This document shows positions 1-64,000 of a stretch of 64,000 bases of DNA, piece after piece (positions within the stretch are counted from its first letter, which is position 1; the number at the start of each line of letters is the position of its first letter). The DNA is from Opitutaceae bacterium. GTDB taxonomy: Bacteria > Verrucomicrobiota > Verrucomicrobiia > Opitutales > Opitutaceae. The stretch covers positions 2,814 to 66,813 of the forward strand of contig JAQUYL010000018.1 of NCBI GenBank assembly GCA_028691845.1, given 5' to 3'. The translations under genes and the position numbers were made by a program. Below the pieces are notes generated by a model. The model was not told the origin of the DNA. It did no database searches and saw only the letters and a program-made list of their open reading frames with translations.

Positions 1-1601
<1,601 letters not shown>

Positions 1602-1698
1602 TCAAGAAAAAGCTGGGCGTCCACTCCGGTGCCGGCGGCAAAATGACCGGGGAAAAGATTTGCTTCGCCAAGCGGGACCGACGCATCCTCGCACCCGC

Positions 1699-2082
1699 GT
1701 GCATTCCAAACCCCAGCTTCTCGTCTGGATAACGTGTGACGGCGTCCACATCGACCCCGCGTCGGGCAAACACACCATCCTCGGCGTTTTCTCCAATATC
1801 AAGGCCCGGCAGTTTCCGGTGGTGCATCCGTTCATGGTGTGGTTCCTGACGCTGACGGACGTCCAACCCGGCACGCACCGAATCAGGATGTCCATCGGGC
1901 TGGATCCCACCAGTCTTGCCGAGTTGTTTCAACGTGAGTTCGAATCCCAGAGTCCTCTGCACCGCATCAACCTGATCAACGAACTCCGCAACTGCCGCTT
2001 CGAGCGACCCGGCGACTACTCCATCCTCATCGAGGTGGATGACGAGCCCATCCTCGCCACAAGCCTCACCGTCAGTCAGTGA
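1699..2082 (+). CDS. hypothetical protein (small, soluble)
   Basis: Part of ORF 1594..2082. The N-terminal 35 codons look non-coding and Arg-rich, so a GTG at 1699 (VHSKPQLLVWITCDG...) is the more plausible start. Divergent from pyrG. No family recognised with certainty. Confidence 0.5.
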   Translation: MHSKPQLLVWITCDGVHIDPASGKHTILGVFSNIKARQFPVVHPFMVWFLTLTDVQPGTHRIRMSIGLDPTSLAELFQREFESQSPLHRINLINELRNCRFERPGDYSILIEVDDEPILATSLTVSQ

Positions 2083-2186
2083 ATCCGGGCGGCAGGGTAT
2101 CCGTCTTGGGAAGCCGCGGCGATCCCGCCGGGTGATTTCGTTGCCTGCCATGCACCTCGTTTCAACGCTGACCAATCCTTCCACTC

Positions 2187-3194
2187 ATGTCTCAACCCCT
2201 TTTTGATCTCATCGGCGTCGGCAATCCCATCATGGACCTGCTGGCGCCGGTGCCTGAATCCTTCCTGACGGAGGCAGGCGGCGCCAAAGGCGGCATGGTG
2301 CATGTCGATTCCGCCGAGATCGGCCGCTTGGTGGCCAAGCTGGATGCCCCGCCGACCGTGATCCCCGGCGGCTCGGTGGCCAACACGATCGTCGGCGCCG
2401 CGCGGCTGGGTCTGTCCGCGACCTACCTCGGCAAGATCGGCCACGATGACACGGCCCGCGCGTACCACGCCCATTTCGTTTCCTCGGGCGCCGACGGCGC
2501 CCGTTTCAAGCACGGCGCCCTGCCGAACGGCCGCTGCCTGGCGCTCGTGACTCCCGACGGCCAGCGCACGCTACGGACCTTCCTCGGGGCAGCCATTTCG
2601 CTGCATCCTGACGAAATCTCCGCCGAGGATTTCCGCGGGGTCCGGCACGCCCACATCGAAGGCTATCTGCTGTTCAATCCGGCGCTGGCGGAGAAGGCCG
2701 TCTCCATGGCCCGCGCCGCCGGCTGCACGGTGAGCATCGATCTCGCCTCTTTCGAAGTCGTGAAGTCGGCGCGCGAGTGGATTTTCGCGCAGCTGCGCGC
2801 TGGCCTGCATGCGGTTTTCGCCAACGAGGACGAGGCGCGCGCCCTCTTCGCCGACGGGGCCGAATATCCGGAACTCGCTCGCCGGCTCGCTGGGTATGGC
2901 GGCATCGCCGCGGTCAAGCTGGGGAAGGACGGAGCGTGGATCGCTCAGGACAGCAACCTGCACCGCATCGAGCCCGTAACCGTGCCACACGTGGTCGATA
3001 CCACCGGGGCAGGTGATGCCTGGGCCGCCGGATTTCTCTTCGGCTGGTTGCGCGGCGCCTCCCTGCCCGCCGCGGGTGCCATCGGCTCCCTGCTGGGAGC
3101 CGAAACCGTGCAACACCTTGGCCCCGCGATCCCCGAGACCCGTTGGCCCGCGCTGCGCAGGCAGGCTGACCGCATCGCTTCGGACCAGACCTGA
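2187..3194 (+). CDS. PfkB-family carbohydrate/adenosine kinase
   Basis: GGSVANT near the N-terminus and DTTGAGDAWAAGFLFG near the C-terminus, the two PfkB signature regions. Length about 335 aa. Confidence 0.85.
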   Translation: MSQPLFDLIGVGNPIMDLLAPVPESFLTEAGGAKGGMVHVDSAEIGRLVAKLDAPPTVIPGGSVANTIVGAARLGLSATYLGKIGHDDTARAYHAHFVSSGADGARFKHGALPNGRCLALVTPDGQRTLRTFLGAAISLHPDEISAEDFRGVRHAHIEGYLLFNPALAEKAVSMARAAGCTVSIDLASFEVVKSAREWIFAQLRAGLHAVFANEDEARALFADGAEYPELARRLAGYGGIAAVKLGKDGAWIAQDSNLHRIEPVTVPHVVDTTGAGDAWAAGFLFGWLRGASLPAAGAIGSLLGAETVQHLGPAIPETRWPALRRQADRIASDQT

Positions 3195-3291
3195 CCTGGA
3201 GCCCTTCCCCCAGGGGCTTCAACTGGGATTCCGTCCCTGACGGAGAAGTTGGCTTGTCATTTATGGCTGGTTTCGTCTGTTCCGTGGTGAA

Positions 3292-4575
3292 ATGTCCGCC
3301 GACCTTGTCCAGCTCGTCACGTCCCTGGCGCAGCGCGCTCGCGCAGCCTCGCTCGTCCTCGCTTCGGCCCCGACCGTCGCAAAGGACGCCGCCTTGCTGC
3401 GCCTCGCCGAGTTACTCGAAACCCAGCAGGAAGAACTAATCGCGGCCAACAGGCAGGATCTCCTCTCTCCTCACGCCTCAGGCCTTACGCCTTCCGGGAT
3501 CGACCGGCTCACCCTCAATGGCAAACGCCTTGCCCAACTGGCCGCGAGTGTACGGCAGGTGGCGACGCTGCCCGATCCCGTCGGCGAGGGACTGGAGCGC
3601 CGCGTGCGGGCCGATGGCCTGGAAATCCGCCGCGTCCGCGTGCCCATCGGCGTCATCGGCATCATTTACGAAGCGCGGCCCAACGTCACCATCGACTGCG
3701 CCGTTCTCTGCCTCAAGAGCGGCAACGCCGCCATCCTGCGAGGCGGCAAGGAAAGCTTCCACACCAATACCGCCCTCGCCGCGCTGGTTCAGCAGGCGCT
3801 TGCCCATTCCTCCCTGCCTGCGGATGCGATCCAGCTCATTCCAACGACCGACCGCGCCGCGCTGACGACGCTGCTGAAGCTCGATTCGCTTGTGCATTGC
3901 ATCATACCGCGCGGCGGCGAGTCCCTGATCCGCTTTGTCACCGAGAACAGCACAATCCCCGTCATTAAGCATTTCAAGGGCGTGTGCTTCGTCTACGTCG
4001 ATCAGGCGGCCGACCTCGCGATGGCGGAAAAGATTTTGATCAACGCGAAAATTCAACGCCCCGGTGTCTGCAACGCCGCCGAGCAGTTGCTGTTGCACCG
4101 CAGCGTGGCGGAGAAATTCCTGCCCCAGGTAGCGCGCGCCTTGGCAGCCGCGCGGCCCGGCGGCGTGGAACTGCGCTGCGACGCCACCAGCTCCGCGATT
4201 TTGAAGAAACACCGCCTGCCGCACGCCGCTGCGTCCGAAGCCGACTTCACGACCGAGTTTCTCGACTACATCCTGGCTGTACGCGTGGTCGATTCGCTCC
4301 CCGCGGCGATCTCCACGATCAACCGTGACAGCTCCAATCACAGCGACGCCATTGTGACGGGCGATGCGAACGCGGCCCATCAATTCCTGACCGGCGTCGA
4401 CAGCGCCGCCGTGTTCTGGAATGCGAGCACCCGATTCAACGATGGCTTCGAACTCGGCCTCGGTGCCGAGATCGGCATCAGCACCGACCGGCTTCACGCC
4501 CGCGGACCGATGGGCCTGCGCGAGCTCTGCAGCTACAAATGGCTCGTCACCGGCGCCGGTCACGTGCGCAGTTGA
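3292..4575 (+). CDS. proA: gamma-glutamyl phosphate reductase
   Basis: VPIGVIGIIYEARPNVTIDCAVLCLKSGNAAILRGGKES and NHSDAIVT, AVFWNASTRFNDGFELGLGAEIGIST: a typical ProA aldehyde-dehydrogenase fold pattern. 427 aa. Confidence 0.95.
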   Translation: MSADLVQLVTSLAQRARAASLVLASAPTVAKDAALLRLAELLETQQEELIAANRQDLLSPHASGLTPSGIDRLTLNGKRLAQLAASVRQVATLPDPVGEGLERRVRADGLEIRRVRVPIGVIGIIYEARPNVTIDCAVLCLKSGNAAILRGGKESFHTNTALAALVQQALAHSSLPADAIQLIPTTDRAALTTLLKLDSLVHCIIPRGGESLIRFVTENSTIPVIKHFKGVCFVYVDQAADLAMAEKILINAKIQRPGVCNAAEQLLLHRSVAEKFLPQVARALAAARPGGVELRCDATSSAILKKHRLPHAAASEADFTTEFLDYILAVRVVDSLPAAISTINRDSSNHSDAIVTGDANAAHQFLTGVDSAAVFWNASTRFNDGFELGLGAEIGISTDRLHARGPMGLRELCSYKWLVTGAGHVRS

Positions 4576-4623
4576 TCCACCGCGGATTGCCAAAACGGCC
4601 GGGAATCCGGGCTAGGGAAAATT

Positions 4624-4640
4624 GTCAACTATTAGTTGAC
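4624..4640. promoter_or_regulatory. 7-3-7 inverted repeat GTCAACT-ATT-AGTTGAC, candidate operator upstream of birA
   Basis: Perfect 7-bp arms seen directly in the proA-birA intergenic region, about 180 bp upstream of the birA ATG. The half-site TGTCAAC resembles BirA-type TGT(A/T)AAC half-sites, but the spacing is much shorter than in known bioO sites. Confidence 0.25.
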
Positions 4641-4817
4641 GTAACTTTGGGGTGAAGGCTGGGAAAGCAGGCGCGCCGCGTTCGGCGCCGGCGGCCTTCC
4701 CGCCGCCGGCCCAACGGCCCCGCGACCCCGGCCGGAGGGTCCAAATTCTTCAGATGACATTTGCGCAAATTGCCCCGAAGATGTTCCCTATAAATCCACC
4801 TGGAGCCTGTCACCCGC

Positions 4818-5840
4818 ATGACTGCTAACGCTCACCCTGCTGAAGTCACCATTCTGCGCGAACTGCTCGCGGCCAGAAATGGTTATGTCTCTGGCGCAAA
4901 GCTGGCCCGCCTCCTCGGCATCTCCCGGGTGGCGGTATGGATGCATATGGGCAAACTGCGCCGGCAGGGCTTCGCCTTCGAGGCCGTCCGCAGTCGCGGC
5001 TACCGGTTGCATCACATCCCCGCCGAACCGCACCCGGCGCTTATCCTCGCCCATCTGCATGGACGCGGCCGGCCTGCCCGCCTGCTTTGCCTGGCCACAG
5101 TGGACAGCACCAACGCCGAGGCCGAACGCCAGCTCGCCGCCGGCTGCCCGCTGCCGTGCGTCATTTTCGCCCGCGAACAAACCCTCGGCCGCGGCCGCCT
5201 GGGAAGGCGCTGGCATAGCGCCCCCAACGGCAGTCTCTACGTCAGCTTCGCCTTCCGTCCGCATCTCGAGCCGGCCCACATGCAGGACTTCACGCTGTGG
5301 ATGGGCCTCAACCTCTGCGATCTGGTGGCCAACTTCTGCAACCTGACCCCGGGCATCAAATGGCCCAACGATCTGCTGATCGAAGGCCGCAAGGCCGGCG
5401 GCATGCTGACCGAGGCCCGCGTCGACGCCGACCAGATTCGGGACATCGTCTTTGGCCTTGGCCTCAATGTAAATGTCGCGCCCTCCGACCTGCCCCGCGA
5501 CCTCCAGCGCACGGCCACCTCGCTGGCGCACGCCACCGGCCGATCATTCGATCTGAACCGCTTTGCCGCCGCGCTCGTCGGCCGTATCCTCACCTCCTAC
5601 CACCAGTTCATCGACGGCAGCTACACCGACAAGTTTGCCCGTCTCTGGAAACGCTACGACATCCTGCGCGGCCAGCGGGTCTCCCTGACGCAGGGCCAGC
5701 ACACCATCTCCGGCATCGCTGCCGGGATCGATGCCGAGGGTTCGCTGATCCTCCGCCTCGATAACGGCCGCACCGATCGTTTCCGCTCGGGCGAGGTTTC
5801 CCTGGCAAAAAACCAACCTCCGGGCGCCGAACCTGAATGA
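4818..5840 (+). CDS. birA: bifunctional biotin-[acetyl-CoA-carboxylase] ligase / biotin operon repressor
   Basis: N-terminal winged-HTH (ILRELLAARNGYVSGAKLARLLGISRVAVWMHMGKLRRQGF) followed by the ligase motif GRGRLGRRWHSAPNGSLYVSF and KWPNDLL. Confidence 0.9.
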   Translation: MTANAHPAEVTILRELLAARNGYVSGAKLARLLGISRVAVWMHMGKLRRQGFAFEAVRSRGYRLHHIPAEPHPALILAHLHGRGRPARLLCLATVDSTNAEAERQLAAGCPLPCVIFAREQTLGRGRLGRRWHSAPNGSLYVSFAFRPHLEPAHMQDFTLWMGLNLCDLVANFCNLTPGIKWPNDLLIEGRKAGGMLTEARVDADQIRDIVFGLGLNVNVAPSDLPRDLQRTATSLAHATGRSFDLNRFAAALVGRILTSYHQFIDGSYTDKFARLWKRYDILRGQRVSLTQGQHTISGIAAGIDAEGSLILRLDNGRTDRFRSGEVSLAKNQPPGAEPE

Positions 5841-6014
5841 GGGCTGGCGTGTCTCCTAATCCTTGTTAAGCAGAATCTGCCACTTTGAACACCGTTTCCC
5901 CGATCCCGCTCGTTAAACCCATGGACTGCCAACCGGATTTCGCCGGCCCGGGTTCGGCTGCGTCCGCCGCCAGGCCGGGTGCGTCGGCTAGGGCTGGACG
6001 CGGCCTTTTGCCCC

Positions 6015-7040
6015 ATGGCTGACGCGGCGGAAATCACCATTGAGGTCTCCGACCTGGTGAAGCATTTCGGCCCGGTCGCGGCCGTCAATGGCATCAGCTT
6101 CACGGTGCGCCGGGGCGAGATTGTCGGCTTCCTCGGGCCGAATGGCGCGGGTAAGTCGACCACGATGCGCATACTCACGGGATATCTTCCCGCCACTTCC
6201 GGCGCGGTGCGCATCTGCGGCCTGCCCCTGGCAAGCCAGACCGACGCCATCAAGCGCCACATCGGTTACATGCCGGAAAACAATCCGCTGCCCGAGGATC
6301 TGCGCATCGCCGAGTACCTGTGGTTTCGCGGACGGCTCAAGGATATCCCCCGGAGCCGGCTCCGATCCCGCCTCGACGAGGTGTTGGAATTGTGCGATCT
6401 GAAACGGTACCGCCACCGCATCATAGGCCGGCTCTCCAAGGGCACGCGGCAGCGCGTCGGCATCGCCGAAGCCATCATGGCCGAGCCCGCCGTCATCATC
6501 ATGGACGAGCCCACCATCGGCCTCGATCCGCACCAGATTCTCATCGTCCGCGATTTGATCTCGCATCTGCGTGGCCGCATGAGCGTGATCATCTCCAGCC
6601 ACATACTGCCGGAGATCGAGGTCACCTGCGACCGCGTGCTCATCATCAGCGGCGGCCGCATTGTCGCGCAGGGCTCCCCCTCCGAATTGCGCAGCGAAAT
6701 CTTCGGCCACACCTCCTACCGACTGGAGATGGCTGGCGACCCCGCCACCCTGCCGCCCCAGCTTGCTGCCATCCACCCTACGCTCCGAATCACCGCCACC
6801 GACGAGCAGGCCGACGACCAGGGATTCCGGGAATTCATCCTTCGGACCGACGCCGATACCGACCTCGGCGAGACTCTGCTTCAGACGTTGCTGCACGCGG
6901 GCTTCCGGGTGCGATCCCTCGTTCGCCAGCACCCTTCGCTTGAGGATGTCTTTCTCACCGCGACCCGCCGGAGCTGGGACGCCACCCTGCCCGACCGGGA
7001 AACCCGCCGGGACGGCTCTCCGCCGCCCCCAGCCTTCTAG
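6015..7040 (+). CDS. ABC transporter ATP-binding protein (ABC-2 / GldA-like)
   Basis: Walker A GPNGAGKST, signature LSKGTRQRV, Walker B IIMDEPTIGLD. The ATG at 6015 (MADAAEITIEVSDL) is preferred over the GTG at 5979. Confidence 0.9.
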   Translation: MADAAEITIEVSDLVKHFGPVAAVNGISFTVRRGEIVGFLGPNGAGKSTTMRILTGYLPATSGAVRICGLPLASQTDAIKRHIGYMPENNPLPEDLRIAEYLWFRGRLKDIPRSRLRSRLDEVLELCDLKRYRHRIIGRLSKGTRQRVGIAEAIMAEPAVIIMDEPTIGLDPHQILIVRDLISHLRGRMSVIISSHILPEIEVTCDRVLIISGGRIVAQGSPSELRSEIFGHTSYRLEMAGDPATLPPQLAAIHPTLRITATDEQADDQGFREFILRTDADTDLGETLLQTLLHAGFRVRSLVRQHPSLEDVFLTATRRSWDATLPDRETRRDGSPPPPAF

Positions 7041-7055
7041 CCTTGCCTCCGGCTT

Positions 7056-7817
7056 ATGCGTCACTTTCTCACCATTCTCAGCCACGAGATTCGCACGCTG
7101 ATCTTCAGTCCGAACACCTATATCGCCAGCGTGCTTTTCCTCGCGATCATGGGCTTCATCTTTTCCGGAATTCTCGACGTCTACAGCCGCACCCCGCAGG
7201 AAACGCCACCGGCGGTCGTGTATTTCCAGCTCTTCTGGGTCCCCGTCTGTTTCATGGTGCCGCTCCTCACAATGAAGTGCCTGGCCGAGGAACGCCGCCT
7301 CGGCACGCTGGAGACGCTGCTCACCACGCCCGTCACCACGGCGGAGGTCGTGCTCGGCAAATTCAGCGCGGCCTACCTGTTCTATGTCTTCCTCTGGCTG
7401 TCCACGTTCTCGTTTCATGCGGTGCTCCACCACTTCGCCCGCGACGTCCGCCTGCTGGATCCCGGACCGCTTCTCGGCGGTTACGCATTCATACTGATTA
7501 GCGGTCTGCTGTTCGTCGCGCTGGGCGTTCTGGCCAGCGCGGTCACCCGCAGCCAGGCGGTCGCGGGCATCCTTTCCTTCGCCCTGCTGTTTGGCCTCAT
7601 CATCGGTCCGCGCCTGTTGCAGGATGTTGCCGCGCTCAATCTGGAGGCCCTCCATCCCGTCAAGACGGCGATCGACGCCCTGCAGGTTTTCCGGCACTTG
7701 GATGACTTCACCCACGGGGTCGTCGACACCCGCGAAATCTTTTTTTACGTCACCGGTTCGACCCTGGCGCTCATTTTCAGCATCCTCGGCGTCGAGGCCA
7801 AGATCCTCCAAAGCTGA
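7056..7817 (+). CDS. ABC-2 type transporter permease (GldF-like)
   Basis: Six-helix hydrophobic profile with the motif LAEERRLGTLETLLTTPV typical of ABC-2/GldF permeases. It starts 16 nt after the ATPase gene. Confidence 0.85.
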   Translation: MRHFLTILSHEIRTLIFSPNTYIASVLFLAIMGFIFSGILDVYSRTPQETPPAVVYFQLFWVPVCFMVPLLTMKCLAEERRLGTLETLLTTPVTTAEVVLGKFSAAYLFYVFLWLSTFSFHAVLHHFARDVRLLDPGPLLGGYAFILISGLLFVALGVLASAVTRSQAVAGILSFALLFGLIIGPRLLQDVAALNLEALHPVKTAIDALQVFRHLDDFTHGVVDTREIFFYVTGSTLALIFSILGVEAKILQS

Positions 7818-7823
7818 CCGCGC

Positions 7824-9317
7824 ATGAACCTGACCGACAGCTTTCGTGCGGCGCGCTTGATTCGCCTGATCAATCTGCTGCTGCAGGCCCTCCTCTTCCT
7901 CACGCTGATCGCCGGCCTGAATTATCTCTCCGTCAACCACGCCTGGCGCTTTGATCTCACACACAGCCGGCTCCATTCGCTTTCGCCGGAGACCCTCTCC
8001 TACCTTGAGCGCCTCGAGCGCGATGTCGACATTGTCGTCACCCTGACCGAGGACGCGGAGAGCGAAGAGGCGGCCCATGCCTTTCGCGACGTTAGCGGTC
8101 TGTTGCGCGAATATGAATATGTCACCGGCGTGAAAAATACCGGTCAGGGCCGGCTCAATGTCAAATATCTCGACGTCTACCAGCGCCGCCGCGAATCCGA
8201 GGCTCTCGGCATCGACCAACCCAATCAGGTGGTGCTCCTCTGCGGCGCCCGCCGCCGGGTGCTGACGCTGCAGGATCTTTATGTCACCAAGGTCCAGGAA
8301 ACCCAGTTGCGCCGGGAGGCCTTCCTGGGCGAGGCGGTGGTCACCGCCGCCATCCTCGATGTCTCCAGTCCCGCCAAGAAGAAGATATATTTTCTCACCG
8401 GCCACGGGGAAATCAGTCCCGACGACGTCACTCCCCGCGGCCTTTCCCAGCTGCGCGACGAGCTGTTCCAGCGCAACTTCGCCCTCGCCTCACTCGACCT
8501 GGCCCTCGAGAAAAAAATCCCCGACGATGCCGCCCTGTTGGTTTGCGTCGGACCGCAGGCCGTCTTCCGCCCCTTCGAGGAGGAACTGCTGCGGCGATAC
8601 CTCTCCACCCGCGCCGGTCGCCTCATTCTCGCGCTTAGCCCGGGCTTCGAGCGCACCGGCCTCGAAAACCTGCTCTTCGACTGGGGGATCTGGGCCTACG
8701 ACAACCTGATATTCGACCAATCGGCCGACTATCTGACTGACAGTCACGAGCTGCTTTTATACCATTATCTCCCGCACCCGATCACCCAGACTCTCATCAA
8801 CAACAGTCTCCGGTTGCTCATCGGGCCGGCGCGCGAGGTCATGGCCGATCCCGGACGCCCGCTGGACGACAGCTTGAACGTGCGGACGCTCGTCGCCACC
8901 GGCGCGACCGCCTGGGGCGAGAAAAGCTACCGCTTGAAGGATCCCCCGGTCTACACTCCCGGAGTCGACCAGTTCGACGCCAGGAACGGCTTGGGCGTGC
9001 TGGCGGTCTCCGAACGCGTCAAGCCCGCCAACCTCGCGCTGTCGGTGCCGGGCGGCCGCCTCGTCGTCTTCGGGGCCGCCGATGTCGTGACCAACAATCA
9101 CATCATCAACATCGGCAATCTGAATCTCTTTCTTGCCACCATCAACTGGGCCGTCGACCGCGACAACCAGCTCAATATCGCCGCCCGCCCCATCCAGCGG
9201 TTCCAGCTCGCCCTCAGCCAGGATGAACTCATCCGCCTGCGCCTGGTCCTGCTGCTGGCCGTCCCGGGCGCGGCCGCTCTTCTCGGTCTCCTGGTCTATT
9301 GGGCCCGCCGCCAGTAG
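7824..9317 (+). CDS. GldG-like ABC-transporter auxiliary protein
   Basis: N- and C-terminal TM anchors flank a large soluble domain. Its position directly after the ABC-2 permease matches the GldA/F/G gene order. Confidence 0.8.
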   Translation: MNLTDSFRAARLIRLINLLLQALLFLTLIAGLNYLSVNHAWRFDLTHSRLHSLSPETLSYLERLERDVDIVVTLTEDAESEEAAHAFRDVSGLLREYEYVTGVKNTGQGRLNVKYLDVYQRRRESEALGIDQPNQVVLLCGARRRVLTLQDLYVTKVQETQLRREAFLGEAVVTAAILDVSSPAKKKIYFLTGHGEISPDDVTPRGLSQLRDELFQRNFALASLDLALEKKIPDDAALLVCVGPQAVFRPFEEELLRRYLSTRAGRLILALSPGFERTGLENLLFDWGIWAYDNLIFDQSADYLTDSHELLLYHYLPHPITQTLINNSLRLLIGPAREVMADPGRPLDDSLNVRTLVATGATAWGEKSYRLKDPPVYTPGVDQFDARNGLGVLAVSERVKPANLALSVPGGRLVVFGAADVVTNNHIINIGNLNLFLATINWAVDRDNQLNIAARPIQRFQLALSQDELIRLRLVLLLAVPGAAALLGLLVYWARRQ

Positions 9318-9369
9318 CCGCACCGCGCCTTCTGCCGCCCTTTTTCACAGCCAACCCTTCCCCCGTCCG

Positions 9370-11430
9370 ATGCGTACCAAAATCACGCTCGTTTTGCTTT
9401 TCCTCAACGTCATCCTCTTCTACTACATTTTTCACTTCGAAAAGAAATGGGAAGAGGAGCGCAAATACCAGGAGGCTCGCCGCCGCGTCCTCCCACTGGA
9501 GGTCGCCAGCATCGACTCCTTTACCCGCACCACCCGCACCGGCGCCGTCATCCGCCTGGAAAAACGCGGCGACACCTGGTGGCTGACCCAGCCCTATGAG
9601 TGGCCGGCCAATCTCAACGCAGTCTCCAGCATCACTACCGAGCTCAATTTTCTCGAACACGAGACCAGCTTTGCCGTCCGCGACCTCGCCAAGAGCGGCC
9701 AATCCCTCGCCGACTACGGCCTTGATCAGCCCGCCCTTACGTTCGCCTTCACCGCCGCCGGCCGGAACTACACCCTCAAGATCGGGGACGATACCAAATT
9801 CGGCCACCGCCTCTATGTACTCTCGCCCGATGGCGCCCGCGTCCATGTAGTCAGCCGCCATCTGGCCGAGATCATCGGCCTGCCCGTCGAAAGTTTCCGC
9901 ACCGAATCCGTTTTTTCCATACCGCCTTTCGAAGCCCGCTCGCTCAGCCTGCAGACCACCGCCCTCAAGGTCCGCCTCCGCCGCGATGGCCCCCGCTGGT
10001 TGTTTGAAGCGCCCATCATCACCCGGGCCGACAAGAACAAGGTCGATGTCACGATCAGCGCCCTCAAAGCCCTGCAAGCGAGAAAATTTTTCGAGACCCG
10101 CGAGTCCGCCGATCTCGCCACCGGCCTCGACAATCCCATCCTTCGGGTGACCCTCGAGGGCAACGCCCGTCGGGAGGCTCTGCTCATCGGCCAGCCGGTG
10201 CCCGGCTCCGCCGGCCTGCCTCCCAGCCCTGCCGCCGCCGCACCTCCTGCCGCGGAGATTGAGCACTACGCCCTCCTTGAGGACAATGTCCGCACTGACA
10301 GCAGCAAATCCGTCGTCTTCACGGTCGCCCTGCCTTCGGCACTGTTGGAGGACCTGACGCGAGCGCAGGAAACTCTGCGCGACGCCCGCCTCCTCGATTT
10401 CGATCCCCGCACAGTCACGGCGCTCACTCTTCTGGCTCCCAACGCCCCAAACCAGCCCGAACTCACGCTCCAGCGCCTTGAATCCGCCGCCGCCTCGCCA
10501 GCGCCCTCCCCCGGAACCAAATCTGGCGGGGGCGACAACTGGCAGCTCATTTTTCGCGCCAACGGCCAGAATGCCCGGACGCTGCCGGCGGATGCCGGGA
10601 TTGTGCAGGATCTGCTCCAGAAGCTCTATCTGTTGACCGCCAAGAAATTCCTCAGTGACGCACCGGCGGACGCCGATGTGGAAAACTACGGCCTCAAGAG
10701 TCCGGACCGCCAAATCCACTTGAAGCTCGCCGGCGATCCAGCCGATCCCTCCGGTGTCCCCGGGGCAGCCACCGAGTTCGTCCTGCAGATCGGGACGTCA
10801 CCGGGACAACGCGGCTCGGCATACGCCCGACTCACCAATCCGCTCTACATCTACCAGATCGATCGAGATATTCTCAGGGACACGGTGCCCCTCCTCCGTC
10901 ACTTCCGCGAACACACCCGCGAGCTTCCCGCCGGGGCCAAGATCACCTCCTTGAAGCTGACCGATCTGGCCACCGGGACGGTATTGCTCGACCGCGCACT
11001 TCCGGCGGACAGCACCCTGCCGGCCGCCGATCTGGCCGGGGAAGATGATCCGGCTCCGCGCAAGACCGCGCTGCTCAATCTACTCGCCGAGCTGCGCGTG
11101 CTGCGCGCCAAGCGGTTTGTGGCCGACACGTTCACCGAGGAGCGCGCTGAGCCGGCGAACGGCGCACCCCAGGAGTGGAAATACCGTCTAGATGCCACGC
11201 TCGCGCTCGTCGGTGGAAGCAGTGCCACCCCCGCCTCCAGCATCAAACTGTTCTTCACCGAACGCCTCGGCGGCACGACCCAGCTCGTCGGCACCACCGA
11301 ATTCGACGGCGTGGTGTTTGAAGCCAACCAGGCCCTGCTTGATGCGATCTTCGCCCTCACCTACGGGCCACAGGATCCCGGCCCGCCCGACCCGGAGCCA
11401 GCCCCCACCGCCCCTCCCGCCGCAGGCTGA
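9370..11430 (+). CDS. DUF4340-like membrane-anchored protein
   Basis: The ATG at 9370 gives MRTKITLVLLFLNVILFYYIF (signal anchor). The upstream part of ORF 9133..11430 overlaps the gldG-like gene out of frame. Repetitive beta-rich body with a Pro/Ala-rich linker. Conserved position after gldG-type genes. Confidence 0.7.
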   Translation: MRTKITLVLLFLNVILFYYIFHFEKKWEEERKYQEARRRVLPLEVASIDSFTRTTRTGAVIRLEKRGDTWWLTQPYEWPANLNAVSSITTELNFLEHETSFAVRDLAKSGQSLADYGLDQPALTFAFTAAGRNYTLKIGDDTKFGHRLYVLSPDGARVHVVSRHLAEIIGLPVESFRTESVFSIPPFEARSLSLQTTALKVRLRRDGPRWLFEAPIITRADKNKVDVTISALKALQARKFFETRESADLATGLDNPILRVTLEGNARREALLIGQPVPGSAGLPPSPAAAAPPAAEIEHYALLEDNVRTDSSKSVVFTVALPSALLEDLTRAQETLRDARLLDFDPRTVTALTLLAPNAPNQPELTLQRLESAAASPAPSPGTKSGGGDNWQLIFRANGQNARTLPADAGIVQDLLQKLYLLTAKKFLSDAPADADVENYGLKSPDRQIHLKLAGDPADPSGVPGAATEFVLQIGTSPGQRGSAYARLTNPLYIYQIDRDILRDTVPLLRHFREHTRELPAGAKITSLKLTDLATGTVLLDRALPADSTLPAADLAGEDDPAPRKTALLNLLAELRVLRAKRFVADTFTEERAEPANGAPQEWKYRLDATLALVGGSSATPASSIKLFFTERLGGTTQLVGTTEFDGVVFEANQALLDAIFALTYGPQDPGPPDPEPAPTAPPAAG

Positions 11431-11481
11431 TTCTCCTGCGGCGCTCATCCTCCGCCGCTGCCGCCCATTCGCCCGCCTTCG

Positions 11482-14316
11482 ATGAACTCCGAACGCCCGC
11501 TTCTCCCCGCCTTGCGGTGGTGCTTGTCCTGTGCGGGCATACTGCTGTGCTGGGCGTTGTGGCTCGTCCTTGGCGCCAGCTTGGCGGCGCTTGCCTATAT
11601 CGCTGTCCAACGGGAGGTGCCGGTGCCGGATTTTCTGCTGCGACGCATTGAAAACGAACTCGCCTCAGCTCAACTCTCAGTCACCTTCGGCCGCGCCACG
11701 CTCGATCCCACCGGCCATATCCTGCTCCAGGACGCCCGGGTGCGCTTCGCGCAGTTCGACGACCCGCTGCTGACCAGCCGCCTCCTCTTCCTACATCTCG
11801 ATTTCTGGTCATTGCTGGCCGGTCGGACCCTGCCGGACGAAATCTGCCTTGAGGAGGCAGCGCTGCAAATCCCAGCCGTCATCTCGCCAAGCGGCACCGC
11901 CGAGCCGCTGCTCCGGGATCTTACGGTCGCGCTGAGCCGGAACAACAAGCGCTGGCAGGTTGATCAGTTTGCCGGCCGCATAGGGCGCCTGTGCGTCACG
12001 GCCACCGGCTGCTTTGTCCCGCCGCCGCACGTTCCGGGGTCGACCCCGCCAACGATGGAATGGTTGGTCGGAAGATACCTTGCGCATGGACGCCGCCTGC
12101 TGCCTCGCCTCCAAGAACTGGAAGCCTTCGATGATCCCGTGCTGACGCTGGCCTTCGATTACCAGCATGGCGCTGGCACCATTGCCGGTCTGCGGTTTGC
12201 CTCAACCGCGGTGCGCCGGCCGTTCGGCTCATCCCTCATCATCGAGGACCTCTCCGCCGTTGCTGCCATCTGTCTTGATCTCGGCCAGGTGAAGCCCCTG
12301 CATCTGCAGGTCTCCGCCCGCCAGTGCGAATACGACGGCGGGTATCGTGCGAAACAGCTGCTCGCCAGTGTCGCCGCCCGGATCGATGTCACGAGCCTCC
12401 GGCTGTCGGCCGACCGCGTTATCGCCACTGCGGAATCGATCACCGCCTTTGGCGAGGAATTCTCGCATCCGGTAGTACAGGCCGTCACCGACCATCTCCC
12501 TGAGGAGCTCTTCTTCACCGCTGCCGCCCGGGCTGGCGGACAGGTACTGACCGCGCAAGCCTCGGCCAATCTCGCGCAAAAATCCGGACACCTGCTGGTG
12601 ACCGGCCGTCTCACCCCGGCGCTTTTCACCGATGTGACCCGCCGCCATGGGCCGCGTTTCACGGAGGAACTCTCTTTGGTCGATCCCGTTCTGGTGCGCG
12701 CCGAGGCCGCCTTCGCGTCCGGCTGGCAGCTCACTCGCGTCGGGGTCGATCTCGATGCGCAGCATGTCACGGTGCACGGCGTGCCACTCGACGCCGCGCG
12801 CGGGCATGTCGACTTCGATGGCCGCACGCTGTTGGCCCGCGACTCGCTGCTGGTGATGGGGGAGAACTACGCCACCGGCTCCTATTGGATGGACGTCCAT
12901 TCCATGGACTATCGCATGCTTCTCACGGGCCGGTTGCGTCCGACTCATATCAACCCTTGGTTCCGGGGCTGGTGGCTGCCCTTTTGGCGGAATTTCGATT
13001 TTCCGGAGGCGCCGCCGTCGGCTGATGTGGATGTCACCGGTTGCTGGGTCCACCCGGAACAAACCAAATACTTTGGCAGCACCGAAACCCCCAGCATCTC
13101 GGTACGCGGAGCCGATTTCGAGTCAGTGGACATCGTGCTTTTCGTCCGTCCACGCTACACCCACGCGATCGAACTCGCCGCCCGCCGCGCGAATGGCAGG
13201 CAGCACCTCACGGGCTGGTTCAAGCACACAACCGACGCCGTCACCAAATCTCTCGCTCACGCCCAGTTCGATCTCACCGCCAATCTCGACCTTCCCCTTT
13301 ACGAAAAGCTCCTCGGCGAGGCCACGGCCCCCTTCCTGGCTCCCTGGCGCTTTGTCCAAGCTCCGCAAGTACATGTCGCTGGCCGGATCGATGGCCGCGC
13401 CAACGGACTGCGCCCTGATCTGGCGTTTTCTGCGGAGGCGGACCACCCGTTCCAATACTACGAATTCCCGCTCGAGGCCCTGACCGTTTCCGGCCGTGCG
13501 GCCGGAGACGAGTTGCGCCTGGACTCTTATGCCGCGGGTTTTGCCGGAGGGACGATGGCGGGCAAAGCCCTGATCAAGGGTTATGGGACCACGGGTGAAC
13601 TCAGCTTCGACGCCAATCTGAAGGGCGCCGACCTCGCCCGTGCTATCCGCGGCGTCGAATCGTTCGCGGCGACAGACGGCACGACGGCGAAGTCCGTGAT
13701 CGAAAGCAAATTCATCAAGAAGGGCAGCGGCGGCAAGTTGGAGCTCACCCTCAGCGCCCAGGGCCGTCGTGGCACCCTCGCCAGTTTCAAAGGCAATGGC
13801 ACCGCGAATATTTCCGGTGCCGAGCTCGGCGAAGTCCACTTTTTCGGCCTGCTTTCCCAACTCTTGAGCGGACTCGGCCTCGGTTTCACTTCGGCGAGGT
13901 TCGACAATGCCCAGGCGGTATTCCAGCTTGATACGGGAAGGCTGCATTTCTCAAATCTCAGGGTCACCGGCCGCAACGCCGCCCTTGACGCCAAAGGCGA
14001 CTATCGGCTCGACGCCAAAACGCTCGACTTCACTGCCCGCCTTAGTCCGTTTGAAAAGAGTCACGCCCTGATTCCCAAGGTCATCGATCTGGTCACCACC
14101 CCACTTTCGACCTTCCTCGAACTCAAGCTCACCGGCCCAATCACCAAGCCCACTTGGGCCTTTGTGCTTGGTCCGACCAATCTTCTGCGCAATCTGGCCG
14201 GTTCAGAGGAGCCGACCGACAGTGCGCAGAAACCTGCGGCCGCACTGCCGACGACAACCCCGCCTGCATCGTCTGCGACCGTTCCGCAGCCAACTGCTCC
14301 CACCTTGCCAAAGTGA
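11482..14316 (+). CDS. large membrane-anchored protein, AsmA/TamB-like (tentative)
   Basis: 944 aa. N-terminal TM helix (LLCWALWLVLGASLAALAYIAV), a long beta-rich body, a C-terminal segment ...LELKLTGPITKPTWAFVLGP reminiscent of AsmA-like C-terminal regions, and a Pro/Thr/Ala tail. Confidence 0.6.
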   Translation: MNSERPLLPALRWCLSCAGILLCWALWLVLGASLAALAYIAVQREVPVPDFLLRRIENELASAQLSVTFGRATLDPTGHILLQDARVRFAQFDDPLLTSRLLFLHLDFWSLLAGRTLPDEICLEEAALQIPAVISPSGTAEPLLRDLTVALSRNNKRWQVDQFAGRIGRLCVTATGCFVPPPHVPGSTPPTMEWLVGRYLAHGRRLLPRLQELEAFDDPVLTLAFDYQHGAGTIAGLRFASTAVRRPFGSSLIIEDLSAVAAICLDLGQVKPLHLQVSARQCEYDGGYRAKQLLASVAARIDVTSLRLSADRVIATAESITAFGEEFSHPVVQAVTDHLPEELFFTAAARAGGQVLTAQASANLAQKSGHLLVTGRLTPALFTDVTRRHGPRFTEELSLVDPVLVRAEAAFASGWQLTRVGVDLDAQHVTVHGVPLDAARGHVDFDGRTLLARDSLLVMGENYATGSYWMDVHSMDYRMLLTGRLRPTHINPWFRGWWLPFWRNFDFPEAPPSADVDVTGCWVHPEQTKYFGSTETPSISVRGADFESVDIVLFVRPRYTHAIELAARRANGRQHLTGWFKHTTDAVTKSLAHAQFDLTANLDLPLYEKLLGEATAPFLAPWRFVQAPQVHVAGRIDGRANGLRPDLAFSAEADHPFQYYEFPLEALTVSGRAAGDELRLDSYAAGFAGGTMAGKALIKGYGTTGELSFDANLKGADLARAIRGVESFAATDGTTAKSVIESKFIKKGSGGKLELTLSAQGRRGTLASFKGNGTANISGAELGEVHFFGLLSQLLSGLGLGFTSARFDNAQAVFQLDTGRLHFSNLRVTGRNAALDAKGDYRLDAKTLDFTARLSPFEKSHALIPKVIDLVTTPLSTFLELKLTGPITKPTWAFVLGPTNLLRNLAGSEEPTDSAQKPAAALPTTTPPASSATVPQPTAPTLPK

Positions 14317-14458
14317 TCCTTTGCCGGCCAAACCTGGGTTAACTCATTCTCCTGTTCAGATTGATCACGTTCTCATTACCCTAACGCAATATAGGTATTA
14401 TTACCTAATTATCATTGCTTTGCTCAGCCTTCCGCCCTAAACAGAACGTCACAAGCAA

Positions 14459-17400
14459 ATGGCTTCCGGCCGTCCCCAAACCCACTGGCTCTGCAAGGCA
14501 CACCTCGTGCCGGCACTGGCTCTCGTCGCACTGGGGGTCTTGAAGCTGTATGGGTGGGAAACGGGCAATGCCTCCCTCGTCCAGGCTCGAAGTTATGCTC
14601 CTCCGCTTCCCGCCAACGCCGCCCTGTGTTTCCTTCTGCTCGGTCTGGCTCCGTTATTGTATGAGTATGGCTGGCGGCGTAGCGCGCATGCCTTGGCCGT
14701 GGTCTCAGCCGCAATCTGCTGGCTGACTTTTTTCGAGGCGGTCTTTGGTTACAATCTTGGCATCGATGATAGGCTGGTGAAACACGCAGGCGTCGTCGCC
14801 GGAATCAACGTCGGGCGCATGAACGCCTTCCTCGCCGCTGCTCTTTCGCTCGCCGGCACGATGCTGGCCTGGCTCTATTCCAGTCGCTCTCACAATCGCC
14901 AGCCGGTCCTCCTCGCACTGGTCGGCTCGCTGTGCGCCGCCTACGGCGTGATGGGATTGCTTGGCCATCGCATCGGCCTCAACTCCACCGACTTCTGGAT
15001 CGCCTACGGTCGAATCGGACCGCATACCTCCATCGCCCTGATGCTCCTGGGCGCGGTCCTCATGCTTCAAGCCGGTCGCACCTACTATGGAGTGCCCGAT
15101 ACCGCCGGTCCTCGCTGGCTCTGGCTGCCGGTCGTGACCGCCGGCGCGACCATTACTTTCGCGCTGTGGTTTGCCCTGCGGGAGGGCGAGCTCGCTCATG
15201 TCAATGAGACGACCGATATCACGGTCAAAAATTTTCAGACGGTACTTAATGCCGAGGTCGAGACGCATTCCAAGGACATCAATCGTCTGGCGAGCCATTG
15301 GGATCAGGGCGAAGCCAGCGTAACGCAGGAAGACTGGCAGGGAACCGTGGCGGCTCAATTCACCGATTTCCCCGGATACCGCGTTTTCGCATGGGTCGAT
15401 CCTTCGTCGCGCACCCGCTGGATCTGGCCTCAATTCGGCAACGAGGACCTGCTGTCTTTCGACCATGCCAGCGAGCCGGTGAGGCGGCATGCCATCGAGT
15501 CCGCCCGGGAAACGCTGGGTTGCGCCATCGCCTCGCCCGTCCTCACTCCGCTGCGTCCGCCGAGCTTTGCGGTTTACTCCCCGGTCCTTCGCTCCGGGGA
15601 GATCGATGGCTTCGTGGTCGGGGAGATCTACTACGACCGGCTTCTGGAACTGGTGGACCGGCGCCTCAACTTCTCCCAAAATTATTTCCTCACGATCAGC
15701 ATCGACGCCTCCTCGGGAAAGAACCTGACCGGCGCCGCTCCGCTCAGCATCTTCGACACCCTCTCATCCTTCCGCAATCTCGACCGCCGTCGCATCGTCG
15801 AATCCCAATTCAATTTGTTCGGGCAGAGCCTGCATTTTGCCGCAGCCCCCAATGACGCGTTTGTCCAGGCCCACCGCCAGTACCTGCCCGAAATCACCCT
15901 TGCCTCCGGCCTCGGCGTCACCCTCCTCCTGGCGCTCGTGATTAACCTCGCGCAAGCCGCACGCCGCCGGCAGTTCAGCGCCGAGTCCACCAGCGTCCTG
16001 TTGCGCGCCGAAAACCAGGAGCGCCGCCGCGTCGAGACGCAGCTCAAGATCTCGGACGAACGCCTCAATCTTGCGCTAGATTCCACATTAGTCGGCGTTT
16101 TCGAGTGGGACGTCCCTACCGGCAAATGTTTTTACAGCCCCACCTTCTGGCGCTCCATCGGTTACGACCCCGCCCAGATTGCGGAAACCTATGACGCATG
16201 GATCCAACTCATCCACCCCGAGGACCTCGCGTTTTACCACGAGGCTGTCGAAGCGCACTTACGGGGGGCCACGCCCCTTTTGGAATTGGAATATCGCGTC
16301 CGCCACGCCAACGGCCAATGGCACTGGATCTCGGCCCGCGCCAAATGCGTCTCCTTCGATCACGCACGCCGGCCGATCCGCGTTATTGGCACCAACCAGA
16401 ACATCACTTCCCGCAAACAAACCGAGGAGGCGCTGCGCGCCAGTCAGGCGCTGTCCCGCATCCTTTCCCATGTGGCCAGCCACACGGAAAATCCAGTCGT
16501 TATAGCCGCCGCTGACGGCAGCATCGAGTGGTCCAACGAAAGTTTCTGCCGCCTCACCGGCCTCACGCACGAGACCGTCACCGGCCGGCGCCTGCTCGAC
16601 TTGATTGCGAGCCCTGACTCCGACCCCGGCTCCCTCGAACGGGTCACCCAGGCGCTTGTCCGCGGCGAAGCAGTCACCACCGATGTCGACGCGGGCAGCG
16701 GCGAGCCCGGCCGCAAATTCCATCTTCGCCTCGAACTCCAGCCCGTTCATGACGAGGATAGGCACCTTGAAAACTTCATTGTCATGGCCACCGACATGAC
16801 GGCCCAGGTCGAAACCGAACAGCAGCTACGCCGCGCCAAGGCCGAGGCGGACGCCGCCTCGCGCGCCAAATCCGAATTCCTGGCCTCCATGTCGCACGAG
16901 ATCCGCACCCCCATGAACGGGGTCATCGGCATGACGAGCCTCCTCCTCGACACGCCGCTCACCGCAGAGCAGCGTGATTACGTCAGCACCATCCGCACCA
17001 GTGGTGATTCGCTGCTGGCAATCATCAACGAGATCCTCGACTTCTCCAAGATCGAGTCGGGCCGGATGGAACTTGAGCAACATCCCCTTGCACTTTCGCA
17101 GTGCGTTGAGGAGGCGCTTGAAATCTTTGCCCTGCCGGCCGCCGCCAAGAAGATCGAGCTTTCCTATTTCATTGATGCCCACGTGCCCGAGTGGATCGTC
17201 GGGGACGTCACGCGATTGCGGCAGGTTCTCGTCAACTTGCTCAACAATGCCGTGAAATTCACCCCGCAGGGGCAGATCACAGTCGAAGTGCAGCTCGCCG
17301 TCGTCGAGCCGGCCCGGGGCGCCGAGCTGATCGCCCACAAGGAAGGGGGCAAGTATCTCATCGACTTTTACATCACCGACACGGGCATTGGCCTCTCCCC

Positions 17401-18430
17401 CGATCAGCAGCACCTGCTCTTCAAACCCTTCAGCCAAGTCGACTCCTCCACCACGCGCAAATACGGCGGCACCGGCCTCGGCCTGGTGATTTGCGACCGG
17501 CTTTGCCGCCTGATGGGCGGGACGATTGATGTCAAGAGCACCCTGGGTGCGGGTTCAAGCTTTCGGTTCAGCATTCAGGCCGCTCCCACCGAACCTCCCA
17601 TCGATTTCAGCCCGCCTGGCCTCCCCGCCCGGCTCAAGGGCGCACGGGTGCTCGTGCTTGATGACCACGCGATCAACCGAGCGCTGATCGCTCAAGCCCT
17701 CCGGGTTAACCGGATGGTTCCCGTTGAGGCGCAAAACGTCTACAACGCTGTCGAGCTGGCCGTAGTAGAGCGGGTTGCCGCCGCCATCATTGATCAAGAG
17801 CTGGAGGGGGAGTCGGGAGCCGCGTTCGCCGAGCAGTTGCGGCAACGCCGACGGACCATGCCGATCATTTTGCTGACCAACCCGGTGGAAAGCGCCAAGC
17901 GCGTGGACAGCCAGGACCAGCACCTCGTACGTCTGCCCAAACCCATCAAAACCGCCCTGCTCCTCGAGCATCTATCCCGGCTGTTTGCCGGTGATAGCAA
18001 TGCTGAGGCCGACGCGACGTCCACAGTCGAGGAGGTCCCCCGGCTGGCCGACAGCATCCCGCTGGATATCCTGCTGGTCGAGGACAACCCCGTGAATCAG
18101 AAGGTCGCACTCCGTTTCCTCGAGCACCTCGGTTACCACGCCGACACCGCGGGCAACGGCCTCGAAGCCGTTCAGGCACTCGGCCGGCGCAATTACCATC
18201 TGGTCCTCATGGATGTGCAGATGCCCGAGATGGACGGTTTCACCGCCACGCGTGAAATCCGCCGCCTCCTCCCCAAGGATCACCAGCCTCGAATCATCGC
18301 CCTCACCGCCAATGCCATCCAGGGCGACCGCGAACGCTGCCTCGCAGCCGGCATGGACGACTACATTAGCAAGCCCGCAAAAATCGACGAACTCCAACGG
18401 CTGATCGAACTTTACTTCCGCGAGTCCTGA
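14459..18430 (+). CDS. hybrid sensor histidine kinase / response regulator (multi-TM sensor, PAS domains, HisKA-HATPase, two receiver domains)
   Basis: About 7 N-terminal TM helices and an extracytoplasmic sensor region. PAS-like segments (YRVRHANGQWHWISARAK). H-box SHEIRTPMNGVIGMTSLL, N/G boxes NLLNNAVKFT and GGTGLGLVICDRL. Terminal receiver LVLMDVQMPEMDG ... ALTANA. Confidence 0.9.
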   Translation: MASGRPQTHWLCKAHLVPALALVALGVLKLYGWETGNASLVQARSYAPPLPANAALCFLLLGLAPLLYEYGWRRSAHALAVVSAAICWLTFFEAVFGYNLGIDDRLVKHAGVVAGINVGRMNAFLAAALSLAGTMLAWLYSSRSHNRQPVLLALVGSLCAAYGVMGLLGHRIGLNSTDFWIAYGRIGPHTSIALMLLGAVLMLQAGRTYYGVPDTAGPRWLWLPVVTAGATITFALWFALREGELAHVNETTDITVKNFQTVLNAEVETHSKDINRLASHWDQGEASVTQEDWQGTVAAQFTDFPGYRVFAWVDPSSRTRWIWPQFGNEDLLSFDHASEPVRRHAIESARETLGCAIASPVLTPLRPPSFAVYSPVLRSGEIDGFVVGEIYYDRLLELVDRRLNFSQNYFLTISIDASSGKNLTGAAPLSIFDTLSSFRNLDRRRIVESQFNLFGQSLHFAAAPNDAFVQAHRQYLPEITLASGLGVTLLLALVINLAQAARRRQFSAESTSVLLRAENQERRRVETQLKISDERLNLALDSTLVGVFEWDVPTGKCFYSPTFWRSIGYDPAQIAETYDAWIQLIHPEDLAFYHEAVEAHLRGATPLLELEYRVRHANGQWHWISARAKCVSFDHARRPIRVIGTNQNITSRKQTEEALRASQALSRILSHVASHTENPVVIAAADGSIEWSNESFCRLTGLTHETVTGRRLLDLIASPDSDPGSLERVTQALVRGEAVTTDVDAGSGEPGRKFHLRLELQPVHDEDRHLENFIVMATDMTAQVETEQQLRRAKAEADAASRAKSEFLASMSHEIRTPMNGVIGMTSLLLDTPLTAEQRDYVSTIRTSGDSLLAIINEILDFSKIESGRMELEQHPLALSQCVEEALEIFALPAAAKKIELSYFIDAHVPEWIVGDVTRLRQVLVNLLNNAVKFTPQGQITVEVQLAVVEPARGAELIAHKEGGKYLIDFYITDTGIGLSPDQQHLLFKPFSQVDSSTTRKYGGTGLGLVICDRLCRLMGGTIDVKSTLGAGSSFRFSIQAAPTEPPIDFSPPGLPARLKGARVLVLDDHAINRALIAQALRVNRMVPVEAQNVYNAVELAVVERVAAAIIDQELEGESGAAFAEQLRQRRRTMPIILLTNPVESAKRVDSQDQHLVRLPKPIKTALLLEHLSRLFAGDSNAEADATSTVEEVPRLADSIPLDILLVEDNPVNQKVALRFLEHLGYHADTAGNGLEAVQALGRRNYHLVLMDVQMPEMDGFTATREIRRLLPKDHQPRIIALTANAIQGDRERCLAAGMDDYISKPAKIDELQRLIELYFRES

Positions 18431-18534
18431 AGAACGCAGCGAAACTTGGTGGCGGCACCTCCGCCGCTGCCCGCTCGAATGGCGTATTTGTTCCGCCTCT
18501 CTCTCTTTGGGGAGAGTAATGCGCCGCCTGCTTG

Positions 18535-19863
18535 TCACCCATTAGGTGACAAGTTTCCCTGAAGGTCAGCAAGTTCATGTCGCCTAGTCGCATCGGCTGA
18601 AAGGTTTTTCAATTCCAAGGGATCGCTCTCCAGATCAAAAAAAAGCCAAGGAGTCCCGTCGTCCTTTAGTATCAGCTTCCTGGTCCTCGTCCGCACTCCG
18701 CACCAGGCATGGGGGCACTGCAGCGGGATCGAAGAACCGGTCGGCATGGAAATCAAGGCCTGCCCCATCCGGTCTTCTCCGGCTGGCGTTCGGCCTTCAC
18801 TCCAGGCCAGAGTCATCGCCCGCAAATCCACAAGGCTGACCGCCTCCTCTCGCATACCGCTCCTCGCCTCCCGCTTCTCGCACGCGGGCAGGCGCACGAG
18901 CAACGGGACGCGCACCGATTCCTCATACGGCCAGGCCTTGCGAAACAAGCCGTGAGCGCCATGCATGTCGCCATGCACGCTGGTGAAGACGACCAGGGAC
19001 GGACGGGCTCCCTCATGGCTCTCGGCGAGCTTCACCGCGTCCACCAGCCGTCCGACGGCCTGGTCCGTGGCCTCAAGATGTGCGTAGTAACCCGCCAGTT
19101 CTTCGCGGGCCGTGCGTTCCACAGCGCCCCCGAGCGGCACATTGGGAGGAAGGACGATCTCCCGCGGATCGCGCGGCGCCACCCCGGCCGCCGGCGCGCC
19201 ATACGGCGGATGCGGCGACTCAAGGCTCACCACACAGAACCAAGGAGAAGCATATTTGATTTCTGATTTCCGACTTTCTCTTTTCTCCAGCCTTTCGGCC
19301 TCCTCTTGCATCTCGCATCGCGCCTCTTGCCCTCGAGCAACCCATTCCGCTGCACGCCCGCACAACACGTCGCTCTGATAGCCTTTGAATCGGGTCGGCA
19401 CAGGCAATCGTGTCCCATGCAGCCATGGATCGTTCAGTAAAAATCCGCCCTCAAAGCCCTCCCAAAACTCAAAGCCACCCCGTCTCTCGGACGGCACGAT
19501 GATCTTCGCGTGCGCTTCCCCGACAAACGGGACGCTGCGGTCGCGTTCATGCAAATGCCATTTGCCAAAAAATGCCGTCCGGTAGCCTCGTTCCCGCAGT
19601 TCGTGCGCGAGTGTCCGCGCCGTCGGCGGCAAAGGATCCCAATAGTCGCGCACGCCGTTATCCGGACACAACCGGCCGGTTAGCAGCGCCGCGCGCGCCT
19701 GCGGCCCCATCGGGTGCGGCGTCACCGCCTGCGTGTAGTTGACGCTCTCCGCCGCCAGGGCATCAAGGCGGGGGGTGCGGGCATTCGGATCACCGGCATA
19801 CCCGCATGCCTGGGCCCGCCATTGCGTCGTGACGATCCAGAGAATGTTCGGCCGGCTGCTCAT
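18535..19863 (-). CDS. sulfatase-family protein with a degenerate active site
   Basis: PNILWIVTTQWRAQACGY...TPRLDALAAESVNYTQAVTPHPMGPQARAALLTGR aligns column for column with the sulfatase N-terminal signature, but C-x-P-x-R reads G-P-Q-A-R and the MTDQ Asp is Thr. The ATG at 19863 is preferred (MSSRPNILW). Confidence 0.8.
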   Translation of the reverse strand: MSSRPNILWIVTTQWRAQACGYAGDPNARTPRLDALAAESVNYTQAVTPHPMGPQARAALLTGRLCPDNGVRDYWDPLPPTARTLAHELRERGYRTAFFGKWHLHERDRSVPFVGEAHAKIIVPSERRGGFEFWEGFEGGFLLNDPWLHGTRLPVPTRFKGYQSDVLCGRAAEWVARGQEARCEMQEEAERLEKRESRKSEIKYASPWFCVVSLESPHPPYGAPAAGVAPRDPREIVLPPNVPLGGAVERTAREELAGYYAHLEATDQAVGRLVDAVKLAESHEGARPSLVVFTSVHGDMHGAHGLFRKAWPYEESVRVPLLVRLPACEKREARSGMREEAVSLVDLRAMTLAWSEGRTPAGEDRMGQALISMPTGSSIPLQCPHAWCGVRTRTRKLILKDDGTPWLFFDLESDPLELKNLSADATRRHELADLQGNLSPNG

Positions 19864-20024
19864 GCACCATCCAGTGTTAGCCACAAGTAGGTACAAAACG
19901 GCATAAAAATCGGCGCCCCGGGGAAATCGCCCGGGGAGATCCTACTTCGGGACCGGCGCTATTCGCTTCCGACCGGCTGACGCTACTACCGCCCGCCCTG
20001 ACGGCACTTGCCTTCCTGCACGAG

Positions 20025-20297
20025 TCAGGTTTTTCGGCGCCGGGGCCGGGACTCCTCGTCGGGCATCGACTCGTAGGCGTGGATCGAGCCGGCAGAATCG
20101 CTCCATAGGGGCAGATTGTCCTTCCGCCAGTCCCGCGTCTGTTGGATGTCCTTCTGCGCTTCAGCGTCGTCGGCCTGGAGCATCACCCGGTTGAGACCGG
20201 CGAAGGCAATGTCTTCTGGTTCGACACCGAGTGATTTTGCGAGACGTTCGACGGCGGCGAGTTCCGCCGCATCAAGATGGATTTTGATCGCTGACAT
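20025..20297 (-). CDS. hypothetical small protein
   Basis: The ATG at 20297 (MSAIKIHLDAAELAAVERLAKSLGV...) lies within ORF 20025..20351. The N-terminus is vaguely ribbon-helix-helix-like. No firm family. Confidence 0.4.
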   Translation of the reverse strand: MSAIKIHLDAAELAAVERLAKSLGVEPEDIAFAGLNRVMLQADDAEAQKDIQQTRDWRKDNLPLWSDSAGSIHAYESMPDEESRPRRRKT

Positions 20298-20601
20298 CGT
20301 GTCCCCCGGGGGTTGAGGATTTTCGCCGAATATAATTCTGGAGCATGCCACCGCCAGAACAATCCAAGGATTGCCGGCCGCGTTAACCAGCGGCGCAGCT
20401 CCTGGCTTGGCCCGGTTGCCAACCTGAAGTGAGGGAAACCGAACGCAGCCCGGCCGCTCCCGCCGAGATTAATGGACTGCGCGGTGATTGCAGCCGGATG
20501 CCCGGCGTCCCCGCAAATACAGGCCGCAGCTGACTTTTATCTTCTGGCCTCGTTCGGCCCGTTCCCGCAAGAGTCCGCCTTCGTTCCCCCCTTGCCCACG
20601 C

Positions 20602-21018
20602 ATGAATTTAGCAGACGCCAAATCTGTCATTATAACCGCATTCAACCGCATGAATGCGATCCACGGCACGCCGGTTTTCGACGAATGGATCATGATATCG
20701 ATGCGGCCAAATGGAGGAAATATTTTGTGCTACGAGGGACCGCGTGCCGAGAGCTATCAGCGCCAGTTTCTCCGGGACATTCAGCCCTTGCGCGCCGGGA
20801 TGGCGGACCGGACACACGCCACCGGCGATTTTGATTTTCAGCTGCAGGCTCCCGGCACGCGCTACGACGCCTGCATGCGCATCGGCGATGCCGCCTGGCT
20901 GGTCTGCAATAACACGGCACGGACCATGACTGACATCTGCCAGGAACCGCGATGGAAGGAGACCCAAAAGGTGTTCGTGACCCTGAGCGAAAAAGTCCGG
21001 GTCGATCCGCTTGCTTGA
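20602..21018 (+). CDS. hypothetical protein
   Basis: The ATG at 20602 (MNLADAKSVIITAFNRMNAIHG...) lies within ORF 20488..21018. The upstream part of the ORF is Arg/Pro-rich and looks non-coding. Confidence 0.45.
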   Translation: MNLADAKSVIITAFNRMNAIHGTPVFDEWIMISMRPNGGNILCYEGPRAESYQRQFLRDIQPLRAGMADRTHATGDFDFQLQAPGTRYDACMRIGDAAWLVCNNTARTMTDICQEPRWKETQKVFVTLSEKVRVDPLA

Positions 21019-21097
21019 CATTACCCTGTTTGCGGCCGGCCTGACACCAGCACCTACGCCAGCAGGCCGGTCCAGACAAACCATCCATAGGCTGCCA

Positions 21098-22057
21098 TCA
21101 GCAGCACGCCGGCCCAACGGGGCAGTCCGCCGCGCACGAGCAGGAAAAAACATGCGCCACCGCCGCGCCTGCCAGCACGACCACGCCGTTGGCGAAAAAG
21201 TCCGGCACCGCCACCGGCCGGTAGAGGGCAAATAATCCAAGGCAGAGCGGGATGCAGATGTGCCCGTCGCCCGCCTGGGAGCTGAGGACGATGTCCGCGC
21301 GACGCTTCCAGCCCCAGTAGATCGCCAGCAGCGCATTGGGCAGGACCATCAGCCAGCCGCTCAGCCAGCCGAGATTTTGGGCGCTGAGGGAACCTTCCTG
21401 CTGCGTCGAGAGCCAGGCCACCAGCCAGTCGATGCTCACATAAAGGCCGTAGGCGCACGCCAGCACCACCAGCGTGTCGAGATAGAACAACACACCAAAC
21501 GAGACTTTCCGACGGAGATTGTGCTTGAGCACGTCGAACACATGGAAGCTCTGCCAGAACAGGAACAGCCCGACCAGCAGGGCCCCATCGACACGGTCGA
21601 ACCGTCCGTCCCGTCCCAGCAGCCACGCCGCGCCGGTGAAAAACAGCACGGCCACCAGCGTCAGCAACAGCGACAGGCGGTTGATCTCGGAGGCCGCGCC
21701 GCCCCCGCCCCGCTTCGAACCACTGCCCGCGCTCCGCCCCGGCACCACCGCCAGGCCCCACAAAAGCGCAGGCAGACCGAGCACCAGCGTTAGATTGGTG
21801 ACATTGTTGACGAGGCAGTTGGTGAGCACGTCCTGCAGCGGGCTCCCGCGCACGGCGACGACCGCCACAAAGAGCAGATTCCCCAGCCCTGAACAATAGG
21901 GCATCACTAGCGTGCCCAGTGCCGTGCCTTCGAGTCCGTGGTCCAGCATCGCCTCCAGCCGCCACAGCATCACCATCGACGTGATCAAAAACAGCGTGAA
22001 GAAAGTCCACGGACTGGCAAAGTCGATCGATTTGATAAAATCGGTCAGAAAATTCAC
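21098..22057 (-). CDS. sodium/calcium exchanger (CaCA) family membrane protein
   Basis: Frame of ORF 21098..22273. Polytopic, with two alpha-repeat-like motifs (GTLVMPYCSGLGNLLF and GWLMVLPNALLAIYWG ... SSQAGDGHICIP). The start is uncertain: GTG 22057 or ATG 22156. Confidence 0.7.
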   Translation of the reverse strand: MNFLTDFIKSIDFASPWTFFTLFLITSMVMLWRLEAMLDHGLEGTALGTLVMPYCSGLGNLLFVAVVAVRGSPLQDVLTNCLVNNVTNLTLVLGLPALLWGLAVVPGRSAGSGSKRGGGGAASEINRLSLLLTLVAVLFFTGAAWLLGRDGRFDRVDGALLVGLFLFWQSFHVFDVLKHNLRRKVSFGVLFYLDTLVVLACAYGLYVSIDWLVAWLSTQQEGSLSAQNLGWLSGWLMVLPNALLAIYWGWKRRADIVLSSQAGDGHICIPLCLGLFALYRPVAVPDFFANGVVVLAGAAVAHVFSCSCAADCPVGPACC

Positions 22058-22579
22058 CTGTCCCCCAGATAAAGACCCCCGCGCCGCCCTGCAAACTCCT
22101 TCCCGGTTCCAAAGTGATGCCCGGGCTGATGGCGGAACAGAAAATTGTGCCGCCATCCGCCAGAAGCGCCAAGGCAACTCCTGTCCACCAGGGTGGGGCT
22201 TCAAGTCTTCCGGGCATCCCGAGGCCCGCTCAGCAGTCTGTGGCGACCCAGTTCGATCGCCTCGGCGTTCCACCGCCTCGCCCTGCTCGTTTCGGCCTCG
22301 TTATAGGCAAGCTTTGAGCGACATCGGATCGGATAAGAGGCAGCATTTCATACGCATATCCGCTCCCCGGGCGTTATTCGAACCAGGGCTGCTGCTATTC
22401 CCGGAGACTCGAAGAACTCCCGCTTTCCGGAATCCGATAATGATTACCGCAGACAGAATCCGGCTGAACCGCCTCCGAAAAATTCATATAATATTCTTCA
22501 TTTTGATCACAAATGTGCCTTAACTTCCCCCCCCCAGCCTGAAGGGCCGAGAGCCCGACTGGCACCCCTCCAATCCCCT

Positions 22580-23752
22580 ATGAATAAAATGTCTGCACTA
22601 ACTCCCGCAGCCATGCTTGTGCTGGCTGCTGTCTTCGCCCTGCCGACCGCCGTCTTTCCCCAAGAGCCCCCGCCGCCCGACTCTGCTGCCGAGCACAGCG
22701 CCAGTCACGCCGACCGGTCCAAAAAGGCGTTCTACACCAAGAAATTCGATCTCAGCGGCCTGCCGCACTACCGCCCCACCGAGCAGGTCAGCGGCACGCT
22801 GCGCCTCTGGGGCTGCAATTACATCGGCGATTCCGATCTGGCATCATGGTGGCGTGATGCTTTCACCCAATATCACCCGAACATAAAGTTCGATTTCAAT
22901 CTGCCCACCGCTGCGATTGCCGTGCCGGCCCTGTATTTCGATCTCGCCGACATCGGCATGAACCACGAACCCGCCTTTTACGACCACCTCTCGCATGTGC
23001 GCATGAAGGGCTTCGAGCCGACCGGCATCTCGGTCGTGACCGGTTCCTACGATGTCGGCGGTTGGCAAAACTCGATCGTGATCGCGGTGCACCGGTCGAA
23101 TCCGCTGAAAGGAATCACCATGAAGGAACTCGACGGCGTGTTCGGCGCGGCGCGCGACGGCGGCTGGGTCGGCCAGACCTGGCACCCCGAATTCAGCCGC
23201 GGTTCGGACCAGGACATTCGCTCGTGGGGCCAGCTCGGCCTGACCGGGGACTGGGCGAACAAGCGCATCAACGTCTACGGCTACAGCATCCGGTACGCGA
23301 CGTCCCTGGAGTTCTCCAACAAGGTCCTGCAGGCGAGCGACAAGTGGAACAGCGATCTGCATACCTTCGCCAACTGGCGCCGTCCCGATGGGAGCATGTA
23401 TCTCCAATCCGACCAGATCCTCGACCGTATGAAGCAGGATCCCAACGGCATGGGCATACTGCGGTTCAGGTCGGATTTTCCCCCCGAGATCAAGATCCTG
23501 GCCGTGGCGAACACCGCGGCGGGGCCATACATCGACTACACCATCGACACGGCGCAGGACCGCAGTTACCCACTCTGGGGCGACCAGTCGTTCTGGATCA
23601 GCGTCAAGCCCGGCACGAAGATGGCCCCCAAGGTTCGGGAGTTCATACGTTTCGTGCTGAGCCAGGAAGGCCAGGCCTTGGTGCAGCGCGATGGGAAATA
23701 TCTCCCGCTGACCGCCGAGATCGCCCGCGAAGAACTCAAGAAGGTCCAGTAG
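22580..23752 (+). CDS. PstS-family (PBP-like 2) substrate-binding protein, secreted
   Basis: Signal peptide MNKMSALTPAAMLVLAAVFALPTAVFPQ. C-terminal EFIRFVLSQEGQALVQRDGKYLPLT is typical of PstS-type binding proteins. Paralogue of 61634..62818. Confidence 0.75.
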   Translation: MNKMSALTPAAMLVLAAVFALPTAVFPQEPPPPDSAAEHSASHADRSKKAFYTKKFDLSGLPHYRPTEQVSGTLRLWGCNYIGDSDLASWWRDAFTQYHPNIKFDFNLPTAAIAVPALYFDLADIGMNHEPAFYDHLSHVRMKGFEPTGISVVTGSYDVGGWQNSIVIAVHRSNPLKGITMKELDGVFGAARDGGWVGQTWHPEFSRGSDQDIRSWGQLGLTGDWANKRINVYGYSIRYATSLEFSNKVLQASDKWNSDLHTFANWRRPDGSMYLQSDQILDRMKQDPNGMGILRFRSDFPPEIKILAVANTAAGPYIDYTIDTAQDRSYPLWGDQSFWISVKPGTKMAPKVREFIRFVLSQEGQALVQRDGKYLPLTAEIAREELKKVQ

Positions 23753-23766
23753 ACGAACTCCCGCCT

Positions 23767-24546
23767 TCAGCCGATAGCGCGCCGCCCCGTTCTTCTGCGC
23801 ATCAAAACGAGAACACCAGCGACGATGCCGGACACTGCCGTAATCCCGGCGGGCTCCGGCACCGTCGTCACCGTCAGCGTCATGCTGCCGACGGTATCCG
23901 GAGAGTGATTATTATCGCCGACGTCGGGATTACCGGTCGTTCCCAACGAGAAAAAGGTAATGAGATCGGTACTGGATCCCGGGGCCAAGACGCTCATGGC
24001 GGTGAGCGTGACGTTGAGGCCGCCCGTCGTATACGACAACGAGCCGGATCCGGGCACGCCCGACGAATAGGCGGGATTGGAGCCTCTCTCGCCGAAAGTC
24101 GATGTCGCCCCGGAAATGACTGAGAAACTGCTGGCTCCCGTGTTCGGCGCGACCGCGCTGATGCGGTTGCGGGCCAGATCCCCATTGAAGAAGAGATTGA
24201 TTCCGATGAAGAAATCGGATCCCGGAGTGTTGTTGCCAATAAATCCGATGACATAGGAACCGGGTGTGGTCAGGTTAATGTTCGGATTGAGCGAGGAATT
24301 GGAATTGGCACTGTTCTTCCATGCCGGTGAATCGACCGAGCCAGTAAACAGATAGATATTGGACACGGAATTCGCGTCGCCCCCGCCGCCGGCCTCCCAT
24401 CCCAGCGTATTCCAGTAGATAGGATTGTTTCAGGCGTCACTTGTATCAGTCGCCCACATCGTTAGCCCGGACAGGGTGAGTTGCGCGCGTAGCGGAACGG
24501 CCGAGATCGCGATGCCAACAGTAAGAAGGGCCATCGTTCGCTTCAT
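23767..24546 (-). pseudogene. PEP-CTERM sorting-domain secreted protein interrupted by an in-frame TGA (24430..24432)
   Basis: ORF 24430..24657 supplies the signal peptide (MKRTMALLTVGIAISAVPLRAQ). ORF 23767..24366 ends with VPEPAGITAVSGIVAGVLVLMRRR (PEP-CTERM). I verified by hand that the two ORFs are in the same frame and are separated only by TGA followed by 21 sense codons (NNPIYWNTLGWEAGGGGDANS). Confidence 0.7.
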
Positions 24547-24831
24547 GGTGCGCGCCACCATCATGTCGTCACTCGTGCTTCTGAAACAATCGTCTGTCAG
24601 ACTCCGCTTCGGATCGACATAATTAACCCAAGACATTCTGGAACAGTCCGCACCCATCCCTTGCTGCTTGCCCTACTCCCCTGTTTGCGGGGGCCCGACC
24701 GCCGCAATCCTCGTTCCGCACCTGCCCGACTCCAGTTTGTTCGCCATATCCGGGCTCAGCGACAATCTCCGTTCTCCCGCCGCAGCTTTAGTCGGCCCAG
24801 GCGGGATGGGTACCCTCTGGCGCCGCTCCGC

Positions 24832-26223
24832 TCATTGCAGCTCGAGCGGCAGACTCTGCCAGCGGGAGGACAGGGCAGTGAGAACCGGGCTCGTTTTGGG
24901 CGGGATCACGTCCTCGCCGGTCTTTAGAGTGTGCGCGGCGGTGAGATTGCCCAGCACGGCGCAATAGTCGCTGTTGACCATTAAACCGATGAGTTCCCCC
25001 GACTGGCTGAACACCAGATCACCCCTTGACGGGGCAAACTCCCCAAATAGACGGGTCACGATCCGGTTGTCCACCTTCACGAACCCGGGATTCTGCGAGT
25101 CAATGCGGAAGGAGGTCTCGCCGTATTTCCCGTCGGTGGCGCGGACCAGGACGGCGTTGGGGAACTTGAACGGATCGGTGGCGAGATTGTAGATCTTCGC
25201 GCCGATAAGGGCCGCCATTGAAGCGTCAACCGGCACACCAACCAGACGCGGATCCAGGGCAAAAAAGCGCAGCTCCTTCACCGGCAGGGTGAACGAACCG
25301 CGGGCCAGGCTGCCGGTGATGAGATCGAAGTCCACCGGTATCTCAATCAGGCTGAACGGCGTGTCGGCGACATGCAGGAGTGCATAGATCTGGCGGCCGT
25401 CATTCACCAACACGGTCATGCAATCCTTCTCGCGGCGGGCGGGGCCGAACAGTCCCGGACGGCGCGTCGAGAGGTTGAGCCCGACGCGATTCACGAGAAA
25501 GTCGCTGAAGATAACGTTGGGATTGATGGGACGGTTGTCGCGGATTTCCTGCGTGAGTTCGCCTGACTTTTCGGCCAGCTGGCCGACTCCCTGGGCGAGC
25601 TGCTGGGTCTGGGCCTGCACCTTCGCCCGTTCCTGCCGCTCAATCTCGATCTGCTGTTTGGCCTCCGTCAGATTGACGGCAAGCAGCTTGTTTTCCTGCT
25701 GGGCCGCGCCGACTGCCGCATTGAGCGCTTCGATGCGCTTGCGGGCCTCCCCATTCTGCTGTTCCAGCCTGGCGAACTCGGCCTTCTGGCGCTCGGCCTC
25801 AGCCCGGCGCTCTTCAATCTCGCGCTGCAATCCGGCCAGCTGCTCCCGGGTCAGTGCGTTCTCCCTTGTCGCCGCGCCGTATTTCTGTTCGAGACCGCGC
25901 ACATCGTCCTGGGTCGCAGCGAGGGTCTCCTGGAGTTTTTCCTGCTGCTGTTGCGCGTTCGTCAGGCTCTGTTCGCGCTGCTGGAGATCCGCCTGCGTGA
26001 TCTGGAGCTGCTGGGACAGCTGGTCACGGGTGTTTTTTTCATCCTCCAGCGAGATGCGCATGAGTTCGACCATCTCGGCATTAGCCGCAGGATCGGCCGT
26101 CGCGGCCTTGGGCGCAGCCGAAGTGAGCTGCGCATGCGAAGGTTCCGCCTTCTCCCAGCGGGTGAGCGCGAGGAGGTTGAGCAGGAGGAAGTCGCAGATA
26201 ATGAGAAGCAGCGTCTTGTTCAT
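24832..26223 (-). CDS. membrane-anchored coiled-coil protein with a MotB/ExbD-like Asp-containing TM helix and a C-terminal beta domain
   Basis: ATG start. The TM helix LLLIICDFLLLNLLAL has an embedded Asp. About 170 aa of Q/E/A/R-rich heptad sequence follows, then a C-terminal domain of about 230 aa ending ...GDLVFSQSGELIGLMVNSDY... Confidence 0.8.
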   Translation of the reverse strand: MNKTLLLIICDFLLLNLLALTRWEKAEPSHAQLTSAAPKAATADPAANAEMVELMRISLEDEKNTRDQLSQQLQITQADLQQREQSLTNAQQQQEKLQETLAATQDDVRGLEQKYGAATRENALTREQLAGLQREIEERRAEAERQKAEFARLEQQNGEARKRIEALNAAVGAAQQENKLLAVNLTEAKQQIEIERQERAKVQAQTQQLAQGVGQLAEKSGELTQEIRDNRPINPNVIFSDFLVNRVGLNLSTRRPGLFGPARREKDCMTVLVNDGRQIYALLHVADTPFSLIEIPVDFDLITGSLARGSFTLPVKELRFFALDPRLVGVPVDASMAALIGAKIYNLATDPFKFPNAVLVRATDGKYGETSFRIDSQNPGFVKVDNRIVTRLFGEFAPSRGDLVFSQSGELIGLMVNSDYCAVLGNLTAAHTLKTGEDVIPPKTSPVLTALSSRWQSLPLELQ

Positions 26224-26244
26224 GGCGCGAAGGGGATCCGGCGC

Positions 26245-27960
26245 TCAAGCCAGCTGGGCGGAATCCATGATAAGCTTGTGCTTGTAGGGCCGCACGTGGC
26301 GGATTTTCACCAGTGCCACGCACACGATGCCAAAGAGGTTCGATGAATAGGCTGCGAGAAGGTTGGCTTCGATGACGCCAAGCACCTGCAGCACCAGCGC
26401 CGTGGCCGTGCCGGCGATGCCGATGTACAGGCCGCCATCGAACAGGTTTTCCTCGTTGTCCATGAGCCGCAGTTTCAGCGAGCTGGGCAGCGTCCGCCGG
26501 TCGATCTCGGATATTTTCAGCAGGCAGATCACATACATGAGAATCTGCACCAGCGCAAAGACGGTGATGGAAAGCACAGTAGACATGTTCATAGTGGCGG
26601 AGGCGTCGGAGGTTGCGGATGAGAGTGCTGAGGTAGCGCCCAGTACGGGAATGACCAGCCGAAGCTGGTATTCCGAAACCGGGGCCGCCTTGAGCAAATA
26701 GGGTTCGGAAAACACAAAGAAGATGAAGGTCAGGATCAGGGCGAGCAGGCCGCTCTTCATCCGCGGCAGGGTGCCAGCCAGCTCGCGGGCGGAGCGTGCG
26801 AGCGGAGCAAAAAGCCGCAAGTCAATCGAGCGCAGCAGCAAAAAGATGCCGGCCAGAAACGCTCCGTATTTGGCCAGCAGCGCCAGCTCAGGGTTGCTCA
26901 GGGCGAAGGCCGCGCCGATCTCGAACACCGCGCCTGTGCCGGGGGTCATCGGCGCCTGCCGTTGCACAAGCTGCTCCACTGCTCCCTGGCCAAAAGTCAG
27001 GGCCTGGTGAAGATTGTCGGCCCCGGTCTTGCCGAAGGCGATGAGGTAACGCGCCACTGCATCCGCCGATCCCGACATGAGCGTCGCGGTGTAGATAACC
27101 GGTAGTTGTTCCGGAACGATGCGCGCCAGATGGGCGAATTGCGCCACAGTGCCGGTGCTGGTTGCAGTGTGCAGCAGTTCCGAAAGCTGCACCCAGTCAA
27201 GGCGTTTGCCGAGCGACAGGATGTCCAGATAGAATTCCTCGATCCCCCCCATTTGACCGGTCGTAATGGCGTCCTCAGCCAAACCGCGGACCTCGCGCTG
27301 CAAGGAAGAGGGGAAATGCCCCTCCTGCCACAGGCAAGCAGTGAGCAGGATGACGGCATCAAGCGGCTGGCCACCAGCGAGGTGCGCGGGCACGAAACGC
27401 TTTGTGGTGGTAAGACCGGCAGTCTTGAGCAGGGTCTGGACGCCAGGCAACCGCGAGACCGACAGGTAAAGCCGCAGGGTTTCCCGCGCCTGCCGGGTCG
27501 CGAGGAATTTCAGAACCGGCTGCGATTCCGTCGCGCCCACGCCGGTCTTGGGTTGCAGGAGCGGTTCGAATACGGCGTCCCATCCGCCCCACGGAATCAT
27601 TTCCGGATGACGGCGACCAAATTCGGCGAGCTGCTGCGCCAGGGCCGGTGCCGCCGGATCTTCGATCATGCGGGCCGCCTCAGCCACGAGGGTAGCCGGA
27701 CCGGGTTTGTCCATCTCCAGCAAGGCGCGACCGAATGCGACCGTGGTAGTCGAGTCGCGCCCGGCCTCCTTTAACAAGGCTGGATTCAAGGATTTGACAT
27801 TGACGGGCAGCAGCCAAGCCAGCCCGAGCAAGGCCACCCCAAGCGCCAGCCAGCCCACCCAGGCAACAGACGATCTATTTCTGCCGGCCGCAGAGGGTAA
27901 AGTTGTTCCTGGAAGCGTCGTCACAGATGAAGGATGAAACAATTTTATTTGCCGCAGCAA
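26245..27960 (-). CDS. polytopic membrane protein with a MotA/TolQ/ExbB-like C-terminal helix pair (tentative)
   Basis: 571-aa ORF with a TTG start, so the start is uncertain. N-terminal TM, a soluble region of about 300 aa, then a C-terminal TM cluster ending FDGGLYIGIAGTATALVLQVLGVIEANLLAAYSSNLFGIVCVALV. Its stop is 21 nt before the next gene. Confidence 0.7.
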   Translation of the reverse strand: MLRQIKLFHPSSVTTLPGTTLPSAAGRNRSSVAWVGWLALGVALLGLAWLLPVNVKSLNPALLKEAGRDSTTTVAFGRALLEMDKPGPATLVAEAARMIEDPAAPALAQQLAEFGRRHPEMIPWGGWDAVFEPLLQPKTGVGATESQPVLKFLATRQARETLRLYLSVSRLPGVQTLLKTAGLTTTKRFVPAHLAGGQPLDAVILLTACLWQEGHFPSSLQREVRGLAEDAITTGQMGGIEEFYLDILSLGKRLDWVQLSELLHTATSTGTVAQFAHLARIVPEQLPVIYTATLMSGSADAVARYLIAFGKTGADNLHQALTFGQGAVEQLVQRQAPMTPGTGAVFEIGAAFALSNPELALLAKYGAFLAGIFLLLRSIDLRLFAPLARSARELAGTLPRMKSGLLALILTFIFFVFSEPYLLKAAPVSEYQLRLVIPVLGATSALSSATSDASATMNMSTVLSITVFALVQILMYVICLLKISEIDRRTLPSSLKLRLMDNEENLFDGGLYIGIAGTATALVLQVLGVIEANLLAAYSSNLFGIVCVALVKIRHVRPYKHKLIMDSAQLA

Positions 27961-27994
27961 GGCGCGAGCCTAACTTTCGTTCATCCTCCGACCG

Positions 27995-28585
27995 ATGTTG
28001 CTAAGAATTGTTCACTACAACGAACCCGTGCTCCGTAAAAAGGGCGAGAAGATCGCAGTATTTGACGCTGCCCTGAACCAACTGGCGTGCGACATGATTG
28101 AAACCATGCACGCCTCCGACGGCATCGGGCTGGCGGCCCAGCAGGTCGGCCATCCCATCCATCTGTGCGTGGTGGACCTGAGTCGGGTGGAAAGCGATTT
28201 CGACTGGGCTTTCAACGGCGCACGCCCTCCGTTGGAGCTTTTCATGCCGCTCGTCCTTGTTAACCCCCGGGTCGAAGCAGTACCCCAACCCACCACGGTT
28301 TGCGAGGAAGGCTGCCTGTCCTTCCCAAAAATCCGTGGCGACGTAGTCCGGCCCGACGAAATCGCGGTGGATTTTCAGGATACTGCCGGCAACGTTCATA
28401 CGCTCCGCTGCAACGGCATGTTCGCCCGGTGCATCCAGCATGAGGTCGATCACCTAAACGGTGTGTTTTTCATCGATTCCGGACGGATGGACAAGGCAGT
28501 CCGGGCCAAACTGGAGCCCGCCATCAAAGAGCTTAAAAAACAGACCCAAGAGAGGGCCAGAGCCGCTGCCGCTGCCGCGAAATAG
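27995..28585 (+). CDS. def: peptide deformylase
   Basis: The three PDF motifs are present: GIGLAAQQVG, EGCLSFP, HEVDHLNG. Confidence 0.95.
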   Translation: MLLRIVHYNEPVLRKKGEKIAVFDAALNQLACDMIETMHASDGIGLAAQQVGHPIHLCVVDLSRVESDFDWAFNGARPPLELFMPLVLVNPRVEAVPQPTTVCEEGCLSFPKIRGDVVRPDEIAVDFQDTAGNVHTLRCNGMFARCIQHEVDHLNGVFFIDSGRMDKAVRAKLEPAIKELKKQTQERARAAAAAAK

Positions 28586-28587
28586 CC

Positions 28588-29139
28588 ATGGCCTCACGGC
28601 GCCAATCCTCCCTTCGTTCCATCGCCACACGTACGGGTGATGACGGCACCAGCAGTCTGCTTTTCGGGCAACGCGTGCCCAAGGACCATCCCCAGATCGA
28701 AGCCGTGGGCGCCCTGGACGAGTTTAATGCCATGCTCGGTCTGGCCCGAGCCACCTGTCGCAAGACATCGCGCAGGAGGACACTCGAGCGCATCCAACAC
28801 GATTTGGTCGCCCTGATGGGAGAGGCCGCGTGCGCCGAGGCCGATGCCAAACGTTATGCCCGGAAAAAATTTGCCAGACTGACCGCCGCCGATCTTGAAA
28901 GCGTCGATGCCGCCATCACCGCCATCGAAGCGCAGCGGCGGCTCCCGGGCGACTGGGCCACGCCGGGGGCGAATTTGCACGCCGCCGCTCTTGATCTCGC
29001 CCGCACGTCGGCCCGCCGCGCCGAGCGCCGTCTGGTCGCGCTGGCCAAGCACGGCCGCCTCTTGCGGCCCCTGCTCCTGCAATACATCAACCGCGTTTCC
29101 GATTTGTTGTGGTTGATGGCCCGGGCAGCGGAGTCATGA
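28588..29139 (+). CDS. PduO-type ATP:cob(I)alamin adenosyltransferase
   Basis: TRTGDDGTSSLLFGQRVPKDHPQIEAVGALDEFNAMLG and the C-terminal YINRVSDLLWLMAR pattern typical of the PduO/MMAB family. Confidence 0.85.
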   Translation: MASRRQSSLRSIATRTGDDGTSSLLFGQRVPKDHPQIEAVGALDEFNAMLGLARATCRKTSRRRTLERIQHDLVALMGEAACAEADAKRYARKKFARLTAADLESVDAAITAIEAQRRLPGDWATPGANLHAAALDLARTSARRAERRLVALAKHGRLLRPLLLQYINRVSDLLWLMARAAES

Positions 29140-29187
29140 CACATTTTCTCTTTGTGGTTTCCCGACCCCTTTCCTAATTAATACATC

Positions 29188-29796
29188 ATGCTTGTCGCCA
29201 TCGCACTGATAATTTTCGCCACCCTCTACCGGCTGCTGCCCGTGGTGGATCCGTCGCTCTCGAACTTTTCGCCGGTCATGGCGATCGCCTTCTGCGGGGC
29301 GGTATATTTCCGCCGGCGCCGGATGTGGATCATTCCCTTTGTGGCGCTTGGGCTCTCCGATCTGTATCTCAATTATTTCTACGCGCAGGAATACGGCTAC
29401 AGTTCGCCGTGGACTGGTCTAGCGGTGCGCGACCTCTGCTTCGCCGCAGCTCTGTGGGCTGGCGCCTTTGTCGCACGGCGCAAATCCTGGCTCAACCTGT
29501 TCAATGGCAGCCTGCTCTGCGCCTTGCTCTTCTATTTCGCCACCAATACGCAACAGTGGCTGGGCGATCCCTTCTACGCAAAATCCTTGGCCGGCTGGTG
29601 GCAGGCCCTGACCCTCGGGCATCCCGAGTTCCCTCCCACAGTTTTTTTCTTCAGAAACACGCTGCTGGGTGATCTGATGTTCACCGGGCTCTTCGCGGGA
29701 ATCATGGAATGGCTGGCCCAGCGTCAGGGTAAACCGAACCTGCTCGACAAGGAGCCCGAGAAAGAGCCCACCGAGGAAAAATTGCCGGCGGAGTGA
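29188..29796 (+). CDS. integral membrane protein (DUF6580-like, tentative)
   Basis: About 6 TM helices. The N-terminal LYRLLPVVDPSLSNFSPVMAIAFCGAVYF resembles the DUF6580 signature as I recall it. Acidic/Lys tail. Confidence 0.6.
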   Translation: MLVAIALIIFATLYRLLPVVDPSLSNFSPVMAIAFCGAVYFRRRRMWIIPFVALGLSDLYLNYFYAQEYGYSSPWTGLAVRDLCFAAALWAGAFVARRKSWLNLFNGSLLCALLFYFATNTQQWLGDPFYAKSLAGWWQALTLGHPEFPPTVFFFRNTLLGDLMFTGLFAGIMEWLAQRQGKPNLLDKEPEKEPTEEKLPAE

Positions 29797-30017
29797 TCCC
29801 CTCCCGCAGCCGGTGATCGTGTTAGGGGAGGAGAGCAAGCGCGCCGGCACCTTTTATTTGAACGCCGTCCGCTTTATCGGCGCTACTCCCGAGAAGTTCT
29901 TTGCGCGGCGTGGAGGACCTGCCCTGAGCCGCGCCTGTCTGGACAGATCGCCACCATCAGGCATCGACCCGCGTTGGTCTCCTCGATCAGGCGCAAAGGA
30001 GGGAATCGGTGGCTGCC

Positions 30018-32330
30018 CTATTTCGATTTCATCACCCAGACCCCGTCCCAGCCGGGACCGGGGGGGGTATCCTTCAAGTATTCACAACGCTGAATGTACG
30101 TCTGACTGAGCTGGTCGCCGGGATGCAGCGCGAGGGCCTCGCGGAACTGGGCAATCGCGCGCCCGAACTCCCCGCTGCGATAGTATTTCAAGCCGCCACG
30201 AAACTGGTTGATGACTTCGGACATGTTGGGGAAGGACTCGTCGGTATGGAAATCGAGCACCTCGTAGACGCCGATCGGCTCCGTCTTGCCCTTGACGACG
30301 ACCTTATCGATCTCGCGCATCCGGTAAGTGCCCTTGAGTTTCCGGCAGGTGAACTCACTGGCGAGAATCTGTGCGTGATATTCCTTGCAGGCACTCTCAA
30401 GACGGGAGGCCAGGTTGACGCCATCACCGATGACCGTGAAGTCCATGCGCTTGGGTGATCCAATGTTGCCCGACACGACGGTGTCCGTGTTGAGCCCGAC
30501 GCCCATGCGGATCGGCTTCTGCCCGCGCTCGTGCCGCCGCTGATTGAGGGCTCGCAACTCGGTAATCATCGCTATCGCTGCCCGTATCGCGCGATCGGGG
30601 TCGTCACCATGCGAAATCGGGATGCCGAATTCGGCCATGACCGCATCGCCGATGAACTTGTCCAGCATGCCGCCCTGCTCGGTGATGCAGTTGACCATGA
30701 TGGAAAAGTACTCGTTTAGCAGCGCGACCGTGCCCTGCGCGCCCAGCTCCTCGGACAGTGTCGTGAACGACCGGATGTCAGAAAACAGCACCGTAGCCTC
30801 GACGCTCTGGCCGCCAAGGATGTCGGCGCCGCCCGCCAGCAGTTTGTCCGCGAGGCCGGGATCCATATAGCGGGACATGGTGGACTTCATGCGTTTCTCG
30901 CTGCTGATGTCCTCGATCATCAGCATGGACCCCAGGCGCTTGCCCTTGAGGCTCACCAGCGGCTGGATGGTCAGGTTGACGCTGAGTTTATCGCCCCCGA
31001 ACTCCATCACTGCATCCATCAGAACATCGCTGGCGCCCGTCTCGCCGGCCTTCTTCAGCCGATCGCCGACCCACTGGTTGGGCCCGGTGAAGAACTCCTC
31101 CGCCAGTCGGTTGAGCACATCCGGCTCCGCGCAACGCAGGATGCGGTAGCCGGCGGCGTTGCAGGTATGGATGCGGCCGTCCTCGTTTAGCGTGATCACG
31201 CCGCTCGACATGCTTTCGAGGATGGACTGGTTGTAATTCCGCATGTTCTGCACGTCGTCGAACAATTTGGCGTTCTCGAGGGCAATCGAAACCTGCGCGG
31301 TAAACGCCCTGAGCCGGGCCTCGTCCTCCGCGGTAAACGGGCCGCCGCGTTTGTTCAGCGCCTGGGTGACGCCTATGACCTTGCCGCTCTTGTTGACGAC
31401 GGGCACGCACAGGATCGAGCGCGTGAAATAACCGGTCTTCTTGTCGAAGGCGGGGTTGAAGCGCAGATCCGCGTAGGCGTGTGGAATGTTGATGGTGCGA
31501 CCCGACTGAAACACGGCGCCGGCGATGCCGACATGATTGGGCAGGCGGATCTGGATCGCGTTCAGGCCCTCACCCACCTCCGACCAGAGTTCGTTTGTCC
31601 TTTCGTTGTTGAGGAAAAGCGTCGAGCGGTCGGCCTTGAGCATGCGGGTGGCCTCGCTCATGACGCGCCGAAGCAGCACGGAAAGCTCGAGTGAGCTGGT
31701 TATGTCCGCCACCAGGTCAAGGAATTCCATCTCCTGCTGGCGCGTCCTTTTCATCCGCTCGATGAACTGCGTGTTTTGCAGGGCCACCGAGGCCTGGAGC
31801 GCCATTGCCTCCAGCAATTCAAGATCCTCGCCGGTAAAAACGCCCGCGCGCTTGTTCAGCGTCTGCACAACCCCGATCACATCGCCGCGAGCTGTCTTCA
31901 CCGGGGCGCAAAGGATCGATTTCGTCGTGAAACCCGTCTTCTGGTCGACGTCGCGATTGAACCGCGGGTCGGCATAGGCATCATTCACAATCTCCCCCCG
32001 GCCCGACTGGAAGACCGCGCCGGCTATCCCCGAGTTGTTCAGGACGCGGATCTCCCGGTTAAGCGTGCCCTGCGCGACTCGGGAGTAGAGTTCATTGGTG
32101 GCAGGATCATTCAGGAAAAGCGTGCCGCGCTCGGCGTGCGTCTCCGCGGCCACCAGATCGACCAGGGTGCCAAGCAATTCATCAAGATTCTCGATCGCGG
32201 CGATGCGCCGCGAGAGCTGCAGCAGCAGATCGCTGCGCCGCAGTTTCGCGCCGAGCGAGTTCAGCGTTTCGCGGGACGGGCGGGAAGCGCCGGAGTGGCG
32301 GGACGAAGGTTCAAGAGAATTGGCGTCCAT
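30018..32330 (-). CDS. class III adenylate/guanylate cyclase with tandem GAF domains, a PAS domain and a C-terminal TPR-like tail
   Basis: Cyclase core VLFSDIRSFTTLSEELG...LDKFIGDAVMAEFG...GLNTDTVVSGNIGS. Two GAF-like blocks (LFLNDPATNELYS..., LFLNNERTNELWSEV...). The ATG at 32330 (MDANSLEPSS) is preferred; the first 92 codons of ORF 30018..32606 are a Cys/Arg-rich overlap of the upstream gene. Confidence 0.85.
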   Translation of the reverse strand: MDANSLEPSSRHSGASRPSRETLNSLGAKLRRSDLLLQLSRRIAAIENLDELLGTLVDLVAAETHAERGTLFLNDPATNELYSRVAQGTLNREIRVLNNSGIAGAVFQSGRGEIVNDAYADPRFNRDVDQKTGFTTKSILCAPVKTARGDVIGVVQTLNKRAGVFTGEDLELLEAMALQASVALQNTQFIERMKRTRQQEMEFLDLVADITSSLELSVLLRRVMSEATRMLKADRSTLFLNNERTNELWSEVGEGLNAIQIRLPNHVGIAGAVFQSGRTINIPHAYADLRFNPAFDKKTGYFTRSILCVPVVNKSGKVIGVTQALNKRGGPFTAEDEARLRAFTAQVSIALENAKLFDDVQNMRNYNQSILESMSSGVITLNEDGRIHTCNAAGYRILRCAEPDVLNRLAEEFFTGPNQWVGDRLKKAGETGASDVLMDAVMEFGGDKLSVNLTIQPLVSLKGKRLGSMLMIEDISSEKRMKSTMSRYMDPGLADKLLAGGADILGGQSVEATVLFSDIRSFTTLSEELGAQGTVALLNEYFSIMVNCITEQGGMLDKFIGDAVMAEFGIPISHGDDPDRAIRAAIAMITELRALNQRRHERGQKPIRMGVGLNTDTVVSGNIGSPKRMDFTVIGDGVNLASRLESACKEYHAQILASEFTCRKLKGTYRMREIDKVVVKGKTEPIGVYEVLDFHTDESFPNMSEVINQFRGGLKYYRSGEFGRAIAQFREALALHPGDQLSQTYIQRCEYLKDTPPGPGWDGVWVMKSK

Positions 32331-32877
32331 GATGTTGTTCAAGTTCGGTGCGCAGCACGGCAATGGTTTCGCGCAGCTGGCGCAGCTCGTCGTTGGCGAC
32401 CTGCCGATGCCGCTCCAGCGCGTCGGCGTGCATTGCCGCCTCGTTCTCCAGTTCCGTGCGCATGAGGACGATGGTTTCGTGCAGCTGGCGGGCCTCGTCG
32501 GCGCCGGCGGCCACCGCCGCCTGCACCTCTTCCTCCTTGGCTGCCTGCAGCCGTTGCAATTCATCGCGCAGCGCCTGGATGGCGTGGTGCAGCTGGCGGA
32601 TCTCATCCCGCGCCGCGGCCACAGCCGCCTGCACGGCGTCGTCCCGACCGGCCTGCACTTCTTCCAGTTTCGTCCGCAGCGCCGCCACGGTCTGCTTCAG
32701 ATCGCGTATCTCGGTCTGCGCCAGGTAAAGCTCATCCTTTTCTCGGGTCGGACCGCCGCGTGCGCTTTGCGCCTCCACGTCTTTCACGGTACGGCAGTGT
32801 CGCGGAAAAGTCCTGTGGTTCGCAAGACGATTTGGAGCGGCCCGGCGCCGCGACCCATGCTCCTTCCCTTCCGCCAT
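32311..32877 (-). CDS. coiled-coil protein built from about 3.7 tandem 36-aa repeats
   Basis: Repeats EIRDLKQTVAALRTKLEEVQAGRDDAVQAAVAAARD / EIRQLHHAIQALRDELQRLQAAKEEEVQAAVAAGAD / EARQLHETIVLMRTELENEAAMHADALERHRQVAND / ELRQLRETIAVLRTELEQ. It overlaps the cyclase start by 20 nt. The exact start is uncertain. Confidence 0.6.
   Translation of the reverse strand: MAEGKEHGSRRRAAPNRLANHRTFPRHCRTVKDVEAQSARGGPTREKDELYLAQTEIRDLKQTVAALRTKLEEVQAGRDDAVQAAVAAARDEIRQLHHAIQALRDELQRLQAAKEEEVQAAVAAGADEARQLHETIVLMRTELENEAAMHADALERHRQVANDELRQLRETIAVLRTELEQHHGRQFS
32320..32712 (-). repeat. 108-nt tandem coding repeat (about 3.7 copies)
   Basis: On the + strand the motif g(c/t)gcagctggcg... recurs at 32371, 32479 and 32587 (108-nt period), with a weaker copy near 32695. 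Confidence 0.8.
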
Positions 32878-32891
32878 CCGCCCCGGGCGGT

Positions 32892-34415
32892 TTAGAGCAG
32901 GTCCGCCGCGAGTTCGGCCAGTTTCGAGCGCTCGCCTTTGGAGAGTTTTACGTGGGCCGCAATCGTCTGTCCCTTCATCCGGTTGTGACAGTAGACGAGG
33001 CCGTTGCTGCGCGAGTCGACGTAGGGATTGTCGATCTGGGCCGGATCACCAATCAGCACGATCTTGGAGCCTTCGGAGATGCGGGTGATGATTGTCTTTA
33101 CCTCGTGCGGCGTCAGTTGCTGCGCTTCGTCGAGGATGAAAAAACGCCGGGCAATGGAGCGCCCGCGGATGAAGCACAGTGCCTCGATTTCCACCATGCC
33201 GCTCTTGATGAGGCGCTCATAGGGCTTGATCGGGGCCAGATGCCCGTTGCCGTTGTGATAAGGAGGATCCGCCGGCAGGTTAAACATCTCCTCGTGATGC
33301 TTCTTTTTTTTCTTCGCGATCTTCTTGGAGACAAACTGCTGCTCCTTGGGCGGCTTTGAGGGCATGAGCACCTCGAGTGCGTCGTAATAAGGCTGCAGCC
33401 AAGGTCTCATCTTCTCCTCCAGCGAGCCCGGGAGGAAGCCGATGTCGCTGCCCAGTGCGATGACCGGACGAGAGATGGAAACTCCGTCGTAGCGGGATTG
33501 CTCGTCGATGGTCTGGTGAAGGGCGCAGGCGGTGGAGAGCAGGGTCTTGCCGGTGCCGGCCTTGCCGAAGCAGGTGATCAGCGAAATGCTTTCGTCGAGC
33601 AGGGCATCCATGAGGAACTGCTGTTCGAGATTTCGCGGGCGGATAGGGATGCCGCCCGGGGCCTTGACAAAATCGGGAATCCGCAGCCGCCGCACCAAGC
33701 CCGCCCCGTGGTAGCGCGCCGGCATGGTTTTGCCCTCTGGCGTCGTCAGCAGCACATATTCGTTGCACAACAACCGCTCTGCCAGTTCGGACTCGATGTG
33801 CAGCCCACCCTCTGACGCAAAGCGCTGCAGCCCGTAAATATCGAGCGGCACTTTTGGGTAGGATTCCGCATCGGGATTCTCAGGAACCTTGTCATTCAGA
33901 TAATCCTCGGCCTCCAGACCGACGGCGCGAGCCTTCAGCGCCACATTCACATCCTTGGTGACAAGGATGGTCGGCGGCGGGAAGGACTCCTGCACGAAGA
34001 GCGCACAGGCGATGATGCGATTGTCCTTTTTGCTCAGGTCCGGGAGGACAGCACGCAACCGCTGCATGGCGGGTGACGACCAGTTGTTTTCGACCACATA
34101 CCGGTTGATGATGACGGAAAGCGTGCCGCCGCTTCGCAGCTTGACACCCTCGTGCATGGACCGGGAGTCAGGCAACAGCTCCTGCAGCAGGCGGTGCACC
34201 CGACGGGCATTGCGGCCACGCTCGGTGGACTGTTCGCTTTTGATGGCGTCAAGCTCCTCCAACACCTCGACCGGGATGGCTAGATTGTTCTCCTCGAACT
34301 TGAAGAGCGACTGCGGATCGTGCAGCAAGACGTTCGTGTCGAGGACGTAGGTCTTGACCCTGGTGCCGACCTTTAACTGCGGATGGGGAGGATGAGCCGC
34401 TAGCAGCTGGTCCAT
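32892..34415 (-). CDS. PIN-domain / PhoH-like ATPase (PhoH2, YlaK-like)
   Basis: N-terminal PIN (YVLDTNVLLHDPQSLFKF...PVEVLEELD) and a PhoH ATPase with Walker A GKAGTGKTLL and FFILDEAQQLTPHE. Confidence 0.9.
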   Translation of the reverse strand: MDQLLAAHPPHPQLKVGTRVKTYVLDTNVLLHDPQSLFKFEENNLAIPVEVLEELDAIKSEQSTERGRNARRVHRLLQELLPDSRSMHEGVKLRSGGTLSVIINRYVVENNWSSPAMQRLRAVLPDLSKKDNRIIACALFVQESFPPPTILVTKDVNVALKARAVGLEAEDYLNDKVPENPDAESYPKVPLDIYGLQRFASEGGLHIESELAERLLCNEYVLLTTPEGKTMPARYHGAGLVRRLRIPDFVKAPGGIPIRPRNLEQQFLMDALLDESISLITCFGKAGTGKTLLSTACALHQTIDEQSRYDGVSISRPVIALGSDIGFLPGSLEEKMRPWLQPYYDALEVLMPSKPPKEQQFVSKKIAKKKKKHHEEMFNLPADPPYHNGNGHLAPIKPYERLIKSGMVEIEALCFIRGRSIARRFFILDEAQQLTPHEVKTIITRISEGSKIVLIGDPAQIDNPYVDSRSNGLVYCHNRMKGQTIAAHVKLSKGERSKLAELAADLL

Positions 34416-34535
34416 AGACTGTGGATAACCTGTGAATAACTAGAACCCAATTTACACTTTTGTAAATTCAATAATCACGAAGACTTCTACAAGGGTCCTG
34501 GCTGGCCGCCATGTAGTCCCTCCCCACCCCTTTGA

Positions 34536-34838
34536 TTACCGTAGCGGCTTTTGCTTGGGCTTGGGCGGTGGTCCCCACAATCGCACAAGGTACTCCGCGA
34601 GATTTTGCAGGCTTACTCTGGTCAGCCCAAATTGAGACGCACAACGCCGGAACGGCTCGACCTGACCGCTCCGCTCCTTAAAATAATCCCACAATTCCTT
34701 CTCAATCAATCGGCTGACTGCTAGAGAATCCTGCCCTCCATGGGTCAAATCGCGCACCTTGGCCTCCCAGTGCCTTTTTTCCTCCGGCTGCCGCGCCCAG
34801 TAATCAAACAACATTTGCTCGCATCGGTTCAGGCTCAT
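34536..34838 (-). CDS. hypothetical small protein
   Basis: 100-aa ATG ORF with plausible composition (MSLNRCEQMLFDYWARQPEEKRHWEAKV...). No family recognised. Confidence 0.45.
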   Translation of the reverse strand: MSLNRCEQMLFDYWARQPEEKRHWEAKVRDLTHGGQDSLAVSRLIEKELWDYFKERSGQVEPFRRCASQFGLTRVSLQNLAEYLVRLWGPPPKPKQKPLR

Positions 34839-34953
34839 GGTTGCTCAGGAATGATCGGATTGCCCGCCGGACACGGTGAGAAACGGCGGCATTGAAATTG
34901 AACTTCAATCTGATATGAGGGTCGCAAGTCTTGTAACTCAACACCGCACTACT

Positions 34954-35769
34954 ATGTGGCAAAAGCTTAAAGAGCAACTTCCGGCGGCAATTCTTACCGC
35001 CGTTATTCTCGTTTGCGCGGGATTTTGGTTCTACCAGAAAACAATCACCGAACTGACGACGCGCCAGCAGTCGGAAATCAACGCTTTACGGGAGCAAACC
35101 AATGCCGAGCTCAAAGCCTCAGCCGATGAGACCCGCCGGCACATCGAATCGGTCAACCAACTCCTGAAGGATGCCATCGCCAAACGCCAGGCCGATGTCT
35201 TCATGACCGAGGAGGAAGTCGCCAAGCTCAATGCCGAAAAGGTCGACGCCCTTGCCGAGGCCATTGCCAAGAAGGTCCAGCCTTACAACCCCCTGCCGAA
35301 GACGCCAGAGGAGGCGGAAAAGGTCCAGAACGAGCAAATTGACAAGGTGTCCTCCCGCTTGGCGGAAAAAATACAGCCCATCCTTTCCGAAATGTCGCAG
35401 GACCAGAATCTCACCCGGGAGTCCATTGCCCAGTACTCGCAACGGATTTCCGATCAGATCAGCGGGGTGCTGAATTCCGAGATGTCCCGCAACCAGCAAT
35501 TGAACAGCCAGCTGATGGTGTCGCAGGCCATCGCCGAGGACTCGCTCAAGCTCTCGCATGAGATCACCGCGCTCTACCTCAGCAGCTTCAAGGATCAGTC
35601 GCTTGTCACGCGCATCCTCTCCCTGCCGGCCAACGTGGTGCGCGACGCCTCCAACCTCAGCATCGTCAACAGCAGCGAACGCAAGAAGGTGGAAGAACGC
35701 CTCGTCGGCGATATGAATTCTCTCGAGAAACGCCTCCAGGATCTCCAGGCGCAAATGCCCAAGAAGTAA
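34954..35769 (+). CDS. membrane-anchored coiled-coil protein, hypothetical
   Basis: The ATG at 34954 gives MWQKLKEQLPAAILTAVILVCAGFWFY (TM anchor), followed by a Q/E/K-rich helical sequence. A strong hairpin terminator follows the gene. Confidence 0.6.
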   Translation: MWQKLKEQLPAAILTAVILVCAGFWFYQKTITELTTRQQSEINALREQTNAELKASADETRRHIESVNQLLKDAIAKRQADVFMTEEEVAKLNAEKVDALAEAIAKKVQPYNPLPKTPEEAEKVQNEQIDKVSSRLAEKIQPILSEMSQDQNLTRESIAQYSQRISDQISGVLNSEMSRNQQLNSQLMVSQAIAEDSLKLSHEITALYLSSFKDQSLVTRILSLPANVVRDASNLSIVNSSERKKVEERLVGDMNSLEKRLQDLQAQMPKK

Positions 35770-35786
35770 CCCTTTCCCACGAGCGA

Positions 35787-35815
35787 AAGGCGCGGCCAAG
35801 TCCGCGCCTTTTTTT
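35787..35815 (+). terminator. rho-independent terminator
   Basis: AAGGCGCGG-CCAAGT-CCGCGCCTT followed by TTTTT: a 9-bp GC-rich stem, a 6-nt loop and a T-run. Confidence 0.8.
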
Positions 35816-35890
35816 GGGCGGAGATCTTGCGGTTCCAGTCACAACCGCCATGCAGGCGTGACTTCTCGCCGGCAGGGAGAGGGCTCCGCT

Positions 35891-37708
35891 TCAAGCCTCT
35901 GCCGCCACCCTCGCGGCCTCCAGTTCCTCCCAGCGGGCAAAGGCCCTGTTCGTCTCCTGTTCGATGCCCTCCAATCGCGTCCGCGCTGCCTTCACGGCCC
36001 CGGACTCGCCCTGATAAAACGCCGGACTGGCAAGTTTTGCCGTCAACTCCGCCTGTTCGGCCTCGAGCGCCTCGATCCGGGCGGGCAGTTCCTCGAGTTC
36101 CCGGCGTTCCCGATTGGTCAGCTTACGCGGTGTAGCCGCCTTGGGTGCCGTCGTCACGACGGGCTCGGCCGGCTCCACTCTCGCCGTCGTTGCAGCAATC
36201 AGGCTTTGTTTTTCCCTCAGCCAGTCGCTGTAGCCACCGACAAACTCGCCGATCCGGCCATCTCCCTCAAAAACCAGCGTGCTCGTCACGACCTCGTCCA
36301 GAAACTCGCGATCGTGGCTGACAAGCAAAAGCGTACCTTTGAATTCAACTAGCAGATCTTCCAGCAGATCGAGCGTCTCCACATCAAGATCGTTGGTCGG
36401 CTCGTCGAGGACCAGCACGTTCGCCGGCTTGGTGAACAACCGGGCCAGCAGCAGACGGTTGCGCTCGCCGCCCGACAGCACCCGCGCCGGGGTCCGCGCC
36501 CGGTCGGGAGTGAACAGGAAATCCCCGAGGTAGCTGATCACATTGCGCACACGTCCCTCGATGGTCACCGTCGGATTTCCGCCGGCGATGTTGTCGGCAA
36601 CAGTCATATTGTCGTCGATCTGCCCGCGCAGCTGGTCGTAGTAGACGACCTCGAGATTGGTCCCGTGCTTAATCTGGCCGGACGTCGGCGCCAGCTGCCC
36701 GAGCAGCAGTTTAATCAGCGTCGTCTTGCCCGCGCCATTGGGACCCAGCAGGCCGATCTTGTCGCCCCGCGTGATGATCGTGGTGAAATCGCGCACCAGC
36801 ATCCGGCCGTCGGGCCAGGAGAAGGAAATCTCCTCCGCCTCGACGACCTTCACCCCTGAACGGCCTGCCTCGGCCAGCCGCAGGTTGACATTCCCCTGCC
36901 GCTCGCGGCGGGCACGCCGCTCGGCCCGCATGGCCTTGAGCGCCTCGATGCGGGCGCCGGCCCGCTTGCGCTGTGCCCGCACGCCGCGCCGGATCCATTC
37001 CTCCTCCTGCGCCAGTTTCTTGTCGAAGGCCGCTTGCTGTCGCTCCTCCGCCTCCATCACCTCCTGCTTGCGATTGAGATAGGTGTCGTAATCGCAGGCC
37101 CAGCCCGCCAGCCGTCCCCGGTCAAGTTCCACAATCCGCGTGGCCAGCCGGCGCAGAAAAGCCCGATCGTGCGTGACGAAGAACAGCGTCGGTTGTTCGG
37201 TGAGCAGAAAATCCTCCAGCGCCAGAATTGATTCCAGATCCAGATGATTGGTTGGTTCGTCGAGCAGCAACAGGTCGGGCTGGCCGGCAAGGGACCGGCC
37301 GAGGAGAGCCCGGCGTTTTTGTCCGCCTGACAAGGCGCCAAACTCCTTCGCGGCCGGAAGTTGCAACCGCTCGATCAGCCGCTCGACGCGCACTTCGCGC
37401 TCCCAATCCTCCTCATGCCCGCCAGCGGACGGCCGGAGTCCCCCAGCCACGATGTCATACACCGAGCCCGGCAGGTCCACCGGCACTTCCTGCGCCAGCC
37501 GGGTAGTTACCGCGCCCGGCTGACGGAATACCTCGCCGCGATCGGCCTGCAGTTCGCCGGCAATGATCCGCATCAAGGTGGATTTCCCCGAGCCGTTGCG
37601 TCCGAGCAGGCAGACACGTTCGCCCGGGTCGATCTGGAAGTTCACGTCTTCCAGCACGGCCGGACCGCCGAAGCTGAGGCTAACATCAAGCAGTGTCAAA
37701 AGCGCCAT
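35891..37708 (-). CDS. uup: ABC-F family ATPase (Uup-like)
   Basis: Two ABC cassettes (GRNGSGKSTLM and GPNGAGKTTLI, LSGGQKRR and LSGGERNR), an inter-domain linker and a C-terminal coiled coil. The ATG at 37708 is preferred (MALLTLLDVSLSFGG). Confidence 0.9.
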   Translation of the reverse strand: MALLTLLDVSLSFGGPAVLEDVNFQIDPGERVCLLGRNGSGKSTLMRIIAGELQADRGEVFRQPGAVTTRLAQEVPVDLPGSVYDIVAGGLRPSAGGHEEDWEREVRVERLIERLQLPAAKEFGALSGGQKRRALLGRSLAGQPDLLLLDEPTNHLDLESILALEDFLLTEQPTLFFVTHDRAFLRRLATRIVELDRGRLAGWACDYDTYLNRKQEVMEAEERQQAAFDKKLAQEEEWIRRGVRAQRKRAGARIEALKAMRAERRARRERQGNVNLRLAEAGRSGVKVVEAEEISFSWPDGRMLVRDFTTIITRGDKIGLLGPNGAGKTTLIKLLLGQLAPTSGQIKHGTNLEVVYYDQLRGQIDDNMTVADNIAGGNPTVTIEGRVRNVISYLGDFLFTPDRARTPARVLSGGERNRLLLARLFTKPANVLVLDEPTNDLDVETLDLLEDLLVEFKGTLLLVSHDREFLDEVVTSTLVFEGDGRIGEFVGGYSDWLREKQSLIAATTARVEPAEPVVTTAPKAATPRKLTNRERRELEELPARIEALEAEQAELTAKLASPAFYQGESGAVKAARTRLEGIEQETNRAFARWEELEAARVAAEA

Positions 37709-37869
37709 GGAGCCGGCCAATTTGAGCGGTCTCCTCCCCCAGTGCAATCTCTGCAAGCGCATCCCACCCCTCGTCATTCACTCCTTTAAAACCCCTGATG
37801 GAACCATCCTTGCATCTTTGGCCACACAGTCGCATTGACCGCCGTTCCTGAGCCCGGCATCGTGCCACA

Positions 37870-38127
37870 GTGATTGGCTCTCCTGACACGTCCCGGTATC
37901 AAACCCTGCGCTGGCTGGCGACTTACGCCGGCTACCCGACCAGACGTCTGCCGGCGCGGGCGGAATTGCTGCTATTGATCGCGGCAGGCGCAGCCGAGGA
38001 GGAACTCTTGCCGGATCGCAACCAATCGGTGCGCATGTCGGGCCAGCCGTTTAATGCCGCGCTCCGCCAATACACCACCACCCGCCGCCATGCGCACATC
38101 AAGAGCGACAACAGAGCGAAAGTCTGA
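37870..38127 (+). CDS. possible small hypothetical protein
   Basis: 85-aa GTG ORF in the roughly 750-bp uup/rraA divergent region. Third-codon positions are mostly G/C by eye, which is weak support for coding. No family. Confidence 0.25.
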   Translation: MIGSPDTSRYQTLRWLATYAGYPTRRLPARAELLLLIAAGAAEEELLPDRNQSVRMSGQPFNAALRQYTTTRRHAHIKSDNRAKV

Positions 38128-38455
38128 AATCAGATCGGATCATCCCCGAGGTTCGCCTGACGGCGGGGATAAAGGCTGTTTTCTCCTTCCGTCCCCGCCT
38201 TAAATGGCTCGCCCACCAACCCCTCTTCTTTGCCACTGAAAGCAACTAGAAAACGCGTCAGACAGGCAGCCCCGCATCGTCCGGCGCCCGACCGATCCAG
38301 ACTGATTTCCCGGATGGCAGGTCAACGCCAGATTGAGAAAGATCCTGTCACTTCGCCCCGCTCAAATGGGGAATGCCCCGATAGCGACTAGACTTTGCGC
38401 GCGCGACTTCCTATTGGTAATATTGTTTCCCCACACATCATTCAGCTTTCTTGCC

Positions 38456-38935
38456 ATGTCCTTCACGACCCCCGATCTCTACGATGATTTTGGCGACCGC
38501 TGCGGTTCCTGCGAAACACAGTTCAAACAATATGGCGGACGCCACGTTTTCTCCGGCCGGATCCGGACGTTGCAGTGCCTCGAGGATAATGTGCTGCTGC
38601 GGCGCATGCTGGAAACGCCTTCCGACGGCGAGGTGCTGGTGGTCGATGGAAGCGGCAGCCTTCGTTGCGCACTGATGGGAGATCTCGTCGCGGGCTTGGG
38701 GGAAAGGAACGGCTGGTCGGGCGTCATCATCCATGGCGCCGTCCGGGATGTTCACGCGCTGGCGGGACTGGATTTTGGCATCAAGGCACTGGGATCCAAT
38801 CCGAAGAAGAGTGGTAAAAAAGGCACCGGACAGATGGATGTATCCGTCATGTTCGGGGGTGCAACTTTCACTCCTGGTCATTGGCTCTACAGCGACGACA
38901 ACGGCATCCTGGTGGCGCCTGAAAAACTCACTTGA
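38456..38935 (+). CDS. rraA: RraA-family protein (RNase E regulator / 4-hydroxy-4-methyl-2-oxoglutarate aldolase family)
   Basis: MSFTTPDLYDDFGDR...VLVVDGSGSLRCALMGDLVAGLGERNGWSGVIIHGAVRDV...GSNPKKS is the canonical RraA pattern. Confidence 0.9.
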   Translation: MSFTTPDLYDDFGDRCGSCETQFKQYGGRHVFSGRIRTLQCLEDNVLLRRMLETPSDGEVLVVDGSGSLRCALMGDLVAGLGERNGWSGVIIHGAVRDVHALAGLDFGIKALGSNPKKSGKKGTGQMDVSVMFGGATFTPGHWLYSDDNGILVAPEKLT

Positions 38936-38959
38936 GTCCATCCAGCGACGTTCGACGGT

Positions 38960-39590
38960 TCAATATGCCACCGTGAAGTGCCGGCGGACATGAGGGGATT
39001 TCACGATCTCATCTGGCAAGGCGACCTCGTAATCCCCGGCTGAAATACGGCTCTGTCCCGGCGCATCGACGCCCAACTGGCTGCCGCCTAGTCGGAGCTG
39101 GCCTGTGCGCGCTCCGGGTTCAATAAGCGCCGCGGGCTAAGATTGCTCCAGTCGAGCAGCCGGCTCTTCCTGTAGTGCGCGAGAGCTTCGCAGTGCGCCC
39201 GGACAATCACCCGATGGACAGACGAAATGCGGCGAAGCGGACAGCCCTGCATCCCGGGCGGCACTTCGAGGCCGCCGGCGCCGCCCACAACAACCAAGCG
39301 CCTGACGCCGACCTGGGACAGACTTTCGAGAAGCACTCTGGCCGCACCGATGATGAAATCCACGCCAGGTCCAACCGCACTGATCACGGCCTCGTGTCCC
39401 CGGGCCATGGAGATCTCGTCCGTAGGGTTCCAGGCGTCACCTCCTCGGCCACCGCAGGAGGCTGGTCCGTGAAAAGGAAATCATCGGGGCGCGGGGCGCG
39501 CTCCCACAAGATGGTGACCGTGCCGCAACGCCTACCTGAGGAGGCGGCTTCCGATCATGCCGCGAGCACCAGCCAGAATACCTTCATGAA
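38960..39590 (-). pseudogene. NAD(P)H-binding (atypical SDR / NmrA-like) oxidoreductase, multiply disrupted
   Basis: Recognisable pieces: ILAGARGMIGSRLLR-TAG-ALRHGHHLVGARPAPR-TGA-...DAWNPTDEISMARGHEAVISAVGP...GVRRLVVVGGAGGLEV...LDWSNLSP. A frameshift follows, and the C-terminus ERTGQLRLGGSQLGVDAPGQSRISAGDYEVALPDEIVKSPHVRRHFTVAY reads in another frame. The ATG is 1 nt out of frame with the Rossmann motif. Confidence 0.7.
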
Positions 39591-39925
39591 CATTCAGGCA
39601 GGTTGAAATAAATGGCAGCTTCAACCCGACTGCTGGCTTGCGCGAGCCTGATTCGGGGCGCGGCACAGGGTCGCACTTCGCCAGGCCGTCCAATCCGGGG
39701 GCTGGCATGACTCCCTCCCACGGCCATGCCCACATGAGTATTCCCCGAATGCGCCGCGAACCGGTGGCCGCCCGGCATTTTCTGCCAAGTGATCGCCAAG
39801 CCGCCCTTGCCGCGGGAAACCGGGCTATAACTCAAAGCCCGCGAAACGGCTGGCCGCCGTTCGCGGGCTTGATGGTCCGGCGGCACCAGTGGCCGCCGGA
39901 CAGGGGGAGAAACGCAAAGCAGCGA

Positions 39926-41416
39926 TCAGCTCAGATCGACGCCCCGCATGTCACCAGTCTTCATGAAGTGCTGGTGGAACGCGAAGGCCTTGCTCAAGGT
40001 CATCGGCGTATGCCCGTTCTTGCTCAACGCGGCATAGCGGTGCAGAGCGTCGCGGAAATCCGGATGAGCACACTTATCGGCGATTAGCTGGGCGCGTTCC
40101 TGCGGCGACTTGCCGCGCAGGTCGGCCACACCCTGATCGGTGATGATGACTTGCACGGAATGCTCGCTGTGGTCGGCGTGGCTGACCAGCGGGACGATGG
40201 TGCTGATCTTGCCGCCCTTCTGCAGCGACGGACAGACGAAGATCGAGATGAAGGCGTTGCGGGTGAAATCGCCCGATCCGCCAATGCCGTTCATCATGCT
40301 CGAGCCGAGCACGTGCGTGCTGTTGATGTTGCCGAACAAATCGGCCTCGATGGCGGCGTTGATGGAGATGACACCGAGGCGGCGGACGATCTCCGGGTGG
40401 TTGGATATTTCCTGGGGCCGCAGAACGAGGCGCGAACGGAAAAAGTCGAGATTGGCGTAGAACTGCTTGCTCATCTCCGGGCTCGCCGTGATGGCTGTGG
40501 TGCTGGCGAACAGGAGCTTGCCCTTCTGCATCAGCTTGAAGACTGCATCCTGCAGCACCTCGGAATACATCTCGAAGGGAGGGATGTCCGGATGCTCGCC
40601 CATTGCACCGAGCACCGCGTTGGCGATGTTGCCCACGCCTGACTGGATGGGCAGAAATGACTTTTGCATGGAGCTGCGGTGGCGTTCGCCGGCGAGGAAC
40701 TCGGCGACGTTGTGTCCGATGCGAATCATGGTCTCGTCGGGCACATCGAAGTTGCCGGAATCTTCAGTCTCGTTGGTCTCGATGATGCCGGCGATCTTGG
40801 AGGGATCGACCTTAACGACAGTCGTGCCGATGCGGTCACGCACACCATAGACCGGAATTTCGCGGCGGCTCGGCGGATCGTTCGGTTCGTAGATGTCGTG
40901 GAATCCGCGCAAGGCCGGAGTCTGGGCGTGATTAAGCTCGATGATCACCTTCTCCGCCACGTTGCAGAATGTCGGCGACGCGCCGACCGACGTGGTCAGG
41001 ACGATCTCGCCAGCGGGGGAAACCTCGCAGGCCTCGACGATCGCAAATTTCAACTTGCCGAGAAATCCATAGCGCACGGTCTGCGGCAACAGCGACAGAT
41101 GCATGTCGAAATAGTGCACCTCGCCGGCATTGATTTTTTTTCTCAGGTCCGAATTGGACTGGTAGGGGGTGCGGAACCGAATCGCGTCGGCCTTGGCCAG
41201 TACGCCATCGAGCGACGGACCGGTCGATGCGCTGGTGATCACCCCGATCTTGAAGGGACGGCCGGCAGCATGCTCGGCGGTGGCCCGAGCGGCAATCGCC
41301 GCGGGCACCGCCTTGGGCGCACCCGCTAGCGTAAATCCGCTAAATCCAATGATGTCGCCGTTGCTGACCATGGCGGCAGCCTCTTCCGGCGTAAGTTTGG
41401 GAAATGCGATGGACAT
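39926..41416 (-). CDS. acetyl-CoA hydrolase/transferase family protein (succinate/acetate CoA-transferase type)
   Basis: MSIAFPKLTPEEAAAMVSNGDIIGFSGFTLAGAPKAVP...SSMMNGIGGSGDFTRNA is the typical Cat1/ASCT family pattern. The ATG at 41416 is preferred over the ORF start at 41605. Confidence 0.85.
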   Translation of the reverse strand: MSIAFPKLTPEEAAAMVSNGDIIGFSGFTLAGAPKAVPAAIAARATAEHAAGRPFKIGVITSASTGPSLDGVLAKADAIRFRTPYQSNSDLRKKINAGEVHYFDMHLSLLPQTVRYGFLGKLKFAIVEACEVSPAGEIVLTTSVGASPTFCNVAEKVIIELNHAQTPALRGFHDIYEPNDPPSRREIPVYGVRDRIGTTVVKVDPSKIAGIIETNETEDSGNFDVPDETMIRIGHNVAEFLAGERHRSSMQKSFLPIQSGVGNIANAVLGAMGEHPDIPPFEMYSEVLQDAVFKLMQKGKLLFASTTAITASPEMSKQFYANLDFFRSRLVLRPQEISNHPEIVRRLGVISINAAIEADLFGNINSTHVLGSSMMNGIGGSGDFTRNAFISIFVCPSLQKGGKISTIVPLVSHADHSEHSVQVIITDQGVADLRGKSPQERAQLIADKCAHPDFRDALHRYAALSKNGHTPMTLSKAFAFHQHFMKTGDMRGVDLS

Positions 41417-41582
41417 AATTAAAAGTACTTTAGAGAAAAGTGCTCCATAAGACGACGCAACAATTGCCGAGACCAGCGCGTTTCTTGCCACAACCGCGAG
41501 AAATCCCCCTTTTGATGCCCGAGTCACACTGACCGAGAAAAAGCACGGAGAAAGCTGGCCGATTCCTGCGAGGACCCATTGG

Positions 41583-41969
41583 ATGGGGGGGAGAACTGTC
41601 AGCACATCCTTCTTTCCGCTGAAAGGCTTGTCGGCTAAATTGGTGGGCCGCTGGTACCAGCGTTATTGGTCGGATTATGATCCGACTTCGCGCAACAACT
41701 CGGCGGACCGCGGCCAGCCCTGGAAGATCCCCAACTATTCGATCTTCGACATGAACCTCTATTATCAGCTTCCGCTCAGGAACGATCGGTTCGATGTCAC
41801 GACCTTTGTCCATGTCTTCAACCTGTTTGACAAAGTGTACGTCTCCGATGCCACCGACAATAGTTCCTATGAAGGCATCTACGGTACGCCTTCCCACAGT
41901 GCGCAACGGGCCGAGGTATTCCTCGGCTCTCCGCGGACGATCAACGTCGGCACGACCGTTCGCTTCTAG
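41583..41969 (+). pseudogene. 3'-terminal remnant of a TonB-dependent receptor / outer-membrane beta-barrel gene
   Basis: Only about 115 C-terminal residues are present: ...YSIFDMNLYYQLPLRNDRFDVTTFVHVFNLFDKVYVSDA...RAEVFLGSPRTINVGTTVRF, ending in the barrel-terminal aromatic residue. No plug or barrel upstream; the CoA-transferase promoter region sits there instead. Confidence 0.65.
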
Positions 41970-41991
41970 CCACCCGTTTATTCTCCCAACT

Positions 41992-42024
41992 GGCGGCGCC
42001 TCACACCGGGCGCCGCCTTTTTTG
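41992..42024 (+). terminator. rho-independent terminator after the receptor remnant
   Basis: GGCGGCGCC-TCACACCG-GGCGCCGCC followed by TTTTTTG. Confidence 0.8.
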
Positions 42025-42193
42025 TCAAAGGATTGCTTACCACGGCTCCGCCCCGGAGGGAACCTCGCCGTTCCACAGTTCCTTGGGACAACGCCGGCGC
42101 ATTGAAGGACTGCTGGTTCCCTCGGCTCCGCTACCGTTTGGACTTCAACTCCCGGCCCCGCCGGCCTAACCAATATTCGATCATCGCCGATTC

Positions 42194-42358
42194 ATGAAGA
42201 AGCCAACGCAGGAAGAGCGACAGCGCATGTGCACAGGCAAGAGGAAATATCGCCGCCAGGGCGACGCCCTCGATGCTGCACTCCTGGCCGGGGTCGAACG
42301 CCACCGCAAAGCCTATCTCTGCCCGCTCTGCCACCATTGGCACCTCACCTCGCGCTGA
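42194..42358 (+). CDS. small Cys-rich (zinc-ribbon-like) protein, 54 aa
   Basis: Hand-translated: MKKPTQEERQRMCTGKRKYRRQGDALDAALLAGVERHRKAYLCPLCHHWHLTSR. It falls below the length cut-off of the ORF track. The C...C-x2-C-H-H-W-H-L-T ending recalls a widespread small-protein family. The opposite-strand ORF 42131..42343 looks spurious. Confidence 0.5.
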   Translation: MKKPTQEERQRMCTGKRKYRRQGDALDAALLAGVERHRKAYLCPLCHHWHLTSR

Positions 42359-42424
42359 GCCCCCACCGCCAGCCGATTGACTTAGCGGCCGATCGGCGCA
42401 TTATGAAACTGGTGGGGGTGATTC

Positions 42425-43543
42425 ATGCCCGCACTCGCACAGGGAATCATCACGGATCTGTTCGCCAAGGCCGACATTCGCATGAATGGTTCGCGCCCAT
42501 GGGATCTACGCATCCACGACGAACGGTTCTATCGGCGTGTGCTTGCCCGCGGCACCTTAGGCTTCGGTGAGGCGTACATGGACGGGTGGTGGGATTGCGC
42601 CGCGATTGATGAGATGTGCTGCCGCGCCGAACGGGCCCATCTCGACGAGCAGGTACGGTTCAGCCTCACCAATGTCGCCGCTCTTGTCACCGCCGCACTC
42701 GTCAATCGGCAGACGGTACGCCGCGCCCGCCAGGTGGCGGAGACGCACTACGATATCGGCAACGATTTCTTCGCGGCCATGCTCGGCCAGGATCTCCAGT
42801 ATTCATGCGCCTATTTCGACGGAACCGACGACCTCATCGAAGCCCAGCAACGCAAGATGGAACTGATTTGCCGCAAACTCGGACTGCGGGCCGGACTGCG
42901 GCTTCTTGATGTCGGCTGTGGCTGGGGCGGACTGGCAAAATTTGCGGCCGAGCAATACGGCTGCAATGTGGTAGGCATCACGATCTCCCGGGAACAGCAG
43001 GCCTACGCCGTCCAGTCCTGCCGCGGCCTGCCGATCGAAATCCGACTGCAGGATTACCACGAAGTGGCTGAGCCATTCGACCGCATCGTCAGTGTGGGCA
43101 TGATGGAGCATGTGGGGTATAAGAACTACCGGGCTTTTATGACGGCGGCGACCCGGTGCCTGGACAATGGCGGCCTATTCCTCTGCCACACGATCGGCGG
43201 CAACGTTTCGCGGGTGTGTTCCGACCCGTGGATCATGCGCTATATCTTCCCCAATTCCATGCTGCCGTCGCCTGCCCAGGTGACGCGCGCCGCGGAAGGC
43301 CTGTTCGTCCTTGAGGACGTGCAGAATTTCGGTCCACACTACGACAAGACCCTGCTCGCTTGGGAGCGGAATTTCAGCCGTTCCTGGGATCGCTTTCGCC
43401 ACATCTATGGCGAGCGGTTCGGCCGGATGTGGCGCTACTATCTTCTGAGCTGTGCCGGAGCGTTTCGGGCCCGCACCATCGAACTTTTCCAGTTTCTTTT
43501 TTCCCGAGGCGGGGTGCCCGGTGGCTACACCGCAGTGCGATAG
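42425..43543 (+). CDS. cfa: cyclopropane-fatty-acyl-phospholipid synthase
   Basis: HYDIGNDFFAAMLGQDLQYSCAYF, SAM motif LLDVGCGWGGLAKFAAEQYG, and MMEHVGYKNYRAFM. Confidence 0.9.
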   Translation: MPALAQGIITDLFAKADIRMNGSRPWDLRIHDERFYRRVLARGTLGFGEAYMDGWWDCAAIDEMCCRAERAHLDEQVRFSLTNVAALVTAALVNRQTVRRARQVAETHYDIGNDFFAAMLGQDLQYSCAYFDGTDDLIEAQQRKMELICRKLGLRAGLRLLDVGCGWGGLAKFAAEQYGCNVVGITISREQQAYAVQSCRGLPIEIRLQDYHEVAEPFDRIVSVGMMEHVGYKNYRAFMTAATRCLDNGGLFLCHTIGGNVSRVCSDPWIMRYIFPNSMLPSPAQVTRAAEGLFVLEDVQNFGPHYDKTLLAWERNFSRSWDRFRHIYGERFGRMWRYYLLSCAGAFRARTIELFQFLFSRGGVPGGYTAVR

Positions 43544-43582
43544 TATCGCCGGAAGGAAGCCCCCGGCCCCGGGGGTGCGGAT

Positions 43583-44065
43583 TCAGGGGCGAAGAACCCG
43601 CTGGACAGAAGCGGGGAGTTCGTTGGCATGGAGTAGGAACAGGCTGACCTGCCATATTTCGGTGTCCGAAATACTGTCGACGTATCCCGGCATGCCGGTG
43701 AGGCGGATGCCGTTTTTTACCTTCCAATAGATTTCGCCTACTGGGTCGTCAGTGACGCCCTTCATGGGCGGGAGCAACTGCGGGGGCTTCGGAAACAGTC
43801 CCCGGGCAATCGCAGAGGATGGACGCCCAAGATGTCCGTGGCAAACCGCGCATTGCTCCTGATAGATCCGCGCCCCGATGAGGAGATTGGATTCGTCGGC
43901 GGAAATCGGAGCCGGCTTGCCCGCCTCCTTGTCGATGGCGGCATGTAGCGCCTTATTGGCGACGAACTTCTCCAAGGGGAGTGGCTCACCCTTGGTGGCC
44001 ACCGGCATACCTCCGCGGATCACAAAAAAATATCCCGCCACGAAGGGGACACAGATTCCGATCAT
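43583..44065 (-). CDS. membrane-anchored c-type cytochrome
   Basis: N-terminal TM (MIGICVPFVAGYFFVI), haem-binding CAVCHG, and a distal Met region (IRLTGMPGY). Confidence 0.8.
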   Translation of the reverse strand: MIGICVPFVAGYFFVIRGGMPVATKGEPLPLEKFVANKALHAAIDKEAGKPAPISADESNLLIGARIYQEQCAVCHGHLGRPSSAIARGLFPKPPQLLPPMKGVTDDPVGEIYWKVKNGIRLTGMPGYVDSISDTEIWQVSLFLLHANELPASVQRVLRP

Positions 44066-44966
44066 GACGCCGATCAGTGTTTTTCCCGTAGGGCAAGGTT
44101 ACATCGATTCGGCCGGCCATTCTTGCATCCATAATGCCTCCCCATGGGGGCGTACGCAAATCAGGCGGGATGACCAGCGGCAGCCAATAAAACCAAAAAT
44201 CGGCCGGGGTCAAAGCAGCCGCCGTTTTTTCATCGGCGCTTCCCCGGTGATTGAGAAAGTGCGGTGGCGGGAACGGATCACTCCAGCATAGCCGCCAGCG
44301 TGATGGTCGCATGCAATACGCAGGAAACCAGCCATGGGCCTTCGCTTTGGCTGTGTTCTCGTCGATCCGCATCGGAGCGACTCATGGAATGCGAACGGTC
44401 CGGGGCAGATGCGCGTGCGGGCCAACAGGGGCAAGGGGCGGCTTGCGGGACACCAGTTGCGGATAACGTGATTTTGCCTTCTTTGCGCGAGCAGCGTCAG
44501 ACCGCGATAGCGGAACGTTTCATGGAAGATGGACGGGGAGTTGATTTCCGACGGATCGCGGCCTTGCACTCTCGCCGAACGGCGCGTGAGAACGGCTTCT
44601 CCCACTCCCCCAGATCGTGCTGCAGCTGGAAAATTGTGCCGGCCAATTCACCCGAGGCGGTTAACTCATCCGTCGCTGATTGGTTTTCATTACGCACGCG
44701 GTTGTTGACAAGAATATCTTATAGGAAAAATCTCAGATTATGAGTCTGCGCCCGCTGCCTGAAAGATCACACTCACAACGCTTCAGCAGGAATTCTTCCT
44801 GATGCTTTCGTCGGCATGGCACTGGCCATCAGGGGCTTGTCGCGGGCATCCGCGATAAGACAAAGTCAACCTCGGTCCCCATGGAATCATACCAGCGAAT
44901 AGTCCCTTTCGTTCCTGGCCCACGCCGTTGACAGGACCTCTCAGATAAAACATCTAATATATTGCC

Positions 44967-46769
44967 ATGGTCAGCCAAAATTCCACCTCCCATCCGGCCA
45001 ACATCACGCCGCGCTCCATTAATGACGTCGTCATTCGACTCGCCGGCAATTCCCAGGATGGCATCCAGACCATCGGGGGTTTCCTCGCTCGGCTCGCCGG
45101 CCGCAGCGATCAGGACGTGATGACTTTCATGACGATTCCATCGACGATTTCCGGCGGCCCGTCCATTTTTCAAGTACGCATGGGCTCGGGAGACATCCTC
45201 TCGGCCGGGGATCAGGCCGATTTCCTCGTGGCCTTCTACCAGCACAGCTACGAAAGCCATATCAACTCCCTCCGGCCGGGCGGCGTCCTCATCTACGACT
45301 CCGGCAACGTCACACCCAACCCTGACGACAAACGTTTCACCAACATCGGAGTGCCCATCACCAATGCCACGGTTGAGGCCGTCGGCGGCACCGGCAAGGA
45401 CAAGGGCAAGAACATCTATGTGCTCGGCCTCCTGGCCCGCATCTTTAACCTCGATATTTCAAAACTCACCGCGCTGATCAAGGAGCGTTTCGGCGGTCGC
45501 AGCGAAGACATAGTGCGCAACGCCCTCATGACGTTCGACGCCGGTTATGCGTGGCCTACGGACAACGTCCGCGACTGCTACTATAATTTCACCGCCACCC
45601 CTCATCCTTCCGGCCGGCCGCAGGTGACGATGGACGGCAATCAGGCCCTCTCCTTCGGTCTCATCACTGCGGGAGTGCGCTATGGGGCCGCCTACCCCAT
45701 CACCCCGGCGACCAGCGTGATGGAGATCCTTCGCGCCGAACTGCCCAAATACGGCGGCATCTTTGTCCAGTGCGAAGACGAGATCGCAGCCGTCTCGACC
45801 GCGCTCGGCTTTTCCTATTCCGGGCATCTGGCCGTCACCAACAGTTCCGGCCCCGGCCTTTCGCTAAAGATGGAGGGGCTTGGTTGGGGCGTGATGGCTG
45901 AAGTTCCCCTCATTGTGATCAATGTTCAGCGCGGCGGCCCCAGCACCGGCCTTCCCACCATGGTCGAACAGAGCGATCTGCTGCAGGCCATCTTTGGCAG
46001 CCATGGGGACTCCCAGCGAGTCGTGCTGGCGCCCAAGAATGTCGAGGACTGCTATTATTTCGTGCAGGAAGCGGTGCGCATCGCCCGCAAATACAGTACG
46101 CCAGTCATCGTCCTCACTGACCAGTCCCTGGCCACACGCATCGAAGCCTTCGACGAACCCGACCTGGAAAAGATCATGGGCAGCCCCGCGATCGAGCGCG
46201 CACCTCGAGGAGCCGATTTCAAACCTTACTCGCTCGACCAACTCACCCACCACGCACCGCCGGGCACATGGATCGATTCCGGTTCCTACCCGATCGTCAG
46301 CGGGCTGGAACACGACGAGATGGGGCACCCTACAGGCAACCCGGCTATGCACCAGAAAATGACCATCAAGCGCCGCGAAAAGATCAAGGCGTTGGGTGCC
46401 GAGCTCTCCCCGCCGCAGGTCTACGGCGATCAGGAGGGGGAAGTGCTTCTGGTCGGATGGGGATCGACCTGGGGCCCCGCCCACGAAGCCCTCAAGCAAT
46501 TGCGGATGGATGGCGTGAAAATCGGCCAGGTTCACCTGCGCTATCTCCACCCGCTGGAACCGGGGCTCGACGAGATCTTCCGTCATTACCGGCAGATCCT
46601 CGTGGCCGAGTTGAACGACGAAGGGCTGTATGGCTACGGCCAGTTCGCCACCATGCTCCGCGCCCGCTACTGCAACGATTCCATCCGCGGCATCAACAAG
46701 ACCGACGGGCTCACCTTCAAGGTAAGCGACATCGTTGCCGGTGTTAACCGCTACCTGGGTCGCAAATAG
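44967..46769 (+). CDS. korA: 2-oxoacid:ferredoxin oxidoreductase subunit alpha (gamma-alpha fusion, KorA type)
   Basis: N-terminal gamma-like domain (IRLAGNSQDGIQTIGGFLARLAG) followed by an alpha domain (GNQALSFGLITAGVRYGAAYPITPATS...QCEDEIAA). Confidence 0.9.
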   Translation: MVSQNSTSHPANITPRSINDVVIRLAGNSQDGIQTIGGFLARLAGRSDQDVMTFMTIPSTISGGPSIFQVRMGSGDILSAGDQADFLVAFYQHSYESHINSLRPGGVLIYDSGNVTPNPDDKRFTNIGVPITNATVEAVGGTGKDKGKNIYVLGLLARIFNLDISKLTALIKERFGGRSEDIVRNALMTFDAGYAWPTDNVRDCYYNFTATPHPSGRPQVTMDGNQALSFGLITAGVRYGAAYPITPATSVMEILRAELPKYGGIFVQCEDEIAAVSTALGFSYSGHLAVTNSSGPGLSLKMEGLGWGVMAEVPLIVINVQRGGPSTGLPTMVEQSDLLQAIFGSHGDSQRVVLAPKNVEDCYYFVQEAVRIARKYSTPVIVLTDQSLATRIEAFDEPDLEKIMGSPAIERAPRGADFKPYSLDQLTHHAPPGTWIDSGSYPIVSGLEHDEMGHPTGNPAMHQKMTIKRREKIKALGAELSPPQVYGDQEGEVLLVGWGSTWGPAHEALKQLRMDGVKIGQVHLRYLHPLEPGLDEIFRHYRQILVAELNDEGLYGYGQFATMLRARYCNDSIRGINKTDGLTFKVSDIVAGVNRYLGRK

Positions 46770-46829
46770 GTCCCGCCTGCTTCGGCCTCCTCGGCTCGCC
46801 TCTCACTCTCACTTCCACTTCCTCGTCCC

Positions 46830-47774
46830 ATGTCCTCTCTTCCCATCGTTTCAGCGCCAGTCCCCGCCCAACGCGCCCCCCTCACCAAGAAGAACCTCAC
46901 CGCCGACCACCCCACCTGGTGCCCCGGTTGCGGCGACTTCGCCGTTCTGGCCTCGTTCCACCGCGTGCTTGAGAAGCTGCAATATCCGCAGGAAAAGATC
47001 GTCTGCCTGGCCGGCATCGGCTGCTCGTCGCGATTCCCCTATTTTGTAAACACCCATGGGGTCCATTTTCTCCACGGCCGTACGCTGCCATTTGCCGTCG
47101 GCGTGAGTCTGGGGAACGACGACCTGCACGTTTTCGCCTTCGGCGGTGATGGGGATGGCTACTCCATCGGCGGCAACCATCTCGTCCATACCGCCCGCAA
47201 AAATGTCCGTCTAACCTACGTTATCATGGACAACTACGTTTACGGTCTGACCAAGAAACAGACGTCACCCACCTCGTCCATCGGTTTCAAGACGAAGACC
47301 GACCCAACCGGGGCCATCGACCAGCCGATCAATCCGATGCGCACCCTCATTAATAGCGGCGCCACCTTTATTGCGCGGAGTCACGCTTCGCAGGTCAACC
47401 ACATGGTCGAGATGATGGAGCGTGCCGCCCGTCATGACGGATTCGGGGTCGTCGAAGTCCTTTCCGAATGCGTGGAATTCAACGAAGGGGCCTTCGACGC
47501 CGCCAGTCCCCGCAAGGGAGGCGTGTTCAAGACCATTGAATTGAAGAAAAACGACGGTACTCCGGAAGACGCCAAACGACACGATCCAACCAACGAACTC
47601 GCCGCCTTCGATCTTGCCCTGCAACCCTGGCCCGGCGTGTTTGGGGTTTTCTTGGACGTCAAACGGCCGACAAAGAACCAGATGGAAGCCGAGCTCATCG
47701 CCAAAGCGAAGGAGCGCACCAAGGGCGCTACCGACCTTCAGGTTTTGCAGGCCACGTTCTCCCGGATGCGGTAA
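46830..47774 (+). CDS. korB: 2-oxoacid:ferredoxin oxidoreductase subunit beta (TPP-binding, KorB type)
   Basis: HPTWCPGCGDFAVL and the TPP motif FGGDGDGYSIGGNHLVHTARKNVRLTYVIMDNYVYGLT. Confidence 0.9.
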   Translation: MSSLPIVSAPVPAQRAPLTKKNLTADHPTWCPGCGDFAVLASFHRVLEKLQYPQEKIVCLAGIGCSSRFPYFVNTHGVHFLHGRTLPFAVGVSLGNDDLHVFAFGGDGDGYSIGGNHLVHTARKNVRLTYVIMDNYVYGLTKKQTSPTSSIGFKTKTDPTGAIDQPINPMRTLINSGATFIARSHASQVNHMVEMMERAARHDGFGVVEVLSECVEFNEGAFDAASPRKGGVFKTIELKKNDGTPEDAKRHDPTNELAAFDLALQPWPGVFGVFLDVKRPTKNQMEAELIAKAKERTKGATDLQVLQATFSRMR

Positions 47775-48535
47775 TACTGTACGACAGCGATGGGGCCAGC
47801 AGGAGTCTGGCGGCGCATTGAGATGACGGCAGCGGAAGGTTGAATGCGGCCTTGCTGGCCGGGGGCAGTACAAGCAATCCCCTTTTTCGATGGGGAGAAT
47901 GGCCAGCGTTCTCGCGTGCTCATCGTGGCTGCTCCGGTCGATCACCCCATCGTTAAGCAGGCCGATCGCTCCATATTTCAGCTTCGAGCAGCTGCATTGG
48001 AAAACGATGCCGCCGACAGAGCTCGGCACTTTGATACACTAACTGCGCAATGGCCGGAGATAGTGAAAGGTGACCGTGCGGGTCCAACCGGTCACTCTTT
48101 CCCCCAGGATGACCACCCACGCAAAGGCTACCATGCCGCCGCTGTGATTCTCAATGCCGTCCTCAATCCTCACCCGGAAGCCCGCCTACAGGCTGGTCCG
48201 CCGCACGGTCCATGCGCGATAATTTGCACTCTGCAGCGTCTTCTCATCGTCTCCAGGCTGATTGCTGCCCTCTCCGGGGGGCACGGCACCACACTCACCG
48301 CAAATTCCACCTGCTGAAATATTGCCCTGAAGCCAAGCAGGGGGGCCTCGATTTTTTCTGCAGTGGAGGATGCTACAGCGGTGATTTTGATTTCTTCCAC
48401 ATCTGAGGGTTTCTACCGATCGGGACAGCTGCAATTCCAGGGCGTCGGACCAAACCTACAGTTTTCATGCCCGCGTCCCACCCCCCCCGGTGAGTCATTG
48501 CCCTCCATGCGACCGCGTCCATAATATTTGCTTTT

Positions 48536-50944
48536 ATGCTCCGCTTGTTGCTTCCGCCCAACCTCCCGAGTGCCGCCCAACGCGATGCCATTGCGGTCCG
48601 GCTGGAAATTGACCTCGCCACCCCGCCGCCGCCGGCCCTTGTGGCGGGTCTGGCCGTGCTGCAGCGGTTGGGCGCCAAGCCCGCACCCGTCGTCTTTCTG
48701 CAACTGAACCGGGCGCAATTGGGCGAGCTCACCGATGCCCTCACGAGGCAGCCTGTATTTTTTTGGGTCAACCGGCCAACGGAGCCGATCCCGTGGACGG
48801 GACCCGATCTGCCCGGGGTCAGCGAGCACCTTGTAGCTCCTGCTCCGGATAGGCCCTCCCCCACATATGAGGCTCCTGTTCCAAGGAACCCCATCGCGCG
48901 ATCCCGCCCCACCGGCACGCCGGTGACTGTCGACGGCTCGGAATATTTTTTGGCGATCACGCTGCCGTCGCGTGACACCGAGAACTATGCCGACATGGTG
49001 GAGCTGTTGAAGCGACATAGCTTCACGCTCGAGACATCCAACGGTAAATTCTGGCTGCGCAACCGCCACAAGGTGCTGAATTTTCTTGCCACCCACTGGA
49101 CCGAGTTGCGCGAACTCCACCGCGCGGTGTTTTCCGCCAATTTCGAACGGAACACCGCGCACTTTCGGCCAGTCGAGGTGACCGCTGAGATCAGCGAGCA
49201 GTCTGAAGGCTACGACGTCACCATCGGCCTCCAAGCAGGCAACGCTTCTGAATGCGACATCCTGTCCGCCATCAATTCCAGCCGCAGTTACATCGAGGAC
49301 GGGAAACATCTCTATCTCGTCGATCCAGCCCGTCTTTCACAGTTGCAGTTCGCTCACCAGGCCTTGGCTGGATCGCCCGACAGCATGGGCGGCGCCCGCC
49401 GCCTGCACCTCGTCGCCCGGAGTCGCGTCGCCGAAGTGCAGGAAATTCTTGAGGAAACCGCGCCTCACTTCCAACCACCCGAGACCTGGCGTGCACGCAG
49501 CGAAGCCCTGCACCGGCTGACCTCTCTGGCACCCGCTCCCATCCCGGCTGCGTTGGTGAAAATTCTGCGTCCTTACCAGCGGCTGGGCACGGCCTGGCTG
49601 TGGTACCTGTACGGCCAGGCGCTTGGCGGTATCCTCGCCGATGAGATGGGGCTTGGGAAAACCCTTCAGGCGCTGGCACTGCTCGCTGCCCTGCCCCGCC
49701 GGGGCCCGTCGCTGATCGTCTGCCCCGCCTCGCTGGTGGAAACCTGGCGACGGGAAGCAGCCCGTTTCGTCCCGCAACTGGGCGTCTGCGTCCATCACGG
49801 CGAACATCGACTCTCGTCCTTGTCTGAATTCGCCGGTCCCGACCTGATCCTCACTTCCTACGGCACGCTCATCCGGGATGGCGCCTTGTTCGGCACGGTG
49901 GAGTTCGACGTGATCCTGGCCGACGAGGCCCAGCATTTGAAAAACCGGCGCACCCAGGCCGCACAGTCGCTGCGCACGCTGCGCGGCCGGGGGCGGTTTC
50001 TCCTCACCGGCACTCCGCTCGAAAACTCACTGGATGATCTGCGGGCACTCTTTGCATTTCTTATGCCCGGTTTTCTTCCCAAGATTCCCCCGGTACTGCG
50101 CGGCGACGAACGCGGCTGGTACGATGAGCGTCTCCGCGCCCAGACGGCGCCCTACATCCTGCGCCGCACCAAGCAGGCCGTCGCTCCCGAGCTTCCTGCA
50201 AAGATTGAGCAGATCATCTATTGCGAGCCGGGACCGGCCCAAGCTGCGCTCTACCGCCGCATGCAGGAGCAGACCGAGCGAGAACTATTTGCCCTCGCGG
50301 CCAATGGCGCTTCCGAGGGCCGGCTGCGGTTTGCCACCCTGACCCAGCTTCTGCGTCTGCGCCAGATCTGTTGCGATCCGCGCCTGGTGCTAGGGAATGG
50401 CGCGGCCGCCGGAGATGGGCCCCCGCCCGAGAGCGCCAAGCTTGACGCCTTCCGCGAATTGCTCGCCGAGGCCCTGGACGAAGAGCACCGTCTGCTCGTG
50501 TTTTCACAGTTTACATCGCTTCTCGCTCTGCTCCGCGAGGAGTTGCGCCTGCAAGACGTACCGTGCTGTTACCTCGACGGAACAATGTCAGCCCGGGCCC
50601 GGCAGGCGGAGGTTGATCGTTTCCAGTCCCACGAAAACGTTCCTGTGTTTCTCATTTCACTCAAGGCCGGTGGCACCGGCTTGAACCTGACGGGGGCCGA
50701 CGTAGTGGTGCATTTCGACCCGTGGTGGAACCCCGCCGTGGAAGCCCAGGCCACCGACCGCGCGCACCGGATTGGTCAGACCCGCATTGTCACCAGCTAC
50801 AAGCTAATCTGCTCCGGCACGGTTGAGGAGAAGGTTCTGACCCTGCAGAAGAGCAAGCGGGCGCTGCTGGCCGATGTGTTCGAGGCCAGCGAAGCCGCCA
50901 CCGCCAAACTCAGTCTGGCCGACCTGCGCGCGCTTCTGGCCTGA
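48536..50944 (+). CDS. SNF2-family DEAD/DEAH-box helicase (RapA/HepA-like)
   Basis: ILADEMGLGKTLQALAL (motif I), ILADEAQHLKN (motif II), LLTGTPLENS, and the C-terminal helicase lobe LVFSQFTS...GGTGLNLTGADVVVHFDPWWNPAVEAQATDRAHRIGQ. Confidence 0.9.
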   Translation: MLRLLLPPNLPSAAQRDAIAVRLEIDLATPPPPALVAGLAVLQRLGAKPAPVVFLQLNRAQLGELTDALTRQPVFFWVNRPTEPIPWTGPDLPGVSEHLVAPAPDRPSPTYEAPVPRNPIARSRPTGTPVTVDGSEYFLAITLPSRDTENYADMVELLKRHSFTLETSNGKFWLRNRHKVLNFLATHWTELRELHRAVFSANFERNTAHFRPVEVTAEISEQSEGYDVTIGLQAGNASECDILSAINSSRSYIEDGKHLYLVDPARLSQLQFAHQALAGSPDSMGGARRLHLVARSRVAEVQEILEETAPHFQPPETWRARSEALHRLTSLAPAPIPAALVKILRPYQRLGTAWLWYLYGQALGGILADEMGLGKTLQALALLAALPRRGPSLIVCPASLVETWRREAARFVPQLGVCVHHGEHRLSSLSEFAGPDLILTSYGTLIRDGALFGTVEFDVILADEAQHLKNRRTQAAQSLRTLRGRGRFLLTGTPLENSLDDLRALFAFLMPGFLPKIPPVLRGDERGWYDERLRAQTAPYILRRTKQAVAPELPAKIEQIIYCEPGPAQAALYRRMQEQTERELFALAANGASEGRLRFATLTQLLRLRQICCDPRLVLGNGAAAGDGPPPESAKLDAFRELLAEALDEEHRLLVFSQFTSLLALLREELRLQDVPCCYLDGTMSARARQAEVDRFQSHENVPVFLISLKAGGTGLNLTGADVVVHFDPWWNPAVEAQATDRAHRIGQTRIVTSYKLICSGTVEEKVLTLQKSKRALLADVFEASEAATAKLSLADLRALLA

Positions 50945-51434
50945 CCATCGAGGGGCAAGGGGCTTCCAGAGTCCCTCCAGCCGGGAAATCGTCAAGCGTT
51001 CGAGGCAAAGACCGCCCGCCCAGTGGATCGCTGCTGGCACTGCGGCGCTTCCCTATGGGACTCTATTCGCCTGCATCGGCTTAGCGCCCCAAAGGGGGTA
51101 GCGATACTGACTACCGCTGCGGCAGGGAGGAACCCAGAGCGAATGGGGCGGTGGCTGACGGACCACACCATCGCGGACGAATTCGTTCTCTCCTCCAACG
51201 TTGTCTTCTGAAGGCACCATCCGTATCGGGTAGGTTTGGCTGCCTCCTGGCGTTATCCTGTTCGGCGCAAACTCGGTCGACTTGAGCGGTACACTGAAAC
51301 TATTAGGCTATAACCGTACAGGTATCGCCCGGTCTTTGAATTGCTCTTTTTTTTCTCCGCTGACTTGACCACGCGCGTTCCGCCAGCAAGATTATCTTAG
51401 TACCTCAGGTGTTTCCTTTAACCCCCTCACTCCC

Positions 51435-51659
51435 ATGTACTGGAAAATTGAGATCACGGAGCCCCACAGTGGTGAACTTGGCGAAGCCATCGTGCACGAA
51501 GATCACCTCTTCGAAGCCGAGGAATACCACTACGAAACAGGACAAAAACTCGAAGTTGCCGTGCACCAGACAGACGATCCGCACTGGCACATTTTCACCG
51601 ACATGGATTCCGGCCATCGTTTCAAGATTCCGCCGGAAAAATACCGCAAGGTGGGTTGA
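51435..51659 (+). CDS. hypothetical small acidic/His-rich protein
   Basis: 74-aa ATG ORF in a lower-GC island (MYWKIEITEPHSGELGEAIVHEDHLFEAEEYHYETGQK...). No family. Confidence 0.4.
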   Translation: MYWKIEITEPHSGELGEAIVHEDHLFEAEEYHYETGQKLEVAVHQTDDPHWHIFTDMDSGHRFKIPPEKYRKVG

Positions 51660-51948
51660 CGCCAGCCTAGCTGGTAAGCCGAAGCGGCCGCAGGCCGCAT
51701 CCCTTGATGATCCCGAGCCTGGGCGGGTCGAGGGTGTATGATTCGCAACGACCTCACTGCCGGAGGGGGCGATTCCTACTCAAACGCATTGCTGAGGCTA
51801 TTGGGTTTCCCCTAATGCCGACCCCAGGCGGCCGGCGGTCTGCCGAAGCGGCCGCTGAACGGAATCCATCTGCCACGCAGCGTCAAATCGCGCCTGCCCA
51901 AGCCGGCACAGATGAATCCTTTGCTGACCGCTTGATCACATCGCCCGG

Positions 51949-52686
51949 CTATTTACCGCCCAGCAGCTTCTTTAACCCCTCGCCGGCCTTCTTGGCGGAT
52001 TCTGCCGCCGCCGCGCCCATGGTGGTGCCGACCTTGCCGGCAGCCTGCGTCGTCGCAGTTACCACACTGCTGCTCACGCTGCGCATGACGGCCACCACCA
52101 GTTGTTCGGACGTAATGCCGCCTTCCTTGGTGCCGAGATCGTTGAGTTCAATCGGCGGCATCGGCATCGTCACGGCCGTAGCGCCGACTCCAAGTGTTAC
52201 TCGCCCATTCTGCAGGCGAAAATGCTTTACTTCAAACTTGATCGGACGCCCGTTTTTCGCGGTGGGCGCGGTGTCTTTGCCGCCGCCGATCGCCGCTTCA
52301 ATGTTTTTCAACAGATCGCCGATGTTGCTGGCCACGAGTTTGGTTTCGTAGACGAACTCCGGCTGGTCGATGAATACCTCACGCACGACGACATGATCGC
52401 CCAAAACCGAGAAGGGAGAGACTTCCACATGGATTTTCCCAAGATAAAACGCCTTCTCCGAGTTCCAGCCATTGGGGTTGCCAACGTAAAGGCCACTCAG
52501 CGTCCCACTGCCTGTAAGCGGGGAAATGTGCGCCCCGGCAAGCTCGACCTTCGTCTGAGTAAGTTTGGGGGCAAAGCTATTGACCCCGGCCTTTACGACC
52601 GACCCCAGAAATAAGGTAAGGCCGACATATGCCACCAGCGCCAGCGCAAGGATGGCTCCACCAAAATAGATTAGTTTTTTATTCAC
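51949..52686 (-). CDS. AsmA-family / DUF748-like membrane-anchored protein
   Basis: GTG start. TM anchor (LIYFGGAILALALVAYVGLTLFL) followed by ...VELAGAHISPLTGSGTLSGLYVGNPNGW..., typical of AsmA N-terminal regions. Confidence 0.65.
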   Translation of the reverse strand: MNKKLIYFGGAILALALVAYVGLTLFLGSVVKAGVNSFAPKLTQTKVELAGAHISPLTGSGTLSGLYVGNPNGWNSEKAFYLGKIHVEVSPFSVLGDHVVVREVFIDQPEFVYETKLVASNIGDLLKNIEAAIGGGKDTAPTAKNGRPIKFEVKHFRLQNGRVTLGVGATAVTMPMPPIELNDLGTKEGGITSEQLVVAVMRSVSSSVVTATTQAAGKVGTTMGAAAAESAKKAGEGLKKLLGGK

Positions 52687-52779
52687 AGGGAAGAAATGTA
52701 TTTTTTTGCTAAGCCATGCCTCGGGACGAAACTGCAGACATCACCGATGTATCCGCACCTCGGCAATGCGTCTAAACTC

Positions 52780-53151
52780 TCACACGGATGGTTTTCCGTG
52801 CTTCTCATGCAGGATGAGTTGATTGCCCTCGGAATCTTCGAAGCGCGCAAAATGGCACACGCCAGTATCTGCAGGCTCCATTAGAAATTTTACGCCCTGC
52901 TGTTTCAAATGGGCCGCCACCTTGTCAAGGTCGTCTGTTTCCAGCGCCACTGCCGCAGCGTGGGCGGGTACGACCCCATCCATAAAACTCGTGATCGCTA
53001 GCGTCGCGGAGCCTACATCAAACTCAATCCATTTGTCCTCCCAGTTGGCCGTCTCCTTTAGCCCTAAAACCGAATCATAGAACAAACGCGCCCGGGCCAT
53101 ATCACGCACTGGATAGACAACAAACGATACGCCACTAAAACGTGGTTTCAT
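52780..53151 (-). CDS. VOC-family (glyoxalase/bleomycin-resistance fold) protein
   Basis: MKPRFSGVSFVVYPVRDMARARLFYDSVLGL...VCHFARFEDSEGNQLILHE is the paired beta-alpha-beta-beta-beta VOC pattern. Confidence 0.85.
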   Translation of the reverse strand: MKPRFSGVSFVVYPVRDMARARLFYDSVLGLKETANWEDKWIEFDVGSATLAITSFMDGVVPAHAAAVALETDDLDKVAAHLKQQGVKFLMEPADTGVCHFARFEDSEGNQLILHEKHGKPSV

Positions 53152-53395
53152 CAGAGCAAAATTGTCGCGACCGACCACAATGTCACTCCCATAAATTCCC
53201 ATCTGCGGACACGAATTGCGCTTGTCTCCCCGAGTCTCTCGTCTCTGTTTTCCAACGTGGTTCGGTTTTGCCTTGTCATCTCGAGTCCGGCACAGCGGAG
53301 GGCGATGGTCCTGCTAGCAGGACCGTGATGCCGCCCGCCTCTGCGATTCCTCCTGATGTCCCATCCGACCACCGCGACCCGTCCGCTAATCATCC

Positions 53396-55240
53396 ATGGC
53401 CAACCACAACTATACCGAAGCCAGCGTCAAGACCCTCTCCTCCACGGAGCACATCCGGTTGCGCCCCGGCATGTACATCGGCCGCCTCGGCGGTGGTGGC
53501 CATGCCGAGGACGGCATCTACGTGCTCCTCAAGGAGACCATCGACAACTCCGTTGACGAATTCACCATGGGTTTCGGCAAAAAGATCGAGGTCGAGCTGG
53601 CCGACCGCACTCTGCGAGTGCGCGACTACGGCCGCGGCATCCCCCTTGGCAAGGTGCTCGACTGCGTCTCGATTATCAACACTGGCGCCAAATACGACAG
53701 TGAAACGTTCAAGAAAGCTGTTGGCCTCAACGGCGTCGGCCAGAAGGCGGTCAACGCCCTTTCCGTCTCCTACCGCGCCCAATCCGTCCGCGACGGTCAG
53801 ACCAAGATCGTCGAGTTTGTCCAAGGCAAGCTCAAGAAGGACCATAAGATCCTCAAATCATCCGAACGGAACGGCACCATTATCGAGTTCACGCCCGACG
53901 CCGCCCTGTTCGGTCAGGATTTCTGTTTCCGTGCCGAATTCATTGAGGATTTGCTCTGGAAATACGCGTTCCTCAACCGCGGTCTTACCCTCACGTTCAA
54001 CGGCAAGCCCTTCAAATCCGAAAACGGTCTCCAGGACCTCCTTCAGAAGGAACTCAGTGGCGATCCGCTCTATCCTATCATCCATCTCGAAGGTGAGGAC
54101 ATCGAGGTCGCTTTCACCCACGGCGCCCACTATGGCGAGGAATACTTCTCCTTCGTCAACGGCCAGCACACCACGATGGGTGGCACGCACCTCACCGCCT
54201 TCCGCGAAGCTCTTGTCGAGACCGTCCGCAACTTCTTCAAAAAAGACTACGATTCCGCCGACGTCCGCCAGTCGATCGACGCCGCCATTTCCCTCCGGGT
54301 GATCGAGCCCGTCTTCGAATCGCAGACAAAGACCAAGCTCGGCTCCAACGATCTCGCTCCCGGCGGTCCCGCGATCCGCGATTTCATCGGCAAATTCATC
54401 CAGCAATCCCTCGATGTCTTCCTGCACAAAAATCGGGAGACCGCCGACGTCCTCAGGCGCAAGTTCGAGGACAGCGAACGTGAGCGCAAGGAACTCTCAG
54501 GCATCCGCAGCCTTGCCCGCGAACGCGCCAAGAAAGCCTCGCTCCACAACCGCAAGCTCCGTGACTGCCGCCTCCACCTTGGCGACCGCGCCGAACGCTC
54601 CGAGGACAGCACGCTCTTTATCGTTGAGGGTGATTCCGCCGCCGGTTCGCTTACCGCATGCCGGGACGTGCAGACCCAGGCCGTCTTCGCTCTCAAAGGC
54701 AAACCACTCAACACCTATGGTTTATCGAAAAAGGTCATCTACGAGAATGAGGAGTTTCACCTCCTCCAGTCGGCCCTCAACATTGAGGAAGGGCTCGATG
54801 GGCTGCGCTACAACCGGGTCGTCATTGCCACCGACGCCGATGTCGATGGCATGCATATCCGCTTGCTGCTAATCTCCTTTTTCCTTCAGTTCTTTCCCGA
54901 CCTCATCCGCAACGGCCACCTTTACCTCCTCGAGACGCCGCTCTTTCGCGTCCGCAATAAAAAGGAAACCCACTACTGTTACTCCGAACCGGAGAAACGG
55001 GACGCGATAAGCAAACTCGGCCCCGGCGCCGAAATCACCCGCTTCAAGGGCCTCGGCGAAATTTCCGCAGGAGAGTTCAAGGATTTCATTGGCGAAGACA
55101 TTCGTCTCGAACCCGTCAACCTCGCCCATCTGCACAGCAGCGATGAATTGCTTGGCTTCTACATGGGCAAGAACACGCCCGAGCGGCAGGATTTCATAAT
55201 CGACCATCTCCGGATCGAGAAAGACCTCATCGAGGTTTGA
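53396..55240 (+). CDS. parE: type IIA topoisomerase subunit B (short ParE/GyrB-like, topoisomerase IV type)
   Basis: GHKL ATPase ([39 protein letters not shown]) and Toprim ([23 protein letters not shown]). Confidence 0.9.
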
Positions 55241-55577
55241 TGCGCAGGATCCCGCGCGAAGGGGACCGAGCTTTTCAGCACACAAGCCCGGCGACTCGCC
55301 CGCTGCAGCCTTGCTTGAGTTCAATTCCAACCATGACACCCCGGCAAGGACACGAAAGGATGCCACTTTGATCTGAGTCGCGAGATGAATAGCGCCTACG
55401 CAGTATCATCAGGACCACGGCAGTCCTTCTGTGCTTAACCAACCTGACTATTCGGAAACATTCGTGGGCAGTGGCGCAATTCCGATCCCGTTTTCAGTTG
55501 ATGTTTCGCTGGCACACTGGGATCGCCCAGCCACTGCCCTTGCGGTGGTTTCTGGAGGTGTCATCCACTATGTTCAC

Positions 55578-55595
55578 CTACATGAATTCATGTAG
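55578..55595. repeat. perfect 18-bp palindrome CTACATGAATTCATGTAG in the parE-parC spacer
   Basis: Read directly from the sequence; it is identical to its own reverse complement. Confidence 0.9.
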
Positions 55596-55763
55596 ATAGA
55601 TGTTTTGCTTTCCCTGCTCTGCTTCAGGGAAGCTCCCGTCCGCCAGCCGCTAATTTCTGCAGCGTACTGGTTGGGTGTCAGGGCGGTCCCGCAACCGAGC
55701 GCCTAGTGTCAGCGCCGCGGGTACCCCACCGCAAGGGTATGCGGCAGAATGATGCAGTGACGG

Positions 55764-55798
55764 GCCGGAACCGGGCAGTTGGCCCTCCCGGTTCCGGC
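55764..55798. other. 12-bp-stem hairpin GCCGGAACCGGG-N11-CCCGGTTCCGGC
   Basis: Perfect complementarity read directly. No adjacent T-run, so it is not a classical terminator. Confidence 0.7.
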
Positions 55799-56076
55799 TT
55801 CATCCCCACCACCCGTTCGACCGGCATGCCCCTTCCGCTCACGCTACACCATATCCTCATCATGGACGCTTCGACCGGGGGCTCCTGGTGATCCCTCCCC
55901 CTCGCATAGCTTTCCGTGAACGATCCCACTGCCCATATTCAGGATTTTGTCCACGCGAATTCGTTCATTTGGAGTACCATCGATCCCCGCTCATGACATT
56001 GGCAGCGGGAAAATCCACTCTGCTCCGCTTGACGAGCCAACGCCTACCCCTAGCGTGTCGCCCAGACTTTCCCCAG

Positions 56077-58251
56077 ATGGCCAGACGCAAGAAAGACACC
56101 AAGCAGACAGAGTTGAAATTCGCCGGCGATAACACCAAGCCGGAAGAGGCCTCCCAGCCGATCGGCCCAATGGCCCGCACTGCCTCGTCTGCTGCGAAAA
56201 AATCCACCGCCGGGTCCGCATCGAACACGCCAGGTGTAGTCGCCGGTTTCAGCCCGACCACAACAAAGCCGGTTTCATCCCGCCGCTCCGGCAAGGGCCA
56301 AGAGGAAGCGCCGCTGGCACAGAACTATCGCAGTTGGTTCCTCGATTATGCAAGCTACGTGATCCTAGATCGCGCCGTGCCCCATATTGACGACGGGCTC
56401 AAACCTGTCCAACGCCGCGTGCTGCACACGCTCTGGGAGATGGACGACGGCCGGTTTCACAAGGTGGCCAATGCGGTCGGTTCTACCATGCGCCTGCATC
56501 CGCATGGCGACGCCTCCATCGGGGCCGCACTTGTTGGCATGGCGCAACGCGGCTTTCTCATCGAACCACAGGGGAATTTCGGCAACCTGTTCACCGGCGA
56601 TGATCCCGCCGCCCCCCGCTATATCGAGGCACGCCTGACCCCATTCGCGCGTGATGTGCTTTTCAATCCGAAGACGACGAAATGGCAGCTCAGCTACGAT
56701 GGACGAGCCAAGGAGCCGGTCACTTTGCCGGCCAAGTTTCCCATCGTCCTGCTCGAAGGCGCCGAGGGCATCGCTGTCGGCCTTGCTACGAAGATTCTTC
56801 CGCACAATTTCAACGACCTCTGCCGAGCTGCCATTAATCACCTACAGGGGAAATCCTTCCGCATCTATCCCGATTTCCCGACCGGCGGCACTGCGGACTT
56901 TGCGGAATATAAGGATGGCGAGCGCGGCGGCAAAATTAAGGTCCGCGCCAAGATCGAGCAACGCAGCAAATATCTGCTCGCGATCACCGAACTGCCCTAC
57001 GGGGCCACCACTGAGTCACTCATCGAGTCGATTCTCGCGGCCAACGCCAAGGGCAAGATCAAGATCAAACACGTTGACGACAATACTGCCGACAAAGTCG
57101 AGATCCTTGTGCATTTGCCACAGGGCAGCGAACCCGAACAGGTCATCCAGCAGCTCTACGTGTTCACCTCCTGCCAGACCGCAATCTCGCCGGCAGCCTG
57201 TGTGATCGAGAACGACAAGCCGGTGTTTCTCGGTGTGCGCGAAATTCTCAAGCGCAGCGTCGATCGGTCGAAAGAGCTACTTCAGCAGGAACTTGAAATC
57301 AAGCTGGGCGAACTCGAACAGCAATGGCACTGGGATTCACTGGAGCGCATTTTCATCGAGGAGCGCATTTACCGTCGTATTGAGAAGTCGAAAACGTGGG
57401 AGATGGTGATCGAGGAAATTCGGGAAGGGCTGAGGCCGTTCATAAAGCAGCTCCGCCGCGCTGTCGGGGACGACGACATTGTCCGCCTCACTGAAATCAG
57501 GATCAAACGCATCTCCGCCTACAATCGTTTCCAGGCTGACGAAGCCCTCAAGAGGATCGAAGCGGAGATCAAGGAAGTGAAATCCAGTCTCAAAAATCTC
57601 ACGGCTTGTGCGGTGAAATGGTTTGAGACCTTGCAGGAAAAATACGGTAAAGGTCTCAAGCGCCGCACGGTGTACGACGAAATTGAGCAGATTAGCGCAG
57701 CTGAGGTCGTGTCGGCCAATCAGCGACTCTACGTGAACCGCGAGGATGGTTTCATCGGCCTGAACTGGCGACAGTACGAGTTCGTGCAGGAGTGCTCCAT
57801 TCTCGACCTTGTGCTCTGCATCATGGCTGACGGGTCGCTCAAGGTATCAAAGGTTGGTGAAAAAGTCTTCATGGGTCGCGAGATCATCCACTGCGCCGTC
57901 CTCCCCAAGGATGGGGATAAAAACTTCTACACGATGATCTACCAGGACAAGGCGACCGGAAAGGCCTTTGCGAAGAAATTTCAGATCGGTGGTCTCACGC
58001 GAGACAGGCTTTACCCACTAGTGAAATCCGAGGGGTCGCTAGTAGTCTATTTCGAGGTCAGCGCGAAGGAGAAGGACTTGCCAAAGCTGGTGCACATATC
58101 GCTCGACGGCCGCAGCCGGGCGCGCGTACGCGAATTCGAGTTCGACCTGACCCGCGTGCCGGTCAGCAATCGCTCGGCCAAGGGACTGACGGTCACGAGG
58201 TGGCCGATCAAGATGGTCAAACGCACTGATTTGATGCTGACATCACCCTAG
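56077..58251 (+). CDS. parC: type IIA topoisomerase subunit A (ParC/GyrA-like, topoisomerase IV type) with a low-complexity N-terminal extension
   Basis: YASYVILDRAVPHIDDGLKPVQRRVLHTLWEM, HPHGDASIGAALVGMAQ, and PRYIEARL around the active-site Tyr region. The ATG at 56077 (MARRKKDTKQ) was chosen; the upstream part of ORF 55888.. looks non-coding. Confidence 0.85.
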   Translation: MARRKKDTKQTELKFAGDNTKPEEASQPIGPMARTASSAAKKSTAGSASNTPGVVAGFSPTTTKPVSSRRSGKGQEEAPLAQNYRSWFLDYASYVILDRAVPHIDDGLKPVQRRVLHTLWEMDDGRFHKVANAVGSTMRLHPHGDASIGAALVGMAQRGFLIEPQGNFGNLFTGDDPAAPRYIEARLTPFARDVLFNPKTTKWQLSYDGRAKEPVTLPAKFPIVLLEGAEGIAVGLATKILPHNFNDLCRAAINHLQGKSFRIYPDFPTGGTADFAEYKDGERGGKIKVRAKIEQRSKYLLAITELPYGATTESLIESILAANAKGKIKIKHVDDNTADKVEILVHLPQGSEPEQVIQQLYVFTSCQTAISPAACVIENDKPVFLGVREILKRSVDRSKELLQQELEIKLGELEQQWHWDSLERIFIEERIYRRIEKSKTWEMVIEEIREGLRPFIKQLRRAVGDDDIVRLTEIRIKRISAYNRFQADEALKRIEAEIKEVKSSLKNLTACAVKWFETLQEKYGKGLKRRTVYDEIEQISAAEVVSANQRLYVNREDGFIGLNWRQYEFVQECSILDLVLCIMADGSLKVSKVGEKVFMGREIIHCAVLPKDGDKNFYTMIYQDKATGKAFAKKFQIGGLTRDRLYPLVKSEGSLVVYFEVSAKEKDLPKLVHISLDGRSRARVREFEFDLTRVPVSNRSAKGLTVTRWPIKMVKRTDLMLTSP

Positions 58252-58479
58252 GCGACCGGCTCTTTTCGCCGACTGAAATATCATCATAGCCACAGCCCAG
58301 TCCGGGCTAGCAACCAACAGCAAAGCGCCGCTTGTGGACGTGCCAGTCGAAGATTTCAATCGCACTCCCCCATTGTCATTCAAGTTGAAAAGGATCCGGC
58401 AACCCAGCCTAGACCAAGCTCTCTCCAGAAGCGTCCACAGTGGCTGTGTTTTCTCTCAACCGCGCAATCCGTTCTTGAA

Positions 58480-59145
58480 ATGCAACCTTCACTAAAACTC
58501 TTGCTCACGGCGGCACTCGCGTTGGCTTTCGCCGGTTGCACCACCGTGCCGCCGGAACCAGCCAATTTGTCAGAGCACAAGGCAGAGCTTCTGCGCTACG
58601 CTGATTCCGGCCGCTACGATACTGACATAGCAGCAATTGCAGCAAAAGCGCGGGCGTACGTAATACACCGAGCTGCCCGGCGTACGCCGAGCGAGCGTTT
58701 AGCCCTCGTCCTGGATATTGATGATACTGCCCTTTCTAACCTGCCACACATGCGAACACTGGACTTTGGTTATGTTCCGTCTGCATGGCATTCTTGGCTG
58801 GCGCGCGGCGAAGCCCCGGCCATATCACCGGTGCTCGATGTCTACCGCGCCGCTGTGGCCGCGGGGGTTTCGGTTTTCTTTGTCACCAGTCGGGAGGAAT
58901 CCGACCGTGCTGGCACCGAAAGCAACCTGCAAAAGGCCGGATACAAACCTTATGCCGGCCTCGTCCTTTTGTCCGCCCACAATTCCGGTCTCACGAATGC
59001 GGCATTCAAAACCTCGGCGCGAAAGCGCATCACGGAGGAAGGTTTCACTGTCATCGCCAACATCGGTGATCAAGAAAGCGATCTCGTTGGGGGCTATGCC
59101 CAACGGTCCTTCAAGTTGCCGAATCCGTTTTATATTTCTGAGTGA
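58480..59145 (+). CDS. HAD-superfamily class B acid phosphatase lipoprotein
   Basis: Lipobox LALAFAGC, HAD motif I LVLDIDDTALSN, and later IANIGDQESDLVGG. Confidence 0.85.
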   Translation: MQPSLKLLLTAALALAFAGCTTVPPEPANLSEHKAELLRYADSGRYDTDIAAIAAKARAYVIHRAARRTPSERLALVLDIDDTALSNLPHMRTLDFGYVPSAWHSWLARGEAPAISPVLDVYRAAVAAGVSVFFVTSREESDRAGTESNLQKAGYKPYAGLVLLSAHNSGLTNAAFKTSARKRITEEGFTVIANIGDQESDLVGGYAQRSFKLPNPFYISE

Positions 59146-59216
59146 TTGCTCCAGCCGCAGCCGCGGACTCAACCAGTGGGCCATTCCGTCTTACCGGACC
59201 AGCGGTGGCGATGCGT

Positions 59217-61406
59217 TCAGCTGGCGGGAGCTGCGGGTGCTGCCGCCGATGGCGGGGCGGGTTGCCAGAAGTAATGGCCGCTCTTAATCCGGTCATAGCG
59301 GATCCAAATGGCCAAAGCTGCAAGAGCCAGCATCACCACCAGCAGGATAGTCTGCCGGCGGCGTTTGACCGCTTCCTTGTCCTCATAGGGATCCTCCAGC
59401 GAGCGGTGAGAACCCGGAGGCAGCACAGCCAGGTCTGTCAGGGCTGTGCCGAACGGAATATTAATCGCCACGCGACCGTTCACCGCCCAGCCGTTTCCCT
59501 CGAGAATCGGGCCGAGGGTACGCTGACGGAGCTTTAGCCAGGCAATGATCATCGACGGGGCGGAAATCACGAGTATAAGGCCGACGAGCACCAGCGGGTA
59601 TTGCCACGCCTTGAGTTGAAAGACGTAACCGAGAATCAAGGTGAGCGCACTGATGGCACCGGTGATGGCCACGCCGATGGCGGCGACAGCGCCTACATCC
59701 ACCTTTTTGGGCGGTTCGGGAGCTTTTGACTTGTCGGCGTTGGCGGTTTTCTCGGCAGCCGTGGCGAGTTTGGCGCCCGAGGCTGCTTCGGCGGCAGCGG
59801 CACGCTTGGCCACCTGCTCCTCGATCATTCGGACGAATTTCTTGTAGGGCGACCAGAACGCCTGCCGAATACTGATCGGATTATCCACGATGCTGGTGAT
59901 CACAGCGTCCCAGTCGCGGCCCTTCCTATCGTAGAACACGCCATGCCGGCCGACAAACAAGTAGTCGCTGTCGCCTTGAGTGAAACAGGCCGCGATGTTC
60001 ATGGTCAGACCACCAGGACGTGTGCACGTACAGAAGGCGATGTAGGCTTTGCTCATGGCGGCAAGCGCATTCGGGCCGTCGACCCGGACGCAGAGTTCCG
60101 TGCTGCGACTGTCCAAATAGAGGGTGCCCGCCTGAAAGATCGCCCACCGATCGCGTGAATAAAAGTCGGCAAAATTGACGAAATTGTGCAGTAAGGCACG
60201 TAAATCGCGATAATAACGCGCGAGCCTTTCCACGTCGCCAATGGCTTTGAACTCCGGCTCAAGAGCCTTATCCTGAGCTATAAGAGCGACCAGTGCTTCT
60301 CGCCCCGATCCCGCAATGATTGACTGTGCCCTGGCTGGTCCCAGTTTTTCGCAGGCTGCGCCGGCTTTCGTCCCGATCCACGCCTCGTAAGCAGAAAACT
60401 TCCTGCAAAGAGCAATCCATTCACTTTCGGCAAGCGAGGTTTTGCCTGCCCCGAATATCGGCGTCACGACTGCAGTATGCAGCTGTGCGAGTGCATAGGC
60501 CCACGCTGGATTCGCTCCCTCGAGCAAGGGGAGCGGTTTGCCCGGTTCAATGCGAGCCAATGGGAAACCGGCGACTTCGGCAGCCGTGATCGTCATGTCT
60601 TTGGCTGCAATCGCTAGGTATTCCGTTTCCTGGCGATTGAGTGCACTAAGTGCCCTCGCATCAAACGCAGCCAGCCGACAGCGCGCAAAGTAATCGTCGA
60701 CCTTGAGGCGTACTGCCTTGAACGACTCGAATGCCGCTCCAGTCGCTTCGCCAAGAACGGCGATTTCGGGCGCGGTCCCTTTCCCCGCCCAAGTCACATA
60801 CGCTGCCAGCTCTTTGAAAAAGGCTTCCACCTTCTCCGCTGTTACCCCGATGGAACCCGTAAGGTCGGCCACTCCCCCCACGCAGGCGATGATATCGGCA
60901 ATAAGTGCCTTGGTCTCCTCGTCCATGGCGGCTTGGGGTGGGACGACGCCGTCGCCATTCAGCGAGTTCGCGGCAAAGATCTTCGCCGTGTCACAGCTAT
61001 CAACGACGGAAACGCTAACCGCCTCCTTCTTGCCCAGATTGGCGAGTATCTGCTTCGCCGAGGCGAGCACAGCCCTGCCCTCTGTGGTCGCATCATTGAT
61101 GGCGGAGAGGGGCAGCGAGTCGCTACCCTTCAATAGATCACCCGCCTCCTTCAGGCGAATGGCGGCCCATTTGATTGCTCCGCATAATTCTGGCACACGG
61201 ATGCGTCCATCGCCATCCGTATCTATTAACGCAAGGGTTTTCTCGTCAATTTCAAGCCCCTTGATTGGGCAACTCAGAGCCACCCACAATTTTTGATCTA
61301 ATGACTCCAGATTGAGCAGATCGGCCCCTGTTTCAAGAGTCACCTGGTCAAGTCCACCGCTGCGAAAAAATTTCCAACTATGGGTTTGGGGGGTGTTTTG
61401 TGACAT
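59217..61406 (-). CDS. large conserved-hypothetical membrane protein with a canonical EF-hand loop
   Basis: The ATG at 61406 gives MSQNTPQTHSWKFFRSGGLDQV.... EF-hand loop DTDGDGRIRVPE. Soluble region of about 560 aa, then 3 predicted TM helices (VGAVAAIGVAITGAISALTLILGYVF, YPLVLVGLILVISAPSMIIAWL, ILLVVMLALAALAIWI). Confidence 0.75.
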   Translation of the reverse strand: MSQNTPQTHSWKFFRSGGLDQVTLETGADLLNLESLDQKLWVALSCPIKGLEIDEKTLALIDTDGDGRIRVPELCGAIKWAAIRLKEAGDLLKGSDSLPLSAINDATTEGRAVLASAKQILANLGKKEAVSVSVVDSCDTAKIFAANSLNGDGVVPPQAAMDEETKALIADIIACVGGVADLTGSIGVTAEKVEAFFKELAAYVTWAGKGTAPEIAVLGEATGAAFESFKAVRLKVDDYFARCRLAAFDARALSALNRQETEYLAIAAKDMTITAAEVAGFPLARIEPGKPLPLLEGANPAWAYALAQLHTAVVTPIFGAGKTSLAESEWIALCRKFSAYEAWIGTKAGAACEKLGPARAQSIIAGSGREALVALIAQDKALEPEFKAIGDVERLARYYRDLRALLHNFVNFADFYSRDRWAIFQAGTLYLDSRSTELCVRVDGPNALAAMSKAYIAFCTCTRPGGLTMNIAACFTQGDSDYLFVGRHGVFYDRKGRDWDAVITSIVDNPISIRQAFWSPYKKFVRMIEEQVAKRAAAAEAASGAKLATAAEKTANADKSKAPEPPKKVDVGAVAAIGVAITGAISALTLILGYVFQLKAWQYPLVLVGLILVISAPSMIIAWLKLRQRTLGPILEGNGWAVNGRVAINIPFGTALTDLAVLPPGSHRSLEDPYEDKEAVKRRRQTILLVVMLALAALAIWIRYDRIKSGHYFWQPAPPSAAAPAAPAS

Positions 61407-61633
61407 TGTCAGTATATTTGCATATAGGTTTGTTAAGTCGCCGAAAAGAAGCAACTTCATAACAACCTGCATCCACTATCGAAACTCAACGCCGGTCACG
61501 CGATGCCGTACTGCCGTGGGCCCTTCACGATGAAGGGCTGATTGATGCCAGAATGAACGAGCCCGGAGCCTTCTCCCTGCTCCTTCAGGATTCCAATCAG
61601 CAGTTTGATTTCCGCGTAACCGCTACTTCGAAA

Positions 61634-62818
61634 TCACTCCAATTTCTTTAACTGCTCTCTGACCACCTCAGCGGTCAGAGGCAGGTATTTCCCATCACGC
61701 TGCACTTCCCCCTGCCCTTCCTGGCTCAGGGCATATCTGATAAATTCCTTCACTTTTGGATCCATTTGTGTCCCTGGCTTCACGCTCACGTAAAAATACT
61801 GCTGTGTGTAAAAAGGATAGCTCAGGTTTTGGACATTCTCGATCGTGTGCTCGACGTAGGGCTCCCCATCGTTCGCCGCCAACGGCAGACGTCTAACCTT
61901 GGGCCGGTCGCCCCGGTAACGATTAAAGCCCATTCCATACGGATCACGGCCCAAAGCCTCCGTAATCTGGTCCGCCTCAACGATGCGCGTCCCGTCGGGT
62001 TTAACTATGTTCCCGTAGGCGTGCATATTTTCATTCCACTTGTCACTCCCCTTGAGAACCTTGTCGGAAAAGTCCGTGGCTGTATTGTACCGTGGAGAGA
62101 AGCTGTACAGGTTGATCGACTTGTCCGCCCAGTCGCCCGTCAGCCCCAGCTGGCCCCACTTGCGAATATTCTTTTCGGGACCGCGTGCCCAATCCGGACG
62201 AAAGTTGGTGCCCGCCCAGCCGCCATCGCGGGCCGAGCCAAACACACCGTCGAGCTGCTGCATCGAAATCCCCTTCAGCGGATTGATCTCGTTAACCAAG
62301 ATCACATAGGAATTCTCCCATCCCCCTACATCGTAGGAGCCAGTGACCGCCGTGATTTCGGTGGGATCAAAGCTCAACATCCGCTCATGGGACAAAAGAT
62401 CGTAAAAACTGGGCCGATGGCCCATGACCAGATCGGCTTGATTGTAATAGAGTGCGGAAAACGCGATCGCAGATGTAGGAAGGTAAAACGAAATTCTGAT
62501 CCCCGGCTGGTACTTCGCAAAGCCCTGTTGCCAGTATTCACCGAGCATGCCGTCGCTCAAATAGTTATTGCCATGGAGGCGAATCCAACCGGTAAGCAGT
62601 TCCTTCGGCGCGTAGTGGGGCAGCCCGCTCAGGTCAAATTTCTTGGTATAGTGGGCTTTTTTGCCGCGCTCATAGATAACCTTCGCACGGTCTGACTGGG
62701 CCCGCAAGGCACTCTCGGTGTCGGCGGATTGTCGGGGCTGGGCCAGCGCATACCCCGGAGCCAGCAGGGTTGCCACTGCAAGGATCACAGACGGAATCAT
62801 TGATACAGGCGTTTTCAT
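61634..62818 (-). CDS. PstS-family (PBP-like 2) substrate-binding protein, secreted; paralogue of 22580..23752
   Basis: The ATG at 62818 gives MKTPVSMIPSVILAVATLLAPGYALAQ. Long blocks are shared with the other copy (KKFDLSGLPHY, TGSYDVGGW, LDGVFG-ARDGGW, WGQLGLTGDWA, EFIR--LSQEGQ--VQRDGKYLPLTAE). Confidence 0.75.
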   Translation of the reverse strand: MKTPVSMIPSVILAVATLLAPGYALAQPRQSADTESALRAQSDRAKVIYERGKKAHYTKKFDLSGLPHYAPKELLTGWIRLHGNNYLSDGMLGEYWQQGFAKYQPGIRISFYLPTSAIAFSALYYNQADLVMGHRPSFYDLLSHERMLSFDPTEITAVTGSYDVGGWENSYVILVNEINPLKGISMQQLDGVFGSARDGGWAGTNFRPDWARGPEKNIRKWGQLGLTGDWADKSINLYSFSPRYNTATDFSDKVLKGSDKWNENMHAYGNIVKPDGTRIVEADQITEALGRDPYGMGFNRYRGDRPKVRRLPLAANDGEPYVEHTIENVQNLSYPFYTQQYFYVSVKPGTQMDPKVKEFIRYALSQEGQGEVQRDGKYLPLTAEVVREQLKKLE

Positions 62819-62950
62819 ATTCGGGATACACTCAGGGGAATTGATCAAATAATCTGACTTAAAGATAAATAAACAGGCAGACACAATCAAGCACCCTTGT
62901 ATACAGCTGTGAATTTTTCGTCACCGTGGTCGATAAAAAGAGCGCAGCAA

Positions 62951-62997
62951 CCAGGAAATAAAAAAGAGGCCCGATCCTTTTTTCAAAGAATCGGGCC
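62951..62997 (-). terminator. rho-independent terminator of the rRNA operon
   Basis: Minus-strand transcript GGCCCGAU-(14-nt loop)-AUCGGGCC followed by UCUUUUUUAUUU, immediately after the 5S gene. Confidence 0.8.
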
Positions 62998-63000
62998 ATA

Positions 63001-63119
63001 AACCTGGCAACAACCTACTCTCGCGGGACCTATCGTCCTACTACCATTGGCTGCTCGGGGCTTAACGGCCGTGTTCGGGATGGGAACGGGTGGAACCCCC
63101 GGCAAATGGTCACCAGGAA
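63001..63119 (-). rRNA. rrf: 5S ribosomal RNA
   Basis: The reverse complement reads CTTCCTGGTGACCATTTGCCGGGGGTTCCACCCGTTCCCATCCCGAACACGGCCGTTAAGCCCCGAGCAGCCAATGGTAGTAGGACGATAGGTCCCGCGAGAGTAGGTTGTTGCCAGGTT, with the conserved CCGAAC and GAGAGTAGG elements and a closing helix I. Confidence 0.92.
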
Positions 63120-63197
63120 GTGTATCTCCTAACGGAGAAATAATCAGAAAGTTTACAGGAAAACAAGTGGGTGAAATAAACGCCCAGAAATCAAGCG

Positions 63198-64000
<803 letters not shown>

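What the first reader, a model, noticed from the sequence alone, without database searches (positions are those of the whole stretch)
24832..27960. Tightly coupled membrane-protein pair with stator-like (MotA/ExbB plus MotB/ExbD) signatures in an uncharacterised architecture
Two minus-strand genes are separated by only 21 nt.

Gene A (26245..27960, 571 aa) has one N-terminal TM helix, a soluble region of about 300 aa and a C-terminal TM cluster. The last two helices of that cluster read FDGGLYIGIAGTATALVLQVLGVIEANLLAAYSSNLFGIVCVALV. By eye this resembles the Y-I-G-L-F-G-T...A-x-x-T-x-x-G-L helix hairpin of the MotA/TolQ/ExbB proton-channel family.

Gene B (24832..26223, 463 aa) begins with a single TM helix carrying an embedded Asp (LLLIICDFLLLNLLAL). 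The essential protonatable Asp of MotB, TolR and ExbD sits in the same position. Instead of an OmpA-like or TonB/TolA-interacting periplasmic domain, gene B continues with about 170 aa of Q/E/A/R-rich coiled coil. It ends in a beta-rich domain of about 230 aa containing a trypsin-fold-like strand (GDLVFSQSGELIGLMVNS).

No flagellar, Tol-Pal, TonB, Gld or Zorya partner genes are adjacent. The next gene downstream on the same strand is a PEP-CTERM secreted protein.

If the resemblance is real, this would be an undescribed ion-driven 5:2-type motor coupled to a long coiled-coil effector.
Basis: partly seen in the sequence, partly recalled or inferred. Interest (0 to 1): 0.75.

Follow-up and report, generated by a model that had tools for sequence, protein, structure and literature searches.

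The report
Conserved stator-like membrane protein pair
Two tightly linked genes, conserved across Verrucomicrobiota and never characterised, encode a six-helix membrane protein and a partner with a buried invariant aspartate, a long coiled coil and an HtrA-like head; the pair looks built like an ion-driven stator but shows no detectable homology to one.

Summary
Both ORFs exist with a 21-nt gap. Gene A has six TM helices and a roughly 300-aa helical domain predicted to be periplasmic. Gene B has an N-terminal TM helix with Asp11, a 184-aa coiled coil and a C-terminal beta domain.

Passed tests:
- The pair is syntenic in 89 of 91 fetched loci where gene A was found, including lineages only 26-35% identical.
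- Asp11-Phe12 is invariant in 76/76 gene B orthologues.
- The gene B helix is the most conserved part of that protein, on all faces.
- The gene B C-terminal domain has a chymotrypsin/HtrA fold (Foldseek E 8.5e-6). Its presumed nucleophile is Ser in only 35/76 orthologues.

Failed tests:
- PF01618 hits 1 of 76 family members, at E 0.16.
- No PDB sequence or fold match exists for gene A.
- hhalign against TolQ, ExbB, MotA, ExbD and MotB gives at most 1.7% probability.
- Only a 9-13-residue G-x-x-G-T motif aligns.
- The large domain of gene A lies on the opposite side of the membrane from ExbB's.

The PEP-CTERM neighbour is not conserved and carries an in-frame stop. The 5:2 assembly could not be tested.

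Verdict: an uncharacterised family (at least 636 clusters, at least 590 species) and not a demonstrable MotAB/ExbBD member. A stator-like ion-coupled mechanism is my best hypothesis at about 0.4.

The parts
26245..27960 (-). Gene A: polytopic inner-membrane protein. It is 571 aa from TTG 27960, with likelier starts at GTG 27924 (559 aa) or GTG 27858 (537 aa). It founds an unannotated family.
   Evidence: ORF. There are 849 homologues at 90% clustering and 636 clusters at 50% identity, nearly all about 550 aa. No Pfam, NCBIfam or PADLOC family matches.
27802..27858 (-). Gene A TM1 (VGWLALGVALLGLAWLLPV), poorly conserved and predicted to run in-to-out.
   Evidence: Hydropathy. Conservation is 0.44, at background.
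26893..27798 (-). Gene A soluble all-helical domain, about 302 aa, predicted to be periplasmic. No known fold was detected.
   Evidence: AF2 pLDDT is 82-94 over most of the domain. Foldseek against PDB finds nothing at E<1. PDB profile searches are empty.
26689..26883 (-). Gene A TM2 (26821..26883), a basic cytoplasmic loop, and TM3 (26689..26757) ending in an invariant Glu-Pro.
   Evidence: E385 and P386 (537-numbering) are invariant or nearly so in 76 diverse members.
26518..26586 (-). Gene A TM4, conserved on one helical face (F434, Q438, Y442, C445).
   Evidence: Its entropy helical moment is 0.50, the highest of all TMs.
26302..26487 (-). Gene A conserved core: an amphipathic pre-TM5 segment (LKLRLMDNEENLFD), TM5 (GGLYIGIAGTATALVLQVLGVI) and TM6 (LLAAYSSNLFGIVCVALVKI).
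   Evidence: It is the most conserved part of gene A: TM6 0.77, pre-TM5 0.67 and TM5 0.63, against 0.44 overall. Invariant residues are N468, E469, F473, G476, L477, G480, G483, S506, G510, K518 and R523. It resembles TolQ 139-150, ExbB 142-153 and MotA 206-214 only at motif level.
26224..26244 (-). The 21-nt A-B spacer. In relatives it ranges from a 4-nt overlap to +49 nt.
24832..26223 (-). Gene B: bitopic membrane protein of 463 aa.
   Evidence: ORF. An orthologue follows gene A in 89/91 loci. hhalign to a distant orthologue gives probability 100%, E 6.7e-46.
26149..26223 (-). Gene B N-terminal TM helix (MNKTLLLIICDFLLLNLLALTRWEK). The invariant Asp11 codon is at 26191..26193.
   Evidence: D11 and F12 are invariant in 76/76 orthologues. 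Mean conservation is 0.92 against 0.68 for the whole protein, on all faces (moment 0.13).
25537..26088 (-). Gene B coiled-coil region, residues 46-229. A 20-aa Pro/Ala-rich linker (26089..26148) precedes it.
   Evidence: The AF2 model gives helices 45-121 and 126-229 with pLDDT about 80. Only coiled-coil-type matches appear in Pfam, NCBIfam, PADLOC and PDB.
24904..25530 (-). Gene B C-terminal chymotrypsin/HtrA-fold domain. His284 is at 25372..25374, Asp324 at 25252..25254, the variable 'nucleophile' position 399 at 25027..25029, and the invariant Gly401-Asp402 at 25018..25023.
   Evidence: Foldseek gives 26 PDB hits at E<=1e-3, all PA-clan serine proteases (Deg2, DegQ, HtrA1, DegS, sobemovirus proteases), with TM about 0.45-0.54 per protease domain. 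The triad register comes from hhalign to DegS. Occupancy is H 75/76, D 76/76, and S35/K34/R4/T3 at position 399.

Best explanation
Genes A and B encode the two subunits of one inner-membrane complex that is conserved across Verrucomicrobiota. I propose that it works like a MotAB/ExbBD/TolQR-type stator, as an ion-coupled transducer.

Proposed mechanism:
1. The single TM helix of gene B carries the protonatable Asp11 at mid-membrane.
2. That helix is enclosed by several copies of the conserved TM5-TM6 hairpin of gene A. The small and polar residues G480, G483, T484, S506, T/N507 and G510 lie at the same depth as Asp11.
3. Ion passage via Asp11 drives a relative movement of A and B.
4. The movement passes through gene B's flexible linker and long periplasmic coiled coil to a C-terminal HtrA-like domain.
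5. That domain has lost a conserved nucleophile in about half of the family. It therefore most likely acts as a binding or adaptor head on an envelope target, not as an obligate protease.
6. The 300-aa periplasmic helical domain of gene A would surround or regulate this stalk.

Shown here: the gene pair and its conservation, the invariant buried Asp, the all-face conservation of the gene B helix, the concentration of conservation in TM5/TM6 of gene A, the HtrA fold, and the lack of a conserved catalytic Ser.

Inferred: physical A-B contact, membrane topology, ion conduction, stoichiometry, any movement, and the target.

The pair is not a demonstrable homologue of MotA/ExbB or MotB/ExbD.
For: 1. 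A-then-B order with a 4-nt overlap to a 49-nt gap holds in 89/91 loci, including lineages at 26-35% identity for gene A. E. coli motA-motB overlap by 4 nt, and tolQ-tolR and exbB-exbD are separated by 3-6 nt.
2. Asp11-Phe12 of gene B is invariant in 76/76 orthologues, although the proteins fall to about 30% identity.
3. The gene B TM helix is the most conserved segment of that protein (0.92 against 0.68). It shows no helical periodicity of conservation (moment 0.13), as expected for a helix buried on all sides and unlike one-face packing.
4. Conservation in gene A peaks in pre-TM5, TM5 and TM6. TM1-TM3 sit at background, which suggests an inner and an outer layer of helices.
5. Positive-inside counts give the last hairpin an in-out-in course with a basic cytoplasmic tail, as in MotA TM3/4 and ExbB TM2/3. 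Gene B is N-in with only 3 cytoplasmic residues.
6. The weak alignments that do appear fall on the functionally critical motifs: TolQ 139-YIGLFGTVWGIM, ExbB 142-FVGLFGTVWGIM (the pore Thr) and MotA 206-MVGTFLGIL (Thr209). ExbB ranks 7th and TolQ 45th among about 6,550 non-family ORFs.
7. There is a precedent for Asp-bearing trans-pore helices fused to non-canonical periplasmic effector domains, next to tolQ-like genes, including in Verrucomicrobia (PMC12204202).
8. Gene B has a TolA-like layout of anchor, long helical domain and globular head. The weak TIGR02794 tolA_full hit (E 0.01) is compositional.
Against: - No statistically supported similarity to any stator subunit exists. PF01618 hits 1/76 members at E 0.16 and nothing on the consensus or fragments. 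hhalign gives at most 1.7%. No stator chain appears in the PDB profile searches at E<=10. Foldseek is empty for gene A.
- The decoy-test scores are only 5.1 and 1.8 bits, and MotA ranks 205th.
- Gene A has six TM helices and a large domain predicted to be periplasmic. Known A subunits have 2-4 TMs and a cytoplasmic domain (own knowledge).
- The TM region of the AF2 monomer has low confidence (pLDDT 27-76), so structure neither supports nor refutes the idea.
- An invariant intramembrane Asp can also be a purely structural contact.
- The covariation signal (B10 with A482) comes from 8 loci that look closely related, so it may be one evolutionary event.
- No multimer model, no experiment and no conserved partner genes point to an output.
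Confidence: 0.4

Rival explanations
1. The pair is a static (non-motor) envelope complex. Gene B is a membrane-anchored, coiled-coil-extended HtrA-like protease or pseudoprotease that acts in periplasmic protein quality control, processing or signalling. Gene A is its polytopic partner or sensor, using its 300-aa periplasmic domain. Asp11 is an intramembrane assembly contact, not an ion-binding site.
For: HtrA/DegS-type fold with His284 and Asp324 retained, and Ser at the aligned nucleophile position in 35/76 orthologues including this window. No homology to any motor subunit. The large domain of gene A is predicted to be periplasmic, on the same side as gene B's domains. By analogy from my own knowledge, FtsEX-EnvC and DegS/RseA-type systems use membrane partners to control degenerate or regulated periplasmic hydrolases.
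Against: The nucleophile position is Lys or Arg in 38/76 orthologues, and no Ser is invariant anywhere in the domain. No PDZ domain or Trypsin_2 profile hit is found. The gene B TM helix is far more conserved than the supposed catalytic domain, and on all faces, which is unusual for a mere anchor. The strongest constraint in gene A is also intramembrane.
Confidence: 0.3
2. Genes A and B are true but extremely diverged homologues of MotA/ExbB/TolQ and MotB/ExbD/TolR, sharing common ancestry and not only the mechanism.
For: The only alignable pieces hit the signature motifs in the right helices and in the right order: G-x-x-G-T in the in-to-out helix, T-x-x-G-[LI] in the out-to-in helix, and Asp in the partner helix. 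The gene order is the same.
Against: Every profile and fold test is negative or insignificant. The Thr-to-Thr spacing is 23 residues here against 33 in TolQ. TM number and domain sidedness differ. Short Gly/Thr-rich TM motifs recur by convergence.
Confidence: 0.15
3. Gene A is itself a channel or transporter (for ions, lipids or a small solute), and gene B is an accessory or regulatory subunit.
For: Six TM helices with invariant polar or charged residues spread across the bilayer: E385, Q438, Y442, T484, S506, D474 and K518.
Against: No transporter family or fold matches. This does not explain why the gene B TM helix with its Asp is the most conserved element of the pair.
Confidence: 0.1
4. 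The gene B N-terminal helix is only a cleavable signal peptide, and gene B is a soluble periplasmic coiled-coil protein unrelated to gene A in function.
For: It has the n-region/h-region layout, and a possible A-L-T site lies before Arg22 (sequence).
Against: Signal peptides are poorly conserved and avoid Asp in the h-region. Here 76/76 orthologues keep D11-F12, and the helix is the most conserved part of the protein. Tight A-B coupling across the phylum also argues against it.
Confidence: 0.03

Closest known systems
MotAB / PomAB, ExbBD, TolQR 5:2 ion-driven stator units (Pfam PF01618 with PF02472, PF13677 or OmpA)
   Same: Adjacent, often overlapping A-then-B genes. The B subunit is bitopic, N-in, with an invariant intramembrane Asp. 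The last two helices of the A subunit run in-out-in and carry G-x-x-G-T and T/S-x-x-G motifs at the depth of the Asp. The C-tail is cytoplasmic and basic.
   Different: No profile, sequence or fold similarity. Gene A has six TMs against 3-4. Its large domain is periplasmic, not cytoplasmic. The hairpin is 10 residues shorter. Gene B has only 3 cytoplasmic residues and no plug, OmpA-like domain or ExbD-fold domain. Instead it has a coiled coil plus a trypsin-fold domain.
GldLM / PorLM (the type IX secretion and gliding motor)
   Same: It is the precedent for a 5:2 motor that sequence searches do not link to MotA/ExbB, with a B-type subunit that forms a long periplasm-spanning dimer (own knowledge; reviewed in PMC9389320, listed).
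   Different: GldL has 2 TMs and a conserved Glu, and GldM carries an Arg instead of an Asp (own knowledge). There is no sequence or fold match here: GldL and GldM chains are in the PDB, and none was hit.
TPH-vWA force transducers beside tolQ-like genes (Mol Biol Evol 2025, PMC12204202)
   Same: An ExbD/TolR-like trans-pore helix with the conserved Asp is fused through a linker to a non-canonical periplasmic effector domain. These are reported in Verrucomicrobia and are so far only modelled.
   Different: Their partner is a recognisable TolQ homologue and their effector is a vWA domain. Here the partner is an unrelated 6-TM protein and the effector is a coiled coil plus an HtrA-like domain.
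HtrA / DegP / DegQ / DegS (S1C, PA clan) periplasmic serine proteases
   Same: The gene B C-terminal domain has the chymotrypsin fold (Foldseek probability 1.0, E down to 8.5e-6). It keeps His and Asp, with an Asp-to-Ser spacing of 75 residues as in DegS, and a GELIG-like strand. DegS is also anchored by an N-terminal TM.
   Different: No Trypsin_2 or PDZ profile hit. The aligned nucleophile is Ser in only 35/76 orthologues, and Lys or Arg in 38. An invariant Gly-Asp replaces the GNSGG motif. A 184-aa coiled coil is inserted between the anchor and the domain.
TolA / TonB periplasmic force transducers
   Same: Three-part layout: N-terminal TM anchor, long extended domain, C-terminal globular head. 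There is a weak tolA_full hit at E 0.01.
   Different: No SHLS/His motif and no TonB/TolA C-terminal fold. The TM carries an Asp like the B subunits. The hit is compositional.

Membership tests
MotA/TolQ/ExbB proton-channel family (PF01618), for gene A | Significant match to the PF01618 profile | tested here: not met
   No hit at E<=10 for the query. One of 76 diverse members hits, at E 0.16. No hit for the family consensus or for 8 isolated C-terminal fragments.
MotA/TolQ/ExbB proton-channel family (PF01618), for gene A | Sequence or profile similarity to stator A subunits of known structure (MotA, PomA, ExbB, TolQ, ZorA, GldL) | tested here: not met
   Profiles A1 and A3 against all PDB sequences find no stator chain at E<=10. 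hhalign against E. coli TolQ, ExbB and MotA gives 0.2-1.7% probability over 9-16 residues. The comparison used single-sequence templates only; a full HHpred library was not available.
MotA/TolQ/ExbB proton-channel family (PF01618), for gene A | Protomer fold similar to MotA/ExbB | tested here: inconclusive
   Foldseek against PDB finds nothing (best E 1.9). The TM part of the monomer model has pLDDT of only 27-76.
MotA/TolQ/ExbB proton-channel family (PF01618), for gene A | C-terminal in-out-in TM hairpin with conserved Thr and Gly lining the pore, and a cytoplasmic C-tail | tested here: met
   This holds at motif and topology level only. G480, G483, S506 and G510 are invariant, T484 is at least 90% conserved, and position 507 is Thr in the consensus. 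The weak alignments land on TolQ T145, ExbB T148 and MotA T209.
MotA/TolQ/ExbB proton-channel family (PF01618), for gene A | Large soluble domain on the cytoplasmic side; 3-4 TM helices | tested here: not met
   Six hydropathy-predicted TMs. The 300-aa domain is predicted periplasmic by the family-wide K+R distribution. This is a prediction, not an experiment.
MotA/TolQ/ExbB proton-channel family (PF01618), for gene A | Pentamer enclosing a dimer of the partner's TM helices | not testable with these tools
   No multimer prediction is available. There is only indirect support from the all-face conservation of the gene B helix.
MotB/ExbD/TolR (PF13677, PF02472, OmpA PF00691), for gene B | Single N-terminal TM helix with an invariant protonatable Asp, encoded directly after the A gene | tested here: met
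   D11 is present in 76/76 orthologues. A-then-B adjacency holds in 89/91 loci.
MotB/ExbD/TolR (PF13677, PF02472, OmpA PF00691), for gene B | Profile match to the ExbD, MotB-plug or OmpA families | tested here: not met
   No such Pfam or NCBIfam hit in the query or in 20 diverse orthologues. hhalign against E. coli ExbD gives 0.1% and against MotB 0.5%.
MotB/ExbD/TolR (PF13677, PF02472, OmpA PF00691), for gene B | Periplasmic ExbD-fold or peptidoglycan-binding OmpA-like domain | tested here: not met
   The periplasmic part is a coiled coil plus a chymotrypsin-fold domain.
HtrA/DegP family serine proteases (S1C), for the gene B C-terminal domain | Chymotrypsin (PA clan) double beta-barrel fold | tested here: met
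   Foldseek gives 26 PDB hits at E<=1e-3, and the top 40 are all PA-clan proteases. The domain has pLDDT about 80-90.
HtrA/DegP family serine proteases (S1C), for the gene B C-terminal domain | Conserved His-Asp-Ser catalytic triad | tested here: not met
   His is present in 75/76 and Asp in 76/76. The position aligned to DegS Ser201 is S35/K34/R4/T3, and no Ser is invariant in the domain. The register comes from a weak hhalign plus matching spacing, so it is provisional.
HtrA/DegP family serine proteases (S1C), for the gene B C-terminal domain | Trypsin_2 profile match and C-terminal PDZ domain(s) | tested here: not met
   No protease or PDZ Pfam family appears in the query or in 20 orthologues. 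The PDB profile search gives only coiled-coil hits.
TPH-effector force transducers (PMC12204202) | Asp-bearing trans-pore helix plus linker plus effector, adjacent to a recognisable tolQ-like (PF01618) gene | tested here: not met
   The helix, linker and effector layout is present. The adjacent gene is not TolQ-like, and the effector is not vWA.

The most novel reading that the evidence does not exclude
Genes A and B define a previously unrecognised, Verrucomicrobiota-wide class of ion-driven membrane motor or transducer. Sequence does not link it to MotA/ExbB, as is the case for GldLM. An oligomer of a six-TM subunit with a periplasmic cage domain would turn or lever a dimeric Asp-bearing axle. 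That axle continues as a periplasmic coiled coil ending in a degenerate HtrA-like head. The result would be a new way of delivering proton-motive energy to the cell envelope.
Probability: 0.3. Interest if true: 0.85.

Novelty: new variant of a known kind. Interest (0 to 1): 0.6.

Why it matters
Only a handful of machine types are known to carry inner-membrane ion-motive energy into the periplasm or outer membrane: MotAB, ExbBD-TonB, TolQRA, GldLM, AglRQS and ZorAB. All were found through phenotype or through homology to MotA/ExbB.

A phylum-wide, strongly constrained gene pair with the hallmarks of such a unit would widen that repertoire. The hallmarks here are a buried invariant Asp on a fully conserved single helix, a partner whose constraint is concentrated in one TM hairpin, and a long periplasmic stalk. 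The pair has no sequence link to the known units and a new output domain.

It would also give Verrucomicrobiota envelope biology a concrete, testable target. Verrucomicrobiota are abundant in soil, freshwater and the gut and are poorly studied genetically.

Even if the pair is not a motor, it defines two large families without any Pfam or NCBIfam model. It also adds an HtrA-fold domain that has drifted between Ser and Lys/Arg at its nucleophile position.

Tried and rejected
**Single-sequence and per-member family scans**
- Pfam, NCBIfam and PADLOC on both proteins gave nothing for gene A and coiled-coil noise for gene B (SMC, LmuB, JetC, TolA).

**Searches against solved structures**
- PDB profile searches with A1, A2, A3 and A4 gave nothing relevant.
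- Foldseek of the gene A model gave no hit, and the TM part of the model is unreliable.

**Building a reference profile**
- I tried to build a diverse MotA/ExbB reference profile.
- tblastn of the E. coli proteins against all fetched DNA found none.
- PDB phmmer gave too little diversity.
- Two viral-contig scans found no relatives.
- I therefore relied on Pfam's own PF01618 HMM and on single-sequence hhalign.

**Covariation**
- A-B mutual information is dominated by phylogeny. Only the B10-A482 pair is suggestive, and it comes from 8 loci that look closely related.

**Looking for an experimental handle**
- I hoped Akkermansia carried the pair, since L091 lies beside PilM and Amuc_1100-like genes. 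The clade turned out to be unnamed Verrucomicrobiota MAGs.

**Other dead ends**
- The UPF0242 (chlamydial) similarity of the gene B N-terminus is below threshold, and the literature adds nothing.
- The PEP-CTERM neighbour is rejected as part of the system. It is absent in a relative and interrupted by a stop codon.
- The promoter and terminator scan was uninformative.
- By eye I considered and rejected rhomboid, presenilin/prepilin-peptidase, CPBP, FtsX/MacB, Wzz/PCP and exosortase for gene A. None has Pfam support, and the motifs are missing.

Full report
**1. The observation**

The window carries two minus-strand ORFs exactly as described. Gene A is 26245..27960 (571 aa from a TTG) and gene B is 24832..26223 (463 aa), with 21 nt between them.

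Hydropathy gives gene A one N-terminal TM helix, about 300 soluble residues and five more TM helices. Gene B has a single N-terminal TM helix, MNKTLLLIICDFLLLNLLAL, containing Asp11.

The start of gene A is uncertain. An identical NCBI protein (P0001, Opitutaceae MAG) is called from GTG 27858 (537 aa). The residues upstream (GRNRSSVAW) align with the conserved N-termini of homologues, which favours GTG 27924.

Divergently upstream lie peptide deformylase and a cob(I)alamin adenosyltransferase. Downstream lies a PEP-CTERM-type ORF.

**2. A conserved, coupled gene pair**

Gene A has 849 and gene B 1,789 hits in the 90%-clustered protein collection. The top 120 of each are 63-72% identical, unannotated Opitutaceae/Opitutae proteins without precomputed Pfam domains.

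An exhaustive HMM search with the gene A alignment found 636 clusters at 50% identity (294 at E<=1e-30), nearly all about 550 aa and matched end to end. A scan of species-representative genomes found at least 590 species with a relative.

In a 66%-identical relative the local order is PhoH, GAF-cyclase, DUF6580, Cob adenosyltransferase and def, then divergently A and B, then a Na/Ca exchanger. The PEP-CTERM and PstS-like genes of the window are missing there.

I looked up five distant gene A representatives (26-35% identical). In each, gene A is followed at -4 to +33 nt by a 474-524-aa protein with no Pfam hit. One of these aligns to the gene B profile with probability 100% and E 6.7e-46.

Gene A could be located in 91 fetched loci. 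In 89 of them the next ORF begins MN[KR]TLLL..[CVI]DF.

The window's PEP-CTERM ORF is in frame with an upstream signal peptide but is interrupted by a TGA at 24430..24432. It is not part of the unit.

**3. Gene A**

No Pfam, NCBIfam or PADLOC family matches gene A. I built a diverse alignment of 76 members, 26-50% identical to the query.

- The invariant residues are P18, G163, E385, F434, Q438, N468, E469, F473, G476, L477, G480, G483, S506, G510, K518 and R523, in 537-numbering.
- Conservation is concentrated in the pre-TM5 segment (0.67), TM5 (0.63) and TM6 (0.77), against 0.44 overall.
- TM1-TM3 sit at background, and TM4 is conserved on one face only.
- Family-wide K+R counts are 1.8 for the N-terminus, 3.0 for loop 2-3, 5.0 for loop 4-5, 5.7 for the C-tail and 0.2 for loop 5-6. 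They predict N-in, C-in, and a periplasmic 300-aa domain.
- AlphaFold2 models that domain confidently as all-helical (pLDDT 82-94) but models the TM region poorly.
- Foldseek against PDB finds nothing (best E 1.9).

**4. Is gene A a MotA/ExbB/TolQ protein?**

- PF01618 does not hit the query at E<=10.
- It hits 1 of 76 members, at E 0.16.
- It hits neither the family consensus nor isolated C-terminal fragments.
- Profiles of gene A against every PDB sequence, which include MotA, PomA, ExbB, TolQ, GldL and ZorA, return no stator chain at E<=10.
- hhalign against E. coli TolQ, ExbB and MotA gives 0.2-1.7% probability.
- The only aligned piece is GLYVGLxGTvxSL against TolQ 137-149.

I also ran a calibrated test with an HMM of the hairpin against 6,640 ORFs from all fetched DNA plus the E. 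coli proteins. Among the non-family ORFs, ExbB ranks 7th (5.1 bits), TolQ 45th (1.8 bits) and MotA 205th. The alignments fall on ExbB 142-FVGLFGTVWGIM, TolQ 139-YIGLFGTVWGIM and MotA 206-MVGTFLGIL. These are the segments carrying the pore threonines according to established knowledge of these motors.

It is statistically insignificant, and membership is not supported. The architecture also differs: six TMs, a periplasmic large domain, and a hairpin 10 residues shorter between the two Thr positions.

**5. Gene B**

Only coiled-coil noise appears in the family libraries and in PDB sequence searches. hhalign to ExbD and MotB gives 0.1-0.5%.

The AF2 model has mean pLDDT 77. It shows a TM helix (2-25), a disordered linker, two long helices (45-121 and 126-229) and a beta domain (247-434).

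Foldseek places the beta domain in the chymotrypsin/HtrA fold. There are 26 PDB hits at E<=1e-3, the top 40 are all PA-clan proteases, and TM is about 0.45-0.54 per protease domain.

hhalign to DegS, DegP and DegQ is weak but gives a register in which DegS H96, D126 and S201 correspond to H284, D324 and S399. The Asp-to-Ser spacing is 75 residues in both.

Across 76 orthologues His is present in 75 and Asp in all 76. Position 399 is Ser in 35, Lys in 34, Arg in 4 and Thr in 3. No Ser is invariant in the domain, and Gly401-Asp402 is invariant. The domain is therefore not an obligate serine protease. At least half of the family must use it non-catalytically.

**6. The TM helix of gene B**

D11 and F12 are invariant in 76/76 orthologues. 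The helix has a mean top-residue frequency of 0.92, against 0.68 for the whole protein. It has the lowest helical periodicity of conservation of any TM in the pair, 0.13. This is what a helix buried on all sides would show, as an axle inside a ring would be. A one-face anchor would not show it.

Counting from the membrane boundaries puts D11, gene A T484 and gene A G510/T507 at similar depth (inference).

All 8 loci where Cys10 becomes Ile or Val also change gene A residue 482. Those loci look closely related, so this is weak evidence.

**7. Interpretation**

The data establish a phylum-wide two-subunit membrane module whose strongest constraint is intramembrane and centred on a buried carboxylate.

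The most economical mechanism is ion coupling of the MotAB/ExbBD type, with output through gene B's coiled coil to an HtrA-like binding head. I put this at about 0.4.

There is a precedent for Asp-bearing trans-pore helices fused to unusual periplasmic effectors, described for TPH-vWA proteins next to tolQ-like genes, including in Verrucomicrobia (PMC12204202). A recent survey of MotAB homologues covers only proteins detectable by MotA homology (PMC12505986).

Rivals:
- a static HtrA-like (pseudo)protease complex with a membrane regulator (about 0.3)
- gene A as a transporter (about 0.1)
- gene B's helix as a cleaved signal peptide (about 0.03)

True remote homology to MotA/ExbB is a sub-case of the main hypothesis (about 0.15).

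The decisive test is a multimer model or structure.

**8. Verdict**

The pair is best filed as an uncharacterised family that may be a new variant of the stator-type ion-coupled transducers. Interest is 0.6. It would rise to about 0.85 if a ring-and-axle assembly or PMF dependence were shown.

Noticed in passing
window 23767..24564 (-): The PEP-CTERM ORF (23767..24366) and an upstream signal-peptide ORF (start ATG at 24564, MMVARTMKRTMALLTVGIAISAVPLRAQ...) are in the same frame, separated by an in-frame TGA at 24430..24432. This could be a pseudogene, a sequencing error or read-through. The gene is absent beside the A-B pair in a 66%-identical relative.
   Followed up: partly
window 27858..27960 (-): The gene A start codon is ambiguous. 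The candidates are TTG 27960, GTG 27924 and GTG 27858 (the NCBI call). Conservation of 'G.RS..W' upstream of TM1 favours 27924.
   Followed up: partly
window 24832..26223 (-), residues 6-156; orthologues in alignment A4: The gene B N-terminus (TM plus start of the coiled coil) weakly matches the chlamydial family UPF0242 (PF06785) in 7 of 20 orthologues. The best E is 9e-4, below the gathering score. Chlamydiae share the PVC superphylum, but the hit may be compositional.
   Followed up: partly
L087:4920-5933 and L088:290-1303: In one distant lineage a 276-aa TM plus coiled-coil protein and a 49-aa ORF directly precede gene A on the same strand. A Peptidase_M23 gene lies just downstream on the opposite strand. 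These may be lineage-specific extra components.
   Followed up: no
L092:8222-11199: In another distant lineage gene B is followed on the same strand by an AAA_23/SMC_N-type ATPase (433 aa) and two unannotated genes (249 and 308 aa).
   Followed up: no
window 27995..28585 (+); L001, L089: Peptide deformylase, divergently transcribed from gene A, is kept in that position both in Opitutaceae and in a distant lineage (L089). This hints at a housekeeping neighbourhood.
   Followed up: no
window 30018..32877 (-): The 862-aa ORF listed at 30018..32606 probably merges two genes. One is a roughly 155-aa repeat-rich coiled-coil protein in the frame of ORF 32311..32877. The other is a GAF-GAF-PAS adenylate/guanylate cyclase of about 772 aa, as called in the relative L001.
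   Followed up: no
L091:9418-11617: A verrucomicrobial relative carries the A-B pair about 1.3 kb upstream of a PilM/FtsA-like gene and an Amuc_1100-family (type IV pilus-associated) gene. The clade is not Akkermansia: a close relative, P0408 (88% identical), lies on a 6.5-Mb contig.
   Followed up: partly
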